A DNA stretch of 64,000 bases from a phage, in the NCBI GenBank assembly GCA_022901335.1, contig GCA_022901335.1_3641.1; one strand, given 5' to 3'. Positions within the stretch are counted from its first letter, which is position 1. Every line of letters starts with the position of its first letter. The position numbers and the translations under genes were made by a program. Below the pieces are notes generated by a model, which worked only from the letters and a program-made list of their open reading frames with translations, searched no databases and was not told the DNA's origin. Below, one piece after another: positions 1-64,000 of the stretch.

Positions 1-1
1 G

Positions 2-553
2 CCAATAGCTGAAACTACGTTTGATGACGGAGATGTGGAGAGATACCCTCTTATCTATGACGTTCCAATTCAGGTGATGTCTGCAAACAGCGGAAAGGCA
101 AGGTTAACACTTCCTATTAAGGCTGGAGATGTTGTAGGATTACAGTTTTCAGAGAGAAATGAAAACAATAACGACGATCAACAAACTCACGGCCTGTTTC
201 CAGGGTGGGCAATCACCTCTGTCCATTCAGACTCAAACGCTTTACAGATCGATCCTGATAACGTAGAGTTATGGAATGATAGGGTTTATTTTAAACTGAC
301 ACCTTCTGGCGATTTTGAGCTTCAAACACCTGGTGGGACATTACGGTGCGACAGCAGCGGGGAGTTTTCTTTCACTAACGGGGCTGCCAATTTGCGAGCT
401 GCTGTGGATGGGAATATCAGAATGAATGGTGCCACAATAGACCCATCTGGTAGAATTATAACTGCTGCTGGTGTGGATTTGGATTCATTCTATGCAGAAT
501 ATAAAGGTCATACCCACTCTTGCCCTGATGGCGAGACAAGTGGACCGCACTAA
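2..553 (+). CDS. baseplate central spike protein, P2 gpV-like (5' partial; frame is open to window start)
   Basis: C-terminal HTHSCPDGETSGP resembles the P2 gpV / Mu gp45 HTHxHPGD-SGGT terminus; position at head of a baseplate cluster. Confidence 0.45.
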   Translation, partial: PIAETTFDDGDVERYPLIYDVPIQVMSANSGKARLTLPIKAGDVVGLQFSERNENNNDDQQTHGLFPGWAITSVHSDSNALQIDPDNVELWNDRVYFKLTPSGDFELQTPGGTLRCDSSGEFSFTNGAANLRAAVDGNIRMNGATIDPSGRIITAAGVDLDSFYAEYKGHTHSCPDGETSGPH

Positions 554-565
554 TAGAGGGCTTTC

Positions 566-1282
566 ATGGCTACGCTTTATAGTGATATATTGATGGACCC
601 ACAAACAGGCGATTTGGCGATAGACAAAGGTCTTGAGTTGATAGATTCAAACCAAGTCAGTCTGCGCCAGCGCTTGTGGATGAGGTTTAATACGTGGAAA
701 GGGAGCTGGTACTTCGACGAGTTGTTTGGCTTCCCTTATATGGACTTTCTCAGTAAGAAGGTCATGAAGACTGTTCTTGATAACAAGATTATGGAAGTGG
801 CAAGACAAGAGCCGGATGTGCTAAACATCATAAACTTCCAGTCTACCATGGATCGAAGATCGAGAACATACCAAGCGTTCTTTGAGGTTGTTACCAAAGA
901 GAACGAGATTGTAAGGCTGGCTTTCGTAGGTCTTGATCAGTTCACCTACCCACAGCCTGATTCTGGGACAACCTCTCTCTGTGATGATGAGGGTTGGATT
1001 AAGTGGGCTAATAAACTGTACTATCTGATCAACTTCAGGTTGCCTAGAACCGGAGATGCCACATGGTGGAACCAGTATGCTGGTCCTGAGATGGAAAACC
1101 CGATCCCTGTAGGCTCTCTGTTGACTCAGGATAAAGATCTGCTGATGACTGAGGCAGAACAAACCATTAACCGCAATACCTGGATGCTTGCTCCAGATGA
1201 GCGCGAATACTCTGGTGTTATTGCTACCTCCAATGATGAGGCTATTGCCAACCAGTCTGGTCGTGCTATTGATGTTAACTAA
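566..1282 (+). CDS. baseplate wedge protein with gp25/GPW-like N-terminal domain
   Basis: RBS GAGGG; N-terminal LYSD...WKGSWYFDELFGFPY...QEPDVLNI matches the T4 gp25 / P2 gpW fold signature; extra C-terminal domain. Confidence 0.5.
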   Translation: MATLYSDILMDPQTGDLAIDKGLELIDSNQVSLRQRLWMRFNTWKGSWYFDELFGFPYMDFLSKKVMKTVLDNKIMEVARQEPDVLNIINFQSTMDRRSRTYQAFFEVVTKENEIVRLAFVGLDQFTYPQPDSGTTSLCDDEGWIKWANKLYYLINFRLPRTGDATWWNQYAGPEMENPIPVGSLLTQDKDLLMTEAEQTINRNTWMLAPDEREYSGVIATSNDEAIANQSGRAIDVN

Positions 1283-1291
1283 GGAGAAATC

Positions 1292-1960
1292 ATGGCTGTA
1301 GCTTATCCTACAATACCAATTCCAGATCTTGAAGATGCAGAAACAGTCCTGAGTGATGACTTCTTGGTTGTCAACCAGACTGATGGGACAAGAAAGGCTA
1401 AGATTGATGATGTTGTCAACGATCTTAGCATTACCAAGATAGTCTATTTCACAGAGGGTGGTTATCTTAAGAGCAAGAAGGACTTTGCTTATGACCCAGA
1501 AACTAAGCGCTACTACACGTGGAACGGGGATTATCCTAAAATAATCCTCCCAGACTCCACTGTAGAGGGTGCTGGAGGTGTGTCTGCAAATGCCTGGTCT
1601 GTTTTTGGTGAGCTTGCTGCAACTTCTTCTGGCAGAATAGTTGATTACGGATCTATCGGTGGTCAGCTTGATATGGATCTTGAAGTTGCGGATACCTTTA
1701 AGGTTCGACTAACTTCAAATACCACAATCTCTTTTGAAAATCAAACAGAAGGTCTTGAAGGGGTGGCGAGAACTATAACTGTATGCATTACTCAGACCTC
1801 TGGCGGCAACAAAGTCTATTGGCCTGGTAATGTTAAATGGTCCTACGGAAGAGATCCTATCCTAACATTTACAGCTGGTGCAACAGACATTTTCAAGTTG
1901 GAAACCTACGACAACGGGTTAACTTGGTACGGGGCACTGATTATCGCAGGAGCTATCTAA
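1292..1960 (+). CDS. tail fibre-related protein sharing N-terminal domain with the 1266-aa fibre
   Basis: RBS AGGAG; first ~110 aa (DDFLVVNQTDGTRKAKIDDVV...FTEGGYL...DFAYD) paralogous to N-terminus of ORF 4595..8395. Confidence 0.5.
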   Translation: MAVAYPTIPIPDLEDAETVLSDDFLVVNQTDGTRKAKIDDVVNDLSITKIVYFTEGGYLKSKKDFAYDPETKRYYTWNGDYPKIILPDSTVEGAGGVSANAWSVFGELAATSSGRIVDYGSIGGQLDMDLEVADTFKVRLTSNTTISFENQTEGLEGVARTITVCITQTSGGNKVYWPGNVKWSYGRDPILTFTAGATDIFKLETYDNGLTWYGALIIAGAI

Positions 1961-1961
1961 G

Positions 1962-4559
1962 ATGCGTATTCAACACAACATTGATAACGTATTTCAGATG
2001 ATTGAGGGGCACAGGAAGTGCCTCGATAACAACACAGGTATTACCAACACACCTACACAAAATAAGCTAGTAAACCCTGATGGTCTTATAGCTGCAGGGT
2101 GGGCAGGTAATAAGATAAATAACGATTGGGCAATGCATGAGTCCCAAGCTGTGTTGATTCTGGGATACATTGAAGCATACAGGGCATCGAAAAGCGATTT
2201 CTATCTGGATAGGGCAAAAGATGCTTGGGAAGCTTACAATAGTCATCTTCTGGGTGCATATGCAGTAGAAAGTAAAATGCAAAGATTGTCCCACTACCCT
2301 CTATCCACAGATGGGGTTCCATCACATGGTGGGTTTAAAGATGTGGTGGTGTCTTTTACCAATGGTAGAGGAAAAATCCCAGCTGGATCTCCGACATGGG
2401 GGGAATACCTGGACAAGGCATTCCAAGCGTATAACGGCGTGTTAGGAAGAAACACTGTAGACTCTGATGTTTACGGTGGCACAGATGCTAACCCAGATTG
2501 GACAACATCCGGATTAAGTTGGTGGGTTGAGTGGTATATAGCATGGGATGGTAACCGCTATTGGGCTAACGGTAGCATAGCCGACAGTGGTCATACGTCT
2601 GTAGAGTTCGGCACAATCCAATTACAAGATAAGGGTGTTACAGGAAGCCACAAGGTAACCTATTGTGTTAGATTACCTCAAGAGCAGGGTGGATCGGTGA
2701 TACCTGTAGGATCCCCTGTAATTGTAAATCCCATAAACGTGGTTGCAGATAATCAGGCCCCAGAGTTGGACGGGGAAGAAATGTGGTGTGACGCTTGTTA
2801 TCAACTCTACACCTTGACAGGTGAGGAAAAGTATTACACCGCGTTTGAACAGTCTTACAACAAGTTGCTTAATTTCAGTGATATAAACGCCTACGACAAA
2901 CTGTTTAGAAAGACCACGTTGATTAAGGCACCGTTTACAGATGGTACTTGTCTTGTTGCAGGAACAGTTCCTGCCATGAGCAGGGACAGTGACGGGTATA
3001 TCAATTTTAGAATGAACGCACACCTGCCTTGCGAAATAATTCAAAAAGGGACTACATACAAAATAGGCAGAGATGCTGAAATTGTTATGAATTTCGGAGG
3101 AGAAGGGGTTCTGTTCCAGCCACATTTCATCCTTAATGATGGCAACAATAACAAAAAACAGTACAGGATAGGGGTTCCTTTTGGAGGGGCAGAGGTAACA
3201 GAAATAGCTGCCAAGGTTACTGATTTCGTAGAGGTAGTTGGTAAAGACGGTAATCCGTATCTCTTACCTAAAGAGGAAAACATTGTCGTAAGCGGTGGCG
3301 CTAGTGTTAGTATGCAGTATGATACCGACATTTACAACCACTCTGACAACTTCACCCGTTGTAATATAGCAAGAGGTAAAGTAACTTTCAATTTTGGGAG
3401 AGAGATTTCTTTAAACTCAGTAACTTATCGATCAGATGATGAGATGGTAAGGGTCAAATTTCTTGACAAAGATAGGTGGTTATGGTATGCTGATCTATAT
3501 GCCACTAATGGACAATGGATAACAGAAACTCTTACTCTAGGAGATTTCAAACTAGATCCGACACAACCTCATCACACCGAAGAAGAGATTAAACCTTTCT
3601 TTGCTAATCCTAAGGGGCTCACCTCTGTAGATTTCAGCCTAAGCGACAGGCAGATAGGTAATGGCTTGTTTGATCTGTACTGCGTAAACACGCTGCCGCA
3701 GTTCTATATTGCAGATAGGGATGCTTATCTAATATGGTTTAGCGTATGGATGGCAAGCAAGACAGAATCAACCGCTAAGGTTGGTGATTGCTATGTCAGA
3801 AACTACAAGCAAGGTGCATACAGGCACACACCGGGTGTGTTCCCTGCCGGAAAGGTGATAGATAAGGAAAACTATCTCTTAGAGGAAAAGCCAAATTGGC
3901 CCTACCCTGGCATGCAATACCCAGCAATCTACTGCATGGGTGCAGAAAACATAGATCGCCATAGATTGTCAAATACAATAGGCTTTCTGTATGACGCTCA
4001 AGTCTGGTATAATAATACATTTAAGACAGAGGGTCCAGTTGCCTCACGTTATGTATGGCAGAGAGGTAATGAAGGGTTGACTGGTTGGTGGGAGATGGTA
4101 GATAACTCTAAGCTCCAGTCAAGATCTTTTGTTGCTGCGTGCCGCACAATATATGAGCTCAAGAAACATAAAGAACCTGTTGATGAAAGGCTGTTCCTGT
4201 TCTGCCAGAAATGGGCATGGTTCCTCAACAGATTCCAGTCATCTCATTCAGGAAATCTACCTACAGACTTTAACACCTCGGGGGGATATTCTTATCAGGA
4301 CAGAGGAGACAGGATGTGGGTGGTAGGTGAATGGCTTGCAGGTTGCTGCTGGCTAGGTCTGTGCGGGTATTCAGAGACAATACCTCAAATAGATATTGTT
4401 GTAGAGGCCTGTGTGAAGCTACTGCAAAAGCACCACTTCATTAATGGGGATAATGTTTTAAACGGCTGCTGGGCAGTTTCTGATCCGGTTGGCTATCACT
4501 CTGGCGAAATCCTTCGCGGTCTGGGCCTTTATGCTCAATACCGTGGATTGTACCTTTAA
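1962..4559 (+). CDS. large virion structural protein (baseplate/fibre-associated), function unknown
   Basis: 865-aa ORF in structural operon, tightly packed with neighbours; no diagnostic motif recognised. Confidence 0.45.
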   Translation: MRIQHNIDNVFQMIEGHRKCLDNNTGITNTPTQNKLVNPDGLIAAGWAGNKINNDWAMHESQAVLILGYIEAYRASKSDFYLDRAKDAWEAYNSHLLGAYAVESKMQRLSHYPLSTDGVPSHGGFKDVVVSFTNGRGKIPAGSPTWGEYLDKAFQAYNGVLGRNTVDSDVYGGTDANPDWTTSGLSWWVEWYIAWDGNRYWANGSIADSGHTSVEFGTIQLQDKGVTGSHKVTYCVRLPQEQGGSVIPVGSPVIVNPINVVADNQAPELDGEEMWCDACYQLYTLTGEEKYYTAFEQSYNKLLNFSDINAYDKLFRKTTLIKAPFTDGTCLVAGTVPAMSRDSDGYINFRMNAHLPCEIIQKGTTYKIGRDAEIVMNFGGEGVLFQPHFILNDGNNNKKQYRIGVPFGGAEVTEIAAKVTDFVEVVGKDGNPYLLPKEENIVVSGGASVSMQYDTDIYNHSDNFTRCNIARGKVTFNFGREISLNSVTYRSDDEMVRVKFLDKDRWLWYADLYATNGQWITETLTLGDFKLDPTQPHHTEEEIKPFFANPKGLTSVDFSLSDRQIGNGLFDLYCVNTLPQFYIADRDAYLIWFSVWMASKTESTAKVGDCYVRNYKQGAYRHTPGVFPAGKVIDKENYLLEEKPNWPYPGMQYPAIYCMGAENIDRHRLSNTIGFLYDAQVWYNNTFKTEGPVASRYVWQRGNEGLTGWWEMVDNSKLQSRSFVAACRTIYELKKHKEPVDERLFLFCQKWAWFLNRFQSSHSGNLPTDFNTSGGYSYQDRGDRMWVVGEWLAGCCWLGLCGYSETIPQIDIVVEACVKLLQKHHFINGDNVLNGCWAVSDPVGYHSGEILRGLGLYAQYRGLYL

Positions 4560-4594
4560 CATAGGGGGCTGTTTGCCCCCTTTCAGGAGAAAGA

Positions 4595-7500
4595 ATGGCT
4601 GATATTAAAGTTGTCAGAATCGAATCTCTTCCTGCCACTACCGCAGTGACAGAGGATGATTACCTGGTTGTTCAACAACCAGACCTGACCCGTCGTGTAA
4701 AAATTGGCGATGTTGTCCATGTGGATGGGACTGTTTCTCATGTAATCTCCTTTAAGGAAGGTGGTAAGTTAAACGGCCCAATGGATTTTGCCTACTTCGA
4801 AGAGGAAGACCTCTACCTGCGTTGGAAAGGCGAATTTCCCCACACTGTTCCTGCACTATCTTCACCGTACTCCGATGGTGGGATTACTGACGCTGCATGG
4901 ATGGTATATACAGATCCGTCCTTAAGGGAGGAGCTGGAATCTACCATTGGAGCATCTATGATCATGACAGCCGAAGGGCAGTCTGTCCAGGATGTAATGG
5001 ATGTTACTGTTCAAACAGCTAACGATGCTAAAGCACTTGCACAGCGTGTGGATTTTGGTACAGTGCACACTGTAGGTGATGTTATTCACCTTGATAACTT
5101 TGTGGGTCCTGCAGTTATTGAAGAGGGAAGAACCACCAACTACCCTTCTGTAGCAGCTGGTGAAAAATTTCTGAACGGTGTGGTATCTCGTCGTGATACT
5201 ACAACTGTTGATGGTATTTTCCGTGGCGCTACCTCCGGATCCATGTATACCATTGCAGTAACCAATGGTGTAGCAACAACAAAAAGAATAGCACTTCGTG
5301 ATGAATTTAAACGCCTAGAGGCAAACAGCCCAACAAGAACAGTTATCCGTGCTGGAGATGATTTAAACACGGCAGGGTACTTGCAGCTTGATGCAACAGG
5401 CCGCTGGGGTATGTGGAACCAACAAACAGCCTCGTGGCAACCTCTTGCTATAGAGCAAGGCGGTACAGGAGCCAGGGATGCCGCAGGTGCACGTATTAAC
5501 TTAGGGGCTTTCTATAAGCAACGTGCAGCCCTTGAGCCAAATTTCAATATCAATAACTTGACTGGTAATCAGGATGGTGTATACTACCAGCCGATGACTG
5601 CTTATGCAACCGAGGCAAATGGTTACCCTGCAGGTTCTGGTGCTGGTCACTTGATTGTTTGGCAGAACAATGCTAACGGCGGTACAGGTTGTCGTCAGGA
5701 ATACTATCCGTTCTCTAACGTAGATGTTTGGTATTTGAGAACCTATCAGGCCAACACAAACCAGTGGACTGCATGGCAGCCTATGGTCAGACCTCGTAAC
5801 GATGATACCTTTAGATCGCACATCGGTCTCGGGTCCAGAAATGCCCCTACTTTTGGGCACCTTTATCTGTCTCAAAGCACTGCTGAGGTTAAGTCGCCAT
5901 CAGGTATTCTCCATGGGGATAAATACGGCGCTGACGGTGTCCTTGAGCATGGATATCGTATCTACTCTGAAGTAAGAAATGATAATAAAGCTTGGTTAAC
6001 AATCCACCTGCATAAAGGTGCAAAAGGATCTGAAACTCACAGATATTTAGGTTTCTGCGAAGACGGAGTATTAGACTGCCCTAAATACATGCAGGTTGGG
6101 GATCTCACTGGTCAGCTGACAAACTGGGGACTTGGAGAGTGGATCCGTAGTTCAGGGGCAGAAAGAGGCTTCTGGGGGTCCAAGAAAGCCGCCAAGATGG
6201 TTGTCTGGGATGGTGGGATGGACGAATCCGGTAACGGCACTCTGGAATGGGGTGTTTATAACAACCGGAAGGCCAAGTGGGAACCTTTACCTCAAGCCGC
6301 AGGTGGCACTGGAGCTACAACTTTAGCAGATGCTCAGAATCTGTTCAAAGTTCCTATAGCAGCAGGTGTAAAAGACTTCTTAACACTGCCAAGAACCGCA
6401 GGGATGGAAGATGGGAAATACTACCCAATTATCGTTAGAACAGATCCGTACTATGCCCCAGCAACTGGCACTGATATTACCATAGTTACCAGATCGTCAT
6501 CCGGCGGTGACCCTATGAACTGTGCTACCTTACAGTGTCACTATAGAACTGGTGGGTGGACAGACAGAGGAGACTCTTTCTACGGGGTAGTAAATTTCTA
6601 CCAGAATGAAAAAGCACTTCTTGGGATGGTTGCTCCAACAAGGGGTAAACAAGAGTATGTTGCTTTCTATGTAGAGGCTCGTGCTTTCCCTGTCAGCATA
6701 TACGCAAGTAGAAATGTTGTCGAAGTGTTTACCAGAGAGCAAGATTACCAGGTCGGGGCTGTAACAGACAATCAGGATGGGGTTAAGTTCGTTGCACCTC
6801 TTCAATCAGCAGACTTGAATCTAGCTGTTCTTGGAGATAACAACACCAATACCAGACCTATTGTTGACTTCAAAGGTACTTCAGGGTTCTACACTGGCGG
6901 CGGCACACAGTGGCACTATATAGGCACTGCTGAACGCTATGCTGTGATGAGCAAAATGAATATGCCAAAAGTCGAGCTATGGGCAGACGGTATTGACTAT
7001 TTGTGCTACGGCAGTCCTAGAAAGGCGTTATTCTCTAATGCAGGATTCCAGTGTGCATCCGATGGGACAGAGGATCTTACTAACGGTACGTTTACCTCTA
7101 AATGCGGTAATGGTGCTGGTCTCAAAGGTCAGGCAGAGTTTAGATCTACTCCGGAAGCGGGTCAAGTTATTGTTCGCGATGTTGTAGGCACAGCTCATAG
7201 ATTCTACAACTTCAACAAAGATGGCACTTTCTCAGCTCCTGGTGGTTTTGTATGCCACACAGGTGCAGACTGGAACAACCAGTTCGGGAATAACAACCCT
7301 TCTAAAATAATGGCTGGTAACGTCAACGGACCTGAAGGTTCCATGGTTGTAGCAGGGTTGTCGGTTGGTTTTTCTGGAAACTACGCTTTCCAGATGGCAG
7401 GTCGTTTAGACCAGCTGTATACTCGTTCCATAGAGCAGGGAAACCACAGAGCGTGGAACAAAGTTATTCAGCACCGTGGTCAAGGGTTGGGAACTAATGA

Positions 7501-8395
7501 CCTTAACGACTACAAAGGAGATAGAGAGGGTTTTTATCATCAGGAGGCCAATGCTCAAGCCGCACTTGATAGAAACTACCCATGCTCTCAGGCAGGTACT
7601 CTCCTTGTCTATAGAAACTATGCCAACGTTCCAGAGAGTTGCGTACAGGAATATACAACATATCTTGGAGAAAAATTCCTGCGTTATGGGACAACGATAG
7701 GTGGTGTTTTCACATGGGGCCATTGGCAGCAGCTTGGCGGTAAGGGTATCACTTTAAAAACTCAAGGGTCCAATCTTGAACCTGAGTTCACAATACACAC
7801 AGGTGGTGGGACGGATGTTACCAACACTTCCAACATGCCTTCTAATACAGGCAGGTTGTACTATTGGGGTAATGGCGCTGATAGGAAGAATGTGCTTGAG
7901 TTTCAGATAAGTGATAACTCAACAGCCTCCAGCTGGGTATTCCACTGCGGAGCTAAGGCAGATGAGGCTAAATCAAGATATTTTGCTGTCAACGGCACGG
8001 TAGAATGTACCACTGTTAGCCAAAGTTCCGATAGAGACCTGAAGGATAATATAGAGGTCATACCTAACGCTCTGGAAGCAATTAGAAAGATGAAAGGCTA
8101 TACCTACACCTTGAAAGAGAATGGTATGCCTTATGCAGGCGTGATTGCTCAAGAGGTTATGGAAGCATTGCCAGAGGCAGTAGGATCTTTCGTGAAAAGG
8201 AAGGAAATAGAAGGTCCTACTCAAGACGGTATTCCTCTGATGACCGAGGAAAGGTTCTATAACGTTGACTACGCAGCTGTAACAGGCTTGCTTGTCCAGG
8301 TTTGCAGGGAACAGGACGATAAAATAACCGCCCTTGAGGAGCAGGTTAAAAAATTGACAGAGGTTGTTACTGGATTGCAAGAGAAACTGAAGTAA
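4595..8395 (+). CDS. long tail fibre protein with C-terminal peptidase-S74 intramolecular chaperone domain
   Basis: RBS AGGAGA; C-terminus SSDRDLKDNIEVIP...YTYTLKENG...GVIAQEV...VDYAAVTGLLVQ is the endosialidase/T5-pb1-type autoproteolytic chaperone signature (from ~8024). Confidence 0.8.
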   Translation: MADIKVVRIESLPATTAVTEDDYLVVQQPDLTRRVKIGDVVHVDGTVSHVISFKEGGKLNGPMDFAYFEEEDLYLRWKGEFPHTVPALSSPYSDGGITDAAWMVYTDPSLREELESTIGASMIMTAEGQSVQDVMDVTVQTANDAKALAQRVDFGTVHTVGDVIHLDNFVGPAVIEEGRTTNYPSVAAGEKFLNGVVSRRDTTTVDGIFRGATSGSMYTIAVTNGVATTKRIALRDEFKRLEANSPTRTVIRAGDDLNTAGYLQLDATGRWGMWNQQTASWQPLAIEQGGTGARDAAGARINLGAFYKQRAALEPNFNINNLTGNQDGVYYQPMTAYATEANGYPAGSGAGHLIVWQNNANGGTGCRQEYYPFSNVDVWYLRTYQANTNQWTAWQPMVRPRNDDTFRSHIGLGSRNAPTFGHLYLSQSTAEVKSPSGILHGDKYGADGVLEHGYRIYSEVRNDNKAWLTIHLHKGAKGSETHRYLGFCEDGVLDCPKYMQVGDLTGQLTNWGLGEWIRSSGAERGFWGSKKAAKMVVWDGGMDESGNGTLEWGVYNNRKAKWEPLPQAAGGTGATTLADAQNLFKVPIAAGVKDFLTLPRTAGMEDGKYYPIIVRTDPYYAPATGTDITIVTRSSSGGDPMNCATLQCHYRTGGWTDRGDSFYGVVNFYQNEKALLGMVAPTRGKQEYVAFYVEARAFPVSIYASRNVVEVFTREQDYQVGAVTDNQDGVKFVAPLQSADLNLAVLGDNNTNTRPIVDFKGTSGFYTGGGTQWHYIGTAERYAVMSKMNMPKVELWADGIDYLCYGSPRKALFSNAGFQCASDGTEDLTNGTFTSKCGNGAGLKGQAEFRSTPEAGQVIVRDVVGTAHRFYNFNKDGTFSAPGGFVCHTGADWNNQFGNNNPSKIMAGNVNGPEGSMVVAGLSVGFSGNYAFQMAGRLDQLYTRSIEQGNHRAWNKVIQHRGQGLGTNDLNDYKGDREGFYHQEANAQAALDRNYPCSQAGTLLVYRNYANVPESCVQEYTTYLGEKFLRYGTTIGGVFTWGHWQQLGGKGITLKTQGSNLEPEFTIHTGGGTDVTNTSNMPSNTGRLYYWGNGADRKNVLEFQISDNSTASSWVFHCGAKADEAKSRYFAVNGTVECTTVSQSSDRDLKDNIEVIPNALEAIRKMKGYTYTLKENGMPYAGVIAQEVMEALPEAVGSFVKRKEIEGPTQDGIPLMTEERFYNVDYAAVTGLLVQVCREQDDKITALEEQVKKLTEVVTGLQEKLK

Positions 8396-8402
8396 CTGTT
8401 CT

Positions 8403-8432
8403 GCCCTCGCTTCGGCGGGGGCTTTTTGTTTG
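8403..8432 (+). terminator. rho-independent terminator (GCCCTCGC-TTCG-GCGGGGGC + T-run)
   Basis: GC stem with TTCG tetraloop followed by TTTTTGTTTG immediately after the fibre stop. Confidence 0.6.
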
Positions 8433-8434
8433 TA

Positions 8435-8463
8435 TTGCGTATTAACTCAAAATCTGGTAAAAT
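8435..8463 (+). promoter_or_regulatory. sigma70-like promoter TTGCGT-N17-TAAAAT
   Basis: hexamers with 17-bp spacer; shares CAAAATNTGGTAAAATA with promoter at 13706. Confidence 0.45.
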
Positions 8464-8494
8464 AGCTATCATGATTGTTTAACCTGGAGGCACA

Positions 8495-9085
8495 ATGTTT
8501 TTATGGGAAAGGCCTAGATACCTTCCAGATATTAGATTGGAGCTGCTGGCAGATATTGTTACGTTTAAAAGTCCGTTTACAGGTAAAACGCAAAAAGTAA
8601 CCTATGCCACACCTAACTGGAAAGGCACTTTGACGGTTTCCAATATCAGCGAGTCACAGTTGCTAGAGCTTAAGAGCTTTGTTGATCAGGTGTATAAAGA
8701 TGGAAACATCTTTCTTATTAAAACTTACGGTCACTCAGTTACAGCTAATGAGCCAATCGCCCTTGGGCCTACTGGTAACGACGATTTTTTGAAGACGGTT
8801 GGGTGGGAGCCAAACAGAGACATAGCCAGAGCTGGGGATAAAATATCTGTCAATGATGAATTGAAAGTGGTAACAGCTCCAGTGCGTAGCGATGGTGTTG
8901 GGTCTGCTGTTATAAGCATATCTCCAAGACTTAGAAAACCTATTGCCGCAGGGGATACTATGAAGATAATAACTCAATCCCCAAAGGGTAGGTTTCATAT
9001 CAGAGATATTTATAAAATTAAGCAAAAAGTCGATGCTATGCAAAAAGGTGATAATATAGTTATCACCTTCTTTGAGGATTTCTAA
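8495..9085 (+). CDS. minor tail protein (lambda gpL-like position)
   Basis: RBS GGAGG; first gene of a four-gene set ending in a J-like fibre; no motif recognised. Confidence 0.45.
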   Translation: MFLWERPRYLPDIRLELLADIVTFKSPFTGKTQKVTYATPNWKGTLTVSNISESQLLELKSFVDQVYKDGNIFLIKTYGHSVTANEPIALGPTGNDDFLKTVGWEPNRDIARAGDKISVNDELKVVTAPVRSDGVGSAVISISPRLRKPIAAGDTMKIITQSPKGRFHIRDIYKIKQKVDAMQKGDNIVITFFEDF

Positions 9086-9086
9086 G

Positions 9087-9638
9087 ATGATCAGAGCGCC
9101 ATTAGATAATTTATTTCTTGAAAAGCTGGAGCTTGATGGTGTTGAGATCTTAATTGCTGCAAAGCTGGAGCTACCGACAGGAACTGTCAGGGTGTGCTCA
9201 GGCACTGGTGTTGTAGTAATTGAGGGGCAACATTTTATAGGGATAGGGGGATCAGCAACATTAACTGCTGTGTCTGAGAAAGATGCCACCAACTTCGGAT
9301 CTGTGGTAGCAACATTGAACGGGTTTGATCCTAAGTATGTGGGTGATCTGCTGAAGACGGAGTATTCTGGTTGTCGTGCCACGTTGTACATTACCGCTAT
9401 GGAGAATGGTCTACCTGTCACAACTAATGGCTTGTTTGACGGCCTTATAACAGATATGGCTATTCAGACAGGTGAGAATAGTGCTTTGTCCATATCCATC
9501 TCTTCCATCTTCAACAGTTGGTTAAGAGGTTTTCCTTATCGGTACACGGAGGAAAGCCACAGCTCAAGAAACGATAATGACAGATTTTTTAAATATGTGG
9601 ATCAGGTGGCGAGCCGCCCGATCATTTGGGAGGTTTAA
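9087..9638 (+). CDS. tail assembly/minor tail protein
   Basis: ATG at 9087 after RBS GAGG (track start 9072 is TTG); stop overlaps next start (TAATG). Confidence 0.45.
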   Translation: MIRAPLDNLFLEKLELDGVEILIAAKLELPTGTVRVCSGTGVVVIEGQHFIGIGGSATLTAVSEKDATNFGSVVATLNGFDPKYVGDLLKTEYSGCRATLYITAMENGLPVTTNGLFDGLITDMAIQTGENSALSISISSIFNSWLRGFPYRYTEESHSSRNDNDRFFKYVDQVASRPIIWEV

Positions 9639-10063
9639 TGAGCACACACCCTCGTTTAGTGGATTGGCAAGAAAGATTGTGGAAAGTGTTTGACGAAGAG
9701 GCCACCATACCTTTTGAATGGGGATTCCACGATTGTTGCACCTTTGCGGCTAAGTGTGTTGATGCCCAATACGGAACAGATTTTCTTTCCAACTTCGAAG
9801 GAACGTATAAAACAGAGTTGGAAAGCAAAAGATGGTGCATGCTTCGTTTCAAAACTACACACCTGCCTACTATTTTTGATCTCTTTATGACTCGGCTGGA
9901 TACTCCTAAACAGGTTCAGCGTGGAGATATTGTCATTTTCGAAGGTCTGAACGGCCTCACCGCTGGTGTGTTCTGGAACAACCAGATTTTGGCGAAAGGT
10001 GATAAAGGGGTCTTTATGTTCGATATGAAAGATTCTATCGTTGTTGATGTCTGGAGGTATTAA
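9638..10063 (+). CDS. tail-associated protein, possible Cys-His (NlpC/P60-like) peptidase
   Basis: ATG 9638 overlaps upstream stop; FEWGFHDCCTF Cys motif; sits where gpK/gpI-like genes precede gpJ. Confidence 0.4.
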   Translation: MSTHPRLVDWQERLWKVFDEEATIPFEWGFHDCCTFAAKCVDAQYGTDFLSNFEGTYKTELESKRWCMLRFKTTHLPTIFDLFMTRLDTPKQVQRGDIVIFEGLNGLTAGVFWNNQILAKGDKGVFMFDMKDSIVVDVWRY

Positions 10064-13000
10064 TGCCAATTGCAATGATTGATAACATCGTTGCTTCTGC
10101 AAGATCTTCAAGTTATGACTGGAACGCATCCAAGGCAGCTCTGGCTGACAGCCTGAACACTGTTACCACCAGAACTCTGGATAAGATTTTTGAGGGCAAC
10201 AAATCTTACAGAAGTCAGCAAGATAGACAAAAGCTTCTCAGATCTTCTGCTGCACCCTGCTCTGTAGTGTATGGGAAGACACGTACGTCTGGACTGCTTG
10301 CGTTTTTGGAGCAGGATAGCGACAGAACCCTCCATTGTGCTATTGTTCTTGCCAATCACCCTCTGGAGGGTATAGAAGATATACTTATCGACGGTAATCC
10401 TATTTCCTCGTATGGAGATCTGGTATCGTGGGAGCTACATAACGACAGAAAAACATCTGATCCTTTCATGGGTACACACTGCCCATCATGGTCACCTGAC
10501 ATGATAGGTAGAGGGATTAGTTGGCTACGTGCCAGTTTCAAGTTTGACCCTAACAAGTTTCCTTTTGGGTTGCCAAACGTTACACTCGTTAAGGTTGGTA
10601 AAAAATGCTATGATCCTCGTATCAGTAAAGAGGTGTACACCAATAACGCAGCCTTGGTGATCCTAGACTATTTAAGAACGTACCTTAAATGTCCTGACGA
10701 AACCATCAACTGGGAGTCCTTTAAGGAGGCCGCCAACATATGCGACGAGGCGGTAAAAAACGCTGACGGAACCAGTGAGCGACGTTACACCATTAACGGT
10801 GAGTTTGACATGGATGAGGCCCCAGCAAGCATTATGGCAGAAATGCTGAAAGCTTGTGGTGCAGATCTCAGCTATGTAGCTGGTAAGTATGGTTTGCTGG
10901 TTGGTGCATACTATGGCCCGGCAACAATGACACTGAGTGAGGATTGTGTCTGCGGTGAGGTCAAGATCTATCCGGAAGCCTCATTTGACAAAAGATCCAA
11001 CACAATAACTGGCAGATTCACCAGTCCTACCAAAGGGTATTCTGAAACAGATTTTCCATCAGTGTTTGTCCCAGAGTGGGTAGAGAAGGATGGAGAAAGA
11101 AAGATAATCGATATAGACTATCGCTTTGTTACCAGTCCTTATCAAGCTCAGCGTGTTTCTGCAATCTTCCTAAGACGTGCCAGAGCTGGCAGGATTATTG
11201 AAGTCACCTGCAATATGCGAGGTTTCAAATTTAAACCTGGTCGTTACGTTACAATGGACCTCCCAAGTATTGGTATAGTGGGCCAAGAAATGAGAGTTCT
11301 TGAATGGGAGTTTACCAAAAAGGGTGGTGTCAAGGTAAAACTTCGTCAAGATGCTAAAGAGTGGAATGATGCCACAGGACAACTTCCGGATTCTGGCGAT
11401 GTAGATATTCCAATATCTCCATCTGGTGTAGCTCAACCGCAAAACTTCAGATATTCCGTTCTCCAAGCTGGAGAAGTAACTCACGGTGTTTTGGCTTGGG
11501 ACAACGTTGGGACCTACGCTCAAAATATTGTGCAGGTAAGAAAGAACGGAGAGATTGTTTGGACAGCACAAACAGTTGAGCAGTTTGTCCGAGTAGAAGG
11601 CTTGACCAAAGGGTCATACACAGCAACCGTGGTTGCAACATCTTATAAGGGTGGCGTATCTCCGGAAGCATATTGTGAGTTCAACATTCAGGCACCTGAA
11701 GCTCCGGTTTCTGTGGAGGTTAAACAGGGATACTTTGCTATTACCCTGATCCCGCACAGCAGAGACTTGGCTAGTGTAAGCACCCAGTACGACTTTTGGA
11801 CATCTGGGATGACAAGATTGCCAGATACCAGTGATGCAACCGTTACTTCAAAAGCCACTCGTATGGGTGTTGGTTCAACTTGGACATCTGAAGGTCTGCA
11901 GAACGATAAGATTTATTACTGGTATATCAGGACAACAAATGCTTTTGGTTCATCTGCTTTTGTGGAGTGTGCAGCCCACTGTTACACATCCATAGAAGAT
12001 CTTATGCCACAGATTGATGCTGAGTTCAAAAAGACAGAGACTTATAAAGAGCTTACCGCCAATCTTGATAATGCAGTCAAGGAAATGGATAAAAATGTTG
12101 GTGCAGTCAATGACCGTGTTACTAGCATTTTTGAAGAGCTTGGGGATACAATAGAGGGTGTTGTCAGAGAGACGACAGAAAAATTTACAGGGGTTAATGG
12201 AGAAATTTCTGCCCTTAACAGTAAGCTGGTAGCAGCTCAGCAATCCTTTGACGATAAACTTGCAGCAGAGTCTGGTAGGCTTGGGTCACTAATCGAGACA
12301 ACAAATAGATCAACCGTTGATCTTGTTAATCGTAAAACTCAAGCATTGAGTGAGCAAATAACTGCAACTCAAGGTACTCTGCGGGAAGAGTTGAAGAACA
12401 CTGAGAGCAAACTTAACTCCTCTATTCAAGAAACCAACAAGGCAACAACCGATCTGCTAAATAAGACAACGGAAGCTATTAAGCAGGATCTGGTGGCAGC
12501 TACAGGGAAGATCACCAAGCTGGAAGATGATGTGCAGAAAGAGGTTGCCAATCTGCAAGCATCTATTCAAGAAACTAATAGTACAACAGTTGATCTTGTT
12601 AATAATACAGCCACAGCGATCCGTCAAGAACTTACCTCTGCAAAACAAGAAATTGTTGACGAAATGGGTAATATTGATGAGCTCAGGGCTACAGTATCTA
12701 ATACCTCTAAAGCTGTAACAACACTTGAGGGTAAAATAGATGCTCAGTGGGGAGCTAAGATTCAGGTAGACTCCGCAGGGAATAAATATGTTGCAGGTAT
12801 CCAGCTGGGGATGGAAGGGTCTGGAGGCCAAGTTCAATCCTACTTCATGGTTAGTGCAAACAATTTTGCGGTATACAACCCTGGAAATGGAACAGCAACC
12901 CTTGCTTTCGCAATCAAGAACAACCAAGCGTTCTTGAAAGACGCTTTTATAGAGAATGGCACGATCTCCTCTGCCAAGATCGCACAAGAAATTTCGTCAA

Positions 13001-13662
13001 ACAACTACGATGGTAACGGGTACCATCAATACGGTTGGTATATTAACAAGAACGGGCACGCCCAATTTATGGATGTGTGGGTGAAAGGCAACATCAACGC
13101 CAGTTCTGGTAACTTCACAGGGGCAGTTAACGCCACTAGTGGTACCTTCCGTGGGGATGTTTATGCCAATAATGGTAGCTTTAGAGGCACCATAGATGCA
13201 ACCGGAGGTACATTCCGTGGTCGTGTAGAAGCTTCTGTTATCCGTGCTAACCAGTTCGAAGGTGCAATAGTTGCACACAGGACTTACGGGGATTGTGCTC
13301 CAGTATATAACTCCCAGCAAAGGGTTTGCCGTTGGAGGTGGAGATACGTAGATAACGTTTCAGGTCAGGGTAAGAACGTAACATTCTTCTTTAAACTGAA
13401 TGGTACTCTTGCCAGCTCCCAACTGAATGCATGGATAGCTGGTCATCAGATCCTTGCTGGCAAGAAGTATTTTAACGACAACAACGGCATGTGTGCGGTA
13501 GGGATAACAGGTCTTGGTGAACAAACTATAGACATTGTTATCGAGATTTACACACCGTGGTCAACGTCGAGCGTGACAGGTGTCACAATTTCCTGTCCTA
13601 CTGTGATAGTAAGTCGTTCAAACTCTAGCTTCCAGGGACCTTGGAACGAGTCTCACGACTAA
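10063..13662 (+). CDS. central tail fibre / host specificity protein (lambda gpJ-like) with fibronectin-III-like domain
   Basis: 1199 aa; N-terminal gpJ-like region (…CYDPR…), FN3-like segment (YTATVVATSYKGGVSPEA), coiled-coil stretch, C-terminal GTF/GSF repeats. Confidence 0.55.
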   Translation: MPIAMIDNIVASARSSSYDWNASKAALADSLNTVTTRTLDKIFEGNKSYRSQQDRQKLLRSSAAPCSVVYGKTRTSGLLAFLEQDSDRTLHCAIVLANHPLEGIEDILIDGNPISSYGDLVSWELHNDRKTSDPFMGTHCPSWSPDMIGRGISWLRASFKFDPNKFPFGLPNVTLVKVGKKCYDPRISKEVYTNNAALVILDYLRTYLKCPDETINWESFKEAANICDEAVKNADGTSERRYTINGEFDMDEAPASIMAEMLKACGADLSYVAGKYGLLVGAYYGPATMTLSEDCVCGEVKIYPEASFDKRSNTITGRFTSPTKGYSETDFPSVFVPEWVEKDGERKIIDIDYRFVTSPYQAQRVSAIFLRRARAGRIIEVTCNMRGFKFKPGRYVTMDLPSIGIVGQEMRVLEWEFTKKGGVKVKLRQDAKEWNDATGQLPDSGDVDIPISPSGVAQPQNFRYSVLQAGEVTHGVLAWDNVGTYAQNIVQVRKNGEIVWTAQTVEQFVRVEGLTKGSYTATVVATSYKGGVSPEAYCEFNIQAPEAPVSVEVKQGYFAITLIPHSRDLASVSTQYDFWTSGMTRLPDTSDATVTSKATRMGVGSTWTSEGLQNDKIYYWYIRTTNAFGSSAFVECAAHCYTSIEDLMPQIDAEFKKTETYKELTANLDNAVKEMDKNVGAVNDRVTSIFEELGDTIEGVVRETTEKFTGVNGEISALNSKLVAAQQSFDDKLAAESGRLGSLIETTNRSTVDLVNRKTQALSEQITATQGTLREELKNTESKLNSSIQETNKATTDLLNKTTEAIKQDLVAATGKITKLEDDVQKEVANLQASIQETNSTTVDLVNNTATAIRQELTSAKQEIVDEMGNIDELRATVSNTSKAVTTLEGKIDAQWGAKIQVDSAGNKYVAGIQLGMEGSGGQVQSYFMVSANNFAVYNPGNGTATLAFAIKNNQAFLKDAFIENGTISSAKIAQEISSNNYDGNGYHQYGWYINKNGHAQFMDVWVKGNINASSGNFTGAVNATSGTFRGDVYANNGSFRGTIDATGGTFRGRVEASVIRANQFEGAIVAHRTYGDCAPVYNSQQRVCRWRWRYVDNVSGQGKNVTFFFKLNGTLASSQLNAWIAGHQILAGKKYFNDNNGMCAVGITGLGEQTIDIVIEIYTPWSTSSVTGVTISCPTVIVSRSNSSFQGPWNESHD

Positions 13663-13671
13663 CCTTTAAAG

Positions 13672-13698
13672 CCCCGCTTCGGCGGGGTTTATTTTTAT
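13672..13698 (+). terminator. rho-independent terminator (CCCCGC-TTCG-GCGGGG + T-run)
   Basis: perfect 6-bp GC stem, TTCG loop, TTTATTTTTAT. Confidence 0.6.
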
Positions 13699-13705
13699 GC
13701 TCAGA

Positions 13706-13734
13706 TTGACTATTGTTACAAAATTTGGTAAAAT
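13706..13734 (+). promoter_or_regulatory. sigma70-like promoter TTGACT-N17-TAAAAT
   Basis: hexamers with 17-bp spacer upstream of GTG-initiated baseplate gene. Confidence 0.5.
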
Positions 13735-13767
13735 ACCTTGTAGAGATTTTCATACCGGAGGAGTGAC

Positions 13768-15258
13768 GTGGCTAAGTATGGATTGACAGAGGCTGGTTTC
13801 GTTATACCAACCCTAAATGACCTAATCGTTGAAACTAAGCAAAGCCTGATCCGTGCTTTTGGCGAAAACTTCAACGTACAGAGTAACTCCGTTGCAGATA
13901 AGCTGACCACTATCTTCAACGAGCGAGAGTATCAACTTATTCTTATGGCAGCATCTGTATACGCATCACAGACGCTGTATGGGGCAGAAGGTATTTACCT
14001 GGATGAGCTTCTTGGAAGACAGGGTATTTACCGAAGAGGCCGTTCTAAATCATCAGGTACCTGCCAGTTGACAATCAACACAACTGTGCCGTACAATATG
14101 ATTTATGATTCCAAAACTTATACGCTGGACAGTGGCAACTTTGTTCTTAGCAATGATGTGCAGGTGGCAGGGAATCTTATTGCCCACAGAATAAATGCTC
14201 CAGACCTAAGGATTGGTAAATACAACTTTCAAATTACCAACCAGACAGATGGAAGTATCAAAACAAAAAGTCTGGTTTTAACAGATAAGGCTCTAGACTC
14301 TTCTGATCTGCCAAGCTTTTACGGAGAGATTAAGCAATTCATTGTCGATAATACAACCCTGTTGAACGACGATTTGATTCAGATCGATATGTTGACAGGA
14401 ACGTTGTGGATAGGGTACAATTCGAATCTTGATCAAGTTGGACTTAACAGCAGAGTAGATTTCAGAGTATCCCCGATTGTAGGGGAAAGAACTATCACAC
14501 TGGATGTTATCGCTAACGAGGCTGGTGAGCTGTCAAGAGAGGCAGAAACCGTGACAACAATGTCACCTACTCCCAGTGGATTTATCAAGCTTACCAACCG
14601 AGAAAGATTCAATGAGGGCAGGGATGTTGAGAAAGACTCAGAGTATCGCTTAAGAGCTTCCAGCACAAAACAGTTAACATCTAAGGCTACCCGTCCTGCA
14701 ATCCTTAGCGCTGTAAGCGAGGTGAAAGGTGTTGAGAAAGTGAGAGTGTTCTCCAACAACACCGATAAAACTGATGCTAAAGGTATACCTCCTTACAAGT
14801 TCCAAGTGGTTGTGTTTGGTGGTGCAACGGAAGACATTTGCCAAGCACTTTACCAAACTATAGCCTGTACGAACAGGACTTATGGTAATATTTTCTACGA
14901 TGTCACTACATCTGACGGTCAAACTGAAAGAATTTATTACTCCAAGGCAAACACCTACCGCCTGGATATGAGAATTACCTACTCCGGTGCTGCGCTTTCT
15001 ACAACCGAAAAAGATGCCATTATAGAGGCTCTTTTGCAGGTTGTTAACGGACTGGATGTTGCAGATACGTTGTATAATATCCAATTGGTAGGTGCTGCAT
15101 CTGCTGCTGTGTCAATAGGCAGATTTAATAGACTGGTAATTCAAGTTAAATCCGTAGGAGCTTCTGATGAAGCTTACACTACAAACGATATTGTTGCGAA
15201 CATGACCGAGGTGTTTGACCTCGACGAAAGTAATATAACTTTCCAACAAACTATTTAA
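13768..15258 (+). CDS. baseplate J-like protein (P2 gpJ / T4 gp6 family)
   Basis: GTG start with RBS GGAGGA; N-terminal MAKYGLTEAGFVIPTL...FGENFNV...S pattern typical of Baseplate_J. Confidence 0.55.
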   Translation: MAKYGLTEAGFVIPTLNDLIVETKQSLIRAFGENFNVQSNSVADKLTTIFNEREYQLILMAASVYASQTLYGAEGIYLDELLGRQGIYRRGRSKSSGTCQLTINTTVPYNMIYDSKTYTLDSGNFVLSNDVQVAGNLIAHRINAPDLRIGKYNFQITNQTDGSIKTKSLVLTDKALDSSDLPSFYGEIKQFIVDNTTLLNDDLIQIDMLTGTLWIGYNSNLDQVGLNSRVDFRVSPIVGERTITLDVIANEAGELSREAETVTTMSPTPSGFIKLTNRERFNEGRDVEKDSEYRLRASSTKQLTSKATRPAILSAVSEVKGVEKVRVFSNNTDKTDAKGIPPYKFQVVVFGGATEDICQALYQTIACTNRTYGNIFYDVTTSDGQTERIYYSKANTYRLDMRITYSGAALSTTEKDAIIEALLQVVNGLDVADTLYNIQLVGAASAAVSIGRFNRLVIQVKSVGASDEAYTTNDIVANMTEVFDLDESNITFQQTI

Positions 15259-15269
15259 GGCGGCGAGAT

Positions 15270-15956
15270 ATGGCAGAGATTAAGTCGGATGTTAACCACA
15301 TCCACGCTCTGCCAGATTTTGTTCAGGGAGGTCTTGACTACCTACCTGGAGATTTTCTGGCTGAGAAGGTTAATTTAGTCACATTCTTAACCGTATACCT
15401 TAAAAGGTTGGAGGATGTTGATAAGATGCTGGTAGGTTTGGCTGAAGGAAGATTGCTTAACAATGCCAGCGGAAGATACCTTGACGAAGTTGGTAATCAA
15501 CTTGGTATTCTTAGGAATGGACTTTCAGATGCTGATTTTCGTGCCACACTAATTATTCAGCAGGCCGCAGCATCAAGGGGCGGGACTCGCGAAGATGTCA
15601 TCTCCACCTTGCGACAATTGTTCGGAAGAGACAATTTCGATACGTGGAAAGGAGACAACTTCAGGTTTGACATAAATATTAGAAAAACTTGCTTTGACAT
15701 ATTGCAGTCTATCGATCAGATCTTAGATATGCTACCATTACCTTGTCATTTGCGTCTTACAGAATCGCAAGGGCAAGCTTTTGGTTTTGAAGGGGACTCT
15801 ACAGCTCTTGGCTTCGGATCAGTGTGGGAAGAAAGCCAATTCGGAGTTGGTGGGCTGGCTACTTTGCTATATGTTCCTGACGTAAGACCTGATTGGGACA
15901 CCACAACCATTTATTGTGAAAGTATTACAGTAAACGCAACTAGACAGGAGGGTTAA
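15270..15956 (+). CDS. baseplate protein (P2 gpI / DUF2612-like)
   Basis: follows J-like gene; LDEVGNQLGILRNGLSDADFR motif resembles gpI-type baseplate proteins. Confidence 0.4.
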   Translation: MAEIKSDVNHIHALPDFVQGGLDYLPGDFLAEKVNLVTFLTVYLKRLEDVDKMLVGLAEGRLLNNASGRYLDEVGNQLGILRNGLSDADFRATLIIQQAAASRGGTREDVISTLRQLFGRDNFDTWKGDNFRFDINIRKTCFDILQSIDQILDMLPLPCHLRLTESQGQAFGFEGDSTALGFGSVWEESQFGVGGLATLLYVPDVRPDWDTTTIYCESITVNATRQEG

Positions 15957-18028
15957 TGGCAACAGCTGTTTTTAAACCTTACCGTGATTACTCTACAATG
16001 GCTGCACAGTTTCATTACCGAACAGTTCAGGATACTGCCGTTCCTGGTAGGGATTATAATCATGTTGAGGGCGATGTAACTATCCCAATTGGGGCAACCA
16101 GTATTGAGATCCCCGTGGAAATTGTTGACAAATTACCCAACAGGTTGCCAAGAAGCTTCTTTATGGAGTTTTCATCAAAATCTCAAGGGGTGATGATTGG
16201 AACACAAAGGGCGAAATGTACAATAGTTTCAGATGAGAATCTTGACAGGATATCTTGGGATACTGTTGAGGAGAGAATGTTTCACCCAAGGTATTGGGTT
16301 ACAACTACTCAGCAGACTGAAAGTACCTGTATTGTTGCAGATAACAACTGTTGTATTAACCGTTTAGTGTCAAGAACATATGGAGGTATGGCTGGGTGCA
16401 TTTGGGAAACAGTTGACAAGTATGACCATTTCGGTATTGGGTTTGATGATCACTATGAGATGAGAAACACCAAGCTTTGGTTCAGAATGTCAATAACCAA
16501 TGCCAGCAACTTCTCCACCCCTGAAAAGATGATTATGACTGTAGACCTTGTTGATGGCACAATCATCTATGTTCCTTTAGCTCAATATGCTGTCAGCATC
16601 TCAGAGGATAAGAATGTTGCAGAGATTCATATTGATTTCGAGGACTGCGTCGGGATGGATCAGAACAACAACATGATGGGTGTTGATCCTCGACAGGTGA
16701 GAAGGATTTTAATACCGCTTATGCCTAAAGACTGGGTAAGTAATAGCACAGACCCGAGAACGGAAAATGTAGAGTGTGAGTTGCGCCTAGATCTGCTCCA
16801 GCCAGACACAGGCTGGAAAATGATGCAACTTAACAATATTCAGGTTAAAGAGCACGACGTTGGGATCTGCACCGCATATGACGATATGTGGAACGTATCT
16901 CCTTTAAGGGTGTTGAACAATATCAAGCGTCTGGGCTATACCGGAACCATAAACCATTATGTTGGTATGAGTCATTATTATGACTACACATGGTCAGGAA
17001 CCCAATGGTCTATAAACAGAACAGGGGCGCTAAACGCTGCAGCTTATAAATGGCATGATGATTTTATGTACAATGCCAAACGACATAACTTCGACGTTAT
17101 GCAATCTGTAAGTTTTGAGCTTTTCAGCGATGCCTGCCCGTTGGAATGGACCCAAAGAGACTGGAACGATAACTACGCTAAAACAGGGTATACACCTTGT
17201 AGCTACCTCCTGTCTCCAACCATTGAAGAGGGTATGAATTTCCTTACTGCAGTATTTAAGAATTTTGCATCAGCCGCTATGAGAAACAACCTGCCAGTGA
17301 TTATGCAGGTTGGTGAACCGTGGTGGTGGTACAATACCGATACTCGTAGACCTTGTATTTATGATTACCCTACAAAGCAGGCGTTTTATGATGAGACAGG
17401 TGAGTATGCATTAGATATTGGGACTATTGACGATCCTAAAACTGGCGGTGTTTACGACAAGTATGTAGCATTTTGTCGTGGTAAGCTTGGCGCTCGTATT
17501 GCGGCTATTTCAAAGGCAATAAAGGCACACGCTGCATCAGCTCAGATGACAGCTTTGCTGTTTTTCCCAACCATCATGGAAACCGAGCTTACGCAAAAGC
17601 TGAACCTTGCTGACCAATATAAAAAGGAAGCAGGTGCTCTTGATTTCTTCTGCACCGAGTGCTACGATTGGGTGATGCAGGGGGGTATTGAAAAGGCAAA
17701 AGAGTCTGTAAACATACCTATCGTTAAGTTAGGTTGGCAACCGTCTGAAATACAATACCTTGCAGGGTTCGTTCCTAGTAAAGAGCTTGCTCCGGTATAT
17801 GGATACGACCCAACTAGGAATTACCAAGAATTTTTATGGAGATGTATTTGCGGAAACATGGCAACTATAGAGTATAGATACCCTGAGGTAAAACAGTATG
17901 TGTGGGCATACCCGCAAGTAATGTCTGACAGCATCACTGTTACCGCTAGAGATTCTACCGTGCTTCATATGGGGCAGGTTGCTCTGAAAGGGTATGTAGA
18001 AGATGTTGTCCCGCCAGACTTCTCATAA
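15956..18028 (+). CDS. structural protein with Calx-beta-like N-terminal domain, possible glycanase
   Basis: AVPGRDYNHVEGDVTIPIGATSIEIPVEIVD resembles a Calx-beta motif; rest unassigned. Confidence 0.4.
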   Translation: MATAVFKPYRDYSTMAAQFHYRTVQDTAVPGRDYNHVEGDVTIPIGATSIEIPVEIVDKLPNRLPRSFFMEFSSKSQGVMIGTQRAKCTIVSDENLDRISWDTVEERMFHPRYWVTTTQQTESTCIVADNNCCINRLVSRTYGGMAGCIWETVDKYDHFGIGFDDHYEMRNTKLWFRMSITNASNFSTPEKMIMTVDLVDGTIIYVPLAQYAVSISEDKNVAEIHIDFEDCVGMDQNNNMMGVDPRQVRRILIPLMPKDWVSNSTDPRTENVECELRLDLLQPDTGWKMMQLNNIQVKEHDVGICTAYDDMWNVSPLRVLNNIKRLGYTGTINHYVGMSHYYDYTWSGTQWSINRTGALNAAAYKWHDDFMYNAKRHNFDVMQSVSFELFSDACPLEWTQRDWNDNYAKTGYTPCSYLLSPTIEEGMNFLTAVFKNFASAAMRNNLPVIMQVGEPWWWYNTDTRRPCIYDYPTKQAFYDETGEYALDIGTIDDPKTGGVYDKYVAFCRGKLGARIAAISKAIKAHAASAQMTALLFFPTIMETELTQKLNLADQYKKEAGALDFFCTECYDWVMQGGIEKAKESVNIPIVKLGWQPSEIQYLAGFVPSKELAPVYGYDPTRNYQEFLWRCICGNMATIEYRYPEVKQYVWAYPQVMSDSITVTARDSTVLHMGQVALKGYVEDVVPPDFS

Positions 18029-18040
18029 TCAGGAGATAAA

Positions 18041-19081
18041 ATGTCAAAACCTAGTTTTCCATTAGAGATTTGGGCAGAGGAGGATCAGGTTCTGCCTAAC
18101 ACCCACAGACAGAACAGGCTACGCCCGATTGATGATTTGTGGAGAAAAGGTTGGGATCTTGGTCAAAAGCCCTCATGTGAAGAACTTAACTATATTTTCA
18201 ATATGCTTGGAACTTGGGCAAAATATATTGCTGACGAGCAGATCCCCGCTCAAGAAGGCCGTTATCTGGTACGTGATAATAACCTGAGTGATCTTTTGAA
18301 CATTCCTGTTGCCCGTAGAAACCTTGGGATTATTACTAAGGAAGAGGCAGATGCCAGGTATGTAAAAGTTACAGGTGATACAATGACAGGCCCATTGGGT
18401 TTGCAACGTATCAACTTTAAAGCTGCCGAGACAGATAAGGCTTGGATAGAGACAACTATTGGCCCAGATAAGACAACTCTCGACTTCGGGTTAAGTGATA
18501 ATATTGGGTCGTTTGATGATGGTAGTACATCTACAGTAGATGCGTTTCGTTGGAGATTCCAGCCAACTCAGCCGGATATTAATCCAGAGTTCACTTTGAT
18601 GTACCTTAACGCGATCACGGCTAACCGTGCGCTGTTGAAAGTGGTCGGCAATGTTGAAGTTGTCGATAACATGAGGTGCAATAACCTTACTATCAGCAAT
18701 ACAGCAACATTCACCAACTGCAATGTAGCTAGTCAGTTGACGGCTGGGTCAGTATATGTCAATGGCGGTGCAAGTTGTGACAGTATGGTTGTAAGAAGTC
18801 AGCACTGTGTTGTCGGTAACAGAAATGTGGTGCGATCTGTGAATGGAGTGACGGCTAACGGTAACGGTGATGTAACAATCACTATCCCGCAGACAGGTGT
18901 GCAAGACATCAGAATCGGTGCAAGACTTGTTGACGGCGTTTCTGAATCTCCAATTCGCAACGGCTACGTTGTCACAGGCTGGCATTTCGGTGACAAAAAA
19001 GAGATGCGTGGTTCAACCTACTGGGCAGGACCTTTACAAAAACTTGTAAACGGTCAATGGATCACTGTTAATTATGCATAG
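18041..19081 (+). CDS. tail fibre protein (paralog A)
   Basis: RBS AGGAG; paralogous to 20096..21139 (shared N-terminus and C-terminal QKLVNGQWIT motif). Confidence 0.55.
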   Translation: MSKPSFPLEIWAEEDQVLPNTHRQNRLRPIDDLWRKGWDLGQKPSCEELNYIFNMLGTWAKYIADEQIPAQEGRYLVRDNNLSDLLNIPVARRNLGIITKEEADARYVKVTGDTMTGPLGLQRINFKAAETDKAWIETTIGPDKTTLDFGLSDNIGSFDDGSTSTVDAFRWRFQPTQPDINPEFTLMYLNAITANRALLKVVGNVEVVDNMRCNNLTISNTATFTNCNVASQLTAGSVYVNGGASCDSMVVRSQHCVVGNRNVVRSVNGVTANGNGDVTITIPQTGVQDIRIGARLVDGVSESPIRNGYVVTGWHFGDKKEMRGSTYWAGPLQKLVNGQWITVNYA

Positions 19082-19095
19082 ATCGGAGGACTAGC

Positions 19096-19680
19096 ATGAA
19101 AATACTTCAAGAGTTTAAACTTTACCAACCGGGATCTGGCGAATACCACGCCAACAAGGGTACCAAGGAGCTGACCCCTCAAGAGGTTGAGGATTACACC
19201 GCATACACTGGGTATTTTTTACGTAATGATGATGGCGATTGGTATGTGCAGTCACGAACATTGCGACAAGAAAATCCGGGTTGTATCTTCCTACTTGTTG
19301 ACGAGAAGGGAATTCTTAAGACATCTACAGAAGAACCTGATGCCTTATGGCCTGCTCCAGGTCTTCGTGTGGTTATCGCCAAAAAAGAAGAGGTACCAGA
19401 AAACATTATGCTTCACCACGACGCTTTGCGTTTAGTTGGTGATGAATTTGTCACAGATAATGAATTCTTTGTTCAACAGGCAGAGGGTGTCATCGAGACA
19501 GAACTTGCTTGGGCTACTGCTAGAATTGGTGCCTATCAAGACATGATTGACCTTGAATATGATCTTACTGATGACCAGAAACGTAACATCAGAGATTTGA
19601 AAATGTACAGGGTAAAACTTCTTGAAATAGATACATCTAAAGCCCCTGACATTTTCTTCCCGGAGCGACCTACCCTCTAA
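19096..19680 (+). CDS. tail fibre assembly chaperone (Tfa / Caudo_TAP family)
   Basis: C-terminal YRVKLLEIDTSKAPDIFFPERP matches the tail assembly chaperone signature. Confidence 0.7.
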   Translation: MKILQEFKLYQPGSGEYHANKGTKELTPQEVEDYTAYTGYFLRNDDGDWYVQSRTLRQENPGCIFLLVDEKGILKTSTEEPDALWPAPGLRVVIAKKEEVPENIMLHHDALRLVGDEFVTDNEFFVQQAEGVIETELAWATARIGAYQDMIDLEYDLTDDQKRNIRDLKMYRVKLLEIDTSKAPDIFFPERPTL

Positions 19681-19691
19681 GAGGAGGTGTT

Positions 19692-20006
19692 GTGGAGTTG
19701 GATTTGGCGGCATTGTACGGTATCTGTATGGGTACCGTTGTCCCGATCTGTGTATGGGCTTTCAACCAGTGGCACACCAAATGGAAAGGCATTTCCCAGA
19801 GGTTGGATGAACTGGAGAAAGACCTCATCTTAGTGAAAAACAGTATGGTTACAAAAGATAGACTTGATTCCGTTATCGAGACCCGGTTAAGCAAGCTAGA
19901 GGCAGATATTAACGACCTTAAGCAGGATGTTAGGACAGATGTTTCCGGTATCCGAGCTGATGTACAAAAGATCTTGCACATGCTTGTAGAGCATAGTAAA
20001 AGGTAA
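19692..20006 (+). CDS. small membrane protein with coiled-coil, possible holin-like
   Basis: GTG start with RBS GAGGAGG; one hydrophobic helix then coiled-coil; directly after Tfa as holin t follows gene 38 in T4. Confidence 0.35.
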   Translation: MELDLAALYGICMGTVVPICVWAFNQWHTKWKGISQRLDELEKDLILVKNSMVTKDRLDSVIETRLSKLEADINDLKQDVRTDVSGIRADVQKILHMLVEHSKR

Positions 20007-20014
20007 ACAAAGGT

Positions 20015-20048
20015 CAGAACGGAAAGGACTCCGTTCTTGCATTTTGTT
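20015..20048 (+). terminator. rho-independent terminator (AGAACGG/CCGTTCT hairpin + T-run)
   Basis: 7-bp stem, 8-nt loop, TTTTGTT; overlaps the -35 of the next promoter. Confidence 0.5.
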
Positions 20049-20065
20049 CTCTAAAGTGTTAAAAT
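20037..20065 (+). promoter_or_regulatory. sigma70-like promoter TTGCAT-N17-TAAAAT
   Basis: hexamers with 17-bp spacer upstream of fibre paralog B. Confidence 0.45.
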
Positions 20066-20095
20066 AGTCCTAAGGAATTTTCTCAGGAGAACGTG

Positions 20096-21139
20096 ATGAC
20101 TAAACCAGTTATCCCTCTTGATATTTGGGCCAATCAGGATGTTGTGCTTGAAAATACGGGAGAGTTGAATAAGTCTCAACCAAAAAAAGAAGAGAGATTG
20201 AAAGGTTGGGATATGACACAAAGAATGGCATGTGAAGTTGTTAACTTTGAACTTCACATGCTTTCTGCGTGGTTAAAGCATTTAACAGAAGATGTTGTCC
20301 CAGGATGGGATAATAGATTCTTAAGGGTCACTAATAATCTGGCAGACGTTCCAGACAAAGCTGCTGCACGTCAAGTTCTCAATGTATACTCGCCTGAAGA
20401 AATGGACGATCTATATGTTGACAAGTCTGGAGACATAATGACTCAGACTCAAACTTTAGGTCTTCAAAGAATCGAGTTTGCATCTGCGTCAACAGACAAT
20501 GCGGCAATATATACCACCATAACTCCAGACAAGACGACAATGGATTTCTGGATTATGGACAACATCGGTGGTGCTGACGGCACAGATCTTGATGATCCTT
20601 CTCACCAAATAGACGGGTTCCGTTGGAGATTTCAACCTTCTGGTGGGCAGCCTGTGTTTTCGGCTATGAAGCTCAATGCTATAACTGCCAACCGTGCAAG
20701 ACTGGCTATCCAAGGAAATCTTGAATGCAATGATGCAAAAAGCTCCTCTGCAAATGCTAATGCGGTAACGATACCTAGAGCCACTGTTAATGGACAACAA
20801 TCCTGCGGAAGCGCTCAAATAGGTGGAAGAGTTGATTGTAACGATGAAACAGTCAGGGGTCAATATGCAACAGTTGGTGGAAGAAACGTGGTCCGCAGGG
20901 TAAATGGTAGTAGCGCAGACAGTAGTGGTAACCTTACTATTCCTATGCCTAGTAGGGGTGTTGAAGATGTAAGGATAGCAAACCGTTTCAGAACCACCTA
21001 CAGAGAATCAAGAGTGTACCCTGGGCATGTAATGTGCTCCGGCAATTACGCCTATAAACACCCGTATCAGGGCGACTATTGGACTGGAGCTATTCAAAAA
21101 TTTGTAAACGGTCAATGGATCACCATATCTTATGCTTAA
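20096..21139 (+). CDS. tail fibre protein (paralog B)
   Basis: ATG 20096 after RBS AGGAGA; paralog of 18041..19081. Confidence 0.55.
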   Translation: MTKPVIPLDIWANQDVVLENTGELNKSQPKKEERLKGWDMTQRMACEVVNFELHMLSAWLKHLTEDVVPGWDNRFLRVTNNLADVPDKAAARQVLNVYSPEEMDDLYVDKSGDIMTQTQTLGLQRIEFASASTDNAAIYTTITPDKTTMDFWIMDNIGGADGTDLDDPSHQIDGFRWRFQPSGGQPVFSAMKLNAITANRARLAIQGNLECNDAKSSSANANAVTIPRATVNGQQSCGSAQIGGRVDCNDETVRGQYATVGGRNVVRRVNGSSADSSGNLTIPMPSRGVEDVRIANRFRTTYRESRVYPGHVMCSGNYAYKHPYQGDYWTGAIQKFVNGQWITISYA

Positions 21140-21148
21140 AGAGGGTAA

Positions 21149-21415
21149 ATGAAATTAACTCAGTTTTTATGGGGACTGGTTGCAGCATCTGATGACCCTA
21201 CAAAAGTGTCCCAATCTAAGCTATGGTCAAACATAGGCATGGCAGTGATGACTGGGGTTTTTATTCATATGGGGTACAATGATACGCTTCCTGAATGGTA
21301 TGCGTGGATATACGCACCTTCAGTAGCCTGCCCCCAGCTTATTAGCAAATTCATCTCGCTCCGGTGGGGTTGCCAGCACCCTGACCACGTTAAAAACGAA
21401 GAGCAAAAAGCTTAA
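21149..21415 (+). CDS. small membrane protein
   Basis: RBS AGAGGG; hydrophobic helix SNIGMAVMTGVFIHMGY. Confidence 0.4.
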   Translation: MKLTQFLWGLVAASDDPTKVSQSKLWSNIGMAVMTGVFIHMGYNDTLPEWYAWIYAPSVACPQLISKFISLRWGCQHPDHVKNEEQKA

Positions 21416-21424
21416 GGAGAAATC

Positions 21425-23170
21425 ATGGCGCAAGACATGACAAGCTTCGAGCAGGCGGTAGATCAAGTAATTGTTGATTCTGAACGTTTGCACTTGATTG
21501 TCAACGGTAACGCTGTGGATGAAGTTGTCGTAGAGGATGGGACCACCATCCCTACGGTACGAAAAGCCATGCTTGACACCCTTTATTTTAAAACGCCACC
21601 AATCCCTTGGGCGTATGGTGCATCCACAACAGTTTTTAACCAGTTGTATGAGTTTAAAGGGGATACAGGCCCTCAGTGGTGGTACGCCCCAGCAGCATCA
21701 AAATCTAACCCGGTTAGGATGCCAGCAGATCCTTCACAATCTCCGAACTGGAGATTATATACCGATTCTGCAGTAATGGCAAAATACTACGCAAAACTTA
21801 ACAGCCCAAGATTCGAAGGTGACCCGCGAGTACCTACACCTCCAATGGATGATAAGTCCGAGTCTATAGCAAACACAGAGTTTGTTGTTGACTATGTGGA
21901 TAGCATATTTAAAGCCATGGAGGGGATGAAAGTTACTGTAGGGTCTTTGGTGGTAAAAGGTCTTACAGAACTTGCTAACACTATAGTTGGTGGCACCCTT
22001 ACCTTACACGGGCCTGTTAATGGAGCGGATTCTACTGCACGCTTCAGGAACCTAATCCTTACTGCAAATACTTCTACACTAACTTTTGCGTGGAGCGATC
22101 CTAAGCATGCAGACTGGAGAAGCACAGAGCTGCAACCTCATGAAGTGGTCACCCACAGAGTTATAGCTGACACTATAACTTCTGGGAAACCAGTGGCTAA
22201 TAACAACGATGTGCATTTTGATGGTCTAGGTAATAACTTTTTTGACTACGTGTACATTCGTGGTAACTCCATGAAGGCAGCAACCGAACCGACATTGCAG
22301 GTTGATGGGACCACCAGGGTTAAGAACCTTGAGGTGACAGGCACCGTTACAGGGATAACCTACTCTGTAGATGGCACCATGATCTACCCTAGCTATATTG
22401 AAAGCACGGGAGATGCACTGATCAATGGAGATTTAGAGGTTGGCGGATCTATAGTCATTCGTGGCACAGCATCTGTCCAGAACATATCTTTAAATACTCT
22501 GAGGGTGAATGAGCGTGCCACTTTTGAAGGGGAAGGGCTTACCGCCAACAAAGGTACGATTACCGAGCTGACAACCACTACTCTAACTGCAACAACTGCA
22601 AACTCTGAAAACTGCAACGTTACCCGCAACTTGCAGGTAAATGGAGATGTTAGTTTAAACGCAGCAGGTACGGGAACCACTTATCTTCACAACCTTGAAA
22701 TATCCGGCACGGTGACTGGGTGGCTGCCAGACTTCTCTAATGTCAACTTTGTCTGCAATGGCATTAACTCCAGTGGTAAGATAACCACCTCTCAAGAAAT
22801 TGAGGCTGGTAAAACTATTACTGCCCCTACTTTCCACGCAGGGAAGGTAGATTTTGATTTAGAGGAGGTTGACGCATCCAGTGGGACATGGACACCTAAC
22901 GGGCAGGCCAGCATGTATGTTGTCCACGCGAAAGGGGATTTTACAATAGGACAGTGGCCTGGGACATCAGCGGAAGATAAACCTTATCCATTCACTGCAG
23001 TTATCTATGTCATTCAGGATGCTGTAGGTCACAACGTGACTTTGCACGATAAGTATGCTATCCTGTCGGCAACACCTGTTATTAACAACAAGGCTAACAG
23101 TGTTACCTTGCTGCAATTAACGTATTGTGGTGTTGGTGATATTGTAGACGTAGTAATTGCACAACGTTAA
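21425..23170 (+). CDS. side tail fibre protein (P2 gpH / lambda Stf-like)
   Basis: RBS AGGAG; SPRFEGDPRVPTPPMDDKSESIANTEFV matches the conserved fibre N-terminal motif; repetitive beta-rich C-terminus. Confidence 0.6.
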   Translation: MAQDMTSFEQAVDQVIVDSERLHLIVNGNAVDEVVVEDGTTIPTVRKAMLDTLYFKTPPIPWAYGASTTVFNQLYEFKGDTGPQWWYAPAASKSNPVRMPADPSQSPNWRLYTDSAVMAKYYAKLNSPRFEGDPRVPTPPMDDKSESIANTEFVVDYVDSIFKAMEGMKVTVGSLVVKGLTELANTIVGGTLTLHGPVNGADSTARFRNLILTANTSTLTFAWSDPKHADWRSTELQPHEVVTHRVIADTITSGKPVANNNDVHFDGLGNNFFDYVYIRGNSMKAATEPTLQVDGTTRVKNLEVTGTVTGITYSVDGTMIYPSYIESTGDALINGDLEVGGSIVIRGTASVQNISLNTLRVNERATFEGEGLTANKGTITELTTTTLTATTANSENCNVTRNLQVNGDVSLNAAGTGTTYLHNLEISGTVTGWLPDFSNVNFVCNGINSSGKITTSQEIEAGKTITAPTFHAGKVDFDLEEVDASSGTWTPNGQASMYVVHAKGDFTIGQWPGTSAEDKPYPFTAVIYVIQDAVGHNVTLHDKYAILSATPVINNKANSVTLLQLTYCGVGDIVDVVIAQR

Positions 23171-23179
23171 TATATCTAA

Positions 23180-23204
23180 CCGCTCCTGACGGGGCGGTTT
23201 TCTT
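23180..23204 (+). terminator. rho-independent terminator (CCGCTCC-TGAC-GGGGCGG + T-run)
   Basis: 7-bp stem with one G-U pair followed by TTTTCTT. Confidence 0.45.
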
Positions 23205-23218
23205 ATCTGGAGAACACA

Positions 23219-26200
23219 ATGCTTCCAATCCCTTTGCTAAAACTTGGTCGTCATTTCCTCGATAAGAGGGGTGGAATTAAGGAACTTGCTGTTCTGTCAT
23301 ACCCAATAGACAACAGTGATGGTACAAGCAACACAGTATCCTATGTAAATAGCTTAGCTATACTTTTTGATGATGGTCAGCTTAATATTACTGGCTATAA
23401 TAGGTTCGGAGAGTGTCGGACTGGAGATCTTGATACAATAAACTATCCTAATGAGGCAGCTTGGAACGTAGACCATGTTTGGAGAGCTGACCGTGCATTT
23501 GTAATCCGCACATTCGATAATAAATTTTTCTATATTGGTTGCACAGCTGGTCTTATCGGATCGGAGGCAGCAGGTGGAAACGATGTTTGTGTCAGAGAGT
23601 GGACACCTTTGCCGGAACAGATCGTAACAGGGTTGCATTTGGACACCCATCCTGAGAGACTTGTTGAAGTAATGGGTGGCGTAAACAATACAGTGTGGGT
23701 AATTGCTGCACCAGAGGCTGATGGTATGCTTCACCTGTACGGCTCTGGCAATAATACTTACGGCTCTCTTCATGTTGACAAAAGTCAACACGCTACTCCA
23801 GTTAAGATCGGTGAAACATCTGAAAGTCCAGAGACAGGTCCTTGGAAAAATCCAAGAATTAATTGTGAAGTTCATGACAACTCGGTTATTTTTGGTGGTC
23901 CTAACGGATTCTGGATTGCAGGTTATGATTTCTTAAGAAATAACAGCAAAAACACACTAGTTTATCCAGCCGAGCATGTGACTCTTGACCAGTTTAAAGG
24001 CATCCCGGTGGGCGAGACATGGAAAGGGTTCATGTGTGGGCCTAATGGTGCAATTATAGCCACAGAAAGGATGCACAAACCTGATGACCAACAGCTTGTT
24101 AATGTGTTTTATGGTCAGGATGTTTGGGGTGACGACACGTGGAGAAGCCTTAACATCACCTATACCCATGAAGTAATTATGGCTCGCGGGTACGGGACTA
24201 GTGGAATTTTCTTCAATAATGGTACAAAACAGTACCGTGGTTTCTCCAGAAACCTGTGTAACGATATTGGTGCTCAATCTGCTAATAATAATCCTAGGGC
24301 CAATTTTATTCATTACAGAGCGCTGGCAACAGCTAAGTTTGTTGAACAGACAGAGCCAGTAAGCTGGACAGAAAGCGTTTATTTTCAAGGGATCCACAGG
24401 GAAGGTTTCTTAGGCACACTCTGTGTGGTAAATGGAAAGCTTTGGTGGTCAGGAATACCACGTGGTAGTTTTTCAGGATCTAATAACCTCTTTGGTGGCA
24501 GACTTAACAGCCAAGGGTTCACAGAGATTCCGGAGAATTGGTATAAAAATGTCCCGGTAGACAGTTGGGGTGTTGAGGATATTTTCGACGTTAACGGTGT
24601 TAGCAGCGTTAGCAATATTTACATTGGTGACACGGTCAAGATGAAGTTGAAGCCTCAGCCAGAGGGGGCTACGTTCATTATTGACAAGATTGAACTGGTA
24701 AATGCTGCAGGTACGGTTGTTACAGATGCAAATTACCAATTCTCCACCAACTGGAACCACGGCGGGGCCAACGAAGTTGTTGTTACCCAGTATAACAGAA
24801 ATGTTAACAGACGTGGCCTGTACTCTGTAAAAATAACCTATCATGACAAGCATGGCACAGGCAGAACCCATACGACAAGGACTTTGAACTGGAACACCAT
24901 AGTTCCTGCGTATCCGTCCAACGGCAAGTGGCATACTGTCGGTAGAAACAAACAGTTCCATGTCAACGATACTGTATACTTCGGGCTTAACGCAGCTCAA
25001 CCTGCTGTAGAAGGCGATACATCGTATATAGTACGACTCCATAGAATGGATGCCGGGTCTGTAACCTACGATGTGACTCAGGAGATCTACGATCAGAGAC
25101 GTACCACGTATGACAATGTTGTGAAAACACAAGCCTTGTGGGAGTTCAACCCTAACGGCAGAGGCGGTAAAATGTTGCAGGTCAACGAGCAAAACGGGAC
25201 ATCGTTGACTGTCCATGAACATCCAGATCCTTGGCCTGATCCTGGAAAACCTAACTCTGGTGCTCGTACACTGAAAATTGTTAGCCATGATGCAGGATAT
25301 TTCGGAATACGCTGGGAAGCCACAGTAAGATATGCCGACGGGACAACAAACAACATAGGGATCACCCTTGGTGGCACTAGTGAGGATAACTCCCTGAAAA
25401 TTGCCTACACCCCTAGGGGCATCTCTATTGACAACATAGATGTTGTTCGCAACGGTTACGGCGATGTGAATGTCAAAGTTACTCTTGGCGAACATCTTGG
25501 TGGGGAAAGGATCATCATGTATGCCTTTGATCATGATCCGCGCACCAATGGGACTTATGCAAATCAGGCATGGAGTTATCTGATAAATGCACCTGAGCCG
25601 AATACTAAAGAGTTCTACTACGGTATGAAGCGAGATGTGTGCAAGAAAACAGGAACACATGACTGGATTGCTATCTGCGTTAAAGATGAGCGCACAGCTT
25701 GGGATGAGCCTGTTAACAGATGGTTCATAGGTATTCCTACCAGAAGTGATAAGTATGTCGCAGAATATATTGTATGCATGGGCGGTACCAACCTAAACAT
25801 GTGTTGGAACGAAGATGTAAACAAATACTCTGATTATGACTATATGAGGGATTACTCTTGTAATTTGTGGTTTAACCAAACTACAGGTTACCCTCCGCGT
25901 CAGGCAAGGGTAAATCCTGCAATCTTTACAGATACGCAGGTTTTCTTGACAAAACAGGCCAACGAGGTCCAGACCTTCAAGAACAAATACGACCCTAATA
26001 AGTGGTTCTATAACTGCTATGGGGCATTTTTCTGGGGACCTGGAGAATTACCTGGTGGTGGCTCTTGTTTTGAGGCTGCAACTTACGCCAGTGACAGATT
26101 TATGGGCCAGGTCAAGAAATACAAGATAATTCCAGGGCCTGAAACTTTAGGCAACGCTGTCGACCCCTATATCATCATGAGTGATCTAAGATCGAACATG

Positions 26201-28855
26201 GATGGAACATCCATATCTATGCAAGTTCCGGTAACAAACGGATACAAGCGTGTTGTGATGATCATTAAGTGCGATCTGATAGGTAAGCAAGTTCTTGCAG
26301 AGAACGGAACTTCCACCCACCTATTTGAGACTGCTCTGCACTATCAGTTTTCTGATTCACCTTTTGCAGGGGATAAGAGAATATCTGACACAGACGCTGT
26401 GCGATGCAAGAAATTTATGCTAGGTGGTGGGTGGTGGTGGTATGAATTTGACTTAACAGACAAATTCACCGACACGTCTAAAGTAGTGACGGGGCTTCGT
26501 CTAGACCTTGGCGAAAACATGCACAAAAGTGTTTGTGATGGCACCTACGGTGACCCAACAATCTACTTAAAGTATGTCTCTTTTGAGCACCCAGAGGATG
26601 TTGTTTATGGTCCAAAACTGAGACTGTTTGGCAATTGGATTGCTAAAGACAGGGTAGGTATGGGCAAGAAGGTAAGAGGCTTCTTAATGGATGCCGGTAC
26701 AGAGGACATGCTAGTCAATGCAGTGTGGCCTGAATTACCTGGGACTCAGTGGAACAACTCAGCCAAATCTATAAACTGGTTCAATATCCACAGGGCTATG
26801 TGGACAACCAACTGTTACCTGTGGAAAGAGCTGAATGACGGCGCTTTCGGGTTCACAGGCGGCAGAAGAATGGCAATCATTTGCTGGACAACGTTGCAAA
26901 GATGTTATGACCATGACTACGAGATTGGAGGTAGGGCATGGAAAAATATTAGGGATAGAATCATAACCAACTTTGCAGATCCTAACGGTGGTGGAGCGTA
27001 TGGCTTCGACTGCAGCAGGCTCATCCATTTGAACGGATCCTCTGCCTACAAGAAAGAAGGTTACTCTGGGTCTATGATAGAATGGGGCCTGGTGAAAGAT
27101 GCTCGCGTGCTGATGGGTCAACAACTTGCTGCTGCAATAGGTCCTAATGCAGTGCAATCTGTTAAACCTGCGTGGTTTGATATCCCATTGTGGTCATCCG
27201 GTACACCAGGAACTGCTGCAATCAACCCTACCACGGGGGATCTGGAAATCTCTTGGGAGGACTTGAAGCAGGTTGGAGGCTGGGATAAAACAGGGTATCA
27301 GGTCCAGTGGTGGAGGGCTGATGGATCTTTAGCCGCTGATGAGTTTGTTAAGGACAATTTCTACACCATGTCCTCTGCAAAAGCACAGCAATTATTTGGT
27401 CAGGCCACTCCGTCAACGATCACCATGTCTATGTGCTGTAAAGACAACAGGACTGGAGCTTTGGGGCCAAGGGTTGCTAAGGTTTTCTCAGGTATTAAAT
27501 GGAATCTCCCTGTTCAAAGTGTTTCATGGAAGCAAATAGGTGATAACAAGCTGCTGGTTACCCCTGCCTGTCAGTTCAACGCAACTCTTAACGTTGATCC
27601 TGCTGTTGCGGCAAACTCAGCTAAAGCTTCTGACTTCTCTGTGTCTAACACTGCTATGGCAGATGTGAGGAAGATTGACACGCTGAACGCCAGAATTACC
27701 TGTAAAAACACTTATGGCACATTCCAGATCATCAACAACTTCACAGATGCTGATTCTAAGGTAGTGAGGACAGCAAGCCAGACTTTGAGTTTAGGAACTC
27801 TGGCCTATGCGGCCCTGATCACTGAACAGTCGGCAACACTCCAAGGAGGTGGTGTAGGCAAGTCCATTACAACACCTGTGTGGAAGCCAAATGAGTGGGT
27901 TGTGTTCGATTTGACTGTGGACTTCTCCAGTGATAATAACTGGACATGGGTAAGGAATTGTTTGTCACAGTTGATGGGCGGTCCAAGCTCCATTAGCGAT
28001 AGTCACGACTCTACTGACCCGAGCGTGTTCCAGGTGGGTAAAACTCACCCAGAGACTGGAGAAACGTTGCCTGACAGGAAGTATGCTTTGGTTTGCATCT
28101 CTTACGGGAAGGCAGATGTCACCTTCTCAGGGACACACACTTATAACGGAACCTACAACTTCTCAAGGAAGTATAGTCTCAAAGCAGGGAACATTGTAGA
28201 CGAGGTTGGTGTGCTGTATAATCCAGGTAACGGCATAGGGATTGTGGGTGGTAAACTGCAGATGCAGGAACCTTCTATTACCCCTTCCAACGTATCCGGT
28301 ATTAGAAAGACTTGGGAAAGTAATAATACCAACATTGCAACAGTGGATGCTGCCACAGGGCTGGTAACATTTAAAGCTACTGGGAATGTCACCATAAAGT
28401 TTGTAGTTACTGATGATGCAGGGCGCAAAACGTCTTCAACATCTTTTACTGTCAAACAGATGGCACCACAGTGGAGAATGTGGATAGGTACAGCAACAAA
28501 CGGGGCATACCCTAATCCGGCAGGTACTTCTGGTATGAAGACTTTCTCTACAAGCAAACCGATGGAGTACGGCAGCGGTCCTAAGGTAGGGCAGATGGTG
28601 TACTTTGGTGCGTATATTCCTGAAATTATAGGGCTTCCGAGAAGTCAGCTTCAGTTGCTGTTTGGGGCTGGTGTTGACGATCTTGCCACTTTCGGGTATA
28701 GCGACAACATCGAGGCTGCAAGGAGTTCAGGATGGGTAGGGTTCAGAATGGAGTCTGGAAAGGAAGGCAGGGTTCTAGGGACAGCCTCTATAGGTGTTAT
28801 GTTCCCTGGTGACCAGCAGTATCGTCTAGAAGCCTACGCAACCTTTTCTCGTTAG
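23219..28855 (+). CDS. giant virion-associated protein with C-terminal Ig-like (Big_2-type) domain
   Basis: 1878-aa ORF with RBS GGAGAA; Big_2-like segment (...IATVDAATGLVTFKATGNVTIKFVVTDDAGRK...). Confidence 0.55.
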   Translation: MLPIPLLKLGRHFLDKRGGIKELAVLSYPIDNSDGTSNTVSYVNSLAILFDDGQLNITGYNRFGECRTGDLDTINYPNEAAWNVDHVWRADRAFVIRTFDNKFFYIGCTAGLIGSEAAGGNDVCVREWTPLPEQIVTGLHLDTHPERLVEVMGGVNNTVWVIAAPEADGMLHLYGSGNNTYGSLHVDKSQHATPVKIGETSESPETGPWKNPRINCEVHDNSVIFGGPNGFWIAGYDFLRNNSKNTLVYPAEHVTLDQFKGIPVGETWKGFMCGPNGAIIATERMHKPDDQQLVNVFYGQDVWGDDTWRSLNITYTHEVIMARGYGTSGIFFNNGTKQYRGFSRNLCNDIGAQSANNNPRANFIHYRALATAKFVEQTEPVSWTESVYFQGIHREGFLGTLCVVNGKLWWSGIPRGSFSGSNNLFGGRLNSQGFTEIPENWYKNVPVDSWGVEDIFDVNGVSSVSNIYIGDTVKMKLKPQPEGATFIIDKIELVNAAGTVVTDANYQFSTNWNHGGANEVVVTQYNRNVNRRGLYSVKITYHDKHGTGRTHTTRTLNWNTIVPAYPSNGKWHTVGRNKQFHVNDTVYFGLNAAQPAVEGDTSYIVRLHRMDAGSVTYDVTQEIYDQRRTTYDNVVKTQALWEFNPNGRGGKMLQVNEQNGTSLTVHEHPDPWPDPGKPNSGARTLKIVSHDAGYFGIRWEATVRYADGTTNNIGITLGGTSEDNSLKIAYTPRGISIDNIDVVRNGYGDVNVKVTLGEHLGGERIIMYAFDHDPRTNGTYANQAWSYLINAPEPNTKEFYYGMKRDVCKKTGTHDWIAICVKDERTAWDEPVNRWFIGIPTRSDKYVAEYIVCMGGTNLNMCWNEDVNKYSDYDYMRDYSCNLWFNQTTGYPPRQARVNPAIFTDTQVFLTKQANEVQTFKNKYDPNKWFYNCYGAFFWGPGELPGGGSCFEAATYASDRFMGQVKKYKIIPGPETLGNAVDPYIIMSDLRSNMDGTSISMQVPVTNGYKRVVMIIKCDLIGKQVLAENGTSTHLFETALHYQFSDSPFAGDKRISDTDAVRCKKFMLGGGWWWYEFDLTDKFTDTSKVVTGLRLDLGENMHKSVCDGTYGDPTIYLKYVSFEHPEDVVYGPKLRLFGNWIAKDRVGMGKKVRGFLMDAGTEDMLVNAVWPELPGTQWNNSAKSINWFNIHRAMWTTNCYLWKELNDGAFGFTGGRRMAIICWTTLQRCYDHDYEIGGRAWKNIRDRIITNFADPNGGGAYGFDCSRLIHLNGSSAYKKEGYSGSMIEWGLVKDARVLMGQQLAAAIGPNAVQSVKPAWFDIPLWSSGTPGTAAINPTTGDLEISWEDLKQVGGWDKTGYQVQWWRADGSLAADEFVKDNFYTMSSAKAQQLFGQATPSTITMSMCCKDNRTGALGPRVAKVFSGIKWNLPVQSVSWKQIGDNKLLVTPACQFNATLNVDPAVAANSAKASDFSVSNTAMADVRKIDTLNARITCKNTYGTFQIINNFTDADSKVVRTASQTLSLGTLAYAALITEQSATLQGGGVGKSITTPVWKPNEWVVFDLTVDFSSDNNWTWVRNCLSQLMGGPSSISDSHDSTDPSVFQVGKTHPETGETLPDRKYALVCISYGKADVTFSGTHTYNGTYNFSRKYSLKAGNIVDEVGVLYNPGNGIGIVGGKLQMQEPSITPSNVSGIRKTWESNNTNIATVDAATGLVTFKATGNVTIKFVVTDDAGRKTSSTSFTVKQMAPQWRMWIGTATNGAYPNPAGTSGMKTFSTSKPMEYGSGPKVGQMVYFGAYIPEIIGLPRSQLQLLFGAGVDDLATFGYSDNIEAARSSGWVGFRMESGKEGRVLGTASIGVMFPGDQQYRLEAYATFSR

Positions 28856-28863
28856 CAAGGGGT

Positions 28864-28898
28864 AAATAAAAAGGGGCCAAACGGCCCCTTTCTTTTTA
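28864..28898. terminator. bidirectional rho-independent terminator between convergent blocks
   Basis: 8-bp stem AAGGGGCC/GGCCCCTT, loop AAAC, A-run on one side and T-run on the other. Confidence 0.65.
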
Positions 28899-28901
28899 TA
28901 A

Positions 28902-29102
28902 TTAGTAATACTCCCAACATGCTCCATCTTCAGACGGCTTGACGCGCTTACCTTTATGGTCAACATAGGTATAGCCACAACCTTCACAAATAACAGGTGC
29001 TGCATAGCCTTCCTTCCACTGATCCTCAGTGATCAGACCTTCCAAATCTTTGCAGTCAAAGCCAAACAACTCTTCAGAGCAATCTTTACAAAAATCAGCC
29101 AT
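28902..29102 (-). CDS. small zinc-ribbon protein
   Basis: 66 aa with CxxC...CxxC Cys pairs. Confidence 0.45.
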   Translation of the reverse strand: MADFCKDCSEELFGFDCKDLEGLITEDQWKEGYAAPVICEGCGYTYVDHKGKRVKPSEDGACWEYY

Positions 29103-29105
29103 TTC

Positions 29106-29588
29106 TCAGTCCTCGCATTTAACAAATTTTTCTACAGATCCACCAAGCACAGCTTGTTGCTTGATGGCACTCTCTTCATCATAGTGGATAGACTTATGTT
29201 CCGTACCTCCAAACTTGCCTGTGTGGAAGGTGTGCACCCAAATCTCTTTAGGAAGGGATTTATTCTCTTCTTCCACCAGCTCCCATATACCCCACAGGTG
29301 GTCTGTAATATCTTTGATGAAATATCCCTCGCCAAGATTTGTATTCACACTATAGGCTGATTCGTGGTCTCCACAAATATAACGGAAGGCGGTGTACTCT
29401 TTCCCAGGTGTGAAGTGGGTATCCATCAGTATAGCTGTTAAAGAATTCGGGTCTCGAAAGCCCAAGAACTTTAGTTTAACAATTTCGACGTTCACACTTG
29501 CAAGATTATCCATGACAATCTCCTCTGCTTGGTTGATGAGATAATCATATATAAATCTGGTGTTGATGTCAAGCTTAATTTTAAGCAA
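29106..29588 (-). CDS. hypothetical protein
   Basis: 160-aa ORF packed in the minus-strand operon. Confidence 0.5.
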   Translation of the reverse strand: MLKIKLDINTRFIYDYLINQAEEIVMDNLASVNVEIVKLKFLGFRDPNSLTAILMDTHFTPGKEYTAFRYICGDHESAYSVNTNLGEGYFIKDITDHLWGIWELVEEENKSLPKEIWVHTFHTGKFGGTEHKSIHYDEESAIKQQAVLGGSVEKFVKCED

Positions 29589-29676
29589 TTTGAGAGGGTA
29601 TTTTATTCAGGAGGGTAATCTCACAGGGTAGGGCAATTTATGAAGGCACAGGCCTCGTTTGAGGCCTTAAAATAGG

Positions 29677-30057
29677 TTATGACACTTTGACGTAGCGCTC
29701 TGACAAAGCTGGGAAGCCAAAAGCAGTACCTATACTACCGTATGCTACCCACCATTGAAGTTCATCGTGACACCATTTTCCGATCAGAAAGGTGCTGGGG
29801 TAGCGAGTCAGTATTTTGGCATAAGCTTTAGGGTCTGCATCCTCTGGGATAATGATACTTGGAACATCTTTGTTATGACCACAGCAGCAGTTTAGAGTTT
29901 TCAATCCTGCCGCCCATAGACTCATGATAGGCTTAGCCATACACTTATCAAGGCACACACGTTTTTTGCCGTCACGGAGCTTTTTAGGCACATCAACGAT
30001 AACATTTTGATGCTTGGCACCTTTCACTTTCCAATTATAGGATTTACACTTGCACAT
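29677..30057 (-). CDS. Cys-rich putative metal-binding protein
   Basis: 126 aa with CKC...CLDKC...CCCGH cluster. Confidence 0.5.
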   Translation of the reverse strand: MCKCKSYNWKVKGAKHQNVIVDVPKKLRDGKKRVCLDKCMAKPIMSLWAAGLKTLNCCCGHNKDVPSIIIPEDADPKAYAKILTRYPSTFLIGKWCHDELQWWVAYGSIGTAFGFPALSERYVKVS

Positions 30058-30087
30058 TTAATCAATCTCCATCTAGAAAGCAATACT

Positions 30088-30258
30088 TTACTTAAAATCT
30101 TTGTCACCTATTACGATTGCACGAATCCACTCATTGCGATGTTCAATGGCGGTAAGGTGTAACATAATGCAGTGATTGTCATTACCAAACACGGTGCGGT
30201 AAGCTTTAGCAGCACCATGATATAACTTCCACATCAGGTAATGATATCTTCGCCTCAT
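30088..30258 (-). CDS. small hypothetical protein (56 aa)
   Basis: below the 60-aa track cutoff; ATG overlaps upstream stop as ATGA; fills an otherwise 200-bp gap. Confidence 0.3.
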   Translation of the reverse strand: MRRRYHYLMWKLYHGAAKAYRTVFGNDNHCIMLHLTAIEHRNEWIRAIVIGDKDFK

Positions 30259-30734
30259 GGCTCTTTCTCCGGTTCAGGATCTGGGTAATCTTCAATAATA
30301 AAAGGCCATCCGTTCCGCTTAGCCTCAGACTTGTACTCAATCTCCTTCATTGCAAACTCTAACTGATTTTTAGCCGGAATACATGCCGGAGAATCATCAA
30401 TCCAGATATCTGGGTAGATATCAAACTGCGCCAGGTAGGCTGCCTTCTGAACACCGCCAGTATAAAACACACCAACATCGAGCTCCTTGCGCCAATACTC
30501 AATGTCTACGTTGTCTTGAGTGATGAATCGGAAAGTCACAAGGTAGACTGTCCACCCTTCCTTTTTCAAGTCCCTAATCAGGCGGGAGAAGATGAAAGGA
30601 CTCGCATTAAATGTTCCATCAAAGTCAATGGCAATGATGTGTGTGCCGTGGCGAGTCTCGTATGGATTGCTTGTGGTAAGATTACTGTAGTTAAAAGGAA
30701 CTTCTTCCCCGCAGTAGCTGTAGTCCATATTCAC
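30255..30734 (-). CDS. HAD-superfamily phosphatase-like protein (possible nucleotidase)
   Basis: motif I IIAIDFDGT (DxDGT) and downstream WIDDSP acidic motif. Confidence 0.5.
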   Translation of the reverse strand: MNMDYSYCGEEVPFNYSNLTTSNPYETRHGTHIIAIDFDGTFNASPFIFSRLIRDLKKEGWTVYLVTFRFITQDNVDIEYWRKELDVGVFYTGGVQKAAYLAQFDIYPDIWIDDSPACIPAKNQLEFAMKEIEYKSEAKRNGWPFIIEDYPDPEPEKEP

Positions 30735-31006
30735 ACCTTCTCGTTGATAAATTTACGGGCTGTTTGGTGAGTTGTTTCTGCTGTCTTCAGAATGATATTA
30801 ATTTTATTGTCAAGATCATTCATCTCTGCAGTTAATTCAGGAATCTCTCCAGTATGCATAGTGAAATCATACATAGACATGCCCAGAATCTCATTGATGC
30901 GACGGTTGCATTCTGCAGCACGCTGGTTCATTTTCCAAGCTAATACCAAAGCCTCCTGCGTAGCCTCTAGTGCAAAGTCTAATACGTCGGCCTCTTCTTT
31001 CGTCAT
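30731..31006 (-). CDS. hypothetical protein
   Basis: 91-aa ORF, overlap-coupled to downstream gene. Confidence 0.45.
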   Translation of the reverse strand: MTKEEADVLDFALEATQEALVLAWKMNQRAAECNRRINEILGMSMYDFTMHTGEIPELTAEMNDLDNKINIILKTAETTHQTARKFINEKV

Positions 31007-31063
31007 CTCAGTCTCTCCTGTTGTATTGTTGGTAGGTGTATGAATACCTTATAACTCACCTTT

Positions 31064-31630
31064 TTATTCAAACTGCAATAGTAAGTCCACCACCGCGCTA
31101 GGTCTGTCAACAAATTCCCCAGGTCCACATGCCCACAGAGGGTATCCGTCTACATACCGCCAAATCCAACCTGCAGTGTGTAGCTCAAGCAGGGCAGTAC
31201 CGTCCTTACTGTCAACCACCCTTTCCCACAGTGTTGGGCAGCGAAGCTTGAGAATCGGATCACCCCCCTTATACCCATCCATGTAGATACCCATTGCAAA
31301 GTTCAGCATCATCTTTTTGTGCACTGATCTCTTATTGAGAGTGCTCATCACTTCCTCTTTGTGAATGTTTGTAAGCTTCTCCCTGGCTACCCGCAGATCG
31401 TTGCAATCATTGTTCAGAAGATCTTCCAGGCACTTGATCCGAAGGTCGTGAATGTCTTTGTCGTGTACCGTTGGCACAGGGTCGTAGCGGTATAGCACTG
31501 TTGATACAAGGTTGCTCGGGTGTGGGTCTGACAGCAACCCATAACCCCAATACTCTTCTGTATCTGAAAGGACAAGACACCCAATGTCTCTGTCAAGCTT
31601 TCCTGTGTTGTAAGCCACATTGACCGCCAT
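31064..31630 (-). CDS. hypothetical protein
   Basis: 188-aa ORF in operon. Confidence 0.5.
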   Translation of the reverse strand: MAVNVAYNTGKLDRDIGCLVLSDTEEYWGYGLLSDPHPSNLVSTVLYRYDPVPTVHDKDIHDLRIKCLEDLLNNDCNDLRVAREKLTNIHKEEVMSTLNKRSVHKKMMLNFAMGIYMDGYKGGDPILKLRCPTLWERVVDSKDGTALLELHTAGWIWRYVDGYPLWACGPGEFVDRPSAVVDLLLQFE

Positions 31631-31632
31631 GA

Positions 31633-31878
31633 CTATAGCTCCACTAGCAAAGTGCTTTCAAAGTGCCGTTCATGCAGACCGTTGTAAGGGACCACTTCCA
31701 CAACGCCATCACGGACATACGGGGCCATCATGGTGGCATAATCCCCAAACGGGTTGGTATTGTCACTAACCACAACCACCTTCTGCCCTTCCTTGGCAGA
31801 GTGCCAAATAGACCTGCACTTCATCAGGTGTTCGAGAGCTCCAGGTAAAATTTTGTTACGTTCTTTACGGGTCTTCAT
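31633..31878 (-). CDS. hypothetical protein
   Basis: 81-aa ORF. Confidence 0.45.
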   Translation of the reverse strand: MKTRKERNKILPGALEHLMKCRSIWHSAKEGQKVVVVSDNTNPFGDYATMMAPYVRDGVVEVVPYNGLHERHFESTLLVEL

Positions 31879-32324
31879 AACAGGTATAGCTCCTTATGAA
31901 AGTGGTCTTTTAATTTCTCACTGAGAAACCTTTTGATACCTTCCTCTAAAGTGTTTTCGATATAGTCCAGCTTAACTGCTTCGATGGACATATCATAGAT
32001 CGCCAGCTCTAAGCTGTCAAGTCCCATCATAGCATGAACCATAAGATTTTCATCTTCAGATACATTCAGGGGACTTCCTATAACATCTGTAGGGAGGATA
32101 GTTTCCCAATTATTCTGGGGGGTAGTTCTCCCGCCATCCACTTTACGGCGCAGTTCGAAGGTGTTCTTAGTGTAGAACACTTCATAAGAAACGATACGAC
32201 TATCGCTCTCATAATAAACGAAGTTCAGGTAGGAGCCTAGCCGCAGTCGGCAAACTTCTACCCCAAACCATTGTTTCTTATAAGAATTCAGGCTAATGCT
32301 ATCGCATTCACGTTTGCTCAACAC
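31875..32324 (-). CDS. hypothetical protein
   Basis: 149-aa ORF, overlap-coupled. Confidence 0.5.
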   Translation of the reverse strand: MLSKRECDSISLNSYKKQWFGVEVCRLRLGSYLNFVYYESDSRIVSYEVFYTKNTFELRRKVDGGRTTPQNNWETILPTDVIGSPLNVSEDENLMVHAMMGLDSLELAIYDMSIEAVKLDYIENTLEEGIKRFLSEKLKDHFHKELYLL

Positions 32325-32339
32325 GGCTCTCTCCTTTTG

Positions 32340-32573
32340 TTAATCTTCGTAAATCAGGATTTCTGCTTTAGGTTTTCGTGCTTTCAGGTCCAGCTCTATC
32401 CAGTGCACCATAGCTGTTTCAAGAAAAACAGCTTGGATGCATCCGTCCTCAGCGTGCCCCACCAACATAACAAGATCTTCACCTTCGTCATCTGCATCAC
32501 GAACATACAGAATCTCTCCAGATTCAAAGTCTTTCACAACCTGATTGCTGGATAATTTACGAATTTTTGCCAT
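32340..32573 (-). CDS. small protein, divergent member of tandem paralog family
   Basis: 77 aa; weak similarity to the three 87-aa paralogs upstream. Confidence 0.4.
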   Translation of the reverse strand: MAKIRKLSSNQVVKDFESGEILYVRDADDEGEDLVMLVGHAEDGCIQAVFLETAMVHWIELDLKARKPKAEILIYED

Positions 32574-32574
32574 A

Positions 32575-32838
32575 TCAGAAACCCTCTAAAAAGCTCTTGT
32601 AGAAAATAATTTCAGTGTCCACACCTGTCACGATCTTATCGTTTCGGATCTCATCGGTAAGATAGGTGTCAAAACGCAGAACCTGTGTGGTGTTGTCACA
32701 CATCCACTCAGCTGTGACCATTGCGAAAATCTTAGCATCTTCATTATCTGGTGTGAATGTTACCACCTCACCGCACTTAAACTTTTCGATAGGCTGAGTG
32801 TTAGCTTTCGGTTCTGCGATAGTGATTTTTGTGGTCAT
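32575..32838 (-). CDS. small protein, tandem paralog family member 3
   Basis: 87 aa; shares CGxVV...VTGVDTEIIF core with neighbours. Confidence 0.5.
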   Translation of the reverse strand: MTTKITIAEPKANTQPIEKFKCGEVVTFTPDNEDAKIFAMVTAEWMCDNTTQVLRFDTYLTDEIRNDKIVTGVDTEIIFYKSFLEGF

Positions 32839-33101
32839 TATTCTCCTCCTTCTTTCGAATAGCTTGTCTCTCCAAGGATGGTAATTTTGGTATCAAGCTC
32901 TGTAACTTTCATGTTTGGCGGCAGATCGTACAACTCATTATTTTCTAAATCGAATCCCCACACACAATGTTCTCCTGTTTTGACAATCATAACTATGTTT
33001 TGAATGCCGTCTCCGTCGCAACTTACCACGGTCCCACACGGAAAACTGTCTGCACGCTTTTTGTTCTTCACCTTAGAATTGAATACAATGCTAGTAGCCA
33101 T
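32838..33101 (-). CDS. small protein, tandem paralog family member 2
   Basis: 87 aa; MATS..F.SK.K.KK..S..CGTVV...VWGFDL...VTELDTKITILGE; ATGA overlap with neighbours. Confidence 0.5.
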   Translation of the reverse strand: MATSIVFNSKVKNKKRADSFPCGTVVSCDGDGIQNIVMIVKTGEHCVWGFDLENNELYDLPPNMKVTELDTKITILGETSYSKEGGE

Positions 33102-33364
33102 TATTGTTCCTCCACCATAACTTCGCCAAGAATTTCTATGCAGGCATCCATTTCTGTAACAACCAAACTGTGAGGTAGTTCTACAAACACCTTTCTGAAC
33201 AGGTCAAATACCCCAACATATATGTTTGCAGGATGTGATTTTACAACAAGTGCTGTATTCACATCCCCAAGTTCATCAACAAACATCACCACAGTGCCTA
33301 GAGCTACTGAGGACAGATACTTCTTAGTTTTACGGTTTGATGCAAATTTTAACTCTGTTGCCAT
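33101..33364 (-). CDS. small protein, tandem paralog family member 1
   Basis: 87 aa; MATELKFASNRKTKK...GTVV...VGVFDL...VTEMDACIEILGE. Confidence 0.5.
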   Translation of the reverse strand: MATELKFASNRKTKKYLSSVALGTVVMFVDELGDVNTALVVKSHPANIYVGVFDLFRKVFVELPHSLVVTEMDACIEILGEVMVEEQ

Positions 33365-33379
33365 AAATAGCCTCCTCTC

Positions 33380-34861
33380 TTACTTAGCGTACTCGATTAA
33401 TTCCACAGTTTTCCCAAAGCTCGGGATATAATTTTTATTATACCCTTCAGTGAGAACCCATAAAGTATCGTACTTTTTCCACTTGTTGTCAACAGCCTTT
33501 TGTTCAAAGTTATGCTCAAAGTATAGGTCGGTCAGGACGATGACATCTTTTGCATTCGGTATGTTGGCATCCAGATACTCGAACACGCAAGCAGCTGTTG
33601 TGCCCCATGTTGAGTGGACCTCATAGTTGATCATTTCGTCTATGTTGCCGCGAGTATATACTTTAACCTCTCCGACTTCAGTTGACCAACAGAACATTGT
33701 AACCTTAAACTCTTTATACAGATTGCACAATCCGGTGATTTCATTGAACATTTTCTTTAAAGTTCTTTGAGAGATCGAGCCAGAAACGTCTAAAGCTACC
33801 ACAATATCTATGGTGTTTTCCGGATTACGACCAGGAACAATAACGTGCTGGTTCTTGTTTATAGCCCCAACTTTTCGCATTGTGCTGGTCAAAGACCCAG
33901 ATCGGCGACCAGGTTTTCTGTAGGTCAGTTCGGCCTTTCTTTTAGACAACATGCGTTGCTTGATGATGTCTATATAATTGATTACAGGCTTACCTCTATT
34001 CTTGACAAACTCACGAACCGCCTCAGGGCAACGGCCTCCGGAAGCTTGCATTGCTGCCTCCAGCATGTCACCAGAGTCCTGCATGGCCTGATCTTTATCA
34101 GATTGGCTTATTACAGGTTGTGGCTGATCATACCCCATAGCTTTTCCAAGATCATCACTGGTGCCACCGTTACCACTCATGTGATCATCGGTTTGTCGCT
34201 TATCACCTTGAGAGTTCTCACCTTTACCGCTCTTACTTTTACCGTTATTCTGATCTCTTTGCTTATCAAGAACTGCATAGACGTTCTCAGCAATCCATCC
34301 ATGAAACTTCATGTCGCAGTAGCAGTTAGCTAAGAAGCCAAAAGGCTTGCCTTTCACGAACGTAGTGCTTTTCCCCTTCGGGAAGAAAACACAAGGAGGC
34401 TTGCTAAAGTCAACCACAAGACCTGTGTTGATAACGTGATCACAAGCAATATTAAACAGTTCCGGCTCAAAGCTCTTACCACGGACCAGGTGATCACAGA
34501 TAATATGCCCCACCTCATGTGACAGAAGAAAGGCCACCTCTTTCACAGATTTGGGGGAATAGAAAACCTCAGCCATCTCAAACTGCTTGTCAGTTAGAGA
34601 AGCCTTAAGAATAGCCTTGCGTTCATCAGCCAATCCCATAATGAACTCAGGACTGTAATAGATGCGTTTATGGTCGGTTGCCATGGTGGAGCACCATGTG
34701 TGGTTTTCTACGAACTGCAACCCTGACAGTAGTGTGCCATAGAACGGCAGCTTTTCAAGGAGATACATACGTGCAGCCTGCAACATTCTCAGGGCATCAT
34801 CTTTCTGCGAGGCAATGATTTCTGAACTTCTGCTATCCATTAAAACTCCAGAAGGGGCCAT
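33380..34861 (-). CDS. VWA-domain protein with N-terminal HExxH metallopeptidase-like domain
   Basis: HEVGH motif in N-terminal half; MIDAS-type DVSGSIS in C-terminal half. Confidence 0.6.
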   Translation of the reverse strand: MAPSGVLMDSRSSEIIASQKDDALRMLQAARMYLLEKLPFYGTLLSGLQFVENHTWCSTMATDHKRIYYSPEFIMGLADERKAILKASLTDKQFEMAEVFYSPKSVKEVAFLLSHEVGHIICDHLVRGKSFEPELFNIACDHVINTGLVVDFSKPPCVFFPKGKSTTFVKGKPFGFLANCYCDMKFHGWIAENVYAVLDKQRDQNNGKSKSGKGENSQGDKRQTDDHMSGNGGTSDDLGKAMGYDQPQPVISQSDKDQAMQDSGDMLEAAMQASGGRCPEAVREFVKNRGKPVINYIDIIKQRMLSKRKAELTYRKPGRRSGSLTSTMRKVGAINKNQHVIVPGRNPENTIDIVVALDVSGSISQRTLKKMFNEITGLCNLYKEFKVTMFCWSTEVGEVKVYTRGNIDEMINYEVHSTWGTTAACVFEYLDANIPNAKDVIVLTDLYFEHNFEQKAVDNKWKKYDTLWVLTEGYNKNYIPSFGKTVELIEYAK

Positions 34862-34873
34862 TGGCCCCTGTTA

Positions 34874-35914
34874 TTATTTAACGTGTTTGAAAATACCTGC
34901 CAACTCGGTCATTGTCATGCGGGTGGTCTTCATAAGATCTGTCATAGCTTTCTCCATAATTGGAGATACTACCATAAAGTTTCCTTTAGTGAAACCTTTA
35001 TTCCAGTCGGTCACCAACAGAGGTTTAAGTCCAGCTCCAAGACGTTCACCAGTTAAAGCACAGCATTTGCGAATATACGAACTCTTAAATTGGCTGAACG
35101 ACAGATCAACTTTCATACCTACATCGTAGAACGTTTGACAATAGAAAGTGTAAGCTTTGGCAATCTCAACATCATCAGGTAGTGCAGGAACCTCTTCTGT
35201 AAGCTCCTCTTCGACCTCCTGAGTCTCTTTTTCCTCTTCATGCACCTGTTGCGTCATTTCTTCAATCTCTTCTGTGATAGGCTCGTTTACAATGTCGGAA
35301 ATGTGCTTCTTGGGTGCACGATAAGTAACTTTAGACATCGGTAGCATATCTTCCTCCTCTTCTTCGTCAAAGAGTGCTAGTTTATCCTCTTCCGTTCCAT
35401 ATTGCAAGATGAAATCTTCAAAAGTATAATCACCTTTCAATTTCTCCATACGCTCTTCGCTCAGGTGGAGCATCATCTGCTGGACAATTTTTCGATCAGT
35501 TTCGTCTTTAATCAAGACTGCAGTCTTTTTATCTACCAGACAGTCCTTTAGAGAGTTGCATCTCAATCCCACCACACAACAGTTATCAACCGCATAAGGA
35601 CCTTCATCATCTATCCGCTCCAGAGATGGGTAGAAAGGATTTCCCAGCCCGTTTTCATCTGTGTGCATGTCAAAAGGTATAAGGGTATAGTCGCATACTC
35701 CATCTCCTAAAAGTTTTTTACCAAATAGGAGGTATTCTTCCCATGACAGGTCGAACTCTATATCTCGTTTCCGTGCGTTATTCTGTTTGCGTCTATATTT
35801 TTTGAGCAAGCGCTCTAACTCTTCCGGTGTATAATATTTTTCAAGATTCATGAGTCGTCTCTCGTGCTCTGTAAGTGAAGAAATCGTATCAATTGTCTCA
35901 ACAGATGTCAACAT
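34874..35914 (-). CDS. protein with two HNH-like (S-x-E/D-R-I-D type) domains separated by an acidic linker
   Basis: ATG at 35914 (track start 35917 is TTG); DIEFDLSWEEY...SLERIDDEGPYAVDNCCVV and a second similar unit; poly-E linker. Confidence 0.45.
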   Translation of the reverse strand: MLTSVETIDTISSLTEHERRLMNLEKYYTPEELERLLKKYRRKQNNARKRDIEFDLSWEEYLLFGKKLLGDGVCDYTLIPFDMHTDENGLGNPFYPSLERIDDEGPYAVDNCCVVGLRCNSLKDCLVDKKTAVLIKDETDRKIVQQMMLHLSEERMEKLKGDYTFEDFILQYGTEEDKLALFDEEEEEDMLPMSKVTYRAPKKHISDIVNEPITEEIEEMTQQVHEEEKETQEVEEELTEEVPALPDDVEIAKAYTFYCQTFYDVGMKVDLSFSQFKSSYIRKCCALTGERLGAGLKPLLVTDWNKGFTKGNFMVVSPIMEKAMTDLMKTTRMTMTELAGIFKHVK

Positions 35915-35924
35915 CAAAAACGTG

Positions 35925-35953
35925 TTGACTTTACTCTAACTCCACAATATAGT
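35925..35953 (+). promoter_or_regulatory. sigma70-like promoter TTGACT-N17-TATAGT in divergent intergenic region
   Basis: near-consensus hexamers 40 bp upstream of the 35994 ATG, 10 bp from the minus-strand gene start. Confidence 0.55.
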
Positions 35954-35993
35954 GCACCCATTCGAAAGAAAACTAACATAGGAGCACTTACTT

Positions 35994-36899
35994 ATGGCAA
36001 ATCTTAACAGTTTTAGTACGCGGTGGAAACAGGACATAACAACCAATCTTTCAGCTGGAGACATCCTTTCTGCAATTTACGAGGCTTTAGATGATAAAGC
36101 TACTTCAAAAGCGGTTTGTACCAACCCACTAATTCCTGTAGTGATGAAGGTTATTGAGCGTAGATTGGTATCTGGGTCTGATAAGTGGACATATTTAGAT
36201 AATGAAGGACACACCTATTCCAATGGGTACGTCGATATAAAAGTAGAATACGCGGTATCATACCGCCGGAGCGGTTCTGTAACTTTCAACTTCTCTGGAG
36301 GTTTTCGATCTCTGGCTACCTCACCTTTTGTTTCCTCAGAGGAGAAGTATGAGCTGCCATTTCTTTGGATGATGGCTAACGCGACAGGAAAAACCCCCGT
36401 TAGCATCCGAGTAAAATACAACTACAACGGATCTAGTAAGATCTATGCCGAAAGTGTCTCAGCAAGTTTTTATTTTGTGATGGGGGATGGAATCCTCAAA
36501 CATATAAAGATGTGCGATATGCATGATGTTATAAATGAAGTGACTGATAAGAATGTTCTAGTGAAAGACCTCAACAATTTTTATACACCCGGAGACTATT
36601 ACGTCAGCCGTCCACTGTGCATCTTTAATGCCGCACACCCTCTAGGTGAGTATTTGATCGCCAATAGCGATATTGCCAATAACCGCTTCGAGGTAGCAAG
36701 AGTTCAGAATGAGGTATTGACATCTTGCAAGAGCGGTGATAAGTTTACCGAAGAAGAGATGGGTGTTTTAGAAATGATGGGATATAAGTGTAGCCTTTGG
36801 GTAGATGAGGTGTTTAATGATTGCATCTATGGACAGGATATTTACCCATTAAAGAAGTATACTGATTCCAGTTTAATTTACGCGGAGATTTTACTATGA
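35994..36899 (+). CDS. hypothetical early protein
   Basis: 301-aa ORF with RBS AGGAG. Confidence 0.55.
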   Translation: MANLNSFSTRWKQDITTNLSAGDILSAIYEALDDKATSKAVCTNPLIPVVMKVIERRLVSGSDKWTYLDNEGHTYSNGYVDIKVEYAVSYRRSGSVTFNFSGGFRSLATSPFVSSEEKYELPFLWMMANATGKTPVSIRVKYNYNGSSKIYAESVSASFYFVMGDGILKHIKMCDMHDVINEVTDKNVLVKDLNNFYTPGDYYVSRPLCIFNAAHPLGEYLIANSDIANNRFEVARVQNEVLTSCKSGDKFTEEEMGVLEMMGYKCSLWVDEVFNDCIYGQDIYPLKKYTDSSLIYAEILL

Positions 36900-37168
36900 T
36901 GAAGGCATGTGGTAGTGTATACTATGTGGGTGAAAATGTTCAGGCAGACAATGTGTGGAAATCCATTAAGTCCACCACCGATGATGCCTTCTTGAGCGGG
37001 TTATGTTTCCCCAATCCAGGGGACATCCTTCCTCACCCTGGAGATTTTGTTGTTAACAAGATGGACGGTTATACCGTGTGCCTGATGGTTGAAAAAATCT
37101 TTTTAGACACTAGACACAATCACCGTCTTGTGTTAAAATTTCAAGAATGTAAAATGACAATTGCCTAA
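36896..37168 (+). CDS. hypothetical protein
   Basis: 90-aa ORF, overlap-coupled. Confidence 0.45.
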   Translation: MMKACGSVYYVGENVQADNVWKSIKSTTDDAFLSGLCFPNPGDILPHPGDFVVNKMDGYTVCLMVEKIFLDTRHNHRLVLKFQECKMTIA

Positions 37169-37181
37169 GGAGGCCTTACCG

Positions 37182-37538
37182 ATGTCTAAAGCTACTTATC
37201 GTGCAGCTATTTACTGCAATGAACACCCCATCAATAATGATGGTCACTGCCTTTTTAAAGAAAATCAGTTGGGCTGTATTGTCCTACCTGATGAAGGGAA
37301 AGGTTATCTGATTGCATTGACAGGGTTCGAGCCTGAAGCTTTGGAAGCCAATCTGGACTATCTGGTAGAAGAGGGTGCTGCAGACCTGGTTTCCAATGGA
37401 CTCGCCATAAGCCTTGACGAGGTGGAGCGCTTCATGGGCAATTACCGTGTAGTGCGTGAGTTTACTATCGAGGTGGAAACTCCAGAGTGGGGTAGCACTG
37501 AAACTAACGCCGAAGAAAAAGAAGAGGAGGTAGAATAA
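37182..37538 (+). CDS. hypothetical acidic protein
   Basis: ATG 37182 after RBS AGGAGG (track start 37161 is TTG). Confidence 0.45.
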   Translation: MSKATYRAAIYCNEHPINNDGHCLFKENQLGCIVLPDEGKGYLIALTGFEPEALEANLDYLVEEGAADLVSNGLAISLDEVERFMGNYRVVREFTIEVETPEWGSTETNAEEKEEEVE

Positions 37539-37795
37539 TGAAAGTGCAGATCTTGACTAATGCCGAGAAGATGTTTATTGAAGATACACCTTTTGAAGCT
37601 GGTGAGCTACAGTTCGTTTATTTTGTTGACTTAGATAAGGTGTTCCCTGCACTGAATCTGGGTCTGGATGAAGTTCCTCATAAAGTTTTGTGCCAAGTTG
37701 TTCGTGCCTTAGCGGCAGATGGGGATTTCCACACCCTTGAAGATATCCAGACCTACGGGTATCTTGAACTGCAACGAGAAGAAGAGGTGGACTGA
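37538..37795 (+). CDS. hypothetical protein
   Basis: 85 aa, RBS GAGGAGG. Confidence 0.45.
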   Translation: MKVQILTNAEKMFIEDTPFEAGELQFVYFVDLDKVFPALNLGLDEVPHKVLCQVVRALAADGDFHTLEDIQTYGYLELQREEEVD

Positions 37796-37797
37796 TA

Positions 37798-38178
37798 ATG
37801 GCCCGGTGGAAGACAACAGTTGACCTTCATGATCAGTGGTTAGGACGCATCGCTGAAGACGGGAAACTAGTAGAGTGGGACAATAAGCATGTTAGCGAGT
37901 TGGCAAGCATTGTGGCTGGCAAGTTACGCTCCAAGTTCCCTGAACAACTGGATCCTGATAGTTCAAAGTTCGATCCTGAGTTGGAGGATGTTGTATACTA
38001 CTTCGATACCGTGGATGACTACGATGCGTGGTTTGCAGCACGGGAGCTTTACCCACAAGGCTCTGCTATGCGCCAGATGGAAGAAGATTATCCTCCGTGT
38101 GAGCAATTCAATAGTGCAATGACTTGCCTCTATGATTGGGCAGATAAGAACCTTGTCTGGATTCGGACTGCATTTTAG
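37798..38178 (+). CDS. hypothetical protein
   Basis: 126-aa ORF. Confidence 0.45.
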   Translation: MARWKTTVDLHDQWLGRIAEDGKLVEWDNKHVSELASIVAGKLRSKFPEQLDPDSSKFDPELEDVVYYFDTVDDYDAWFAARELYPQGSAMRQMEEDYPPCEQFNSAMTCLYDWADKNLVWIRTAF

Positions 38179-38222
38179 TGGGCAGGAATGGCGGCAAGGA
38201 TGCTGCTTAAGGAGTAGTAGAA

Positions 38223-38492
38223 ATGTTATACCAGCAATATGAACTTCGTGCAGAAAAAGAGTTAAATTTTGACAAAGATATTCACAGATATTATTATGGG
38301 AAAGTTAGAGGGCAAGCAAGAAAGTGTACTCCAACACTCTTTTATGCCAGCAGACGACTAGCGCCAGAAGAGGCAACAGCAGAAAGGGTTGCGTACAACT
38401 GGAGAGTCACGTATGATATTGACAGATTCGATGTGATATCTGTTTTGGAAAACTTTGAAAACACTTACACACAAGTAGAGGACTTTTACTAA
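38223..38492 (+). CDS. hypothetical protein, coupled to AAA+ gene
   Basis: RBS AAGGAG; stop overlaps next start (TAATG). Confidence 0.45.
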   Translation: MLYQQYELRAEKELNFDKDIHRYYYGKVRGQARKCTPTLFYASRRLAPEEATAERVAYNWRVTYDIDRFDVISVLENFENTYTQVEDFY

Positions 38493-39676
38493 TGTCAAGA
38501 AACGTATTCGAAAGTGGTCAAATCACTGTCCGTGAGTTGCCAGCTATTATTCAGTTTGCCCAACGTCATAGCCGATCTGTCCTAATTTTGGGACCAATGG
38601 GTGTGGGTAAAAGCCAGGTGATGAAGCAGATCGCTGATAATATGTTCGGTGAGCGAGATGACAACCTTGTTGACGTGCGACTGTCAGATAAAGATCCTGC
38701 CGACTTATCTGGGCTACCTATCCCTGTAGAAGCGGATGGAACTACACGTACAGTGTTTGCAATTCCAGAATTTTGGCCTGCGGATCCTGACTGGAGCGGA
38801 ATTATCTTTCTGGATGAGCTCACTCATGCAGATAACTACCTGCAAAAGGTTGCAATGCAAATTATGCTTGACCACAAGTGCGGCACCTATGCATTCCCTA
38901 AGGGTTCTGTTTTTGTGGCTGCGGGTAACCGTTCTACAGATGGTGCGGTTCTTTCGGCGCTCGAAGCCCCTCTGGCTAACCGTTTTATCATTGTAGAGGT
39001 TACAAGCAATGCAGAGGTGTTTATTGAGGACTACGCATTCCTTAATGGGGTGCACTCCTCTGTAATTGGATATCTGAAAAGAGTTCCATCAGCTATCGAT
39101 AATTATGAGGCCATGGCTGAGATTAATTGTCCATCTTTTGCCACACCGCGATCTTGGGTTGCTGCATCTGATATCTTGCACGATTTTGACAGCGGTATTA
39201 TTTCTGACGCTATGGCCCGTGTTCTTCTGCAAGGTGCTATTGGTCACACTGCAGCGGTAGAGATCTGGACATACCACACCAAGAAACGCAATTTACCGGA
39301 AATCGGTCGGATTATGGCAGGTGGCTGCAAAGAATACGTAGGCCCTAAGCAGCCAGACATTTTGTGGATTCTTGGATCTGAAGGTTGTATCGCTATTCGT
39401 AATATGATGGAAAATGCAAGTATCTCAGACGAAGATCTTGTCAGCTGCGTGGCAAACTTCCTCGATTTCCTTTGGGAAAACTTCAAGGACGAGAACCGAG
39501 ATTTTGTATTCTCAGTCTTTATGGCGATGATGAAACCTAATGCCTTAGGAAATGCCTTGCTTATCGGTAAAGGTCGTGACAAGATTGTTGCTCAGCTGAT
39601 CAAAGCATACCCAAACCTGATGAAGATTGTAAAAGAGTTTGGTGAAGAGTTTAGCGCCATTTTGGCTAAAGCTTAA
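38492..39676 (+). CDS. MoxR-like AAA+ ATPase (AAA_5-type)
   Basis: Walker A GPMGVGKS, Walker B IIFLDEL, sensor motif LANRF. Confidence 0.65.
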   Translation: MSRNVFESGQITVRELPAIIQFAQRHSRSVLILGPMGVGKSQVMKQIADNMFGERDDNLVDVRLSDKDPADLSGLPIPVEADGTTRTVFAIPEFWPADPDWSGIIFLDELTHADNYLQKVAMQIMLDHKCGTYAFPKGSVFVAAGNRSTDGAVLSALEAPLANRFIIVEVTSNAEVFIEDYAFLNGVHSSVIGYLKRVPSAIDNYEAMAEINCPSFATPRSWVAASDILHDFDSGIISDAMARVLLQGAIGHTAAVEIWTYHTKKRNLPEIGRIMAGGCKEYVGPKQPDILWILGSEGCIAIRNMMENASISDEDLVSCVANFLDFLWENFKDENRDFVFSVFMAMMKPNALGNALLIGKGRDKIVAQLIKAYPNLMKIVKEFGEEFSAILAKA

Positions 39677-39685
39677 GGAGGTTGT

Positions 39686-40066
39686 ATGGCTAAAGTAGGT
39701 AAGCGGGGAAACTACCTGGTGGTATTGACCGAGGAGCCGGAGAAGGAGTACGAATGCAGCTCCACTTGCGTGATCGATATCCGAGAAAAAGATGTAGATG
39801 AAATCTGGTTTAAAATATTGGACGCTTGCGATAGCAGTGATTATTTCTTCATCTATGTCAACGATAAGGCTGGGTTCTTCCATGACGACGGAGAGTTGCC
39901 GTATGAAATCTATGAACTTGTAGAGGCTTGCCATCGTGGAGATGCGGAGTTGTTTGGCTTACGGCTGAAAAGCGGTAAATTCTTCTATCAAGATGAGTGC
40001 ATGAATCTTCATAACTTTGTAGAGGGAACTTGCAACGATGGAGAGATTTTGGCACACTACGATTAA
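39686..40066 (+). CDS. hypothetical protein
   Basis: 126 aa, RBS AAGGAGG. Confidence 0.5.
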   Translation: MAKVGKRGNYLVVLTEEPEKEYECSSTCVIDIREKDVDEIWFKILDACDSSDYFFIYVNDKAGFFHDDGELPYEIYELVEACHRGDAELFGLRLKSGKFFYQDECMNLHNFVEGTCNDGEILAHYD

Positions 40067-40078
40067 TTTCTAATACCA

Positions 40079-40105
40079 CCCCGCTTCGGCGGGGATTTTC
40101 TATTT
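40079..40105 (+). terminator. rho-independent terminator (CCCCGC-TTCG-GCGGGG + T-rich)
   Basis: same hairpin as at 13672, followed by ATTTTCTATTT. Confidence 0.55.
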
Positions 40106-40114
40106 GGAGTTATT

Positions 40115-40615
40115 GTGAAAATTAAGATCTTTGCTATTATTTTGAGCGCATTTTTATCGCTGCCTGTTGTTGCAGCACCAAAACAAAAAGTATATCATAC
40201 TTGCAAGCCCTCAGATACTAAGGAAAACATTTTGGCATGTAATATCTACAGGGAAGCTAGAGGGGATGGCACGATGGGTATGCTGGCATCTGGGTTTGCC
40301 ACATTAAACAGGAAATCTCACCCTAAATACCCAGACACTATAAGAAAGATTGTCTACCAACCTAACCAGTTTTCGTGGACAAACCACGGCAAAACTTTTA
40401 AGGTGACAGAAAAAGATTCATGGGATCACGCTAAAAGTCTTGCAAAGATGCTTCTAAAGGTCTATAATAACAACCATGTTGCATACATGGCTATGGATAT
40501 AACAGGTGGAGCAACACACTACCATACAACCAAAGTACGACCGAAATGGGCAAAAAAGATGCAGAGGACAGCTCAATTCGGGAGCCATATCTACTACAAG
40601 GAGCGCAATAAATGA
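40115..40615 (+). CDS. secreted cell-wall hydrolase, SleB/CwlJ-like (Hydrolase_2 family)
   Basis: GTG start with RBS GGAG; signal peptide MKIKIFAIILSAFLSLPVVAAP; ILACNIYREARGDG...ATLNRKS...VYQPNQFSW. Confidence 0.6.
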   Translation: MKIKIFAIILSAFLSLPVVAAPKQKVYHTCKPSDTKENILACNIYREARGDGTMGMLASGFATLNRKSHPKYPDTIRKIVYQPNQFSWTNHGKTFKVTEKDSWDHAKSLAKMLLKVYNNNHVAYMAMDITGGATHYHTTKVRPKWAKKMQRTAQFGSHIYYKERNK

Positions 40616-42594
40616 TTGTAAACAGTAATGAAACTAAAGCAGTGCTAACCGGAAATATGGAGGTCACCAGGGGCTCAATTTCTCTTAACAAAGAGACTTT
40701 TGGGCTAATCATTAAAGGGATTTACGAAGATAAGGTGCTGGCAAGCTGCCGTGAACCAATCTTCAATGCTGTGGACTCTCATGTTGAGTCTGGACGGGGT
40801 GATGTGCCGATCATTATTCACTCTCCTACAGACCTTGAACCATACTTCTTTGTGCAGGACGTTGGATTGGGCATGTCAGAAGAGATGGTCCGCAACACTT
40901 TCATGAACCTCGGTGAGTCAACCAAGCGCAACAGCAACGCTCTGGTTGGCAATAAAGGTGTTGGTTCAAAGGCTCCGTTCAGCATGGTGGACACTTTCGA
41001 TGTTATCAGTGTGCACAATGGTATTGAAAGCACATATCTATTGTTCTTGGATCAGGGTATCCCAAACGTTACCAAGATCCGCGAGCGGAAGACTGAAGAG
41101 CACAACGGGGTAAAAGTTCAGTTCCATGTTAAGAAAGAGCATGTCCTGAAATATCGCACTGCTATTGCATCGTGCTTACGCTATGCGAAGTTTCCGTTCA
41201 TCGTCACCGATCCCATGACCAGTAAGATGTTAGAAGGTGACAAGGTTGAGGCACAGTATCATTACGAGAAGGATGGCTGGAAAATGACCATCCTGAAAGG
41301 TTATACCAGTTCTGATGAGAGCCGTGTTGTGATGGGTCACCAACCTTACCGCTCCAAGTTCCTGGAGACATTGACCGATTACCCTGCAATCTGCGTGGAA
41401 ATTCCTATTGGGGATTGCAATATTAACCCTGGGCGTGAATGGACCATAGAGGGCCATGACGACGGTGGATTCCAGGATCGCCTGGAGGCATTTGTCAAAG
41501 AAGGTATACGTCTTCGCGGGGCAGAAGTTGTTGCAGAACTGGAGACGGCAAAAACCTCCGCAGAAGCACGTGAAATGATGAAGAATAGTGGAGTGTTCGG
41601 ACACATCTTCGGCAAGAACTTTATGTGGAACCGTTGGGAAGAAACAGGGCTTGGCGACTTAGGCGATTGTGAAATTTTCGCTGGCGGCTTAAATAAAGGC
41701 CGCATAGACTATGCTCGTTACGGAAAGTCGGAGTTCTTACGAGGTGTATACCTTGTATTTAACGACGGAGACGGCAAATATAACCGGAATAAGTGTAACT
41801 ACTTAAGCGAGATCACCGGACGCAACGTTTTCTATTGCCGGAACACGGATCTGGTGAAAGAGTTTAAAGAGGCGGCACACCATCCTTTCTTTGCAGATAC
41901 GGTCAAATTGTTATCGGAGCTTCCACGCCGACCTGCGAAGAAAGGTGAAACCAAAACTCGTTACAAGCCAGGCTACTGGGTTAAGAAGCTTAGAGAGGAT
42001 GGCTACTTCCATCGTGAGCGCCTCACGAAGGCAGAGTTCAAGAAGATTAAGCATTGCATCCCTTATGAGGGGGATATCCAACGGGGAAGCTGCTGGCTGG
42101 GCCAGATGAGTAACATCTACCAGCAAAATTATGACCGTGTGCGTGCTGCACTCCAGATTCCTGAAGGTGAAGATCTGTACCTGGTATCAGAATCTCGTCT
42201 GCTTTGGACTGATCCTGATTGCCAGTATGTTACAGAGAAGAATGTGGAACATTTGTTGAAAGAGGATGCTTGGAAATTCTTACTGACTCGCGCAGCAAAT
42301 GAAACTTCATATGACAGCCTGTATAGACAATTAGGGAAAATTATCCCCATGCAGGATTTTGGAAATTATCGGCCACATTTCCACAAGTGGGAAGGTAACA
42401 CCGCGTGGAAGCACAGTGAGCTAAATCATCGTGCCAAAATCTTAATCGCCAACCGGGTTAAGTGCGGGAAGGCCTATATTGCAAGATTGGAAAAGAAATA
42501 TCCACTTTTGAAGCATGTGGGCTTGAAATATTGGGACACTCCTGCTATGATTGAATACCGTGAACTGATCGATACAAAGAATAACATCAAATAA
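40612..42594 (+). CDS. rIIA: rIIA-like protein (GHKL ATPase fold)
   Basis: N box REPIFNAVDS, G1 VQDVGLGMS, G2 VGNKGVGSKAPFSMVDTFDVISVHNG align with T4 rIIA N-terminus. Confidence 0.75.
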   Translation: MIVNSNETKAVLTGNMEVTRGSISLNKETFGLIIKGIYEDKVLASCREPIFNAVDSHVESGRGDVPIIIHSPTDLEPYFFVQDVGLGMSEEMVRNTFMNLGESTKRNSNALVGNKGVGSKAPFSMVDTFDVISVHNGIESTYLLFLDQGIPNVTKIRERKTEEHNGVKVQFHVKKEHVLKYRTAIASCLRYAKFPFIVTDPMTSKMLEGDKVEAQYHYEKDGWKMTILKGYTSSDESRVVMGHQPYRSKFLETLTDYPAICVEIPIGDCNINPGREWTIEGHDDGGFQDRLEAFVKEGIRLRGAEVVAELETAKTSAEAREMMKNSGVFGHIFGKNFMWNRWEETGLGDLGDCEIFAGGLNKGRIDYARYGKSEFLRGVYLVFNDGDGKYNRNKCNYLSEITGRNVFYCRNTDLVKEFKEAAHHPFFADTVKLLSELPRRPAKKGETKTRYKPGYWVKKLREDGYFHRERLTKAEFKKIKHCIPYEGDIQRGSCWLGQMSNIYQQNYDRVRAALQIPEGEDLYLVSESRLLWTDPDCQYVTEKNVEHLLKEDAWKFLLTRAANETSYDSLYRQLGKIIPMQDFGNYRPHFHKWEGNTAWKHSELNHRAKILIANRVKCGKAYIARLEKKYPLLKHVGLKYWDTPAMIEYRELIDTKNNIK

Positions 42595-42604
42595 GGAGAC
42601 CAAG

Positions 42605-43810
42605 ATGATTTTCATCTACGAACATTTCAAAACCCGTAAAGAAGCACGAGACCGCCGTGCAGAACTTGAGAAGAAGGGTTTCACATGTGCCATTGAGAAA
42701 GGCGACACAACCTGGACACTGGCAGTTGGTGCCCCAGAGTTGTTCGATCCTGACCGTGACAGCGTCTGCTACACCCGTGAGGATTTTGAAACCCGCGAAG
42801 AGGCCCGTTTATTTCGATACGGTCTGGAAGATAACGGTAAGTACGCTATGATCTTAGATTTAGGCGAAGGTTCCGTTAAACGTTGGGGCGTGGTATACCC
42901 ACTGTGTGTTGTTCACGGTGTGGGGTTCACTGGGGTAGCAATCAAGTCAGAAGAACCTTTAGTAGAAGTCAAAGATCCGGTGCTGGAGGTGGTGAGCAGT
43001 GTGTCTCAGCAACAGACTCGAAGCATCGAGCCTTTGGTAGTTATTTGTGGTGAACTCCTCCAGATCACCTGCAACGAAGGCATTTTTGAAATTCGCCGCA
43101 GCGAAAGTGAGGAAGTTTACCAGAAAGTCTTCGACCATATCTCTGTTCAGGAATATGATGAGGCAATTGGTGAAATCCTTGTCTGGCTGGAACGCAAGAA
43201 TGAGTTCACCACACTTGCAGACAACCTGATCATGAAAGATGGTAAGCTCTACTACTACGGTGTAGAGATGCGATCCACCATTGCAAAGAAAATTGAGAAA
43301 GATTATGCAGACGGAACGCTGGATGACCGCTATGTGAAATTCCTCGTTCGCCTGCTACGCAATCCTTCTGCAAAATCTGTAAACATGCTCTACGATTTTA
43401 TGCAGGCCAACGATATCCAGATTGCAGAAGATGGTCGAATCATTTGCTACAAAGGGGTTCAGTTTAACGGCAGCAAGTGGGTGGATTGGCACAGTGGTAA
43501 AGTTCCACAATACCAGGGTGCTTTTGTATCCATGCCTCGTAACTTTGTAGAGGATGATCCGGAAGCTGCGTGCTCCTATGGCTTACACTGCGCCAGCAAA
43601 GAGTATGCAAAGAGCTACGGCACTGTAATGACTGTTATGGTTGATCCTGCAGATGTGGTTAGTGTGCCATACCAACACAATAGCGCTAAGTGCCGTGCAT
43701 GCCGCTATGAGATTGTGGTAGCTCCGGAAGCACGCAAAGATGGAGACCCTATTGAATATGTAGTTGATCGTGACGGTAACACTATCGACATTCTTTACGA
43801 GGAGGCGTAA
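42605..43810 (+). CDS. rIIB: rIIB-like protein
   Basis: C-terminal LYDFMQANDIQIAEDG...SYGLHCASKEY...VMVDPADVVSVPY...CRACRYEIV parallels T4 rIIB; adjacent to rIIA. Confidence 0.7.
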   Translation: MIFIYEHFKTRKEARDRRAELEKKGFTCAIEKGDTTWTLAVGAPELFDPDRDSVCYTREDFETREEARLFRYGLEDNGKYAMILDLGEGSVKRWGVVYPLCVVHGVGFTGVAIKSEEPLVEVKDPVLEVVSSVSQQQTRSIEPLVVICGELLQITCNEGIFEIRRSESEEVYQKVFDHISVQEYDEAIGEILVWLERKNEFTTLADNLIMKDGKLYYYGVEMRSTIAKKIEKDYADGTLDDRYVKFLVRLLRNPSAKSVNMLYDFMQANDIQIAEDGRIICYKGVQFNGSKWVDWHSGKVPQYQGAFVSMPRNFVEDDPEAACSYGLHCASKEYAKSYGTVMTVMVDPADVVSVPYQHNSAKCRACRYEIVVAPEARKDGDPIEYVVDRDGNTIDILYEEA

Positions 43811-45180
43811 TGGAAAAAGGGCAGTATGATGTAGGCACAGATGCTGCCCTCGTTGCAATCATGAGCGGTGAGAATGTCTTCGTTTCAGGACCCGCAGGTT
43901 GTGGGAAGACGTACCTCATCAACATGATCCAGTCAATGTATGGAGACTCTTGCATAACGGTTGCCCCGACAGGGGTAGCCGCTTTAAACGTTAATGGAGC
44001 AACAGCACACCGAACCTTCGATCTTGCAGCAGGTGTGAGCATGGAGTCAGACTGGACCGCAATAAGGGCAAAAACAGCAAAGCCTTTGAAAAGCAAGGCA
44101 TTTACCATCCTAATTATCGATGAAATCTCTATGATCCGTGCTGATAAGTTTATAGAGATGGATAGGAAACTCCGCTTCCTTCGAAAAAATGACAAACCTT
44201 TCGGAGGCATACAGGTCATATTGTTTGGCGATTTTTACCAGGCACCTCCTGTTGTCTCTTCTATGGAGAAGGAAGCCTACTTCAACTTCTACCATACGGA
44301 CCTGTGTTGCTACACCGAATCTTGGAAAGAACTTGACCTCCACAACATAGCTCTAATAGATCAGTTCCGACAGGAGTCTATTCGATTTGCCACAATGCTC
44401 AACTGTGTTCGTGAGGGTCGTCGCATAAAAGAGGTTGTAGCAGAACTTAATGCTCGCTGTTACAAAGGCGGTGTACCAACAGACGCTCTCACAATTTGCG
44501 CCACCAACAAACAAGCGGAGGAAGTGAACAGAAGGTTCTATGATGCCATCAACGCCCCAGAGAAGGTATACACTGGTGAAATGAAAGGTAAGTTTCCCTC
44601 CACCCTGCCAGTTGAGCAGGAGATGAAGTTGAAAATTGGCATGAAGGTTATGATAACCGCCAACGATGTTGACCCGACGCACAAAGTACCTTATTATGTT
44701 AACGGAACACGTGCCACGATTGTTAAATTTAAGAACAAGGCGGTGGTGGTGGAGCTTGAAGATGGAACACAGGTTGACATAGAGCAAAGGTTGTGGGAGA
44801 ATAACGAGTATAAGCCATCTCAAAGATACAACATTGCAGAAAGGAAGATGGAGAAGTTTATAGAGAGGGTAGTGATTGGATCATACAGGCAACTTCCTCT
44901 GAAATCTGGGTACGCCGTAACATCTCATAAAAGTCAAGGACTTACGCTAGATTGTTACAACCTGGACCTTGGAAAGAACGGAGCTTTCTCTCCTGGGATG
45001 ACGTATGTTGCTTTGAGTCGAGTTAAGACAATACAAGGAATAAACTTGTTGCGTCCACTAAGAGAAGTTGACATTATTGTTGACCCGCGAGTCGTAGAGT
45101 TTTACAATACAACATTCCCTGACTTAGACAAAATTGTCAGGAAAGATTTTGAAACCAGAGCAGAAGAGGGGGACGTATGA
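43810..45180 (+). CDS. Dda/Pif1-like SF1 DNA helicase
   Basis: Walker A SGPAGCGKTY, motif Ia TVAPTGVAA, motif II LIIDEISM, GDFYQAPPV, motif VI TSHKSQGLTLD. Confidence 0.75.
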   Translation: MEKGQYDVGTDAALVAIMSGENVFVSGPAGCGKTYLINMIQSMYGDSCITVAPTGVAALNVNGATAHRTFDLAAGVSMESDWTAIRAKTAKPLKSKAFTILIIDEISMIRADKFIEMDRKLRFLRKNDKPFGGIQVILFGDFYQAPPVVSSMEKEAYFNFYHTDLCCYTESWKELDLHNIALIDQFRQESIRFATMLNCVREGRRIKEVVAELNARCYKGGVPTDALTICATNKQAEEVNRRFYDAINAPEKVYTGEMKGKFPSTLPVEQEMKLKIGMKVMITANDVDPTHKVPYYVNGTRATIVKFKNKAVVVELEDGTQVDIEQRLWENNEYKPSQRYNIAERKMEKFIERVVIGSYRQLPLKSGYAVTSHKSQGLTLDCYNLDLGKNGAFSPGMTYVALSRVKTIQGINLLRPLREVDIIVDPRVVEFYNTTFPDLDKIVRKDFETRAEEGDV

Positions 45181-45518
45181 GTTTGTGGAGAAATATAGTT
45201 AACTACGTGTGTGGCAATCCAACTCCTGAAGAGAAGGATGTTGTGATTCACGATTTTACTAAAAGATCTCGTGAAAAAGACCTGCTGCTAACAAAGGTGG
45301 TTGATAAAGATCCTGCAGTCGGGGACTGGGCAGGTTTTGCGTTTACATCGGACAAATACACCTTTAACAAAGGTGACTATCTTGTTGTAGATTTTAACGA
45401 AGACATTGAGGGTGCTGAACCTTACTATCAGACCCTTATTATTGCAGGGTGCGTTGATCTCTCTGCAGGAATGCACAGTTTGATTCTTTTTGAGCTTGAC
45501 TCTGAAGACCTTCAGTAG
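45177..45518 (+). CDS. hypothetical protein
   Basis: 113 aa, overlap-coupled. Confidence 0.5.
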   Translation: MSLWRNIVNYVCGNPTPEEKDVVIHDFTKRSREKDLLLTKVVDKDPAVGDWAGFAFTSDKYTFNKGDYLVVDFNEDIEGAEPYYQTLIIAGCVDLSAGMHSLILFELDSEDLQ

Positions 45519-45578
45519 TAAGATGTTAGTCTAAAGGGGAGGCACTCCTCCCCACAAAAACTAAGGAAGCACTAAACG

Positions 45579-45881
45579 ATGAAACGTTATAAACCATACA
45601 CTTTTGAAATCGATTTCGAACTTGACGATATGTTTACTGTGGAAGCTCAAGCAGTTGTCCAGTTGCCAGACTCGGAGTGCCGTGACTCTGATGTTGACTA
45701 TTACGGATTTAGACAAATTACCGATGTGCGTGTTTACCACAACGGTGAAGAGGTGGACTTCCACCAACTACCAAACGATATGCGCCACTTAATTTACAAA
45801 CGTGCAGCCCGTGAACTAGAGTCCTATCTGGATGCAGCGACGACAGCAGCTGCATTTGCTGAAGAAGTTGGAGGTTTCTGA
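45579..45881 (+). CDS. hypothetical protein
   Basis: 100-aa ORF. Confidence 0.5.
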   Translation: MKRYKPYTFEIDFELDDMFTVEAQAVVQLPDSECRDSDVDYYGFRQITDVRVYHNGEEVDFHQLPNDMRHLIYKRAARELESYLDAATTAAAFAEEVGGF

Positions 45882-46276
45882 TGATTACAGGTGTGAAGAT
45901 TATCCAATACCACTTAACCAAATTGGAAGATGCTGAAAAAGAGCTTGCAGAAGTTCTGAATAGTGGATATACTTTGCTATCATGCGCCTGCTCAGATACC
46001 TACGCTGTGTGGACACTTACCCGGAAGGAAGAGCCTGCATGGGTCTTGGTGCCAAACCCTAAGATTATTAGTGAGGTGGATGACTACCCTCAGGACGGTC
46101 TGCCAGAAGACTGGGTAGTATGGGAAGGTGGTGAAAACCCTGCACCAGGTAAGTGGGTAAAATATAAACTACGTAGTGGTGCACAGTACGCTGACTACTC
46201 TGATAACCTAGACTGGAGTCATTCTTCACTAGGATCGTCTGCAAGTTCATATGATATCGTTGCTTTTCAGGAATAA
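45881..46276 (+). CDS. hypothetical protein
   Basis: 131 aa, ATGA overlap. Confidence 0.5.
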   Translation: MITGVKIIQYHLTKLEDAEKELAEVLNSGYTLLSCACSDTYAVWTLTRKEEPAWVLVPNPKIISEVDDYPQDGLPEDWVVWEGGENPAPGKWVKYKLRSGAQYADYSDNLDWSHSSLGSSASSYDIVAFQE

Positions 46277-46288
46277 GGAGAAGGTGGT

Positions 46289-46771
46289 ATGTCAGATTTT
46301 ATGTGGAAAGTTGGTTATTCCTCCCCTGAAATGTGTAAAGCCTGTTTTGTGAAAATAGGTCGCGAAGATATCGACAAAGTGATCCTTAAGTTTCGTGATG
46401 TGGCTGTGATCGGCAACCGAGTGCTTAAGCACTTAAAGAATCTGAAGCTCACCAAAAAGAAATTCTTCGGACTTTTCGAAGAGAAAGTTGATGCTTGGAC
46501 CCATTGCATTCAGGAAGCTAAATCTCACTACAGTGCCATCATTACCCCAGAACGGGTAGCCAAGATGGAAGGATTCATCAACAGCACAGAGTTTGAGTGC
46601 CTGAAAGCTGCACTTGATAGTTATCCGAAATGCCTCAAGCACTTGGACAAGTATGTAGAAAAGGATGGGGAAATGTATCTAACCCTGGACGCATATTATG
46701 AGATGCAAGAAATTTTAAATTTAGATTTGACATTGGTATCCACCGAGTATACAATAGGTATCCGGGTTTAA
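46289..46771 (+). CDS. hypothetical protein
   Basis: 160 aa, RBS AAGGAGAAGG. Confidence 0.5.
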   Translation: MSDFMWKVGYSSPEMCKACFVKIGREDIDKVILKFRDVAVIGNRVLKHLKNLKLTKKKFFGLFEEKVDAWTHCIQEAKSHYSAIITPERVAKMEGFINSTEFECLKAALDSYPKCLKHLDKYVEKDGEMYLTLDAYYEMQEILNLDLTLVSTEYTIGIRV

Positions 46772-46777
46772 CACTAG

Positions 46778-46806
46778 GCCCTGCCCGAAAGGGTGGGGCT
46801 TTTTGC
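46778..46806 (+). terminator. rho-independent terminator (GCCCTGCCC-GAAA-GGGTGGGGC + T-run), copy 1
   Basis: 9-bp stem with 2 G-U pairs, GAAA loop, TTTTT; identical hairpin at 58545. Confidence 0.55.
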
Positions 46807-46822
46807 ATTAGGAGACAGCAAA

Positions 46823-47587
46823 TTGAAATTTATCTACAAAGAACACTACCACAAAGGTGTTGTGTGGAGTCTGTTTGACGGGTCTGGTGGTGCAGTCATT
46901 GACTGGGCAAAAGCTGGGTACCTGTGCCTGTGCTTTAATGCAGAAGGTGCTGATCACGGCAGTTATGCAGAGGTGATAACCGATCATCCCAACATTCACT
47001 ATGTGGATTATTGGATTGACCCATGGTTCCCTCAGGAAACTTTTTGCATGTACCCAGCTCCAGACTTTATTCTTGCATTTCCTCCGTGCACGCATTTAGC
47101 GGTATCAGGTGCTGCACATTTTAAGAAAAAGCTGGCTAAGGATCCTTTGATCCAAATTAATGCTGTAAAGGATGCTCGGGTTGCGGAAGAACTGGGAGAG
47201 ATTTACGATTGCCCGTGGCATGTAGAGAATCCTGTTGGTGTTATGTCCACACTGTGGCGCAAACCTGATTACCGTTTTCATCCTTCTGACTATGGCGGGT
47301 ATTTACCGGAGGATGATGTAAACCCCTGGTTTCCTGAATTTATAGCTCCACGTGATGCCTATCCAAAAATAACTTGCGGCTGGATAGGTAATGGATTTAT
47401 AATCCCGGCCACAAAACCTGTCCCGCAAATAGTTGACGCGGTTAGCGGGTATTCCATGCAACACGCCAAGCTGGGCGGAAAGAGTGCAAGAACGAAGATG
47501 ATCCGAAGCCTCACACCACGTGGCTGGGCAAAAGCCGTATTCTTAGCAAACGAGCCTGCAGTAAGGAGAAGGGCAAATGGTTGTTGA
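46823..47587 (+). CDS. short C5-cytosine-methyltransferase-like protein
   Basis: TTG start after RBS AGGAGA; motif I-like LFDGSGG, PC motif FPPC, ENV-like ENPVG; lacks a recognisable target-recognition domain. Confidence 0.4.
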   Translation: MKFIYKEHYHKGVVWSLFDGSGGAVIDWAKAGYLCLCFNAEGADHGSYAEVITDHPNIHYVDYWIDPWFPQETFCMYPAPDFILAFPPCTHLAVSGAAHFKKKLAKDPLIQINAVKDARVAEELGEIYDCPWHVENPVGVMSTLWRKPDYRFHPSDYGGYLPEDDVNPWFPEFIAPRDAYPKITCGWIGNGFIIPATKPVPQIVDAVSGYSMQHAKLGGKSARTKMIRSLTPRGWAKAVFLANEPAVRRRANGC

Positions 47588-48251
47588 CTGGAGCAAGTAT
47601 TTCACCTATAGCGACGGCAAACTGTTCTGGGCGTATACCGCAAAAGCCGGAAGGGGTAGGATCATACATTACGCAGGTGAGGAGGCCACAGGCACAGATA
47701 AAGATGGCTATAGAGTAATAAATGTGTCAGGTGTTGGAAGTGTTCGTAGGCACAGAATAATTTGGGAGATGCATTACGGAGAGATACCTGAAGGTCTTGT
47801 TGTTCGGCACAAGAACGACATAGCAGGGGACGACAGGATAGAGAACCTAATCCTGGGGACACAAGGTGATAATGCACGAGACATGATCTACAGTGACAAG
47901 CTAAACATTAACAATACCTCAGGGTATCGTGGCGTGCGCTATCATAGAGGTATAAAAAGATGGACTGCATCTGCTGGAGACATATACTTAGGGTGTTTTA
48001 AGACAAAAGAGGATGCAATTGCATGCAGAAAGTTATGGGAGAAAGGAAAATTCGTCCCGCAAGAATTAGATGTTAGAAACACTAGCGGTGTAACAGGGGT
48101 GTTCTATGTGCCGAGCTCTGGAAGGTGGAGAGTCCGAGTGCAAAGCGGCAAAAAGAGAAAGAGCTATGGCACTTACAACACTTTAGAAGAAGCAAAAGCT
48201 GTAAGGGATAAGGTGATGAAAGAGATTGAGGAGTTTAAAGATGGGGAATAA
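47577..48251 (+). CDS. HNH homing endonuclease with two AP2 DNA-binding domains
   Basis: HNH_3 motif HRIIWEMHYGEIPEGLVVRHKNDIAGDDRIENLILGTQGDN; AP2-like SGYRGVRYH...W and SGVTGVFY...GRWRVRV...YGTYNTLEEA. Confidence 0.7.
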   Translation: MVVDWSKYFTYSDGKLFWAYTAKAGRGRIIHYAGEEATGTDKDGYRVINVSGVGSVRRHRIIWEMHYGEIPEGLVVRHKNDIAGDDRIENLILGTQGDNARDMIYSDKLNINNTSGYRGVRYHRGIKRWTASAGDIYLGCFKTKEDAIACRKLWEKGKFVPQELDVRNTSGVTGVFYVPSSGRWRVRVQSGKKRKSYGTYNTLEEAKAVRDKVMKEIEEFKDGE

Positions 48252-50319
48252 GTTTATACCCTCTGCATATAGCCGCTATGGAGAACCTAACCCAGTTGCA
48301 ACAAGATACAAAAGCGGAGGTAGTATGAAACGAGACTATCGCGATGAAAAAGAGGTTGAAACTGTAGAGACCGTTTTAGAAAATACTAAAATTGTCCCTG
48401 TCCCACAACAAAATATCGGTCTGATGGCTGCACAATATTTTGGTGTGCGATCAGCATTGTCCCAAGAGGACGGTGTGACAGTAACTGCAACATATTTCCC
48501 ATATTACGACCGCTACGGAAATCTATCTGGCTTTAAAAAGCGTGATTGGTCTAAGCCAAAAGAGCAGAAAGGGCACTGGTCTGTAGTGGGCATCGTAAAG
48601 GCCAACTCCCAGATGTTTGGTCAAAAGCTGTGTGCATCTTCCAACAACCGTAAGCAGATTAACGTTTGTGAGGGAGAAGGTGATGTTATTGCAGCATGGC
48701 AGGCTGCATATCAGATACAAGTAAAAGGGATTCTCACCAACGCTAAAGCCCCGGCAAAGGTGAAGCAGTGGGCTAAAGAGGTCCAGGACGGGATCGACGC
48801 AGTTATCAACGGTGGTGATCTGGCAGGAAAACCCTGCCTACCTTTTGTTGGAATTAACTGTGGATGTGCAAACGCAGTAGATACTTTTGCAAACAATGAG
48901 AAGTTTATCCGTAGCTATGGAACAGTTGTGCTGGCAATGGATAACGATGCAGCTAACGAGGTAGAGAAGCAAAAACACGTCATTAAAGGTGTTGAGGCTA
49001 CGCACAATATCGCAGCATTTTTGATGGCTGATAACGTTTACCACGTAGAGTACCCTGGTGAAGTAAACGATCCTGACGGTGTAAAAGATATCCGTGACAT
49101 GCTAAAGGCTAAAAAGCTGGAAGATATTGTCAACATGTTCCGTCACCCAGTCAAATATGTGCCCGATGCTGTATCTGATTTAGAAGACTTCTCCATTGAA
49201 TCTCTTCGTAAGAAGACTTCTAATGGCGTAGATATCAGCGCGGAGTTCCCTAAATTGCAGAAGATGCTGAAAGGACTCCACAAAGGCACCTTGATGATGC
49301 TGACAGGCCCATCTGGCGGTGGTAAAACAACTGTAGCCAAGAAACTAGAACACTGCATTGCAAAATACTTGATGGATCCGACATGCCCTAAAGCCGATGA
49401 TTATGAAGAGGATGATCGCCTGTGTCTGATTCACCTTGAAGAGGACCCTGAGGAAGCAATTAACTCTCTATACGCCAACCAGTTGGGGTTTGATGTTAAA
49501 GAGTTTGTTGAAGACCCTAGTCAGTTCCTGACTGATCAGGAGCATGCTGAGATTCACCAATCTTGGGCCAAGGCTGGAAAAATCAAAGTGTTCAAGCATT
49601 TTGGGTCTATTCCTGTAGATGAGTTGATCACTAAGCTTAAACAAATGGTGTGTCTGTATCACTGCCGTTACATTGTGCTGGATCACCTGTCCATGGTAAT
49701 TTCAGGGCTTAATGTTAAGGATGAGCGCAAAGAACTTGACATGGCTATGACGCAACTAGCCGCGTTCTGCAAGCAGTTTAATGTATTTATCTTGGTGATC
49801 GCTCACCTGAAACGCATAGAGATTGTGCCTCCAAAGGACAAGGATGGGAATCCGTTACCTTTCTGGTATCCTGTACGAAAAGAGAACCTTCGGGGTAGTG
49901 CCGGATTGGAGCAACTTAGCTGGGTAGTTGTTGGGGTGGAGGCAGAAGAGATGGTGGATCGTTCCCGTGGACGTGTCCGACTGGTAGGTCTTAAAAACCG
50001 CCCAGCAAAAACGTTAGGCATTGCGGATACCTTAGTTATGGATCCCCACACAGGTAAGTTCCATGATGCCAGCAACTGGTACTGGGACAAAGAAATGCAG
50101 ATGTTCACAGACGGCGAAGGTGGGGAGGTTGTTTGGAGACCTCAAGCTATGTTTGAGGATCAAGGGCACGCAGTTGTAGAAACACCTGTAGGTAGGGTTG
50201 TGGCTGATAAGGTTGTAACTCCTACTGTTAACCCTGTTGACACACAAGAAGATCTCCCGTATGATGATCCGTCCTCTGACCATGTTCCCGGTTTTGAGGA
50301 TGATGAAACACCTTTTTAA
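48241..50319 (+). CDS. primase-helicase (Toprim primase + DnaB/T7 gp4-like helicase)
   Basis: ATG 48241 after RBS GAGG; Toprim CEGEGD and LAMDNDAANE; Walker A GPSGGGKTT; Walker B-like IVLDHL. Confidence 0.75.
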   Translation: MGNKFIPSAYSRYGEPNPVATRYKSGGSMKRDYRDEKEVETVETVLENTKIVPVPQQNIGLMAAQYFGVRSALSQEDGVTVTATYFPYYDRYGNLSGFKKRDWSKPKEQKGHWSVVGIVKANSQMFGQKLCASSNNRKQINVCEGEGDVIAAWQAAYQIQVKGILTNAKAPAKVKQWAKEVQDGIDAVINGGDLAGKPCLPFVGINCGCANAVDTFANNEKFIRSYGTVVLAMDNDAANEVEKQKHVIKGVEATHNIAAFLMADNVYHVEYPGEVNDPDGVKDIRDMLKAKKLEDIVNMFRHPVKYVPDAVSDLEDFSIESLRKKTSNGVDISAEFPKLQKMLKGLHKGTLMMLTGPSGGGKTTVAKKLEHCIAKYLMDPTCPKADDYEEDDRLCLIHLEEDPEEAINSLYANQLGFDVKEFVEDPSQFLTDQEHAEIHQSWAKAGKIKVFKHFGSIPVDELITKLKQMVCLYHCRYIVLDHLSMVISGLNVKDERKELDMAMTQLAAFCKQFNVFILVIAHLKRIEIVPPKDKDGNPLPFWYPVRKENLRGSAGLEQLSWVVVGVEAEEMVDRSRGRVRLVGLKNRPAKTLGIADTLVMDPHTGKFHDASNWYWDKEMQMFTDGEGGEVVWRPQAMFEDQGHAVVETPVGRVVADKVVTPTVNPVDTQEDLPYDDPSSDHVPGFEDDETPF

Positions 50320-50377
50320 TGTTTAACCAAGAGTGGGAGGGGTAGTACAACCGCCTCCCCTTTAAGGAGAACTGTAT

Positions 50378-53300
50378 ATGAGCATGTGGTCTTTCGATTT
50401 TGAGTCATCCGGTTTGCTGGAAGACCCAGATCTTTATTATCACTGCGGCCTGTTTAAAGAGTTGAATAAGAACCGTTTTATGCTGTTCCTTCCTCTGAAT
50501 GACCGCACACACTACTCCGAGGAGGATATAGAGAAGGCTAAGAACTTTATTCTGGCAAAGAAAACTCTTTATAAGGATTTTGAAGTTCGCATAGCAGATT
50601 TTTCAGAGTTGGAAGGTTGGCTTACAGGCAATTCTGACTGGTCACCCACAGCTTTGAACTGCCACAACTGCTACAGCTACGACTTTATGCTGATGGAGAG
50701 ATTGTCCGGTATTCATTTTGATATGTTCCGTGATCCTAAGTGCATGGGGACTATCAACGACCACCAAGTTAATCTGTTTGATACGTTGGCGATGAGCCGA
50801 ATCTTGTGGCCTGATCGCCCTTTACCAAAAGGTTGTCCGGACTCTGTATTCAACCCGGTTACTAAGAAAATGCAGCCTGTTGGTCCTCACGGCCTTATGG
50901 CATGGGGCTACGCCCTTGGTAACCAGAAAGTTCAAATTGATGACTGGCGCGATCTTCCGTTGTGGAAGTATGTGGATCGTGTATTCGAGGACGTTATCAT
51001 CCAGGAGCTGCTCTGGAAAGAGCTGGTAGCGGAATCAAAAGGTGTATTCTACGGCAAATCTGACATGCAGAACTTTATGTACGATCCAGCCAAAGAGAAG
51101 CCGAAAGGGTTCAAGAAGATCACCTGGAAGAACGCATTACGTCGAGGAATGCTGCAGCACTTCCTGATGGAGCTGCAGGCCCGTCAGGGTGTATACTTCG
51201 ACATAGATGGGGCTATTGCTTTACGTGACCGTTGCGATGCGTGGATGAAAGAAATCGCTGATCGTGTTGAACCACAACTGCCTTTAAAAGAGCTGTCAAT
51301 GTCTCAGCGGCCCAAGTTCCCTGAAAAGCCGTTTAACCAAGACGGGACAATCTCTAATAATGGTTGGAAATGGTTAAAAGATAAGCTTGGCTATCCTGTA
51401 GACATGAGTGCTTTAGAGTTCAAAGCCCCGCCTAAGCGAGCATTTACCTCTACAGGAGATGTCAGTAAGATGGGGATAAAATGGTGTGAAGAGATGGGCT
51501 GCAAAGACCCCGATAAGATGGCTGATTTCTTGAGAGGCTATATTAAGGGCACCTCCACACCACAACCTTTACCTAAAGAGCTAATGGATCAGGCAATAAG
51601 TGATCTACAGCAGAAGCGAATGCCGGACTGCAAGATACCTATGAAAATCAGCAACCAGGACGACATTAAGCGATACCTGATCAGTGCTGGTTGGCTTCCA
51701 ACAATGTGGAGAACTAAGGATGTAACTAAAGACAGCAAGAAGAAAGCTCTACCTGATGCAGATGTTGATGCACGAGTATATGCATATATGGACGAGCTTT
51801 TAGAGTCAGAGTATTGTGACCTGATTATCAACTTCTGGAACAAAACTGATGCTAAGTTCCAGACAACCGTGCACAAGTTCCGAAGCTTTCCTAACTCCGA
51901 AAGGATTAAAAAGGAAGTATTCGGGAAAATACGTAGAAAAGCTAGGGCACTTATTACTTCTCCGCAACTGAAAGATACGTTTGGACACCTATGCCCTAAT
52001 CTTGAAAAATTGAACGGAGAGATGGCTAAAGATATCGTCTTGTGGTTATCATTGCGAAACCGCAGATCGGTCCTTGATCCAATCAAGGAGGATAAGGTTG
52101 ATACTGGTCTTCTTAATCACCCACGTTTGAAGATTGACCATAAGCTTCCTGCTAAAAGTTCTGGATTAACAAACACTTCCCGACAGAAACACAGTATTTG
52201 TGCAAACATGCCTAAACCATCTCCTAAAGTGGTTATGGGTAAAGAGATGCGTAGTCTGTGGGGTGTTCCTCCAGGATACTTTGAGATCGGTATTGACGGG
52301 TCCAACTTAGAGCAGCTTATCGGGGCTTGGGGTGCCTTTGAGTTCGACAACGGCCTGTATTACGATGTTGTAAGTAATGGCGATGCACACTGTTATTCAG
52401 GAGATACACAAATTCTCACGGAGAAAGGGTGGGTGAGGTTTGAAGATCTTGATCCGGGAACACAAGTGTTCCAGTACGATCACAGCACCTCGTCAATGAA
52501 CCTTGTTACTCCATTAAATTACGTTAAGCGTAGTTATTATGGGGATATGTATCATTTCCACAACAGTAGTGTGGATTTTATGGTTACAGATCAACACCGG
52601 ATGCTGACTGTGGATCACAGAAGCAATAAATTGTTTGAAGATTTGGCAAAAGACCTGAAAGCAGGTAAAGGGTCTAATTCAGGAAGAAGGTTTATCCATG
52701 CGGCAGAGTTTTATGGGAATACAGCCTTATCTCCTGCCCAGGTTAATTTGCTTATTGCTATTCACGATGATGGGCACTTGCATACAAATAAGGACGGCAG
52801 CATCGTGTGCAGGATTCAGGTCGGAAAGGGAAGAAAAGTTGCAACGCTTTTAGATACTTTTTCTGCTCTAAGCCTTAGTTATGTAGAGCAGAGCGGGAAA
52901 ACCACAAAAGGAGGCTTACTGGCGAGAAGGTTCCAATTCCACGTTCCGTCCTGGGTATTTGAGTTTTTGGACAGCAATAAGGATTTCACCTACAACCTGA
53001 TGAACCTTGATAAAGAATCTAAAAACCTGTTTATAGCTTCTTTATCTAACTGGGACGGGTGGGTATCTTCCGAAGGTGGAAAGGTTGCTTACTACTCTCA
53101 GGCCGAGTGCAGGAAGAAATCTGTAGAGGTGGTGTCTGCGCTGGCTACTCAGTGTGGTTTACGGAATAATACGGTGGCGATTCACAAAAAAGGTCGTGCC
53201 GTGCAGCACAGAATCACAATTGGTAGCAAACAAAGAGCAGGGTTGCTGACACTATCTAAAGAGTCTGTCGAGGTGAGCGGTTCTTTGGTTTATTGCGTTA

Positions 53301-54124
53301 CCGTCCCTTCTGGAGCAATCATTGTGAGAAGGAATGGTAAAGTGGCAGTGTGCGGTAACTGTAATAACGCCAAAGCTTACTCTTCTGTAGCAGGCAAGGA
53401 GATTTCCCGTAACGACGGTAAACCTATCACGTATGGGGTTATGTACGGGGCACAAAAAGATAAAGTTGCAGATATGCTGGACATCTCTCCAGAGTTGGGA
53501 CAAAGGGTAATCGATGCGCTTTGGGATGCCAACCCTGGTCTTAAGGGCCGTAAAGAGGATCTGGAGAAATTCTGGGAAGCAACGGGTAAGAAGTTTATCT
53601 ACTCTTTTGATGGTCATGCCATCTGGACCCGATCTAAACACTCTTTACTTAATGCATACCAACAGAATGGTGGTGCATCGCTGTGTGACTTGGTTGGGAT
53701 ACTTATGCACCACCAAATGGTGAAGCGTGGGTGGTACGATGAAGGTGTTCGTCGTATTATCTATTACCATGACGAATATCAGCTTCAAGTACCTGACACA
53801 CCGAAGTATAAGACTGTGTACACCTTCGACACAATTGAAGAATTGGAAGCATTTAAGGCAGAGCAGGAGGCCAAACTTCATGTGTTCGACGGTCATAAGT
53901 ACAAAAAGGCACGCAAGGATGAAAACGGAAACGAAGTGGTTGACAGAGACGGAAACACGGTGTACGATCCTATCCTGAACGATGACGGAAAGCTTGAACT
54001 TATCTGGAGTCCTGTGGGCGAAATGGTGGTACATTGCTTCTGGCAAGCTTCTAAAATGATGGGAGTCCCGTTCCAGATCACAGGTGAATACTTGTGTGGT
54101 CGTAATTGGGGTGATTGTCACTAA
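50378..54124 (+). CDS. family A (T7-like) DNA polymerase with intein insertion
   Basis: Exo I FDFESSGL; motif A IGIDGSNLEQL; motif B RNDGKPITYGVMYG; motif C YYHDEYQLQV; about 323 aa inserted between A and B. Confidence 0.85.
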   Translation: MSMWSFDFESSGLLEDPDLYYHCGLFKELNKNRFMLFLPLNDRTHYSEEDIEKAKNFILAKKTLYKDFEVRIADFSELEGWLTGNSDWSPTALNCHNCYSYDFMLMERLSGIHFDMFRDPKCMGTINDHQVNLFDTLAMSRILWPDRPLPKGCPDSVFNPVTKKMQPVGPHGLMAWGYALGNQKVQIDDWRDLPLWKYVDRVFEDVIIQELLWKELVAESKGVFYGKSDMQNFMYDPAKEKPKGFKKITWKNALRRGMLQHFLMELQARQGVYFDIDGAIALRDRCDAWMKEIADRVEPQLPLKELSMSQRPKFPEKPFNQDGTISNNGWKWLKDKLGYPVDMSALEFKAPPKRAFTSTGDVSKMGIKWCEEMGCKDPDKMADFLRGYIKGTSTPQPLPKELMDQAISDLQQKRMPDCKIPMKISNQDDIKRYLISAGWLPTMWRTKDVTKDSKKKALPDADVDARVYAYMDELLESEYCDLIINFWNKTDAKFQTTVHKFRSFPNSERIKKEVFGKIRRKARALITSPQLKDTFGHLCPNLEKLNGEMAKDIVLWLSLRNRRSVLDPIKEDKVDTGLLNHPRLKIDHKLPAKSSGLTNTSRQKHSICANMPKPSPKVVMGKEMRSLWGVPPGYFEIGIDGSNLEQLIGAWGAFEFDNGLYYDVVSNGDAHCYSGDTQILTEKGWVRFEDLDPGTQVFQYDHSTSSMNLVTPLNYVKRSYYGDMYHFHNSSVDFMVTDQHRMLTVDHRSNKLFEDLAKDLKAGKGSNSGRRFIHAAEFYGNTALSPAQVNLLIAIHDDGHLHTNKDGSIVCRIQVGKGRKVATLLDTFSALSLSYVEQSGKTTKGGLLARRFQFHVPSWVFEFLDSNKDFTYNLMNLDKESKNLFIASLSNWDGWVSSEGGKVAYYSQAECRKKSVEVVSALATQCGLRNNTVAIHKKGRAVQHRITIGSKQRAGLLTLSKESVEVSGSLVYCVTVPSGAIIVRRNGKVAVCGNCNNAKAYSSVAGKEISRNDGKPITYGVMYGAQKDKVADMLDISPELGQRVIDALWDANPGLKGRKEDLEKFWEATGKKFIYSFDGHAIWTRSKHSLLNAYQQNGGASLCDLVGILMHHQMVKRGWYDEGVRRIIYYHDEYQLQVPDTPKYKTVYTFDTIEELEAFKAEQEAKLHVFDGHKYKKARKDENGNEVVDRDGNTVYDPILNDDGKLELIWSPVGEMVVHCFWQASKMMGVPFQITGEYLCGRNWGDCH
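52391..53359 (+). mobile_element. intein with LAGLIDADG homing-endonuclease domain inside the DNA polymerase gene
   Basis: block A CYSGDTQILTEKGWV after extein GDAH; block B TDQH; LAGLIDADG-like LLIAIHDDGHL and FIASLSNWDGW; ends VAVCGN before +1 Cys. Confidence 0.65.
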
Positions 54125-54173
54125 TGTAAACTATCAACACATGGAAGTGTTGTTGAGCAAAGAGGAGACTTTT

Positions 54174-54458
54174 ATGGTAGTAGAACCAACAAAAACATTT
54201 ACATCTATGACTATCCCTGTTATTATGCAGGTGGAGTGTGTTCAGGTATCTCAAGTGTGGCCTGGTACCAAAATCCCAACAGGGCCTGATTTCTTTCAGG
54301 TTGGGAAAGTGTACAATGTCTGGAAGGCACCAGATTGTTACCCTTTCATCAAAGATGACCGTGGAATGTTGTGGTATCTTGGAAATGATTTGACACTTCA
54401 CCTTGGGAATGTTATTATTGCAGTATTCAGACTTAACAAGAAGGAGACCGATCAATGA
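54174..54458 (+). CDS. small protein, early paralog family 2 (member a)
   Basis: ATG 54174 after RBS AGAGGAG (track ORF 54084 overlaps the polymerase 3' end); shares F.VG..Y......KDD.G..WYL motif. Confidence 0.4.
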   Translation: MVVEPTKTFTSMTIPVIMQVECVQVSQVWPGTKIPTGPDFFQVGKVYNVWKAPDCYPFIKDDRGMLWYLGNDLTLHLGNVIIAVFRLNKKETDQ

Positions 54459-54682
54459 CAACTTTGGTTAAAGCTACTTTTGTAGAAGAAAAGATGACAG
54501 ACCTGTCATTCTTTAAAGAAGGAAATACCTACGAGGTTTATTACGATAAAGCTCGTGCAAACAAAATGATTAAAGACGAGGAAGGGGTTGCCTGGTATAT
54601 CTCTCACCTAGCAAACGGTGAGTATCATATCTACGGAACCACTTTGCTTGCCAAGTTTGTAGTTGTTGAAGAGGACCTATGA
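54455..54682 (+). CDS. small protein, early paralog family 2 (member b)
   Basis: RBS AAGGAGA; FKEGNTYEVYY...KDEEGVAWYISHLANGEYHIYG. Confidence 0.45.
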   Translation: MTTLVKATFVEEKMTDLSFFKEGNTYEVYYDKARANKMIKDEEGVAWYISHLANGEYHIYGTTLLAKFVVVEEDL

Positions 54683-54873
54683 AAGTAAAGTATCTTGCTG
54701 AAGGTATGAATAGGTATTTTACCCTTGGTGAAGAATATTGGCCCTTTACAAACAACGGCGATGTCTACGTGAAAGATAATTTCGGCACGCCGTGGTTTCT
54801 GCACTCTAATGGGCTGGGATACTCCATTTACTGCGGTGCAGTGAACAACACAACTCTTGCAGAGTTCGTTTAG
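54679..54873 (+). CDS. small protein, early paralog family 2 (member c)
   Basis: FTLGEEYWPF...KDNFGTPWFLHSNGLGYSIY. Confidence 0.45.
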   Translation: MKVKYLAEGMNRYFTLGEEYWPFTNNGDVYVKDNFGTPWFLHSNGLGYSIYCGAVNNTTLAEFV

Positions 54874-54883
54874 AGGAGGTAGG

Positions 54884-55255
54884 ATGTTAGTAAAAGGTAC
54901 CCACACAGTCAAACAACGTATTGAAGTTGAGATTGATGATTGTGAGCTGAAGCATATTTTACGGTCATGCTCCAACGTTTTGCTCCTTAGTATTCTTCAG
55001 GAGCGAGCGGAGAACGAGTTCTTAAATGCATTGGCAGGCCGTCCTGGTGACTTCTGTGTGCGTAAGCGTGGTGACAACAAGTCATGGCTGTGGGAAATCG
55101 ATGCCGACTGGGATTACCACAAAAATGAGGGTATAGATGAGCCTATTCGTGAATTGACAGACAAAGAGGTTCAGACGTACAATGAAGTTTGTCATTGGGC
55201 AACACGCCAACAAATTTACCTCGACCCTGTGTGGCTGATTGAAAATAGCCATTGA
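54884..55255 (+). CDS. hypothetical protein
   Basis: ATG 54884 after RBS AGAGGAGG. Confidence 0.45.
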   Translation: MLVKGTHTVKQRIEVEIDDCELKHILRSCSNVLLLSILQERAENEFLNALAGRPGDFCVRKRGDNKSWLWEIDADWDYHKNEGIDEPIRELTDKEVQTYNEVCHWATRQQIYLDPVWLIENSH

Positions 55256-55280
55256 CAAGAAGTAAGATTAGATATAAGAT
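55252..55280 (+). promoter_or_regulatory. sigma70-like promoter TTGACA-N17-TAAGAT
   Basis: consensus -35, 17-bp spacer; upstream of 55332 gene. Confidence 0.45.
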
Positions 55281-55331
55281 GCTTCACACAAACAGATCGG
55301 TGATTTTTAAATAACTAAGGAGACTGCCAAG

Positions 55332-55586
55332 ATGAAAATTACTTTGAAGCCAGAATGCGTTGCAAATGACCGAGCTTTTAAAGATTGCACAGTCGGTGCA
55401 ATTTATGAAGCAGAGTTTTGTGAGAACCCTCTGGTAAAAGCCCTTCTGGAAGAAGGGGCCCCTTTATCACAAGAAGAGATCGATGAGCTGGAAAACTCAG
55501 CACAGTGCCTTACCTTTAAAGATGATGAAGGAGACTCTGTCTGGTGCACTGTTAATGAAGTCGTTTTTGTAAAACCTGAACATTAA
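55332..55586 (+). CDS. small protein, early paralog family 3 (member a)
   Basis: RBS AAGGAGA; AFKDCTVGAIYEA...LTFKDDEGDSVWCTVNEV. Confidence 0.5.
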   Translation: MKITLKPECVANDRAFKDCTVGAIYEAEFCENPLVKALLEEGAPLSQEEIDELENSAQCLTFKDDEGDSVWCTVNEVVFVKPEH

Positions 55587-55589
55587 TAC

Positions 55590-55627
55590 TTGACAACAGC
55601 GATAGGACCTAATACAATGGTCCTATC
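55590..55627 (+). promoter_or_regulatory. sigma70 promoter TTGACA-N17-TACAAT with 9-bp inverted repeat bracketing the -10
   Basis: GATAGGACC (55601-55609) and GGTCCTATC (55619-55627) flank TACAAT. Confidence 0.5.
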
Positions 55628-55649
55628 AAAACGAAAGGGGACCACAACA

Positions 55650-55910
55650 ATGACCAAACAATACCAACGAATTAAAGCCAAGGTTAAGCCAGACTATCTG
55701 GAGAAGGACTCTGCTTTTCGGGACTGCACAGCTGACAAAGTTTACACAGGGGCCGTCCTGTTGAACGATGAACTTGAAGTAGATGTGCTGGGTAAAGAGG
55801 CCGTTATCGAGGATGACAACGGTGACTGTGTTTTCTGCACCACACGAGAGCTAGAAGTCTTAGAATATTTCGGTGAAATCTTCAACTCCTTAGACGACGA
55901 GGAAGCGTGA
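55650..55910 (+). CDS. small protein, early paralog family 3 (member b)
   Basis: internal ATG 55650 chosen because the track start lies upstream of the promoter; AFRDCTADKVYTG...IEDDNGDCVFCTTRELEV. Confidence 0.45.
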   Translation: MTKQYQRIKAKVKPDYLEKDSAFRDCTADKVYTGAVLLNDELEVDVLGKEAVIEDDNGDCVFCTTRELEVLEYFGEIFNSLDDEEA

Positions 55911-56299
55911 TGAAAAATATTTGGGATATCGATATCTTTGAAGCCTCTAAGCTTGACGGTGCTGATGGAGTGATTATGGTGTCTGATGGCAAGGCAACAC
56001 TAACTTCCGGAGATATCATCTATGCCTTGGACGAGCTGGCGCTTCTGAAATCTACCGGTAACACTTTGGAGGAGCGTCTTCAAGGATTCGCTTTCAAAGA
56101 AGGTACAAATACAGCCATGATGTGCACCACACGGACAGTTCAGGTTGGTAACGGTGTCTATATGATTATTGCTGTGTGTCCTAAATTCAGCAACGTCAAC
56201 AAAGATGATGCTGACGCGGTCAACGATGTGGTTGTTCTCTTCGTGGGTGACGCTATGGCAGATCTGATGAATGCAGGAGAAGCAGCAAATGAAGACTGA
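55907..56299 (+). CDS. hypothetical protein
   Basis: 130 aa, ATGA overlap. Confidence 0.5.
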   Translation: MMKNIWDIDIFEASKLDGADGVIMVSDGKATLTSGDIIYALDELALLKSTGNTLEERLQGFAFKEGTNTAMMCTTRTVQVGNGVYMIIAVCPKFSNVNKDDADAVNDVVVLFVGDAMADLMNAGEAANED

Positions 56300-56591
56300 A
56301 AACATCACCCCAGCAGGGTTCTTAAAAGTATACCGTGAACTGCTATATACTACAGAGGACAGTGTTCTAGAGTATCCAGAATATCTTTTGCTGTATAAGT
56401 ATCTGCAGGAGGCTGGTGAAAATCTGCCAGTTAGTGCAGAAGGTGGTCCAAACTGGATATACAGCGCATGGAGAAAGGTTGACATTCTCCCAGACCCAGG
56501 TAAAGATATGGTAGTTTGGCAGCTTATCAACAACATCGGGATTCCAATCTTTGATGAAGCTGTTAAAATCTATTTTGAACTTGACGATTAA
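56289..56591 (+). CDS. hypothetical protein
   Basis: ATG 56289 after RBS AGGAGAAG. Confidence 0.45.
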   Translation: MKTENITPAGFLKVYRELLYTTEDSVLEYPEYLLLYKYLQEAGENLPVSAEGGPNWIYSAWRKVDILPDPGKDMVVWQLINNIGIPIFDEAVKIYFELDD

Positions 56592-56608
56592 TATCAGGAG
56601 ACCTTAAG

Positions 56609-56854
56609 ATGACTGAAGCAGTTGCTCGCGCAGGACAGAAAGTACGTTGTGTTGAAGTAGGTTTTGGTGGCAAAGGGTGTCAAAACTTGACTCAAGGCAA
56701 GGAATATGCTGTTATCTCTGGTGGTGGCGACGAAAGTATTGTGTTCGAGGGCCACATCCTGGATGCTGAAAACTTTGAAATCTTTGACGACGATGGGGAT
56801 CCGATCACCTGCCTGCTGGACGGGAATTGGGGAACTTTCGAAGTGATTGGCTAA
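56609..56854 (+). CDS. small protein, early paralog family 3 (member c)
   Basis: RBS AGGAGA; GCQNLTQGKEYAV...FDDDGDPITCLLDG. Confidence 0.45.
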   Translation: MTEAVARAGQKVRCVEVGFGGKGCQNLTQGKEYAVISGGGDESIVFEGHILDAENFEIFDDDGDPITCLLDGNWGTFEVIG

Positions 56855-56864
56855 CAAATACCTA

Positions 56865-56906
56865 TTGTAATTTACAGAAGGGGATGCTAAAATAGTGTCT
56901 CCTTCT
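56865..56906 (+). promoter_or_regulatory. sigma70 promoter TTGTAA-N17-TAAAAT with inverted repeat bracketing the -10
   Basis: AGAAGGGGA (56876-56884) and TCTCCTTCT (56898-56906), one mismatch, flank TAAAAT. Confidence 0.45.
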
Positions 56907-56937
56907 ATGTTGTTCAAATAAAATCGGAGATTCCATA

Positions 56938-57306
56938 ATGGAACAAATGAACGATCAAGAGTCGGTTGCGATGAACGAGCAAGAACAACCTCAAGAATTT
57001 TTCTTAGGGTTAAGTAAAGATCAAGTGTCTCTTTTGCTAGTGCTTTCTTCTTTCATGGGAAGACTTCAGGAGCTCACACAACAACCGGAGGCTGAACAAT
57101 TATTTCAGGCTCTGCGTGAAGAAGAAAAATATCGTCGTTTGGACTATGCCTTAGGTTGGGTAGCTCAACAACGAGATATGTTGATGGCCCTCTCTGGGAC
57201 CACAAGTTTTGCAATGGGCCTGTTGGCTCAAGTTCAGGACAAATTAATTCAAGCAGGGTTTGCACACACGGCAAACACTAACGAAGAACAAGGAGACAAA
57301 GAATGA
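56938..57306 (+). CDS. hypothetical coiled-coil protein
   Basis: 122 aa, RBS GGAGA. Confidence 0.5.
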   Translation: MEQMNDQESVAMNEQEQPQEFFLGLSKDQVSLLLVLSSFMGRLQELTQQPEAEQLFQALREEEKYRRLDYALGWVAQQRDMLMALSGTTSFAMGLLAQVQDKLIQAGFAHTANTNEEQGDKE

Positions 57307-58529
57307 GCGTTATTCAACAATTCGCTAACCCGATGAATCCGCGTGAAACTGTTTTACTGGCTCACGGCATGATTAAACGCGTCAGCATCAAGCCTATCAA
57401 AGGTGCTGATCCTACAACAGGTATTAAAACCACTGTGTGGCAAGGTAAGAAAATTGAGTCCAGCCACACCATCTCTTTACTGATTTCTGAACTGGATTCC
57501 TCTGATAACCTACTTCAAGGTGGTGAAGAAGTTTGGATCAGTATGGGCGATAAGCTGCTTAAACCGGGTCATCAAGACTCTGTCTCTGTTAAAATTGATG
57601 ACAAGTGGGAAACCGTAACGCCAGGATGGATCGTAAATATCCCTTTGAAGGCAAACGAGCATAACGGTAAGACCTACTACAAAGGCTCACTGGCTAAGAT
57701 GGTTAAGCTGGGTGCAGGAGAGGCTCCAGCAGCGACTCAGCAGCAAAAACAGCAACAAGGTGCACAATCACAAGGCCAGAAGCAGAAACCTCAGCAGAAT
57801 GCCAATCAGGACGTTTTACGCATCTATGGTGATGTGACTCAGATTGTTGGCAACGTGGTTACTGTTAATGACCACAAGATTGGCGAAGGTGCTATGGTTG
57901 TAACTGATGAGCAGCTTAAAGACCTGGTGGTAGGTGGTCGTGTTGCAGCCATTGTTGACAAAGACACCGGAAACATTATCAGTGGTTTCAAAGCCTATCC
58001 TCCTAAGGCAGAGAACGGTACTCAAGGCTCTGGTGGCAAGCGTAAATCCTCTTACGACCCTATCGGTGTGGAAACGGGGCATAGCATCAATGCGTTGCAA
58101 ATCATCCTGGATCGCGGGTTTAAGGTAGACGACCCACTAGGAGTGGCTAAAACACTACACGTAGTCACTATTGAGCTTAAGAAAGAGTATGCTCAAGCCA
58201 CCAACCGAACTGAAGATGAAGTAGGTGCCAGTGTCGGTAATGCGGTGTTGAACGCTTGTCGCCGTATTGACAAGAAAACGAAAGTTGATGATTTTGCAGC
58301 GGCAATTACTGCAGAAGCAAAAGATGTCTTGACTAATCTGGCTGAGCCGTTGTACGATTGGATCAAGAACGGTGCTGGGTCAACTGACCATCAAGAACCT
58401 CAGGCTGCCAAACAGGAAGCAGCTCCACAGCAAAACACTGTAGACGCTCCTCCTGTAAATGATGGGGAAGATGACTCGATGGATCAGAATCCAGCACAGT
58501 ACGCCTTTGATGATGACATCCCATTCTAA
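57303..58529 (+). CDS. ssb: ssDNA-binding-like protein with E. coli SSB-type acidic C-terminal tip
   Basis: ends ...AQYAFDDDIPF (E. coli SSB ends DFDDDIPF); Gln-rich flexible linker; replication-module context. Confidence 0.55.
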   Translation: MSVIQQFANPMNPRETVLLAHGMIKRVSIKPIKGADPTTGIKTTVWQGKKIESSHTISLLISELDSSDNLLQGGEEVWISMGDKLLKPGHQDSVSVKIDDKWETVTPGWIVNIPLKANEHNGKTYYKGSLAKMVKLGAGEAPAATQQQKQQQGAQSQGQKQKPQQNANQDVLRIYGDVTQIVGNVVTVNDHKIGEGAMVVTDEQLKDLVVGGRVAAIVDKDTGNIISGFKAYPPKAENGTQGSGGKRKSSYDPIGVETGHSINALQIILDRGFKVDDPLGVAKTLHVVTIELKKEYAQATNRTEDEVGASVGNAVLNACRRIDKKTKVDDFAAAITAEAKDVLTNLAEPLYDWIKNGAGSTDHQEPQAAKQEAAPQQNTVDAPPVNDGEDDSMDQNPAQYAFDDDIPF

Positions 58530-58544
58530 CATCTAGTTAACATA

Positions 58545-58573
58545 GCCCTGCCCGAAAGGGTGGGGCATTTTTG
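58545..58573 (+). terminator. rho-independent terminator (GCCCTGCCC-GAAA-GGGTGGGGC + T-run), copy 2
   Basis: hairpin identical to 46778-46799, followed by ATTTTTG. Confidence 0.55.
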
Positions 58574-58591
58574 TATAAGGAGATCTGAAAA

Positions 58592-59008
58592 ATGACATTA
58601 GAAGATATCATTGTTAAACCTGAGAACTATGACCAATACAACCTGTCAACTCAATCTGTAGACCTTGGATGCGCCACAGTTAGTGCGTGGCTGGTTAACG
58701 GAAAAGAGCTGGACAAGTGCTTAGAAGCTCACATGTCTGTTAACAAGTTTCTGGATGAAAATACTCACTGGCTGGAAGGTGCAGGCGTATATGCTTCATG
58801 GTTGGAGAGCATGGGCTTTGACTATCAATCTGATGAAGGGTGGTGGAGCTATCTAGCTATCTGTCCAGAAACACTGCAATGCTTCATGAAATACTCTGAA
58901 GATCTTGAGTACCGAGCGGTGGTTGATAGTGCTATTGCCCGTTATAGCCGTAAACCTTTTTCCCATGACATTAAAACTGTGGAAGAATTTGTTGAAGTTT
59001 TCTGTTGA
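58592..59008 (+). CDS. hypothetical protein
   Basis: 138 aa, RBS AAGGAGA. Confidence 0.5.
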   Translation: MTLEDIIVKPENYDQYNLSTQSVDLGCATVSAWLVNGKELDKCLEAHMSVNKFLDENTHWLEGAGVYASWLESMGFDYQSDEGWWSYLAICPETLQCFMKYSEDLEYRAVVDSAIARYSRKPFSHDIKTVEEFVEVFC

Positions 59009-59104
59009 CACAGGTTGAAAGGTGTGCAATTATAACTTCATAAAACGGGAGGACGCGATGAACGAAGAAAACTGGGATGTATAACTAACAGGAGACCACT
59101 GCCC

Positions 59105-59302
59105 ATGATTTATCGAATCCGTGTAAGAGAAGATGCACCAGGCTGTTACTTTGACTGGCGTGGGTGGTGGTTTCTCCACCCAATGGATGGACTCACAGAT
59201 AGAATGCTGGATGCTGCCCTTTATACAGATACCGACATAGGATATAATCTCTATCTGAAGGACGGTATAGATAACGGTCTATTTGAAGCAATTCCTGTGT
59301 AA
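59105..59302 (+). CDS. small hypothetical protein
   Basis: 65 aa, RBS AGGAGA. Confidence 0.4.
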   Translation: MIYRIRVREDAPGCYFDWRGWWFLHPMDGLTDRMLDAALYTDTDIGYNLYLKDGIDNGLFEAIPV

Positions 59303-59367
59303 GAGACTGTGATAGCCATGTTTTATGATCTTCCTGTAGCACCACCTGTTGAACCTGGAGAACTAAG

Positions 59368-59787
59368 ATGATCTATGAAATGCCAAAATTGATCCGTGAC
59401 GATGCCCAAAACCACACCATTATTATGGGTAAACGCATGAATATCCTTTGCCGTAACGATTTCTGTGGTGTAGAATACGTTGCAGACTACTTCGGTGAGA
59501 ATGGTAAACACCCTGTTCAGTTCTTCCTTGACCATGAGGATAACATTATCTGGGAGTTTGAAACTGAAGATATCCGCAACCTCTTCATCTTCCTCGGTGT
59601 CAAGGTTAAGGCCAATTTCGCGGAAGGTGAGTGCGACGATTGTGGATTTTATGAGGTGACAGACTTCTATCTCCCGAGTGGCAAGAACCTTTACTGTGAG
59701 AGTCACTTCGGAAACACCAACATGCCTCAAAGCTGGGAAGAATTTTTCAGTATCGTAGAAGAGGAGCTGGCATACCGTGATTATTGA
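59368..59787 (+). CDS. hypothetical Cys-containing protein coupled to macro-domain gene
   Basis: 139 aa; 3' end overlaps next gene by 11 nt. Confidence 0.5.
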   Translation: MIYEMPKLIRDDAQNHTIIMGKRMNILCRNDFCGVEYVADYFGENGKHPVQFFLDHEDNIIWEFETEDIRNLFIFLGVKVKANFAEGECDDCGFYEVTDFYLPSGKNLYCESHFGNTNMPQSWEEFFSIVEEELAYRDY

Positions 59788-60235
59788 TACTGTAAAGGGA
59801 GATTTAATCTCCCTTTTTAAGAGCGGTGCTGGTCACCTAATCCACGGTTGTAACTGCTTCCACACAATGGGTAAGGGCATAGCAAAACAGATTGCCCGTG
59901 AGTTTCCTCAAGCATTGTCAGCCGACAAAGAGACCAGACACGGTTGCCTAAGTAAACTGGGTGCGTTCTCCCGATGGGAGCACTTATCTCCGAGAGGTAT
60001 TGTCTACGGAATCAATCTGTATACTCAGTTCTACCCAGGGCCTAATGCTGAATATTTCTCAATCCTGAAAGGCTTTGAGCTAGTCAATGAGGTATTCGAG
60101 GGATCGACTTTACCATTCTACATCCCTAAGATAGGGTGCGGCATAGGCGGTTTGAAGTGGGAGCACGTAGAGGACGTTATTAACCTCGCCACTTTTGATA
60201 TAGATATTATCGTGGTGGAGTACAAAGAGTGTTGA
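59777..60235 (+). CDS. macro-domain protein (ADP-ribose binding/processing fold)
   Basis: GTG start; GDL...LIHGCNCFHTMGKGIAKQI and IPKIGCGIGGL align with macro-domain motifs. Confidence 0.6.
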   Translation: MIIDTVKGDLISLFKSGAGHLIHGCNCFHTMGKGIAKQIAREFPQALSADKETRHGCLSKLGAFSRWEHLSPRGIVYGINLYTQFYPGPNAEYFSILKGFELVNEVFEGSTLPFYIPKIGCGIGGLKWEHVEDVINLATFDIDIIVVEYKEC

Positions 60236-60260
60236 CAGCTGACTTTTGAGATGGTATAGT
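60232..60260 (+). promoter_or_regulatory. sigma70-like promoter TTGACA-N17-TATAGT
   Basis: consensus -35 and near-consensus -10 upstream of 60292. Confidence 0.55.
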
Positions 60261-60291
60261 CACCACAACGATTGAGAGAGGGAGCACCACT

Positions 60292-60492
60292 ATGGAGACT
60301 AAAATCTTAATTCTGGCTGTGATAGATACGACCGAAGGGGCCGTGTTCGAATCTGCAGGAGGGTATTTCTACCTGCCCTACGGAAAAATAACTTCCGAAC
60401 CGAGTAAAGATTCAATCCTTAAAGTGTTCCCTTGTGCTTTCTGGCTGGAGATTCTGGTAGAAGATTGCAGAGGATTGGGGAGAGAATTATGA
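60292..60492 (+). CDS. small hypothetical protein
   Basis: 66 aa, RBS GAGAGGGAG. Confidence 0.4.
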   Translation: METKILILAVIDTTEGAVFESAGGYFYLPYGKITSEPSKDSILKVFPCAFWLEILVEDCRGLGREL

Positions 60493-60683
60493 GAAACAAG
60501 AAAGAGCTTTACTCTGGCGAGTGGATCAACGATCAACAGGTCGGAGAGGTAACCTGCTTCAGGTGTTTTACTCGGTACAATCTTAAAACTGCACCAAAAA
60601 GTGTTCCAAAGACTGACGGTTATTACATAAAAGAACCTCATTGCCCAAAATGTAAATGCCGATTGTACTGGAGCAATCTATAA
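60489..60683 (+). CDS. small zinc-ribbon protein
   Basis: ATGA overlap start; CFRC...CPKC Cys pairs. Confidence 0.4.
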   Translation: MRNKKELYSGEWINDQQVGEVTCFRCFTRYNLKTAPKSVPKTDGYYIKEPHCPKCKCRLYWSNL

Positions 60684-60687
60684 GAGG

Positions 60688-60715
60688 TTGACATCTGAAA
60701 ACTGCAGTGTATAGT
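60688..60715 (+). promoter_or_regulatory. sigma70-like promoter TTGACA-N16-TATAGT
   Basis: consensus -35, 16-bp spacer, upstream of 60747. Confidence 0.5.
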
Positions 60716-60746
60716 ATACGCATAAACTAACAGAGAGCGATGTATT

Positions 60747-60938
60747 ATGGTAATTTTTAACCGGGATGGTATCATAGTTAGACAGCACCCGTTCCTTGAA
60801 TACTATCAAATTGAGCAATGGTGCTACGGGGATTGCAGTCACTCCTATGGGCAAAGTTGGGGATATCGTACAGTTTTTGAATCAACAGACCTTGACAAAG
60901 TAAGACAGAAAGTTTTAGAACTTATTAACAACAAGTGA
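60747..60938 (+). CDS. small hypothetical protein
   Basis: 63-aa ORF. Confidence 0.4.
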   Translation: MVIFNRDGIIVRQHPFLEYYQIEQWCYGDCSHSYGQSWGYRTVFESTDLDKVRQKVLELINNK

Positions 60939-60947
60939 GTATGATAT

Positions 60948-61280
60948 ATGGTAACATTAGAAAGACGTAAAGCTATCGCCGTCACACTGGCAGACATCTT
61001 TTGGGATTGCAACTTAAAAGATACCAGAAATTGTGGCGCATCTGTAGATGTATTATTCCCACGGCCCACCATTGTTGCAATGGGAAACCTGTTAAACGTA
61101 ATGTACGGAGCATGGGACAAAGAAGGTGGATTCTATATCTGGCAACCTGACTACAGAGCCTGGAAAGAGGTAAGGGGTGCGGTTGACTTTGGGCCTGCAA
61201 GTGCTAAGATGGATGGCTGGGAAATTTATGTTGGAAACGACATGAAGCTGAAAGGCGAGATTGTTTACTGGTTGCCTTAA
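60948..61280 (+). CDS. hypothetical protein
   Basis: 110-aa ORF. Confidence 0.45.
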   Translation: MVTLERRKAIAVTLADIFWDCNLKDTRNCGASVDVLFPRPTIVAMGNLLNVMYGAWDKEGGFYIWQPDYRAWKEVRGAVDFGPASAKMDGWEIYVGNDMKLKGEIVYWLP

Positions 61281-61300
61281 GAACGTGCAGGAGATAAAGT

Positions 61301-61546
61301 ATGAACAAAGGGTGGACATTCGTAGACGGCGTTAAAAACATGCCTCTTGGAAAGTATATTGTAGCCATGGCAGATGAGAATGGCAAGGTGGATTTCGGAG
61401 TTTGCGAGGTTGTTCTTGCAGGATCTGGCGACTATGTGCACAAAACTGGGATAATTAACGGTCATTTCTACTTTGATTACAACCCTGTTGTGGCGTATAT
61501 GGCTATGCCAGAGTTAGAGCTCCCAAAGGAGGGTGCAGATGTTTAA
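61301..61546 (+). CDS. hypothetical protein
   Basis: 81 aa, RBS AGGAGA. Confidence 0.45.
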   Translation: MNKGWTFVDGVKNMPLGKYIVAMADENGKVDFGVCEVVLAGSGDYVHKTGIINGHFYFDYNPVVAYMAMPELELPKEGADV

Positions 61547-61736
61547 GCTTAAATCTGCATGGAACATCGCTGTGGGGGACGAGATCCGCATCCCAGGTGG
61601 AAAGACCATTATGAAGATATCACGTATCGAGTATGAAGGTGATCGTGTATTTCATATCTTTGCAGAAGATGGTCGAGAAATTTATATACAGGCAGGCTCT
61701 CACATCTATATCCATAAGAAAGGGGACGACAAATGA
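61533..61736 (+). CDS. small hypothetical protein
   Basis: 67 aa, RBS GGAGGG. Confidence 0.4.
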   Translation: MQMFKLKSAWNIAVGDEIRIPGGKTIMKISRIEYEGDRVFHIFAEDGREIYIQAGSHIYIHKKGDDK

Positions 61737-62065
61737 CAGAGATCATCGTTTCAACTGCAGGGTATGTATTCCTGACAATCATTGCGTTGGCTATTCTGGT
61801 GGCGGTGTATGGATTTGTTATCCTGCCTATTCTTGAGACATTTAGCTTGTGTCGGTGTTGGAGAAAAGCTTACGGACCACAACCGTGGAAAGACTGGTTT
61901 CATTTGGTGCGTATAGCGTTCTCTTATGCCTATGATCACTCCAGCAGTGCATGCGTAACCGGGTACCATGCCTACAACTGGAACTGGGAAGGGCTGGGGA
62001 GATGGACTGTTACAAAAACTATACCCTTACGGTTGTATAAAGGAAAGAACACACTGGGAGCCTGA
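61733..62065 (+). CDS. small membrane protein
   Basis: hydrophobic N-terminal helix YVFLTIIALAILVAVYGFVILPIL. Confidence 0.45.
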   Translation: MTEIIVSTAGYVFLTIIALAILVAVYGFVILPILETFSLCRCWRKAYGPQPWKDWFHLVRIAFSYAYDHSSSACVTGYHAYNWNWEGLGRWTVTKTIPLRLYKGKNTLGA

Positions 62066-62109
62066 TATTTTAAGTTATCAGGTTGCCAGAGATCAGGAGG
62101 ATTTCTAAA

Positions 62110-62322
62110 ATGGATTTCCTCCTTTTGATATTTTACCTACCAGGATATTTTAAAATCCTTAGAAAATCAGAAAATGGATCGAAAACTAAAATGGATTTTT
62201 CAGAGCAGGCACGACGAGATGAACCACTCATCCTATCGTCTGCACCATATTCCAGACCACCATTACAGATTTCCCGCACATGCTCACACCCTTCTACTAG
62301 AACTTCCCCCACTTACCTTTGA
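62110..62322 (+). CDS. possible small protein (70 aa) in repeat-rich region
   Basis: ATG 62110 nine nt after AGGAGG; hydrophobic N-terminus; overlaps AAAATGGAT repeats, so weak. Confidence 0.25.
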   Translation: MDFLLLIFYLPGYFKILRKSENGSKTKMDFSEQARRDEPLILSSAPYSRPPLQISRTCSHPSTRTSPTYL

Positions 62323-62375
62323 CCTTTTATAGTAATAATCCAACCACTACCTTGAAGTTGTGGCGCAGCTTTCCA

Positions 62376-62560
62376 AGTACTCGATCTGTTTTTCGTTTCA
62401 AAGATTGAATTTTCTGAAAATTTTTCTCGATAAATTTCTCAGTACTCGATCTGTTTTTCGTTTTCTGAATCGGATTTTCTGGAAATCGTTCCGGCTCTCG
62501 ACCTGAAATTTTTGGGGACGAAATCGATTTTTCGTTTTCAGAAATGGATTTTTAAAATTT
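62376..62560. repeat. three iteron-like direct repeats (core CGATCTGTTTTTCGTTTTC + GATTTTCTG)
   Basis: copies start near 62376, 62441 and 62515; AT-rich non-coding context. Confidence 0.5.
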
Positions 62561-62666
62561 CTATATGGGAATATTTTAGTGGATACTATTTTATAGGAAA
62601 TTGTTACGGAGGGTAATTAGCGTGCTAATTAAATTTATTAAATGCGAGGAGTTCTCATTTAGAATT

Positions 62667-62685
62667 TTGAATGATAATCATTCTC
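62667..62685. promoter_or_regulatory. Fur-box-like palindrome A
   Basis: 15/19 matches to GATAATGATAATCATTATC with ATGATAATCATT core intact. Confidence 0.4.
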
Positions 62686-62784
62686 GTTTGCAGAATAACG
62701 GGCAGGCCTGGTGATTGTCTCCCGGCCCCTACTGCCCCGGCTTGTTATTATAGTAACACACAGGACAAAGAAAGCAAGAAGTTT

Positions 62785-62814
62785 TTGCATAAATTTTTAG
62801 ACGATAATGATAAT
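62785..62814 (+). promoter_or_regulatory. sigma70-like promoter TTGCAT-N18-GATAAT overlapped by Fur-box B
   Basis: -10 hexamer lies inside the Fur-box-like palindrome. Confidence 0.4.
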
Positions 62815-62821
62815 CGTTCTC
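62803..62821. promoter_or_regulatory. Fur-box-like palindrome B
   Basis: GATAATGATAATCGTTCTC is 17/19 to the E. coli Fur consensus. Confidence 0.5.
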
Positions 62822-62901
62822 ATTTCATGCAGCGCCCATCCCCGGTGGTTGTCTCCCCCGTCACCGGTGCCTGCCGTCCTTTCGATAGGTATATTTTGCC
62901 A

Positions 62902-63040
62902 CCTGGCGGGGCCACTGTCAACACTTTTCAAAAAAAAATTTCTAACCTGATGCGCTGACCGCTGCAACCTGGCGGGGCCAGCCTGGCAGGGCCTAACTGA
63001 CCAGGTAGGAGATAATGAAGGCTTGCAAACCTGGTGGGCC
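62902..63040. repeat. four copies of CCTGGYRGGGCC motif
   Basis: copies at 62902, 62968, 62982 and 63030; each contains a CCTGG (CCWGG) site. Confidence 0.4.
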
Positions 63041-63051
63041 TATGCTATAGG
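63023..63051 (+). promoter_or_regulatory. possible sigma70-like promoter TTGCAA-N17-TATAGG
   Basis: hexamers 30 bp upstream of the 63082 ATG. Confidence 0.3.
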
Positions 63052-63081
63052 ATAGGTAACAATTGAAGAGGAGGTACAAAA

Positions 63082-63264
63082 ATGGAAGGTAATATGATCC
63101 CCCTGGAAAATGTAGCTATTAATGACGCTGAGGCTATCGCCCTGGTTGAAAAGGCTATGGCGGGAGCGTTGGAACATAAAGAAGAGTACGAAAAAATGAT
63201 GGTTAACCTGGCAGGGGCGGCGGCTGGAGAATTCTACCCAAAAATAATTTTAACTAATGGTTGA
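63082..63264 (+). CDS. small hypothetical protein
   Basis: 60 aa with strong RBS GAGGAGGT. Confidence 0.5.
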   Translation: MEGNMIPLENVAINDAEAIALVEKAMAGALEHKEEYEKMMVNLAGAAAGEFYPKIILTNG

Positions 63265-63289
63265 CAGCTCGGACAGTTCTTGTTATTCT
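63261..63289 (+). promoter_or_regulatory. sigma70 promoter TGTTGACA-N17-TATTCT
   Basis: consensus -35; leader AGAGGATAAAAAATCATG shared with the next unit. Confidence 0.55.
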
Positions 63290-63342
63290 TACCCTCGCAA
63301 GGTGAACAACACCACACCAATTAACAGAGAGGATAAAAAATC

Positions 63343-63540
63343 ATGAACGCCTACGGAATTAAAGTACGTCGCAACACTCGCCAGGTGGTCACCAATCAAG
63401 TGATTTGCCGGGTGGATGTAACCATCAACAACGGGCAAGGCCTTTATAAATTTCGTCGCGGTCATAGCTATACCCTGCAACAGCTTAACCGTTGCGCCCT
63501 GACAAAAGGTCAGATCAACCACTGGTTTAATAAAAAATAA
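63343..63540 (+). CDS. small basic protein
   Basis: 65 aa, RBS AGAGGA. Confidence 0.5.
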   Translation: MNAYGIKVRRNTRQVVTNQVICRVDVTINNGQGLYKFRRGHSYTLQQLNRCALTKGQINHWFNKK

Positions 63541-63542
63541 TG

Positions 63543-63571
63543 TTGACATATGGTCTGACACAAAATATACT
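63543..63571 (+). promoter_or_regulatory. sigma70 promoter TGTTGACA-N17-TATACT
   Basis: consensus -35; leader AGAGGATAAAATCATG. Confidence 0.55.
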
Positions 63572-63603
63572 GAAATCGCAAAAGACACTAAGAGGATAAA
63601 ATC

Positions 63604-64000
63604 ATGAAAACCACTACCTTTAATTTTGATAATGCGGACTTTTCTTTTTCTGATGTCAAGAACTGCCGCCGTGATCGTGGATTTTACAAGGCTTATAATC
63701 TGGTGGGCCTAGACGATGATAATAATTTGCACGAAGTAGCGGAGATCCGGTACTATGCCGCCGCCAGCGGTAACACTAACTACTGCGTTTTTTGGATACA
63801 CGACAACAAGAATAATAAGTACGGTTATACTGGTGGCAAGGCGAGCGGTCACGGTTATGATAAGGCCAATGCAGCACTTGAAAGCGCGTTAAATGCTATG
63901 GGGATCACTGCCAACGGCTGGATCTATGAAGATGAGTTTTTGTCAGCACTTGCTGCCCACCTGGGGTATAAAAAGCACATTGTGACATGCGCCCACGAAT
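63604..64000 (+). CDS. hypothetical protein (3' partial, runs off window)
   Basis: ATG 63604 after RBS AGAGGA; open to window end; absent from the ORF track because no stop is reached. Confidence 0.5.
   Translation, partial: MKTTTFNFDNADFSFSDVKNCRRDRGFYKAYNLVGLDDDNNLHEVAEIRYYAAASGNTNYCVFWIHDNKNNKYGYTGGKASGHGYDKANAALESALNAMGITANGWIYEDEFLSALAAHLGYKKHIVTCAHE

Follow-up and report, generated by a model that had tools for sequence, protein, structure and literature searches.

Free-standing homing endonuclease genes (HEGs) of the T4 type, including SegG, SegE and the HNH Mob genes, show co-conversion of flanking sequence and target polymorphism in the genomes that carry them. HNH-AP2 proteins, as summarised in PMC10448857 with reference to Magnani 2004, are a recognised family of homing endonucleases in phages, cyanobacteria and protists, and nuclease genes have been found to mark recombination boundaries in phages (PMC10448857). 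I-HmuI and I-BasI, from the Bacillus phages SPO1 and Bastille, are monomeric enzymes in which a single HNH site follows a beta-rich DNA-contacting region; I-HmuI itself is encoded within an intron, acts as a single-strand nickase, and carries a C-terminal DNA-binding module of a different type (PMC3017599). The Vequintavirinae are rich in free-standing HNH homing genes (PMC7344957), including one that interrupts the rV5 terminase gene (PMC4591320), and the authors of the BASEL collection noted that large coliphages are infested with HEGs and show gene conversion around them (PMC8594841).

The stretch of DNA examined in the present study (the window; 64,000 nucleotides of contig GCA_022901335.1_3641.1, NCBI GenBank assembly GCA_022901335.1) belongs to an rV5-like E. 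coli myophage of the genus Vequintavirus and carries a candidate HEG between two conserved genes:

46793..47587, + strand, Dcm-like C5 DNA methyltransferase gene (PHROG 757 'DNA methyltransferase', E 5e-87)
47577..48251, + strand, candidate HEG (224 aa, ATG start, from the ORF list and the sequence)
48241..50319, + strand, DNA primase/helicase gene (PHROG 239, E 3.9e-158; Pfam DnaB_C and AAA_25)

The second of these ORFs, called in the initial annotation, is real and has the limits given there. Its protein matched PHROG 99 ('HNH endonuclease') with an E-value of 2.8e-53, and pairwise dN/dS ranged from 0.05 to 0.15 among five intact copies, which shows purifying selection on the protein; profile E-values and dN/dS together rule out a chance ORF. 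The orthologue of the upstream gene in phage HeinrichReichert is annotated as 'Dcm-like C5 cytosine methyltransferase', with the methylase start placed 30 nt further downstream in the annotation of some relatives. For the primase/helicase, the start was taken as ATG 48241 following the annotated starts of relatives (a mechanical ORF listing gives TTG 48226), and the next gene along encodes a family A DNA polymerase. The candidate HEG is an ORF of its own, outside any intron or intein, with a G+C content of 44.7%, equal to that of the genome.

Like the T4-type HEGs, the gene is free-standing between conserved DNA-metabolism genes and patchy among relatives, whereas the Seg proteins are of the GIY-YIG type and none has AP2 domains. 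With the HNH-AP2 family and the 'IPA-HNH' HEGs of the Vibrio phage ICP1 (Barth et al. 2023, PMC10448857) it shares an N-terminal HNH domain, a C-terminal AP2 region, a phage genome and a position at boundaries of genetic exchange; the ICP1 genes are, however, too divergent for Pfam HNH_3, which the present protein matches strongly, and it has, next to one clear AP2 repeat, a second AP2-like one. The arrangement of a single HNH site after a beta-rich region is that of I-HmuI and I-BasI, and the general-base His, the structural Asn and the Asn metal ligand of I-HmuI are conserved (PMC2816704). Unlike I-HmuI, the gene is free-standing, encodes an AP2 repeat and a weaker AP2-like one, and has Arg in place of the Asp metal ligand. 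Paralogues of the same architecture occur patchily elsewhere in vequintaviruses, for example Ec2_00211 of JES2013, which lies between the primase and polymerase genes, with 32–38% identity, other insertion sites and the canonical Asp-His pair retained. A tblastn search of the window for further copies returned none, and the JES2013-type paralogue was absent from it.

Orthologues of the gene are already present in public records as bas58_0074 (QXV79860.1, HeinrichReichert), bas49_0075 (QXV77977.1, EmilHeitz) and 203_0205 (ATW61556.1, Phage 203), annotated as 'putative homing endonuclease' (the term used for the BASEL phages Bas58 and Bas49), 'homing endonuclease' or 'HNH endonuclease'. An identical protein is held by NCBI (EJA7080185.1, 'HNH endonuclease [Escherichia coli]'), encoded on a 139,204-bp contig and placed in a 90%-identity cluster of 70 members. 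The orthologues and EJA7080185.1 represent the same gene at the same site, with 93–98% protein identity. Compared with the orthologues, the window copy is one codon longer (MVVDW versus MVDW), giving a methylase overlap of 11 nt rather than 8 nt, and its backbone differs, with an rV5-like 3' half of the primase gene and an insert-bearing polymerase. No biochemical characterisation of the orthologues was found in the literature searched.

The protein divides into the following regions:

47577..47744, + strand, N-terminal beta-rich region, residues 1-56 (AlphaFold2 strands 9-57, pLDDT 76-93)
47745..47879, + strand, HNH_3 beta-beta-alpha-metal motif, residues 57-101 (Pfam PF13392)
47913..48041, + strand, AP2-like repeat 1, residues about 113-155 (below Pfam threshold)
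48084..48227, + strand, AP2 repeat 2, residues 170-217 (Pfam AP2 above gathering score)

The HNH_3 match (PF13392, residues 57-101) has an E-value of 2.3e-17 and scores 62.8 bits against a cut-off of 24.8. An AlphaFold2 model of the whole protein (mean pLDDT 76) predicts a beta-beta-alpha fold here, with strands at 74-78 and 91-95 and a helix at 96-106 (block pLDDT about 86-93 over residues 61-90, falling to 71 over 91-100). The top Foldseek match of the model is I-HmuI (1u3e), over 109 alignment columns in the N-terminal part; a sequence search of the PDB with the same protein gave insignificant matches alone (E about 0.5). By analogy with I-HmuI, the modelled N-terminal beta-rich region may contact DNA. 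In an alignment of 17 homologous sequences H78, N90 and N99 are invariant, and they correspond to the general base, the Asn positioning H78 and a metal ligand, respectively, following the roles assigned in ColE9 and I-HmuI (PMC2816704).

The residue preceding the general-base His is a metal-binding His in ColE9 and Asp in I-HmuI, Hpy99I and KpnI (PMC2816704). Across the 17 sequences this position is D in 11, N in three and R in two, the Arg (R77) being confined to the clade of the present gene, in which the usual Asp/His metal ligand is missing. R77 may alter or abolish catalysis, yet it is a caveat and no disproof of activity, because a single Asn ligand suffices in some beta-beta-alpha-metal nucleases (PMC2816704). 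The substitution nevertheless raises the reading that the protein is a former homing endonuclease which no longer cuts, R77 having removed a metal ligand, and which is kept as a sequence-specific DNA binder (for example as a regulator, or to act as a roadblock on the DNA of the phage or of a competitor), with its patchiness reflecting ordinary recombination and loss. The restriction of Arg at the first metal-ligand position to this clade, strong purifying selection over the whole protein including both AP2 repeats, and precedents for co-opted HEG DNA-binding domains (PMC10448857) are in keeping with this. The retention of all three of H78, N90 and N99 argues against it, as do the sufficiency of a single Asn ligand, the junction-hugging divergence and conversion-like patch described below, which are traces expected of an active or recently active nuclease, and the lack of the gene in about 96% of relatives, which indicates no function that the phage needs. 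We consider a non-cutting binder of this kind quite improbable.

The initial annotation had described an HNH_3-type motif plus two AP2 repeats; the HNH_3 domain and one AP2 repeat stand above threshold, and the other repeat is sub-threshold but aligns to the one that passes. Repeat 2 matched Pfam AP2 (PF00847) over residues 170-217 with an E-value of 1.6e-10 and 41.6 bits against a cut-off of 33.3, with predicted strands at 175-200 followed by a helix at 203-222 (AlphaFold2) and Foldseek matches to the AP2 domains 7wq5 and 7et4. Scanned alone, repeat 1 reached 18.2 bits (E 0.003), under the same cut-off, and it aligns to repeat 2 with 33% identity (pairwise E 2e-5). Its predicted strands (120-141) and helix (144-155) form a three-strand-plus-helix unit like that of repeat 2, and the model as a whole matches WRINKLED1, a two-AP2 protein, in Foldseek.

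Alignment of the junction with HEG-negative relatives delimits the insertion and the translation signals at its two ends:

47577..48240, + strand, segment missing from HEG-negative relatives (664-bp alignment gap)
47563..47568, + strand, Shine-Dalgarno AAGGAG of the candidate HEG, 8 nt upstream of its ATG (sequence and junction alignment)
48228..48233, + strand, Shine-Dalgarno GAGGAG of the primase gene, within the 3' end of the candidate HEG and 7 nt before ATG 48241

A clean gap of 664 bp was found in MiataMamis, rV5, JES2013, Pr121LW, 241Ecol014PP, JEP1 and Gotham, the seven aligned HEG-negative genomes besides V18. The segment is 661 bp in other HEG-positive phages, which are without the extra GTT codon at 47580-47582, and its exact limits can be shifted by as much as 4 nt, ATGG standing at both ends. 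The overlaps of the gene with its upstream neighbour and with the primase gene, both noted in the initial annotation, are borne out at 11 nt each, with the methylase stop at 47587 and the primase ATG at 48241. That annotation had also placed a selfish insertion in an intergenic junction; the insertion between the two genes is precise, but the site is not intergenic, since in HEG-negative relatives the methylase gene ends 11 nt into the primase gene, leaving no intergenic space. The element recreates this 11-nt overlap at each of its ends. The AAGGAG motif now serving the candidate HEG stands before the primase ATG in HEG-negative phages, so that the element takes over the primase gene's old Shine-Dalgarno and ATGG, and its own 3' end brings a new Shine-Dalgarno and 11-nt overlap, by which expression of the essential primase is preserved.

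The sole strong promoter in our scan lies at 46727-46755 (11/12 matches), upstream of the methylase gene, so that the candidate HEG probably shares a transcript with its neighbours. Neither promoters nor terminators gave an element-specific signal, with counts in the range of shuffled sequence, and predicted RNA folds at both start sites showed no clear sequestration of the ribosome-binding sites.

Relatives were defined as the 124 phage records matched by a 6-kb query around the gene (90–97% identity), 113 of which span at least 80% of the 6-kb neighbourhood. Comparison of the junction across this set showed that, far from occupying the same site in all relatives, the gene is present in 5/124 records (HeinrichReichert, EmilHeitz, Phage 203, Phage 206 and ECO121 2-1-1, the last a 1.4-kb fragment) and absent from 119. 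A single species, Vequintavirus murica, holds HEG-positive HeinrichReichert as well as HEG-negative Pr121LW and Gotham. Extra copies recovered from public assemblies were, every one of them, at the methylase/primase junction, and no relatives came up among the IMG/VR viral contigs scanned. The HEG-positive genomes vary in nearby indels, an N6-methylase insert being present or absent and the polymerase forms differing. The polymerase intein named in the initial annotation corresponds to a real in-frame insert of 323 aa, with Cys as its first residue, Asn as its last and Cys next after it, which occurs in 7/116 relatives with a distribution independent of the candidate HEG.

An HNH domain is also found in packaging-associated proteins that assist the terminase, as in HK97-like phages, and is the only point in favour of such a role here. 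The gene's place is between methylase and primase in the replication module, and not beside the terminase; it is missing from most close relatives; and its AP2 repeats and HNH_3 family are unlike the terminase-adjacent HNH type as outlined in PMC3592412. A packaging role is rejected on position and distribution, and is effectively refuted.

Sequence divergence linked to presence of the gene is concentrated in two tracts:

47569..47576, + strand, left HEG-linked polymorphic tract (junction alignment, haplotype map)
48246..48325, + strand, right HEG-linked diverged tract (22 fixed differences in 80 nt)

Between four HEG-positive and four HEG-negative genomes, 27 of the 41 fixed differences are packed into 87 nt next to the element (47569-47575 and 48246-48325), against an expectation of 1.2 (P 2.5e-31). 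In the left tract all HEG-positive sequences differ from the seven HEG-negative genomes that keep it, the tract being mostly deleted in V18. The haplotype hugging the gene diverges from HEG-negative genomes by about 26%; the window shows 25–26 mismatches to them per 100 nt at 48241-48340 and 3–8 in the next two 100-nt windows. Within the first 29 primase codons, some of the right-tract changes are synonymous and others replace an amino acid. This diverged tract abuts the insertion point, whereas in T4-type HEGs it lies at a distance.

A haplotype map of 16 HEG-positive and eight HEG-negative sequences showed junction-proximal 'P' alleles in 16/16 of the former, whereas seven of the eight latter carry 'm' alleles on the left and, to the right, over 48246-48261 or further. 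Further downstream the P haplotype is also found in HEG-negative genomes, the switch from m to P falling at 48261-48276 in JEP1, at 48294/48295 in 241Ecol014PP, and between 48325 and 48393 in Gotham and JES2013. Strict linkage to the gene therefore covers only the junction and about 20–45 nt rightward (48246-48261 at least). We take this stretch of the methylase/primase junction of HEG-negative genomes, roughly AAGGAGCAGAATTAATGGGAAGTAAATTTATGGCATC, as the most likely recognition region, with confidence in this candidate target evenly balanced. A second diverged patch at 48550-48591 was rejected as a target, the 'HEG-positive' form also being present in HEG-negative Gotham, 241Ecol014PP, JEP1 and V18.

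The primase haplotypes form two families that recombine freely in HEG-negative phages as well, and the outgroups Mydovirus Seu621 and Seunavirus SPLA5a share residues with both N-terminal haplotypes. The methylase gene is 97–98% identical in all genomes, with few and reticulate variable sites, leaving the left flank too invariant for a conversion tract to be seen. Such pervasive mosaicism, even among HEG-negative genomes, fits a passive accessory gene, acquired once in an ancestor and afterwards shuffled and lost by general homologous recombination with no nuclease drive, and so do the patchiness of other nearby indels (the N6 methylase and the polymerase insert) and the fair age of the gene copies, between which dS reaches up to 0.3. 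This reading leaves unexplained why 27 of the 41 fixed differences abut the element, why all copies share a single exact site, and why a nuclease plus DNA-binding architecture typical of homing genes is maintained at a dN/dS of about 0.1; we regard it as very doubtful.

The window has a mosaic of its own to the right of the gene:

49062..49095, + strand, haplotype switch at the right end of a conversion-like patch (mismatch profile, haplotype map)

Rightward of the gene the window follows the HEG-positive primase haplotype up to 49062, whereas all diagnostic sites from 49095 onward have the rV5-type allele. Between 49141 and about 50240 the window shows 0–2 mismatches per 100 nt to HEG-negative rV5, MiataMamis and Pr121LW, compared with 6–26 differences per 100 nt to the other HEG-positive genomes. 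Upstream of about 46500 it is nearest to HEG-negative MiataMamis and Pr121LW. A gene-bearing patch within a backbone resembling HEG-negative phages would be the expected trace of homing with about 0.8 kb of rightward co-conversion. Ordinary recombination could instead yield the switch at 49062-49095, because the primase gene is mosaic in many genomes, and the left boundary of the patch is not placeable because the methylase gene varies too little.

The initial annotation's reading of a free-standing homing endonuclease is supported by the separate ORF, the domain content, the sporadic occurrence (5/124), the 664-bp gap, the HEG-linked flanks and the conversion-like patch. From this genomic evidence we consider it highly probable that the gene is an HNH-AP2 free-standing HEG, mobile now or recently; cleavage activity, the target site and spread by homing, as opposed to ordinary recombination, are what we infer from sequence comparison. 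In a mixed infection, the AP2 repeat, the AP2-like repeat and the N-terminal beta region would recognise the junction of a HEG-negative co-infecting phage, and the single HNH active site would nick or cut near it, on one or both strands. Nicking may be as likely as double-strand cutting, because the enzyme closest to it in structure, I-HmuI, works by nicking (PMC3017599). The break would then be repaired by recombination with the HEG-positive genome as template, copying the gene plus some flanking sequence (co-conversion). HEG-positive genomes would be protected by having their site split by the element and the adjoining bases heavily substituted. The element itself sits seamlessly in a translationally coupled gene overlap.

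The dS of up to 0.3 between copies indicates that the element is old in the lineage and does not reflect a recent sweep. Forms that may be further stages in the life cycle of a homing gene were also seen. One sample set yielded 16 contigs with a truncated 203-aa variant, and V18 is without the gene while carrying the HEG-positive haplotype right up to the junction. The gap in V18 is 673 bp and takes out the primase ATG as well as the gene; the junction reads AAGGAGA followed directly by GGGGAATAAG. The element seems to have been lost here by imprecise deletion; a nearby frameshift in the record, at 48589, means that sequence errors are possible. A related reading, which we judge unlikely, is that R77 has altered the function of the protein, which would nick one specific strand or bind DNA without cutting it, and that the element persists through 'expression addiction' rather than, or besides, homing. 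The element would be hard to lose save by exact replacement because its 3' end supplies the primase ribosome-binding site and overlap. If this is true, V18, with its primase ATG lost, would illustrate the cost of imprecise loss.

The finding is known in kind, and the gene was already annotated in relatives; the present study adds the anatomy of the junction, the HEG-linked haplotype, the conversion-like patch and the R77 caveat. Its practical value is small, and the current understanding of homing endonucleases is unchanged. It narrows the candidate target of a so far uncharacterised HNH-AP2 enzyme to about 40 bp at the methylase/primase junction, and the BASEL phages are suitable material for testing that enzyme. 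For the vequintaviruses, which are used in phage therapy and biocontrol, the HEG explains a local break in synteny and identity between genomes, and its region is one to leave out of phylogenies.

Phage V18 does not carry the homing endonuclease gene (HEG) between its methylase and primase genes, yet it retains the diverged sequence that adjoins the gene in HEG-bearing genomes (the HEG-linked flank; 48246-48325 of the window, on the primase side).

V18 (KY683736), 1989-2010: methylase/primase junction, equivalent to window 47570-48242

The 673-bp gap at this junction also removes the primase ATG, and the loss of a single nucleotide, at the site matching window position 48589, breaks the V18 primase frame. 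V18 is either a real HEG-loss derivative or the product of assembly errors. A shortened form of the endonuclease (P0027; 203 aa) ends ~20 residues early, within the second AP2 repeat. This variant, which may be a degenerating copy, was seen on 16 contigs, all from one sample series, and is represented by Logan contigs L019-L023, from runs SRR29581955-SRR29582184.

Three further features of the window lie in or beside the methylase, primase and polymerase genes.

46727-46801: promoter and terminator-like hairpin (hairpin 46776-46801), near the longest methylase start
48550-48591: second very diverged patch in the primase gene, codons about 104-117
52391-53359: 323-aa in-frame insert within the gene for the family A DNA polymerase (50378..54124)

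The promoter is a near-consensus sigma-70 element (TTGACA, 17-nt spacer, TACAAT), directly followed by the strong hairpin, and the two lie just upstream of, or overlap, the longest methylase start. Both have annotated positional counterparts in relatives, namely promoter P231 of rV5 and a terminator of Gotham. The primase patch, with ~15 diagnostic differences in its 42 nt including amino-acid changes, distinguishes two primase haplotype families, and its linkage to HEG presence is not strict. The polymerase insert begins with Cys (CYSGDTQ) and ends in ...VAVCGN followed by Cys, termini patterned as those of an intein would be, and its N-terminus has a weak match to Hint_2 (E 4.9e-5). Of the 116 related records, only seven contain it (JEP1, Mangalyan, 241Ecol014PP, EPFV3-03/2025, YP-6, NHEP1 and VB-EcoM-WM), none of which carries the HNH-AP2 gene, indicating that the two elements are distributed independently.

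Sixteen records titled 'Campylobacter phage' (e.g. C15, A12a and C2; 128-141 kb) share ~94% identity with this E. coli vequintavirus across the region. This similarity suggests that the records are mislabelled or contaminant genomes.

Additional genes were identified at three loci in relatives.

rV5, 1081-2406: N6-adenine methyltransferase gene, 1.3 kb
JES2013, 6561-7295: second, different HNH-AP2 gene, between primase and polymerase
Salmonella phage SPLA5a (Seunavirus), 692-1333: 213-aa gene at the methylase/primase junction, Laminin_G_3 / concanavalin-like domain (E 1.5e-12)

The N6-adenine methyltransferase gene is a further presence/absence polymorphism within the same module as the HEG, being carried by rV5, JES2013, EmilHeitz and Phage 203 and missing from HeinrichReichert, MiataMamis, Pr121LW and the window, where the equivalent locus is a short gap separating the ORF that ends at 45518 from the one that starts at 45579. 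The second HNH-AP2 gene, present in JES2013, FFH2, WalterGehring and others, is in JES2013 32% identical to that of the window and has the canonical Asp-His pair; it is absent from the window, where the equivalent empty site is 50320-50377. In the more distant relative SPLA5a, the Laminin_G_3 / concanavalin-like gene takes the place of the HEG, which indicates that, in the subfamily as a whole, genes have repeatedly inserted at the methylase/primase junction.

Follow-up and report, generated by a model that had tools for sequence, protein, structure and literature searches.

A LAGLIDADG intein between motifs A and B of a Vequintavirus T7-like DNA polymerase

The window, a stretch of 64,000 nucleotides of phage DNA (NCBI GenBank assembly GCA_022901335.1, contig GCA_022901335.1_3641.1), holds one unbroken reading frame of 1248 aa at 50378..54124 (+). 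This frame matches T7 gp5 (phmmer, E=7e-16) and PHROG DNA polymerase families, and it is 94-98% identical at the DNA level to the DNA polymerase genes of Vequintavirus. The host phage is a Vequintavirus (rV5-like), i.e., a phage of E. coli. The polymerase is interrupted by an in-frame insert, and the features of the locus are:

50378..54124, + strand: DNA polymerase precursor ORF, 1248 aa plus stop; T7-like family A polymerase containing an intein
50378..52390, + strand: N-extein, 671 aa, C-terminal end ..NGDAH; includes the motif A Asp
52295..52297, + strand: motif A Asp D640, equivalent to T7 D475
52381..52390, + strand: shorter upstream flank tract, differing at synonymous sites only
52391..53359, + strand: intein, 969 bp, 323 aa, in-frame; Cys1 ... 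Gly322-Asn323
52391..52435, + strand: splicing block A (CYSGDTQILTEKGWV), Cys1 nucleophile; Pfam Hint_2 matches residues 1-35
52583..52612, + strand: splicing block B (VTDQHRMLTV); Thr66 (B:7), His69 (B:10), Arg70 (B:11), Met71 (B:12)
52748..52780, + strand: LAGLIDADG motif 1 (LLIAIHDDGHL), residues 120-130; putative catalytic Asp127
53027..53065, + strand: LAGLIDADG motif 2 (LFIASLSNWDGWV), residues 213-225; putative catalytic Asp222
53285..53338, + strand: splicing block F (LVYCVTVPSGAIIVRRNG); Cys302 at F:4, Pro306
53339..53362, + strand: splicing block G (KVAVCGN) plus the Cys+1 codon (53360..53362)
53360..54124, + strand: C-extein, 254 aa plus stop; starts CNNAKAY
53360..53407, + strand: intein-linked flank (probable co-conversion tract), 48 nt; encodes CNNAKAYSSVAGKEIS, empty alleles QNNAEAYTKVAGREVS
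53408..53449, + strand: motif B R688/K692/Y696 in the C-extein
53770/53771, + strand: motif C His808-Asp809 codon boundary in the C-extein

The phmmer alignment to T7 gp5 covers both sides of the insert. Motif A reads GIDGSNLE in the window and GID475ASGLE in T7, the insertion site NGDAH/C and NGDIH506/T, and motif B SRNDGKPITYG and TR518DNAK522TFIY526G. The last residue of the N-extein, a His, aligns to T7 His506; on phrog_8888, an intein-free DNA polymerase profile, the two exteins abut, the N-extein stopping at position 48 and the C-extein resuming at 50. These alignments place the insert in the fingers region, directly after the equivalent of T7 His506 and between motifs A and B. A first-pass annotation had proposed here an intein of about 323 aa separating these motifs, and had paired NGDAH with T7 NGDIH. 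The alignment upholds both the pairing and the location, and the proposed limits (52391-53359) are exact to the base (969 nt = 323 aa).

The insert is carried by only 7 of the about 116-121 related phage records holding the polymerase gene. The remaining records listed show 73% coverage of the gene, which corresponds to 969 bp missing. The intein-free orthologue of DrSchubert measures 2778 nt against 3747 nt in the window, exactly 969 bp less. Joined in silico, the window exteins (925 aa) align to the DrSchubert polymerase without a gap and with only 7 substitutions. The comparison with phages lacking the insert, suggested by the first-pass annotation as a check, hence reveals a precise absence of 969 bp with flanks that join seamlessly. 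A conserved polymerase subdomain present in all homologues is ruled out, the insert being absent from >100 close relatives. The seven carriers are phage isolates grown on E. coli or E. fergusonii; in their public annotations the gene is called either DNA polymerase or hypothetical protein, and an intein is marked in none of them. Some related phages, and not others, have a group I intron elsewhere in the polymerase gene (motif C).

The first codon of the insert is TGT at 52391, the last codons are GGT AAC (53357..53359; ..VAVCGN), and the Cys+1 codon, TGT at 53360, lies directly 3' of it. The window copy has the intein hallmarks Cys1, T-x-x-H (Thr66, His69), Asn323, and Cys+1. The penultimate His (G:6), common among inteins but not obligatory, is absent and replaced by Gly322. 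The TDQH previously assigned to block B comprises residues 66-69, and the block aligns to VSPNHRMIY of the AceL NrdHF intein. Block F shares the pattern C-x-[ST]-V-P with that of AceL NrdHF (chain sequence FHALSVPGK with C124A; PMC7891396).

Relatives of the insert are numerous. Full-length (1-323) tblastn matches occur in 392 phage records, and full-length relatives of 21-39% identity lie within unrelated proteins: NAMPT, RNR alpha and beta, PhoH, primase/helicase, nucleotidyltransferase, ThyX, methyltransferase, and metallophosphoesterase. A phmmer search of 1.84 billion representatives returned 7606 matches at E<=1e-3, with 2095 at E<=1e-10, a signal well above what chance would give. We counted conserved residues over 119 full-length family members from the exhaustive phmmer search. 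Cys1, the Cys at F:4, and the terminal Asn are present in 119/119. Block B has Thr or Ser at B:7 in 118/119 members and His at B:10 in 117/119, and M, C, V, I, or L at B:12, never W among the residues listed. Block F has its Pro in 103/119. In block G, Gly occupies G:6 in 117/119, and G:5 is T, S, or C in 108/119 (T 50, S 39, C 19). The LAGLIDADG Asp is kept in 113/119 (motif 1) and 114/119 (motif 2). All 13 aligned members (13/13) start with Cys and end with Gly-Asn, followed by C, S, or T at +1. The Gly-Asn end had been noticed at first pass, with the suspicion that the boundary was off by a residue. The end is real; the suspected error is ruled out by the gap-free DrSchubert alignment together with the family-wide Gly-Asn. 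As judged from these alignments, Gly-Asn is the true C-terminus and a conserved signature of the whole intein family, not a peculiarity of the window copy. The identification as a LAGLIDADG intein holds, given its sporadic presence, its precise absence from orthologues, and its homologues in unrelated host proteins. The insert is an intein with a Hint splicing domain and a LAGLIDADG endonuclease, and a fairly ordinary member of a large phage family.

The two LAGLIDADG-like motifs reported earlier could both be located (residues 120-130 and 213-225). Each ends with an acidic residue followed by Gly (LLIAIHDD127G and LFIASLSNWD222G), and the motif 2 Asp is invariant in a 13-sequence family alignment. 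We modelled the intein with AF2 from a 7-sequence alignment, which gave a model of moderate confidence (mean pLDDT 65; residues 83-111 below 50). The model predicts a helix at 115-127 followed by a beta hairpin at motif 1, a helix at 208-222 at motif 2, and, in the endonuclease region, two alpha-beta-beta-alpha-beta-beta-alpha repeats. Its top Foldseek matches are PI-SceI (1.5e-8) and I-DmoI (TM 0.55-0.60), and it also matches the TliVMA intein. The splicing domain is thus predicted to adopt a Hint fold, although fold matches weigh less given the moderate confidence of the model. The layout is that of a Hint domain (~1-110 and ~286-323) in which a monomeric two-motif LAGLIDADG endonuclease is nested (~111-285).

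Curated profiles, to which the first-pass annotation had referred, score the single window sequence below threshold: 23.6 bits for Pfam Hint_2 (cut-off 28.4), 15.3 for NCBIfam intein_Nterm (cut-off 24.5), and no LAGLIDADG Pfam match. Taken alone, this sequence thus comes narrowly close to the refuting outcome named at first pass, the lack of an intein profile hit. Among the 13 relatives, 3 match Pfam Intein_splicing at E<=0.01 (best 7.3e-07), 2 match LAGLIDADG_3 (best 6.5e-11), and 1 matches LAGLIDADG_1. Searched against PDB inteins, the family profile matches AceL NrdHF (E=2.6e-10), and it aligns to the endonuclease domains of PI-PkoII and PI-PfuI (E about 1e-3). The sub-threshold scores are overridden because the family-profile, structural, and comparative evidence all support an intein.

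The DNA next to the intein bears on its mobility. All 5 intein-bearing alleles that were examined share the downstream flank tract, and neither of the 2 empty alleles aligned has it; the tract contains 6 of the 7 extein amino-acid differences from DrSchubert, and it supplies the +1 Cys. A point against the mobile-intein reading is that sampled empty alleles have at this position Gln, which offers no nucleophile, and many differences just downstream of the site. A 120-nt spliced junction compared with 109 intein-free records gave no match above 81.7%. The inteins of Mangalyan and NHEP1 differ by a dS of 0.005, against dS of 0.32 and 0.62 for their exteins, which points to recent transfer. The dN/dS is 0.08-0.12 in the Hint and endonuclease parts alike. 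The flank tract, the near-identical inteins in diverged polymerases, and the dN/dS of about 0.1 support, at the level of sequence, the mobility of the intein. During co-infection, polymerase alleles that lack the intein would be cut by the LAGLIDADG domain of the excised intein (Asp127, Asp222). Repair would then copy in the intein along with flanking DNA, about 10 nt on the upstream side and about 48 nt on the downstream side, and the copied flank would replace the Gln found in empty alleles with the Cys that is needed at +1.

The best explanation of the locus, which we regard as highly probable, is a mobile bifunctional intein with a Hint splicing domain and a nested LAGLIDADG homing endonuclease. 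The architecture, boundaries, family membership, presence and absence, flank tract, and selection were observed in this analysis; that the window intein splices, that it cleaves, and in which exact order its chemical steps proceed, we infer. Splicing of the window polymerase is suggested by the seven insert-bearing isolates and by analogy with a homologue that splices, the gp51 intein of Bethlehem. The polymerase would be translated as a 1248-aa precursor, which could not be active because the insert separates motifs A and B. We assume from Cys1 a class 1 order of steps: Cys1 would form a thioester with the N-extein, with the block B residues Thr66 and His69 assisting, and the acyl group would then be handed to Cys+1. 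Asn323 cyclisation would free the intein with no part for a penultimate His, and an S-to-N shift would give the 925-aa polymerase, with a Cys at the junction. The role of the penultimate His is probably filled by Arg70 (B:11), like the equivalent Arg69 in the AceL NrdHF intein, where R69A slows and G145H abolishes activity (PMC7891396). The Bethlehem intein, with Gly316 as its penultimate residue, splices to completion, and its G316H variant accumulates precursor (PMC5050341).

An intein using a class 3-like or hybrid route is a rather doubtful reading. Here Cys302 in block F would take the N-extein as a branched thioester, loaded either directly or after Cys1, before transfer to Cys+1. The F:4 Cys, invariant in the family, speaks for it, and so does the likeness to AceL NrdHF, which has Met at B:12 and is proven to belong to class 3 (PMC7891396). 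However, position 1 of the window intein is Cys, not Ala; Cys1 is as invariant as Cys F:4, which would be unexpected if it had no role, and the 1701 class 3 inteins collected so far were chosen as lacking an N-terminal Cys (PMC7891396). The rest of the WCT triplet is also missing, with Met71 instead of Trp at B:12 and Cys321 at G:5. Cys is reported to be the second most common residue at F:4 after Asp (PMC4031507), and Kelley et al. classed the homologous gp51 intein, by sequence only, as class 1 (PMC5050341). The idea that the two invariant cysteines of the family (Cys1 and Cys F:4) relay the N-extein in turn, or act as a redox switch, is likewise on the unlikely side. If it were true, the family would be the ancestral stock of the AceL NrdHF class 3 intein, which would have arisen, on a path separate from the classical WCT class 3 lineage, simply because Cys1 was lost, and the polymorphic Vequintavirus polymerase intein would make a convenient E. 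coli phage system for the evolution from class 1 to class 3.

The two other readings concern the endonuclease and the nature of the insert. A decayed or domesticated intein, in which splicing persists out of necessity, the LAGLIDADG nuclease is inactive, and inheritance is vertical or by ordinary recombination, seems decidedly improbable. Against it stand the retention of both motif Asp residues, an endonuclease dN/dS equal to that of the splicing part, copies that are near-identical in polymerases with dS of 0.3-0.6, and the toxicity in E. coli of the homologous gp51 endonuclease (PMC5050341); yet the rarity of the insert (7 of ~116 sampled relatives), the lack of a LAGLIDADG Pfam match for the window copy, and the carriers' flank, matched by no sampled empty allele so that an obvious current target is not seen, would fit such decay. 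We give hardly any credence to the insert being something other than an intein: a lineage-specific polymerase subdomain, an in-frame intron, or the fusion of a free-standing homing-endonuclease gene, retained in the mature protein or removed at the RNA level. The sub-threshold curated intein profiles and the group I intron elsewhere in the polymerase gene of related phages are compatible with it, but the insert splits motifs A and B and is missing from >100 close relatives, with polymerases that share 94-98% identity outside it. Its homologues lie in a dozen unrelated enzymes, always as Cys...Gly-Asn followed by C, S, or T, no Rfam family was found anywhere in the window, and the predicted fold is Hint plus LAGLIDADG. 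The absence in relatives, the unrelated hosts, the Rfam null, and the predicted fold effectively refute the subdomain, intron, and fusion versions.

The window intein, unannotated until now, is a conventional mobile intein of known kind. For annotation, the mature enzyme is predicted to have 925 aa rather than 1248 aa. Closely related E. coli phages differ in whether they carry the intein, and some also in whether they carry the group I intron in motif C. They form a natural system in which the homing, co-conversion, and fitness cost of an intein could be measured for an essential replication enzyme. The combination of Gly-Asn, Cys at F:4, and Cys1 appears as a rule for a large phage intein family, and the data link this family to AceL NrdHF, the one class 3 intein outside the WCT type that has been characterised. 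The question of class 1 versus class 3 thereby becomes directly testable.

Among known systems, the Bethlehem gp51 intein (RDF/metallophosphoesterase; orthologues in Pinto gp51 and Corvo) belongs to the same family, with a full-length alignment at 19-23% identity and E-values down to 2e-79 for gp51-type inteins against the family profile. It shares Cys1, TxxH, Cys at F:4, the Thr/Cys-Gly-Asn end, and the nested two-motif LAGLIDADG domain; it differs in its host (an actinophage metallophosphoesterase instead of a coliphage family A polymerase) and in G:5, which is Thr in gp51-type inteins and Cys in the window. The unusual class 3 intein AceL NrdHF-1-1 (PDB 6ZGQ) resembles the family in its splicing blocks, but it has Ala1, Thr at G:5, and a natural split, lies in an RNR beta subunit, and has a GIY-YIG gene between its halves in place of a nested endonuclease, whereas the window intein is contiguous, with Cys1, Cys at G:5, and a LAGLIDADG domain. 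The chains of PI-SceI (Sce VMA1), PI-PfuI, and PI-PkoII (454-537 aa) are much longer than its 323 aa, and its endonuclease core is nearer in size to I-DmoI than to these classical LAGLIDADG inteins. They and TliVMA have Asp at F:4 and His at G:6, where the window intein has Cys and Gly. Two unannotated metagenome T7-like family A polymerases (P0013, P0015), 42-45% identical to that of the window, carry an intein at the identical site (..GDxH, intein, T/C-xNAxAY..). Their inteins are 37-39% identical to the window intein and end in S-G-N, with Thr instead of Cys at +1.

The DNA polymerase gene of the window is a single uninterrupted open reading frame of 1248 codons, 94-98% identical at the DNA level to its counterparts in Vequintavirus (rV5-like) phages of E. 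coli. It is divided as follows:

50378..54124, + strand: T7-like DNA polymerase ORF
50378..52390, + strand: N-extein, ending in NGDAH
52391..53359, + strand: LAGLIDADG intein of 323 residues (product residues 672-994)
from 53360, + strand: C-extein, starting with CNNAKAY

The intein begins with CYSGDTQILTEKGWV and ends with VAVCGN, directly followed by Cys, which is precisely the segment that the first-pass annotation had delimited. The 925 residues left after its removal match T7 gp5 (E=7e-16). In this alignment, the extein segment GIDGSNLE pairs with the T7 motif A segment of Asp475, the junction NGDAH/C with NGDIH506/T, and SRNDGKPITYG with R518/K522/Y526 of motif B. The insert therefore lies between motifs A and B, as first proposed, immediately after a conserved His. 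The T7 counterpart, His506, reportedly contacts the incoming dNTP in the ternary complex of the polymerase.

The insert is covered in only seven of the 121 phage records holding the polymerase gene (Mangalyan, JEP1, 241Ecol014PP, EPFV3-03/2025, YP-6, NHEP1, and VB-EcoM-WM); in the remaining phage records listed, the match spans 73% of the polymerase query. No intein feature is annotated in the public records of carriers that we inspected. In the intein-free relative DrSchubert, the polymerase gene has 2778 nt vs 3747 nt in the window, and the conceptually spliced protein aligns to its polymerase with 0 gaps and seven substitutions. In a PHROG polymerase profile that contains no intein, position 48 is the last covered by the N-extein and position 50 the first covered by the C-extein. 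The 969-bp indel, the gap-free alignment, and the abutting exteins show that the intein boundaries are exact. The earlier suspicion that the boundary was one residue off is ruled out by this indel and by the invariance of Cys1 and Asn323 among homologues. Two other readings of the insert were rejected: it is missing from 109 relatives, which rules out a conserved polymerase subdomain, and an intron is ruled out because the ORF is continuous and a search for Rfam families across the window gave zero matches. A search for further intein copies across the window found none. Sixteen MG0656xx records of "Campylobacter phage" (host C. jejuni) hold polymerases about 97.5% identical to the E. coli Vequintavirus genes; probably, their host labels are wrong or the lysates were mixed.

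Scans of curated libraries with the single intein sequence are only suggestive: Pfam Hint_2 reached 23.6 bits (cut-off 28.4) and NCBIfam intein_Nterm 15.3 (cut-off 24.5), and the Pfam and NCBIfam scans returned no LAGLIDADG match. The absence of an intein profile hit had been named as grounds for rejecting the annotation. Since the structural tests and those at the family level are positive, we did not take the subthreshold scores to refute it. For intein identity, we consider the comparative sequence evidence decisive. A tblastn search recovered relatives along the entire intein, at 21-31% identity, from a further 392 phage records; they lie within genes for nicotinamide phosphoribosyltransferase, both ribonucleotide reductase subunits, PhoH, primase/helicase, nucleotidyltransferase, thymidylate synthase, DNA methyltransferases, and metallophosphoesterases. 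We aligned twelve relatives, each with 30 host-flank residues per side. The likeness extends from an invariant Cys to an invariant Gly-Asn, between unrelated flanks, and the residue after Gly-Asn is Cys, Ser, or Thr without exception. The family is visible only through exhaustive phmmer search, which gave 7606 matches at E<=1e-3 among 1.84 billion representatives; a word-indexed search gave zero matches at this threshold with the intein alone and only six metallophosphoesterase inteins with a 13-sequence alignment.

Conservation of key positions among 119 phmmer matches aligned full length
Position, residue, count
A:1, Cys, 119/119
B:7, Thr or Ser, 118/119
B:10, His, 117/119
F:4, Cys, 119/119
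G:6, Gly, 117/119
G:7, Asn, 119/119
LAGLIDADG motif 1, Asp, 113/119
LAGLIDADG motif 2, Asp, 114/119

A minority of family members end in Gly-Gln in place of Gly-Asn. Many members occupy a second site of family A polymerases, between ..GR(L/F)SSxxPN and CQN(I/W)PR.. (proteins P0026, P0028, P0047, P0052, P0081, P0113, P0118, P0138, P0151, and others), and several proteins contain two to seven intein-like stretches each.

A profile of 13 family members matches the AceL NrdHF intein, a split class 3 intein (PDB 6ZGQ; E 2.6e-10), as well as PI-PkoII and PI-PfuI in their endonuclease domains (~1e-3); some members match Pfam Intein_splicing and LAGLIDADG_3. The AlphaFold model, whose input alignment held seven sequences, has a moderate pLDDT of 65. 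Hint strands are confidently modelled at either end, and two alpha-beta-beta-alpha-beta-beta-alpha repeats lie at residues 115-278. Foldseek searches with this model placed PI-SceI first (1.5e-8), followed by I-DmoI (TM 0.55-0.60). These data support a predicted two-domain organisation, with a Hint splicing domain and a double-motif LAGLIDADG nuclease, and so agree with the initial reading.

The Gly-Asn end, in place of the usual His-Asn, had been flagged as possibly atypical. It is the norm of the family (Gly in 117 and Asn in 119 of the 119 sequences). The metallophosphoesterase intein gp51 of mycobacteriophage Bethlehem, which forms one family with the Pinto and Corvo sequences of our alignments, has a penultimate Gly316 and splices completely; its G316H mutant accumulates precursor, and its endonuclease is toxic to E. 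coli (Kelley et al., PMC5050341). In AceL NrdHF, G145H abolishes activity, and Arg69 (B:11) touches the C-terminal scissile carbonyl, partly replacing the missing His (Hoffmann et al., PMC7891396). The window intein shares His69-Arg70-Met71 with AceL NrdHF, and the block F patterns are alike (Cys302-Val-Thr-Val-Pro306 and Cys124-Leu-Ser-Val-Pro128), this block F/G correspondence being drawn from the chain sequence and the numbering of PMC7891396 and not from a scored alignment. A phmmer search of the PDB with the 47 C-terminal residues of the intein gave chance matches only.

We infer that the window intein splices, because its splicing residues are intact, because the insert occurs, between motifs A and B of the annotated DNA polymerase gene, in seven phages that have been isolated, and because a homologue splices experimentally. 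AceL NrdHF has Ala1 and belongs to class 3 by experiment, with a triplet MCT rather than WCT (PMC7891396); the window family has the same make-up of blocks B, F, and G, but an invariant Cys1. A class 3-like or relay route seems unlikely to us. Kelley et al. placed gp51 in class 1 from sequence alone (PMC5050341). The invariance of both Cys1 and Cys F:4 argues that both matter, and we favour a class 1 order of steps in which Cys302 (F:4) fills the assisting role of the usual F:4 Asp.

A 48-nt tract downstream of the intein, encoding CNNAKAYSSVAGKEIS, is common to the five intein-bearing alleles examined, and empty alleles encode QNNAEAYTKVAGREVS there; this tract holds six of the seven amino-acid differences between the window and DrSchubert. 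In a short tract upstream, carriers differ from empty alleles at synonymous sites only. The empty junction, of DrSchubert or rV5 type, reads GACGCACAC followed at the insertion point by CAAAACAATGCTGAG, and the best match of the 120-nt spliced junction among 109 intein-free records is 81.7%. Homing from a diverged donor, with co-conversion of the flank, would be expected to leave such a tract. The co-converted flank would bring with it the +1 Cys, absent from resident alleles. The nuclease is putative, and the sampled Gln-type alleles may be among its targets.

Between Mangalyan and NHEP1, dS is 0.005 in the intein and 0.32 and 0.62 in the exteins. Between VB-EcoM-WM and the window, it is 0.50 in the intein and 0.17 in the N-extein, and the VB-EcoM-WM intein is a second sub-lineage. 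By this discordance, the history of the intein is separate from that of the gene, with recent lateral spread and two or more intein sub-lineages indicated. The dN/dS ratio is 0.08-0.12 in the splicing and nuclease parts alike, which implies purifying selection on both. Inteins 37-39% identical to that of the window occupy the same position after GDxH in P0013 and P0015, database polymerases that share only 42-45% identity with the window enzyme.

The element is thus a conventional intein with a HEN domain, and the phage intein family to which it belongs is known and very large. In the literature searched, whose coverage is incomplete, we found no intein described for the polymerases of Vequintavirus or rV5-like phages, though an earlier description may exist. 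What is added here is the family-wide signature of Cys1, Cys F:4, and Gly-Asn, tied to the non-WCT class 3 AceL NrdHF, and a natural presence/absence polymorphism in E. coli phages that are easy to handle.

The same polymerase gene has an insertion of 276-843 bp in rV5, JEP1, Mangalyan, and VB-EcoM-WM, at the point corresponding to 53770/53771 of the window (His808/Asp809, in YHDE of motif C). Its coordinates are:

L002: 2716-2951
L017: 3684-3971
L003 (Mangalyan): 3684-4536
L018 (VB-EcoM-WM): 3684-4535

Rfam identifies it as a group I intron; the short forms score 73.7 and 64.7 bits, and the long forms, which also carry an annotated ORF for an HNH endonuclease, score lower. The intron is absent from the window, DrSchubert, and NHEP1. 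Two catalytic motifs are thus hit by two kinds of mobile elements, in all combinations. In the neighbouring primase/helicase ORF (48226..50319, + strand), the sequence runs from PFWYPVRKENLRG into SAGLEQLSWVV at 49896/49897. In Avunavirus phage 19-1-2, the homologous point holds a 308-residue intein of the same family (CLNGYVEFLT...VFVTGN, followed by S), so the window has an empty site for a related intein beside the occupied polymerase site.

What the first reader, a model, noticed from the sequence alone, without database searches (positions are those of the whole stretch)
59368..60235. Macro-domain protein translationally coupled to an unknown partner: candidate counter to ADP-ribosylation-based immunity
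ORF 59777..60235 carries macro-domain motifs (LIHGCNCFHTMGKGIA; IPKIGCGIGGL). Macro domains bind or hydrolyse ADP-ribose adducts; bacterial DarG antitoxins use one to reverse DarT DNA ADP-ribosylation. It overlaps the 3' end of an uncharacterised 139-aa Cys-containing ORF by 11 nt in the early region. A phage macro enzyme could reverse host ADP-ribosylation or degrade ADP-ribose-derived signals; this is a hypothesis only.
Basis: partly seen in the sequence, partly recalled or inferred. Interest (0 to 1): 0.65.

Follow-up and report, generated by a model that had tools for sequence, protein, structure and literature searches.

The report
Phage AdfM-like anti-DarT macrodomain gene
This rV5-like coliphage carries a small macrodomain enzyme 40% identical to phage T4's Tk.4/AdfM, which protects T4 from the DarTG2 DNA-ADP-ribosylating defence, so it is most likely an ordinary member of a known anti-defence family; the overlapping upstream gene is not a conserved partner.

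Summary
ORF A (59368-59787, 139 aa) and ORF B (59777-60235, 152 aa, GTG start) exist and overlap by 11 nt, and ORF B is a macrodomain (Pfam above threshold; AF2 pLDDT 95; best structural matches TARG1, Poa1p, DarG, SCO6735). The window is a Vequintavirus, 99.3% identical to BASEL phage Bas57, where the genes are bas57_0088/0089.

ORF B belongs to a family found in about 2,800 phage records. It is 40% identical over its full length to T4 Tk.4. A 2025 preprint named Tk.4 AdfM because deleting it makes T4 sensitive to DarTG2. The family has an invariant Gln (Q84, motif NLYTQ) where DarG and TARG1 have their catalytic Lys. SCO6735 has the same substitution; it cleaves thymidine-linked ADP-ribose from DNA and needs that Gln.

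The anti-DarT idea is therefore supported by homology, but it is already known for this family. The "coupled partner" idea is not supported:
- About a third of neighbouring genes in this window overlap.
- In Krischvirus phages the ORF A homologue lies beside dam, 8 kb from the macro gene.
- T4 has no ORF A.
- ORF A has no recognisable fold or family.

Verdict: a new member of a known kind, of low interest.

The parts
59777..60235 (+). ORF B: 152-aa stand-alone macrodomain protein (GTG start), the Vequintavirus homologue of T4 Tk.4/AdfM (bas57_0089 in the closest BASEL phage)
   Evidence: macro fold and family; 40% identity, E 8e-42, to T4 ORF 60.5 = tk.4; same CDS in Bas57
59843..59884 (+). 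Codons for H23-G-C-N26-C-F-H-T-M-G-K-G-I-A36: the first ADP-ribose-binding loop. N26 aligns with DarG N22 and SCO6735 N27; H23 aligns with Poa1p H23
   Evidence: Invariant H23 G24 N26 C27 G34 A36 in the 37-sequence family alignment; alignments to 5m3i, 6lfu and 5e3b
60014..60028 (+). Codons for N80-L-Y-T-Q84. The invariant Gln occupies the position of the catalytic Lys of DarG (K80) and TARG1 (K84) and equals SCO6735 Gln85
   Evidence: N80 and Q84 invariant; profile alignments to 5e3b/2fg1 (..NMIGQH..) and 5m3i (..NFPTKK..); SCO6735 Q85A is inactive (PMC9411070)
60125..60151 (+). Codons for P117-K-I-G-C-G-I-G-G125: the second glycine-rich, diphosphate-binding loop of the macro fold
   Evidence: P117, I119, G120, G122 and G125 are invariant or nearly so; aligned to the IGCGLAGG loop of SCO6735/BT1257
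59368..59787 (+). ORF A: 139-aa protein of unknown function (phrog_8157; bas57_0088). A real gene, but not a conserved partner of the macro gene
   Evidence: small family limited to Vequintavirinae and Krischvirus; not linked to the macro gene outside Vequintavirinae
59611..59766 (+). Conserved C-terminal module of ORF A (residues 82-133: ECDDCG-Y-V-D-LPSG-Y-E-HFGN-N-P-W-EFF), the only part shared with the more distant relatives
   Evidence: invariant G87 D90 C92 G93 Y95 V97 D99 P103 G105 Y109 E111 H113 F114 G115 N118 F126. This part of the AF2 model has pLDDT about 86-92
59777..59787 (+). 11-nt overlap between the end of ORF A and the start of ORF B
   Evidence: the junction sequence is identical in phage Pr121LW although the flanks differ
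59761..59766 (+). GAGGAG Shine-Dalgarno-like element inside ORF A, 10 nt upstream of the GTG start of ORF B
   Evidence: Read directly from the sequence; conserved in Pr121LW
59220..59248 (+). Nearest upstream sigma-70-like promoter match (TTTATA-17-TATAAT, 10/12); a possible start of the ORF A-ORF B transcript. No terminator-like site lies between A and B
   Evidence: consensus scan only, not evidence of function
60232..60260 (+). Near-consensus promoter-like site (TTGACA-17-TATAGT with TG, 11/12) overlapping the ORF B stop codon; it marks the start of the next transcription unit

Best explanation
ORF B is an orphan, DarG-like ADP-ribosyl glycohydrolase, a Gln-type member of the ALC1-like/TARG1-DarG-SCO6735 macrodomain class. 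It is the Vequintavirus counterpart of T4 Tk.4/AdfM.

Proposed mechanism: the gene is expressed from the early or middle small-gene cluster downstream of the replication genes. The protein binds ADP-ribose attached to thymidine in single-stranded phage DNA by a host DarT2 toxin. N26 and the two glycine-rich loops hold the ADP-ribose, and Q84 positions the distal ribose. The enzyme hydrolyses the base-ribose bond and restores replicable DNA, so the phage escapes DarTG2-type abortive defence.

ORF A is a separate small protein of unknown function. It is co-transcribed with ORF B and probably translationally coupled to it only because genes are tightly packed in this lineage.

Shown here: the fold, the subfamily, the active-site residues, the homology to T4 AdfM, and the lack of conserved A-B linkage. 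Inferred: the substrate and the anti-DarTG2 role in this phage.
For: - Fold and class: Pfam Macro above threshold. AF2 pLDDT 95.3. Top Foldseek PDB matches are TARG1, Poa1p, Taq/Mtb DarG, BT1257 and SCO6735. The family profile matches BT1257 at 2e-18, SCO6735 at 1.3e-17 and Mtb DarG at 5e-17. The PADLOC DarG model matches at 3.3e-14 over its macro part.
- Active site: N26 and Q84 are invariant in 37 diverse homologues. Q84 aligns with SCO6735 Gln85. SCO6735 removes DarT-made thymidine-ADP-ribose from DNA, rescues E. coli from DarT, and is dead as Q85A (PMC9411070).
- Direct genetic evidence in a homologue: T4 ORF 60.5, which is tk.4 by its position between vs and tk, is 40% identical over 150 of 152 residues, E 8e-42, with the same NLYTQ motif and the same PHROG. 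The tk.4 knockout sensitises T4 to DarTG2, and the gene was named adfM.
- A second, Lys-type phage macrodomain (PhiKZ gp104 AdfM) removes DarT2 ADP-ribose from DNA (PMC13309987).
- Accessory-gene behaviour: the family is in 2,812 phage records across many lytic lineages. Deleted or truncated variants occur in otherwise intact contigs of about 135 kb (P0017, P0020, P0038, P0062).
Against: - No experiment exists for any Vequintavirus macro gene. The HIDEN-SEQ DarTG2 screen used only T4, and the Bas54 screens did not flag this gene.
- 40% identity does not guarantee the same substrate. Enzymes of this class also act on uracil-ADP-ribose in RNA and on protein-linked ADP-ribose.
- Poa1p, a phosphatase for ADP-ribose-1''-phosphate, shares the IHxCNC motif.
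- The phage proteins lack SCO6735 K89 and its longer mobile loop, which that study linked to high activity on DNA.
- The T4 result is a preprint, with genetics only and no biochemistry.
Confidence: 0.7

Rival explanations
1. ORF B reverses a different ADP-ribosylation from DarT2's thymidine-DNA mark. Candidates are uracil- or phosphate-linked ADP-ribose on RNA, or protein ADP-ribosylation, placed by another host toxin or defence ART. It could also act broadly on several of these.
For: TARG1, DarG and SCO6735 all hydrolyse uracil-ADP-ribose on ssRNA, and SCO6735 does so efficiently (PMC13036486). SCO6735 also removes protein-linked ADP-ribose from PARP1 E988Q. The family is extremely widespread in phages (2,812 records), which could reflect a target broader than DarTG2.
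Against: The only in vivo phenotype known for a close homologue is specific: tk.4 was the single significant hit in the DarTG2 screen. No bacterial defence that ADP-ribosylates uracil in RNA is cited in the papers read here. The CmdT adenine modification is described there as irreversible.
Confidence: 0.15
2. ORF B is a metabolite-processing enzyme: an ADP-ribose-1''-phosphate phosphatase or O-acetyl-ADP-ribose deacetylase (Poa1p-like), as the database labels 'phosphatase' and 'O-acetyl-ADP-ribose deacetylase' suggest. It would not be an anti-defence factor.
For: phrog_335 is labelled 'phosphatase'. Some GenBank and JGI records say O-acetyl-ADP-ribose deacetylase. Poa1p matches the family profile at 1.2e-15 and shares H23 in the IHxCNC motif, with Ser30 aligned to Thr30; H23A and S30A mutant structures of Poa1p exist.
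Against: These labels are inherited generic macro-domain annotations, not tests. Poa1p has Ser where this family has the invariant Gln84 (..CLFTS.. against ..NLYTQ..). BT1257 and SCO6735 score better than Poa1p. T4 Tk.4, in the same PHROG, has a defence-specific phenotype. No tRNA-splicing 2'-phosphotransferase context was seen in the 51 ORFs surveyed.
Confidence: 0.08
3. ORF A and ORF B form an obligate two-protein anti-defence module. In this reading ORF A supplies a toxin-binding or DNA-targeting function analogous to the C-terminal DarT-binding domain of DarG, and translational coupling sets the stoichiometry.
For: There is an 11-nt overlap with a conserved junction and no terminator between the genes. 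ORF A homologues occur in 177 phage records and macro homologues of at least 60% identity in 178, and one Krischvirus genome (FL20) carries one copy of each. Johannesman et al. suggest that T4 AdfN needs an unidentified phage co-factor, so helper proteins for orphan antitoxins are conceivable.
Against: Adjacency is confined to Vequintavirinae. In Krischvirus the ORF A homologue overlaps dam and lies 8.2 kb from the macro gene. T4 and about 2,600 other phage records have the macro gene without ORF A. The two genes have very different divergence between the two lineages, 70% for the macro against 39% for ORF A, so they did not travel together. Overlaps are common here, 21 of 62 pairs. The co-occurrence amounts to only two independent lineages. 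ORF A shows no similarity to DarG, AdfA or Vs and has no fold match.
Confidence: 0.07

Closest known systems
T4 Tk.4 = AdfM (anti-DarT factor macrodomain; HIDEN-SEQ preprint, bioRxiv 10.1101/2025.11.20.689424)
   Same: Stand-alone macrodomain of about 150 aa. 40% identical over the full length (E 8e-42). Same PHROG 335. Same HGCNC, NLYTQ and IGxGIG motifs. Encoded among small early or middle genes of a large lytic coliphage with no toxin gene nearby.
   Different: The upstream neighbour differs: vs in T4, ORF A here, and the two are unrelated. The anti-DarTG2 phenotype has been shown only for T4. This protein has a GTG start and an 11-nt overlap, against a 4-nt overlap in T4.
Streptomyces coelicolor SCO6735 (PDB 5e3b) and Bacteroides BT1257 (2fg1/2afc)
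   Same: Best profile matches in the PDB, 1e-17 to 2e-18. Gln at the catalytic position (SCO6735 Gln85 = Q84 here), with Asn27 = N26. SCO6735 cleaves thymidine-linked ADP-ribose from DNA and neutralises DarT.
   Different: These are cellular rather than phage proteins. Pairwise identity is only about 22-24%. SCO6735 has a longer mobile loop and K89, which this phage protein lacks, while K34 aligns with K33 here. SCO6735 is under a DNA-damage-type promoter.
DarG2 antitoxin of DarTG2 (Thermus aquaticus 5m31/5m3e, M. tuberculosis 5m3i)
   Same: Same macrodomain class and fold. The PADLOC DarG model matches at 3.3e-14. N22 is conserved as N26. It probably acts on the same chemical bond.
   Different: The catalytic Lys80 is replaced by Gln. 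There is no C-terminal DarT-binding domain (152 aa against about 330-340; only positions 3-141 of the model are matched). NCBIfam antitoxin_DarG scores 48.5 bits against a cut-off of 250. No darT gene lies next to it.
Chimallivirus AdfM (PhiKZ gp104; Cell Rep 2026, PMC13309987)
   Same: A phage-encoded orphan macrodomain that counters DarTG2 by removing ADP-ribose from DNA. It falls in the same PHROG 335.
   Different: Only 20% identity (E 7e-5). It is Lys-type (..MMFPTKDNW..) like DarG, not Gln-type. It is imported into the phage nucleus, which rV5-like phages are not known to form. So the name AdfM now covers two distinct macro lineages.
AdfN (NADAR orphan antitoxins; T4 gp30.3, Bas32, Bas60-62; PMC11825919)
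   Same: The same strategy: a phage keeps only the enzymatic 'eraser' half of a DarTG system. Some Vequintavirinae (Bas60-62) carry one.
   Different: An unrelated fold (NADAR). It is specific for guanine-ADP-ribose made by DarT1 and inactive against DarTG2. No NADAR was found among the 51 ORFs surveyed in this window.
Yeast Poa1p (6lfq-6lfu) and human TARG1 (4j5r)
   Same: Same ALC1-like class; among the top structural matches (TM 0.7-0.8). Poa1p shares the IHxCNC motif.
   Different: Poa1p has Ser and TARG1 has Lys84 (with Asp125) at the position of Q84. They are eukaryotic enzymes with metabolite or protein/DNA-repair roles.

Membership tests
Macro domain (Pfam PF01661) | Sequence match above the curated gathering score | tested here: met
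   28.5 bits against a cut-off of 22, although only residues 22-53 are aligned. The full-length match comes from the family profile against PDB macrodomains.
Macro domain (Pfam PF01661) | Three-layer alpha/beta/alpha macro fold with two glycine-rich ADP-ribose-binding loops | tested here: met
   AF2 pLDDT 95.3, pTM 0.89. Foldseek probability 1.00 and TM 0.7-0.8 to TARG1, DarG and Poa1p. The loops MGKGIA and IGCGIGG are conserved.
ALC1-like class, SCO6735/BT1257 (Gln-type) branch | Gln at the position of the TARG1 K84 / DarG K80 catalytic Lys; closest to SCO6735 and BT1257 | tested here: met
   Q84 is invariant in 37 homologues. It aligns to SCO6735 Gln85 and to the BT1257 Gln. These two are the best PDB profile matches.
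ALC1-like class, SCO6735/BT1257 (Gln-type) branch | Hydrolysis of thymidine-linked ADP-ribose on ssDNA | not testable with these tools
   A biochemical property, shown for SCO6735 but not for any phage member of the Gln-type branch.
AdfM of T4 (Tk.4) | Full-length homology to Tk.4 with conserved active-site motifs | tested here: met
   40% identity, 64% positives, 150 of 152 residues, E 8e-42. Both fall in phrog_335 at 1e-60 to 1e-65.
AdfM of T4 (Tk.4) | Orphan gene: no cognate darT toxin gene in the neighbourhood | tested here: met
   The neighbours are small hypothetical genes, an SSB-tail protein and replication genes. No ART or DarT family appears among the 51 ORFs surveyed.
AdfM of T4 (Tk.4) | Required for plaque formation on DarTG2-expressing hosts | not testable with these tools
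   Shown only for T4. No Vequintavirinae data were found.
DarG antitoxin (type II/IV TA, NCBIfam NF048014) | Equivalog-level match including the C-terminal DarT-binding domain | tested here: not met
   48.5 bits against a cut-off of 250. Only model positions 2-143 of 338 are matched, and PADLOC positions 3-141 of 329.
DarG antitoxin (type II/IV TA, NCBIfam NF048014) | Catalytic Lys (K80 in T. aquaticus and M. tuberculosis DarG) | tested here: not met
   Replaced by Gln84: INLYTQ against INFPTK.
DarG antitoxin (type II/IV TA, NCBIfam NF048014) | Adjacent darT toxin gene | tested here: not met
   No such gene lies beside ORF B.
Poa1p-like ADP-ribose-1''-phosphate phosphatase | Closest similarity to Poa1p and phosphatase activity | tested here: inconclusive
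   Poa1p is a clear homologue (1.2e-15) and shares H23, but it ranks below BT1257, SCO6735 and DarG and has Ser at the Q84 position. The activity itself is not testable here.
Conserved two-gene module (ORF A + macro) | Adjacency conserved across independent phage lineages | tested here: not met
   The genes are adjacent only in Vequintavirinae. They are 8.2 kb apart in Krischvirus FL20. There is no ORF A within 3 kb of the macro gene at the T4 and phage Whisky loci, and no macro gene within 3 kb of ORF A in three Krischvirus loci.

The most novel reading that the evidence does not exclude
ORF A (phrog_8157) might be a previously unrecognised accessory or independent anti-defence protein. It could help the orphan AdfM-type macrodomain, for example by binding DarT2 or targeting the enzyme to ssDNA, so replacing the missing C-terminal domain of DarG. 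Its genome-level co-occurrence with the Vequintavirus-type macro sub-clade (177 against 178 phage records, in two unrelated phage lineages) would then reflect a functional link despite the lack of adjacency in Krischvirus.
Probability: 0.07. Interest if true: 0.5.

Novelty: new member of a known kind. Interest (0 to 1): 0.2.

Why it matters
If the inference holds, rV5-like phages, which are a common choice for E. coli phage therapy and biocontrol, carry a built-in eraser of DarT2 DNA ADP-ribosylation. That would help explain their host range on DarTG2-positive strains.

It also shows that the T4-type AdfM family (Gln-type, SCO6735-like chemistry) is one of the most widespread anti-defence genes in large lytic phages, at about 2,800 records. 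It is a different lineage from the Lys-type chimallivirus protein that shares the name AdfM.

None of this is a conceptual advance. The gene class, its mechanism and its role were published in 2022-2026. The practical gains are a better annotation for genes such as bas57_0089, now labelled 'hypothetical protein', and a caution against reading short gene overlaps as evidence of functional partnership.

Tried and rejected
- ORF A as a Zn-ribbon CxxC...CxxH protein: rejected. C110 is Tyr in relatives, and only C89, C92 and H113 are conserved.
- ORF A related to T4 Vs, the gene upstream of tk.4: rejected (BLASTP E 0.05 over a short patch).
- ORF A related to AdfA (T4 gp61.2), prompted by its position next to dam in Krischvirus: rejected (no BLASTP alignment; hhalign probability 0.2%).
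- ORF B as a true DarG: rejected on length, catalytic residue and NCBIfam cut-off.
- Other ADP-ribose or NAD genes nearby (NADAR, ART, Nudix, NARP): none among the 51 ORFs from 29-63 kb. The first 29 kb (structural genes) was not surveyed.
- Published tests of Vequintavirinae against DarTG2: none found.
- One homologous-protein search was left unused, because a profile search for ORF A seemed unlikely to add.
Full report
**Observation**

The window contains ORF A (59368-59787, +, ATG, 139 aa) and ORF B (59777-60235, +, GTG, 152 aa), which overlap by 11 nt. The N-terminus MIIDTVKGD matches the start of every homologue and the annotated start in the closest BASEL phage, so the start and the overlap are real.

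The window is a Vequintavirus (rV5-like coliphage). It is 99.4% identical to phage A6-1 and 99.3% identical to BASEL phage MaxTheCat (Bas57) over 2.8 kb. In Bas57 the two genes are bas57_0088 and bas57_0089, both annotated 'hypothetical protein'. Other records already call ORF B 'macro domain protein', 'phosphatase' or 'O-acetyl-ADP-ribose deacetylase'.

**ORF B is a macrodomain of the ALC1-like (TARG1/DarG/SCO6735/Poa1p) class**

- Pfam Macro scores above its gathering threshold, though only over residues 22-53.
- phrog_335 matches at 2.9e-60.
- A single-sequence search of the PDB finds M. tuberculosis DarG (5m3i, 8e-8), Poa1p, BT1257, SCO6735, T. aquaticus DarG and TARG1.
- A 37-sequence family profile matches BT1257 (2e-18), SCO6735 (1.3e-17), Mtb DarG (5e-17), Poa1p and TARG1 (about 1e-15) over the full length.
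- The AlphaFold2 model is very confident (pLDDT 95.3, pTM 0.89), and its best Foldseek PDB matches are the same proteins (TM 0.7-0.8).

**Active site**

The invariant residues in the family alignment are G8, H23, G24, N26, C27, G34, A36, N80, Q84 and G120. N26 aligns with DarG N22. Q84, in the invariant motif N-L-Y-T-Q, occupies the position of the catalytic lysine of DarG (K80..NFPTK..) and TARG1 (K84). It aligns with the Gln of BT1257 and SCO6735 (..NMIGQH..).

This at first looked like evidence against a DarG-like function, but the literature says otherwise. SCO6735 efficiently removes DarT-made thymidine-linked ADP-ribose from DNA and rescues cells from DarT, and its Q85A mutant is completely inactive (PMC9411070). 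The Gln-type site is therefore an experimentally validated chemistry for reversing DarT2-type DNA modification.

**Relation to known phage anti-DarT factors**

tblastn shows homologues of ORF B in 2,812 phage records. These include T4-like phages, Felix-O1-like phages, Ackermannviridae, PAK_P1-like phages, jumbo Vibrio phages and others. T4 itself is among them. The T4 homologue, ORF 60.5 of the old X04567 record, lies between vs (ORF 60.9) and the tk.1-tk.3/tk genes, so by gene order it is tk.4 (my reading). It is 40% identical to ORF B over 150 of 152 residues (E 8e-42) and has the same NLYTQ motif.

The HIDEN-SEQ preprint (bioRxiv 10.1101/2025.11.20.689424) reports three things about tk.4. 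It was the single significant hit when a T4 transposon library was grown on a DarTG2 host. A clean knockout sensitises T4 to DarTG2. The authors named it AdfM, anti-DarT factor macrodomain.

Independently, a Cell Reports 2026 paper gave the name AdfM to the chimallivirus macrodomain PhiKZ gp104, and showed that it removes DarT2 ADP-ribose from DNA (PMC13309987). PhiKZ gp104 is only 20% identical to ORF B and is Lys-type (..FPTK..). All three proteins fall in phrog_335. ORF B therefore belongs with the T4/Gln-type AdfM lineage.

It is not a DarG proper. It lacks the C-terminal DarT-binding domain: NCBIfam antitoxin_DarG scores 48.5 bits against a cut-off of 250, and PADLOC's DarG model is matched only at positions 3-141 of 329. 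It lacks the catalytic Lys, and it has no darT neighbour.

No publication I could find tests a Vequintavirinae macro gene. The DarTG2 screen used T4 only, and the Bas54 (Vequintavirinae) screens flagged other genes.

**ORF A and the 'coupled partner' idea**

ORF A is a real gene. Full-length homologues at 70-86% identity occur in Vequintavirus genomes, and homologues at 38-50% identity occur in Krischvirus, a T4-like genus. The family is tiny, however: only 10 representatives among 1.84 billion proteins. It is phrog_8157, of unknown function, with no Pfam, NCBIfam, PADLOC or PDB match.

Four observations argue against a functional A-B module:
- Short overlaps are routine here. 21 of 62 consecutive same-strand ORF pairs in the window overlap, two of them by 11 nt. 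In the Pr121LW annotation, 10 of 35 adjacent pairs overlap.
- In three Krischvirus genomes the ORF A homologue lies immediately upstream of the dam methyltransferase gene, sharing one nucleotide with it, and there is no macro gene within 3 kb.
- In Krischvirus FL20, scanned whole, the single ORF A homologue (39% identity) and the single macro gene (70% identity) lie 8.2 kb apart. The unequal divergence also argues that the two genes did not move together.
- The great majority of phage records with the macro family, including T4, where its function was shown, have no ORF A.

One residual signal remains. ORF A occurs in 177 phage records and macro homologues of at least 60% identity in 178. This amounts to only two independent lineages, so I give it little weight.

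**Transcription context**

A strong terminator-like hairpin follows the upstream 408-aa gene (58545-58566). Promoter-like sites lie at 59005-59033 and 59220-59248. No terminator separates A from B. A near-consensus TTGACA-17-TATAGT site overlaps the ORF B stop codon (60232-60260), with another at 60688. This fits co-transcription of A and B within a cluster of small genes driven by host-type promoters. It is consistent with early expression but does not prove it.

**Accessory-gene behaviour**

The protein database contains a 121-aa chimera, P0017. It is ORF A residues 1 to about 54 joined in frame to macro residues about 85-152 at a shared QFY microhomology. There are also truncated or frameshifted macro variants (P0020, P0038, P0062); three of these four variants come from contigs of 132-136 kb, and P0020 from a 12.9-kb contig. 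If these are not assembly errors, both genes can be lost in nature. That is what one expects of a gene that is only conditionally useful, such as a counter-defence gene.

**Mechanism and confidence**

My best explanation, at confidence 0.7, is that ORF B is an orphan ADP-ribosyl glycohydrolase. It would remove DarT2-type thymidine-linked ADP-ribose from phage ssDNA and so counter DarTG2. Rivals are:
- a different or broader ADP-ribosylated substrate, since RNA uracil-ADPr is cleaved by this enzyme class (0.15);
- a Poa1p-like metabolite phosphatase or deacetylase (0.08);
- an obligate A+B module (0.07).

Fold, subfamily, catalytic residues and homology are shown here. Substrate and biological role are inferred from homologues.

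**Verdict**

But the gene is an ordinary, widespread member of a family whose anti-DarTG2 role has already been reported, and the 'translationally coupled unknown partner' is a lineage-specific neighbour rather than a partner. I classify it as a new member of a known kind, with interest 0.2.

Noticed in passing
window 57303-58529 (+), with terminator-like hairpin at 58545-58566: A 408-aa protein (phrog_4477, unknown function) ends in ...AFDDDIPF. From my own knowledge, this matches the C-terminal acidic tip of E. coli SSB (DFDDDIPF) that recruits SSB-interacting proteins. It also has a long Gln/Pro-rich linker. This suggests a phage SSB or an SSB-tail mimic. Pfam and NCBIfam gave no hit.
   Followed up: partly
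window 60232-60260 and 60688-60715 (+): Two near-consensus sigma-70-type promoter matches share the same form, TTGACA-N16/17-TATAGT (11/12). Promoter-like sites in 57-61.5 kb are about twice the shuffled expectation (15 against 7.5). They probably form a set of host-RNAP early promoters that punctuate the small-gene cluster.
   Followed up: no
Proteins P0017, P0020, P0038, P0062 (three from ~132-136 kb contigs, P0020 from a 12.9-kb contig): P0017 is an in-frame fusion of ORF A(1-54) to the C-terminal half of the macro protein at a QFY microhomology. The other three are truncated or frameshifted macro variants. These are apparent natural losses of the AdfM-like gene in some rV5-like phages, or else assembly errors.
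   Followed up: partly
Phage records MG065635-MG065690: Sixteen unannotated records named 'Campylobacter phage' with host C. jejuni are 92-94% identical at DNA level to E. coli rV5-like phages across this region. They look like mislabelled or contaminating coliphage genomes.
   Followed up: no
L003/L004/L005 (Krischvirus FL20, JK32, Skers), locus positions about 2827-4070: In Krischvirus the ORF A homologue (143 aa) ends exactly where the DNA adenine methyltransferase gene starts (1-nt overlap), upstream of the thioredoxin and endonuclease VII genes. This is a different but equally tight neighbourhood for the same small family.
   Followed up: partly
L006 (phage Whisky) 3001-3456; FL20 60030-60482: The Krischvirus macro protein is about 70% identical to the Vequintavirus one, but only about 40-45% identical to those of T4 and other Tevenvirinae. 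This suggests fairly recent exchange of the adfM-like gene between Krischvirus and Vequintavirinae.
   Followed up: partly
Literature: The name AdfM has been given independently to two different macrodomain lineages: T4 Tk.4 (Gln-type, preprint of November 2025) and PhiKZ gp104 (Lys-type, Cell Rep 2026). They are only about 20% identical to each other's relatives. The nomenclature could confuse annotation.
   Followed up: yes
window 60432-60683 (+): A small ORF two genes downstream of the macro gene matches Pfam PF23903 'Phage zinc binding domain' (1.6e-22). It overlaps the preceding ORF 60292-60492.
   Followed up: no
window ~29-63 kb: Among the surveyed ORFs, one carries DUF2201_N (putative metallopeptidase) plus a DUF2201 VWA-like domain. 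The HIDEN-SEQ preprint reports a MoxR ATPase (bas54_0063) and bas54_0140 as anti-DS-28 genes in a related Vequintavirus. I did not check whether the VWA-like protein here belongs to that MoxR system.
   Followed up: no
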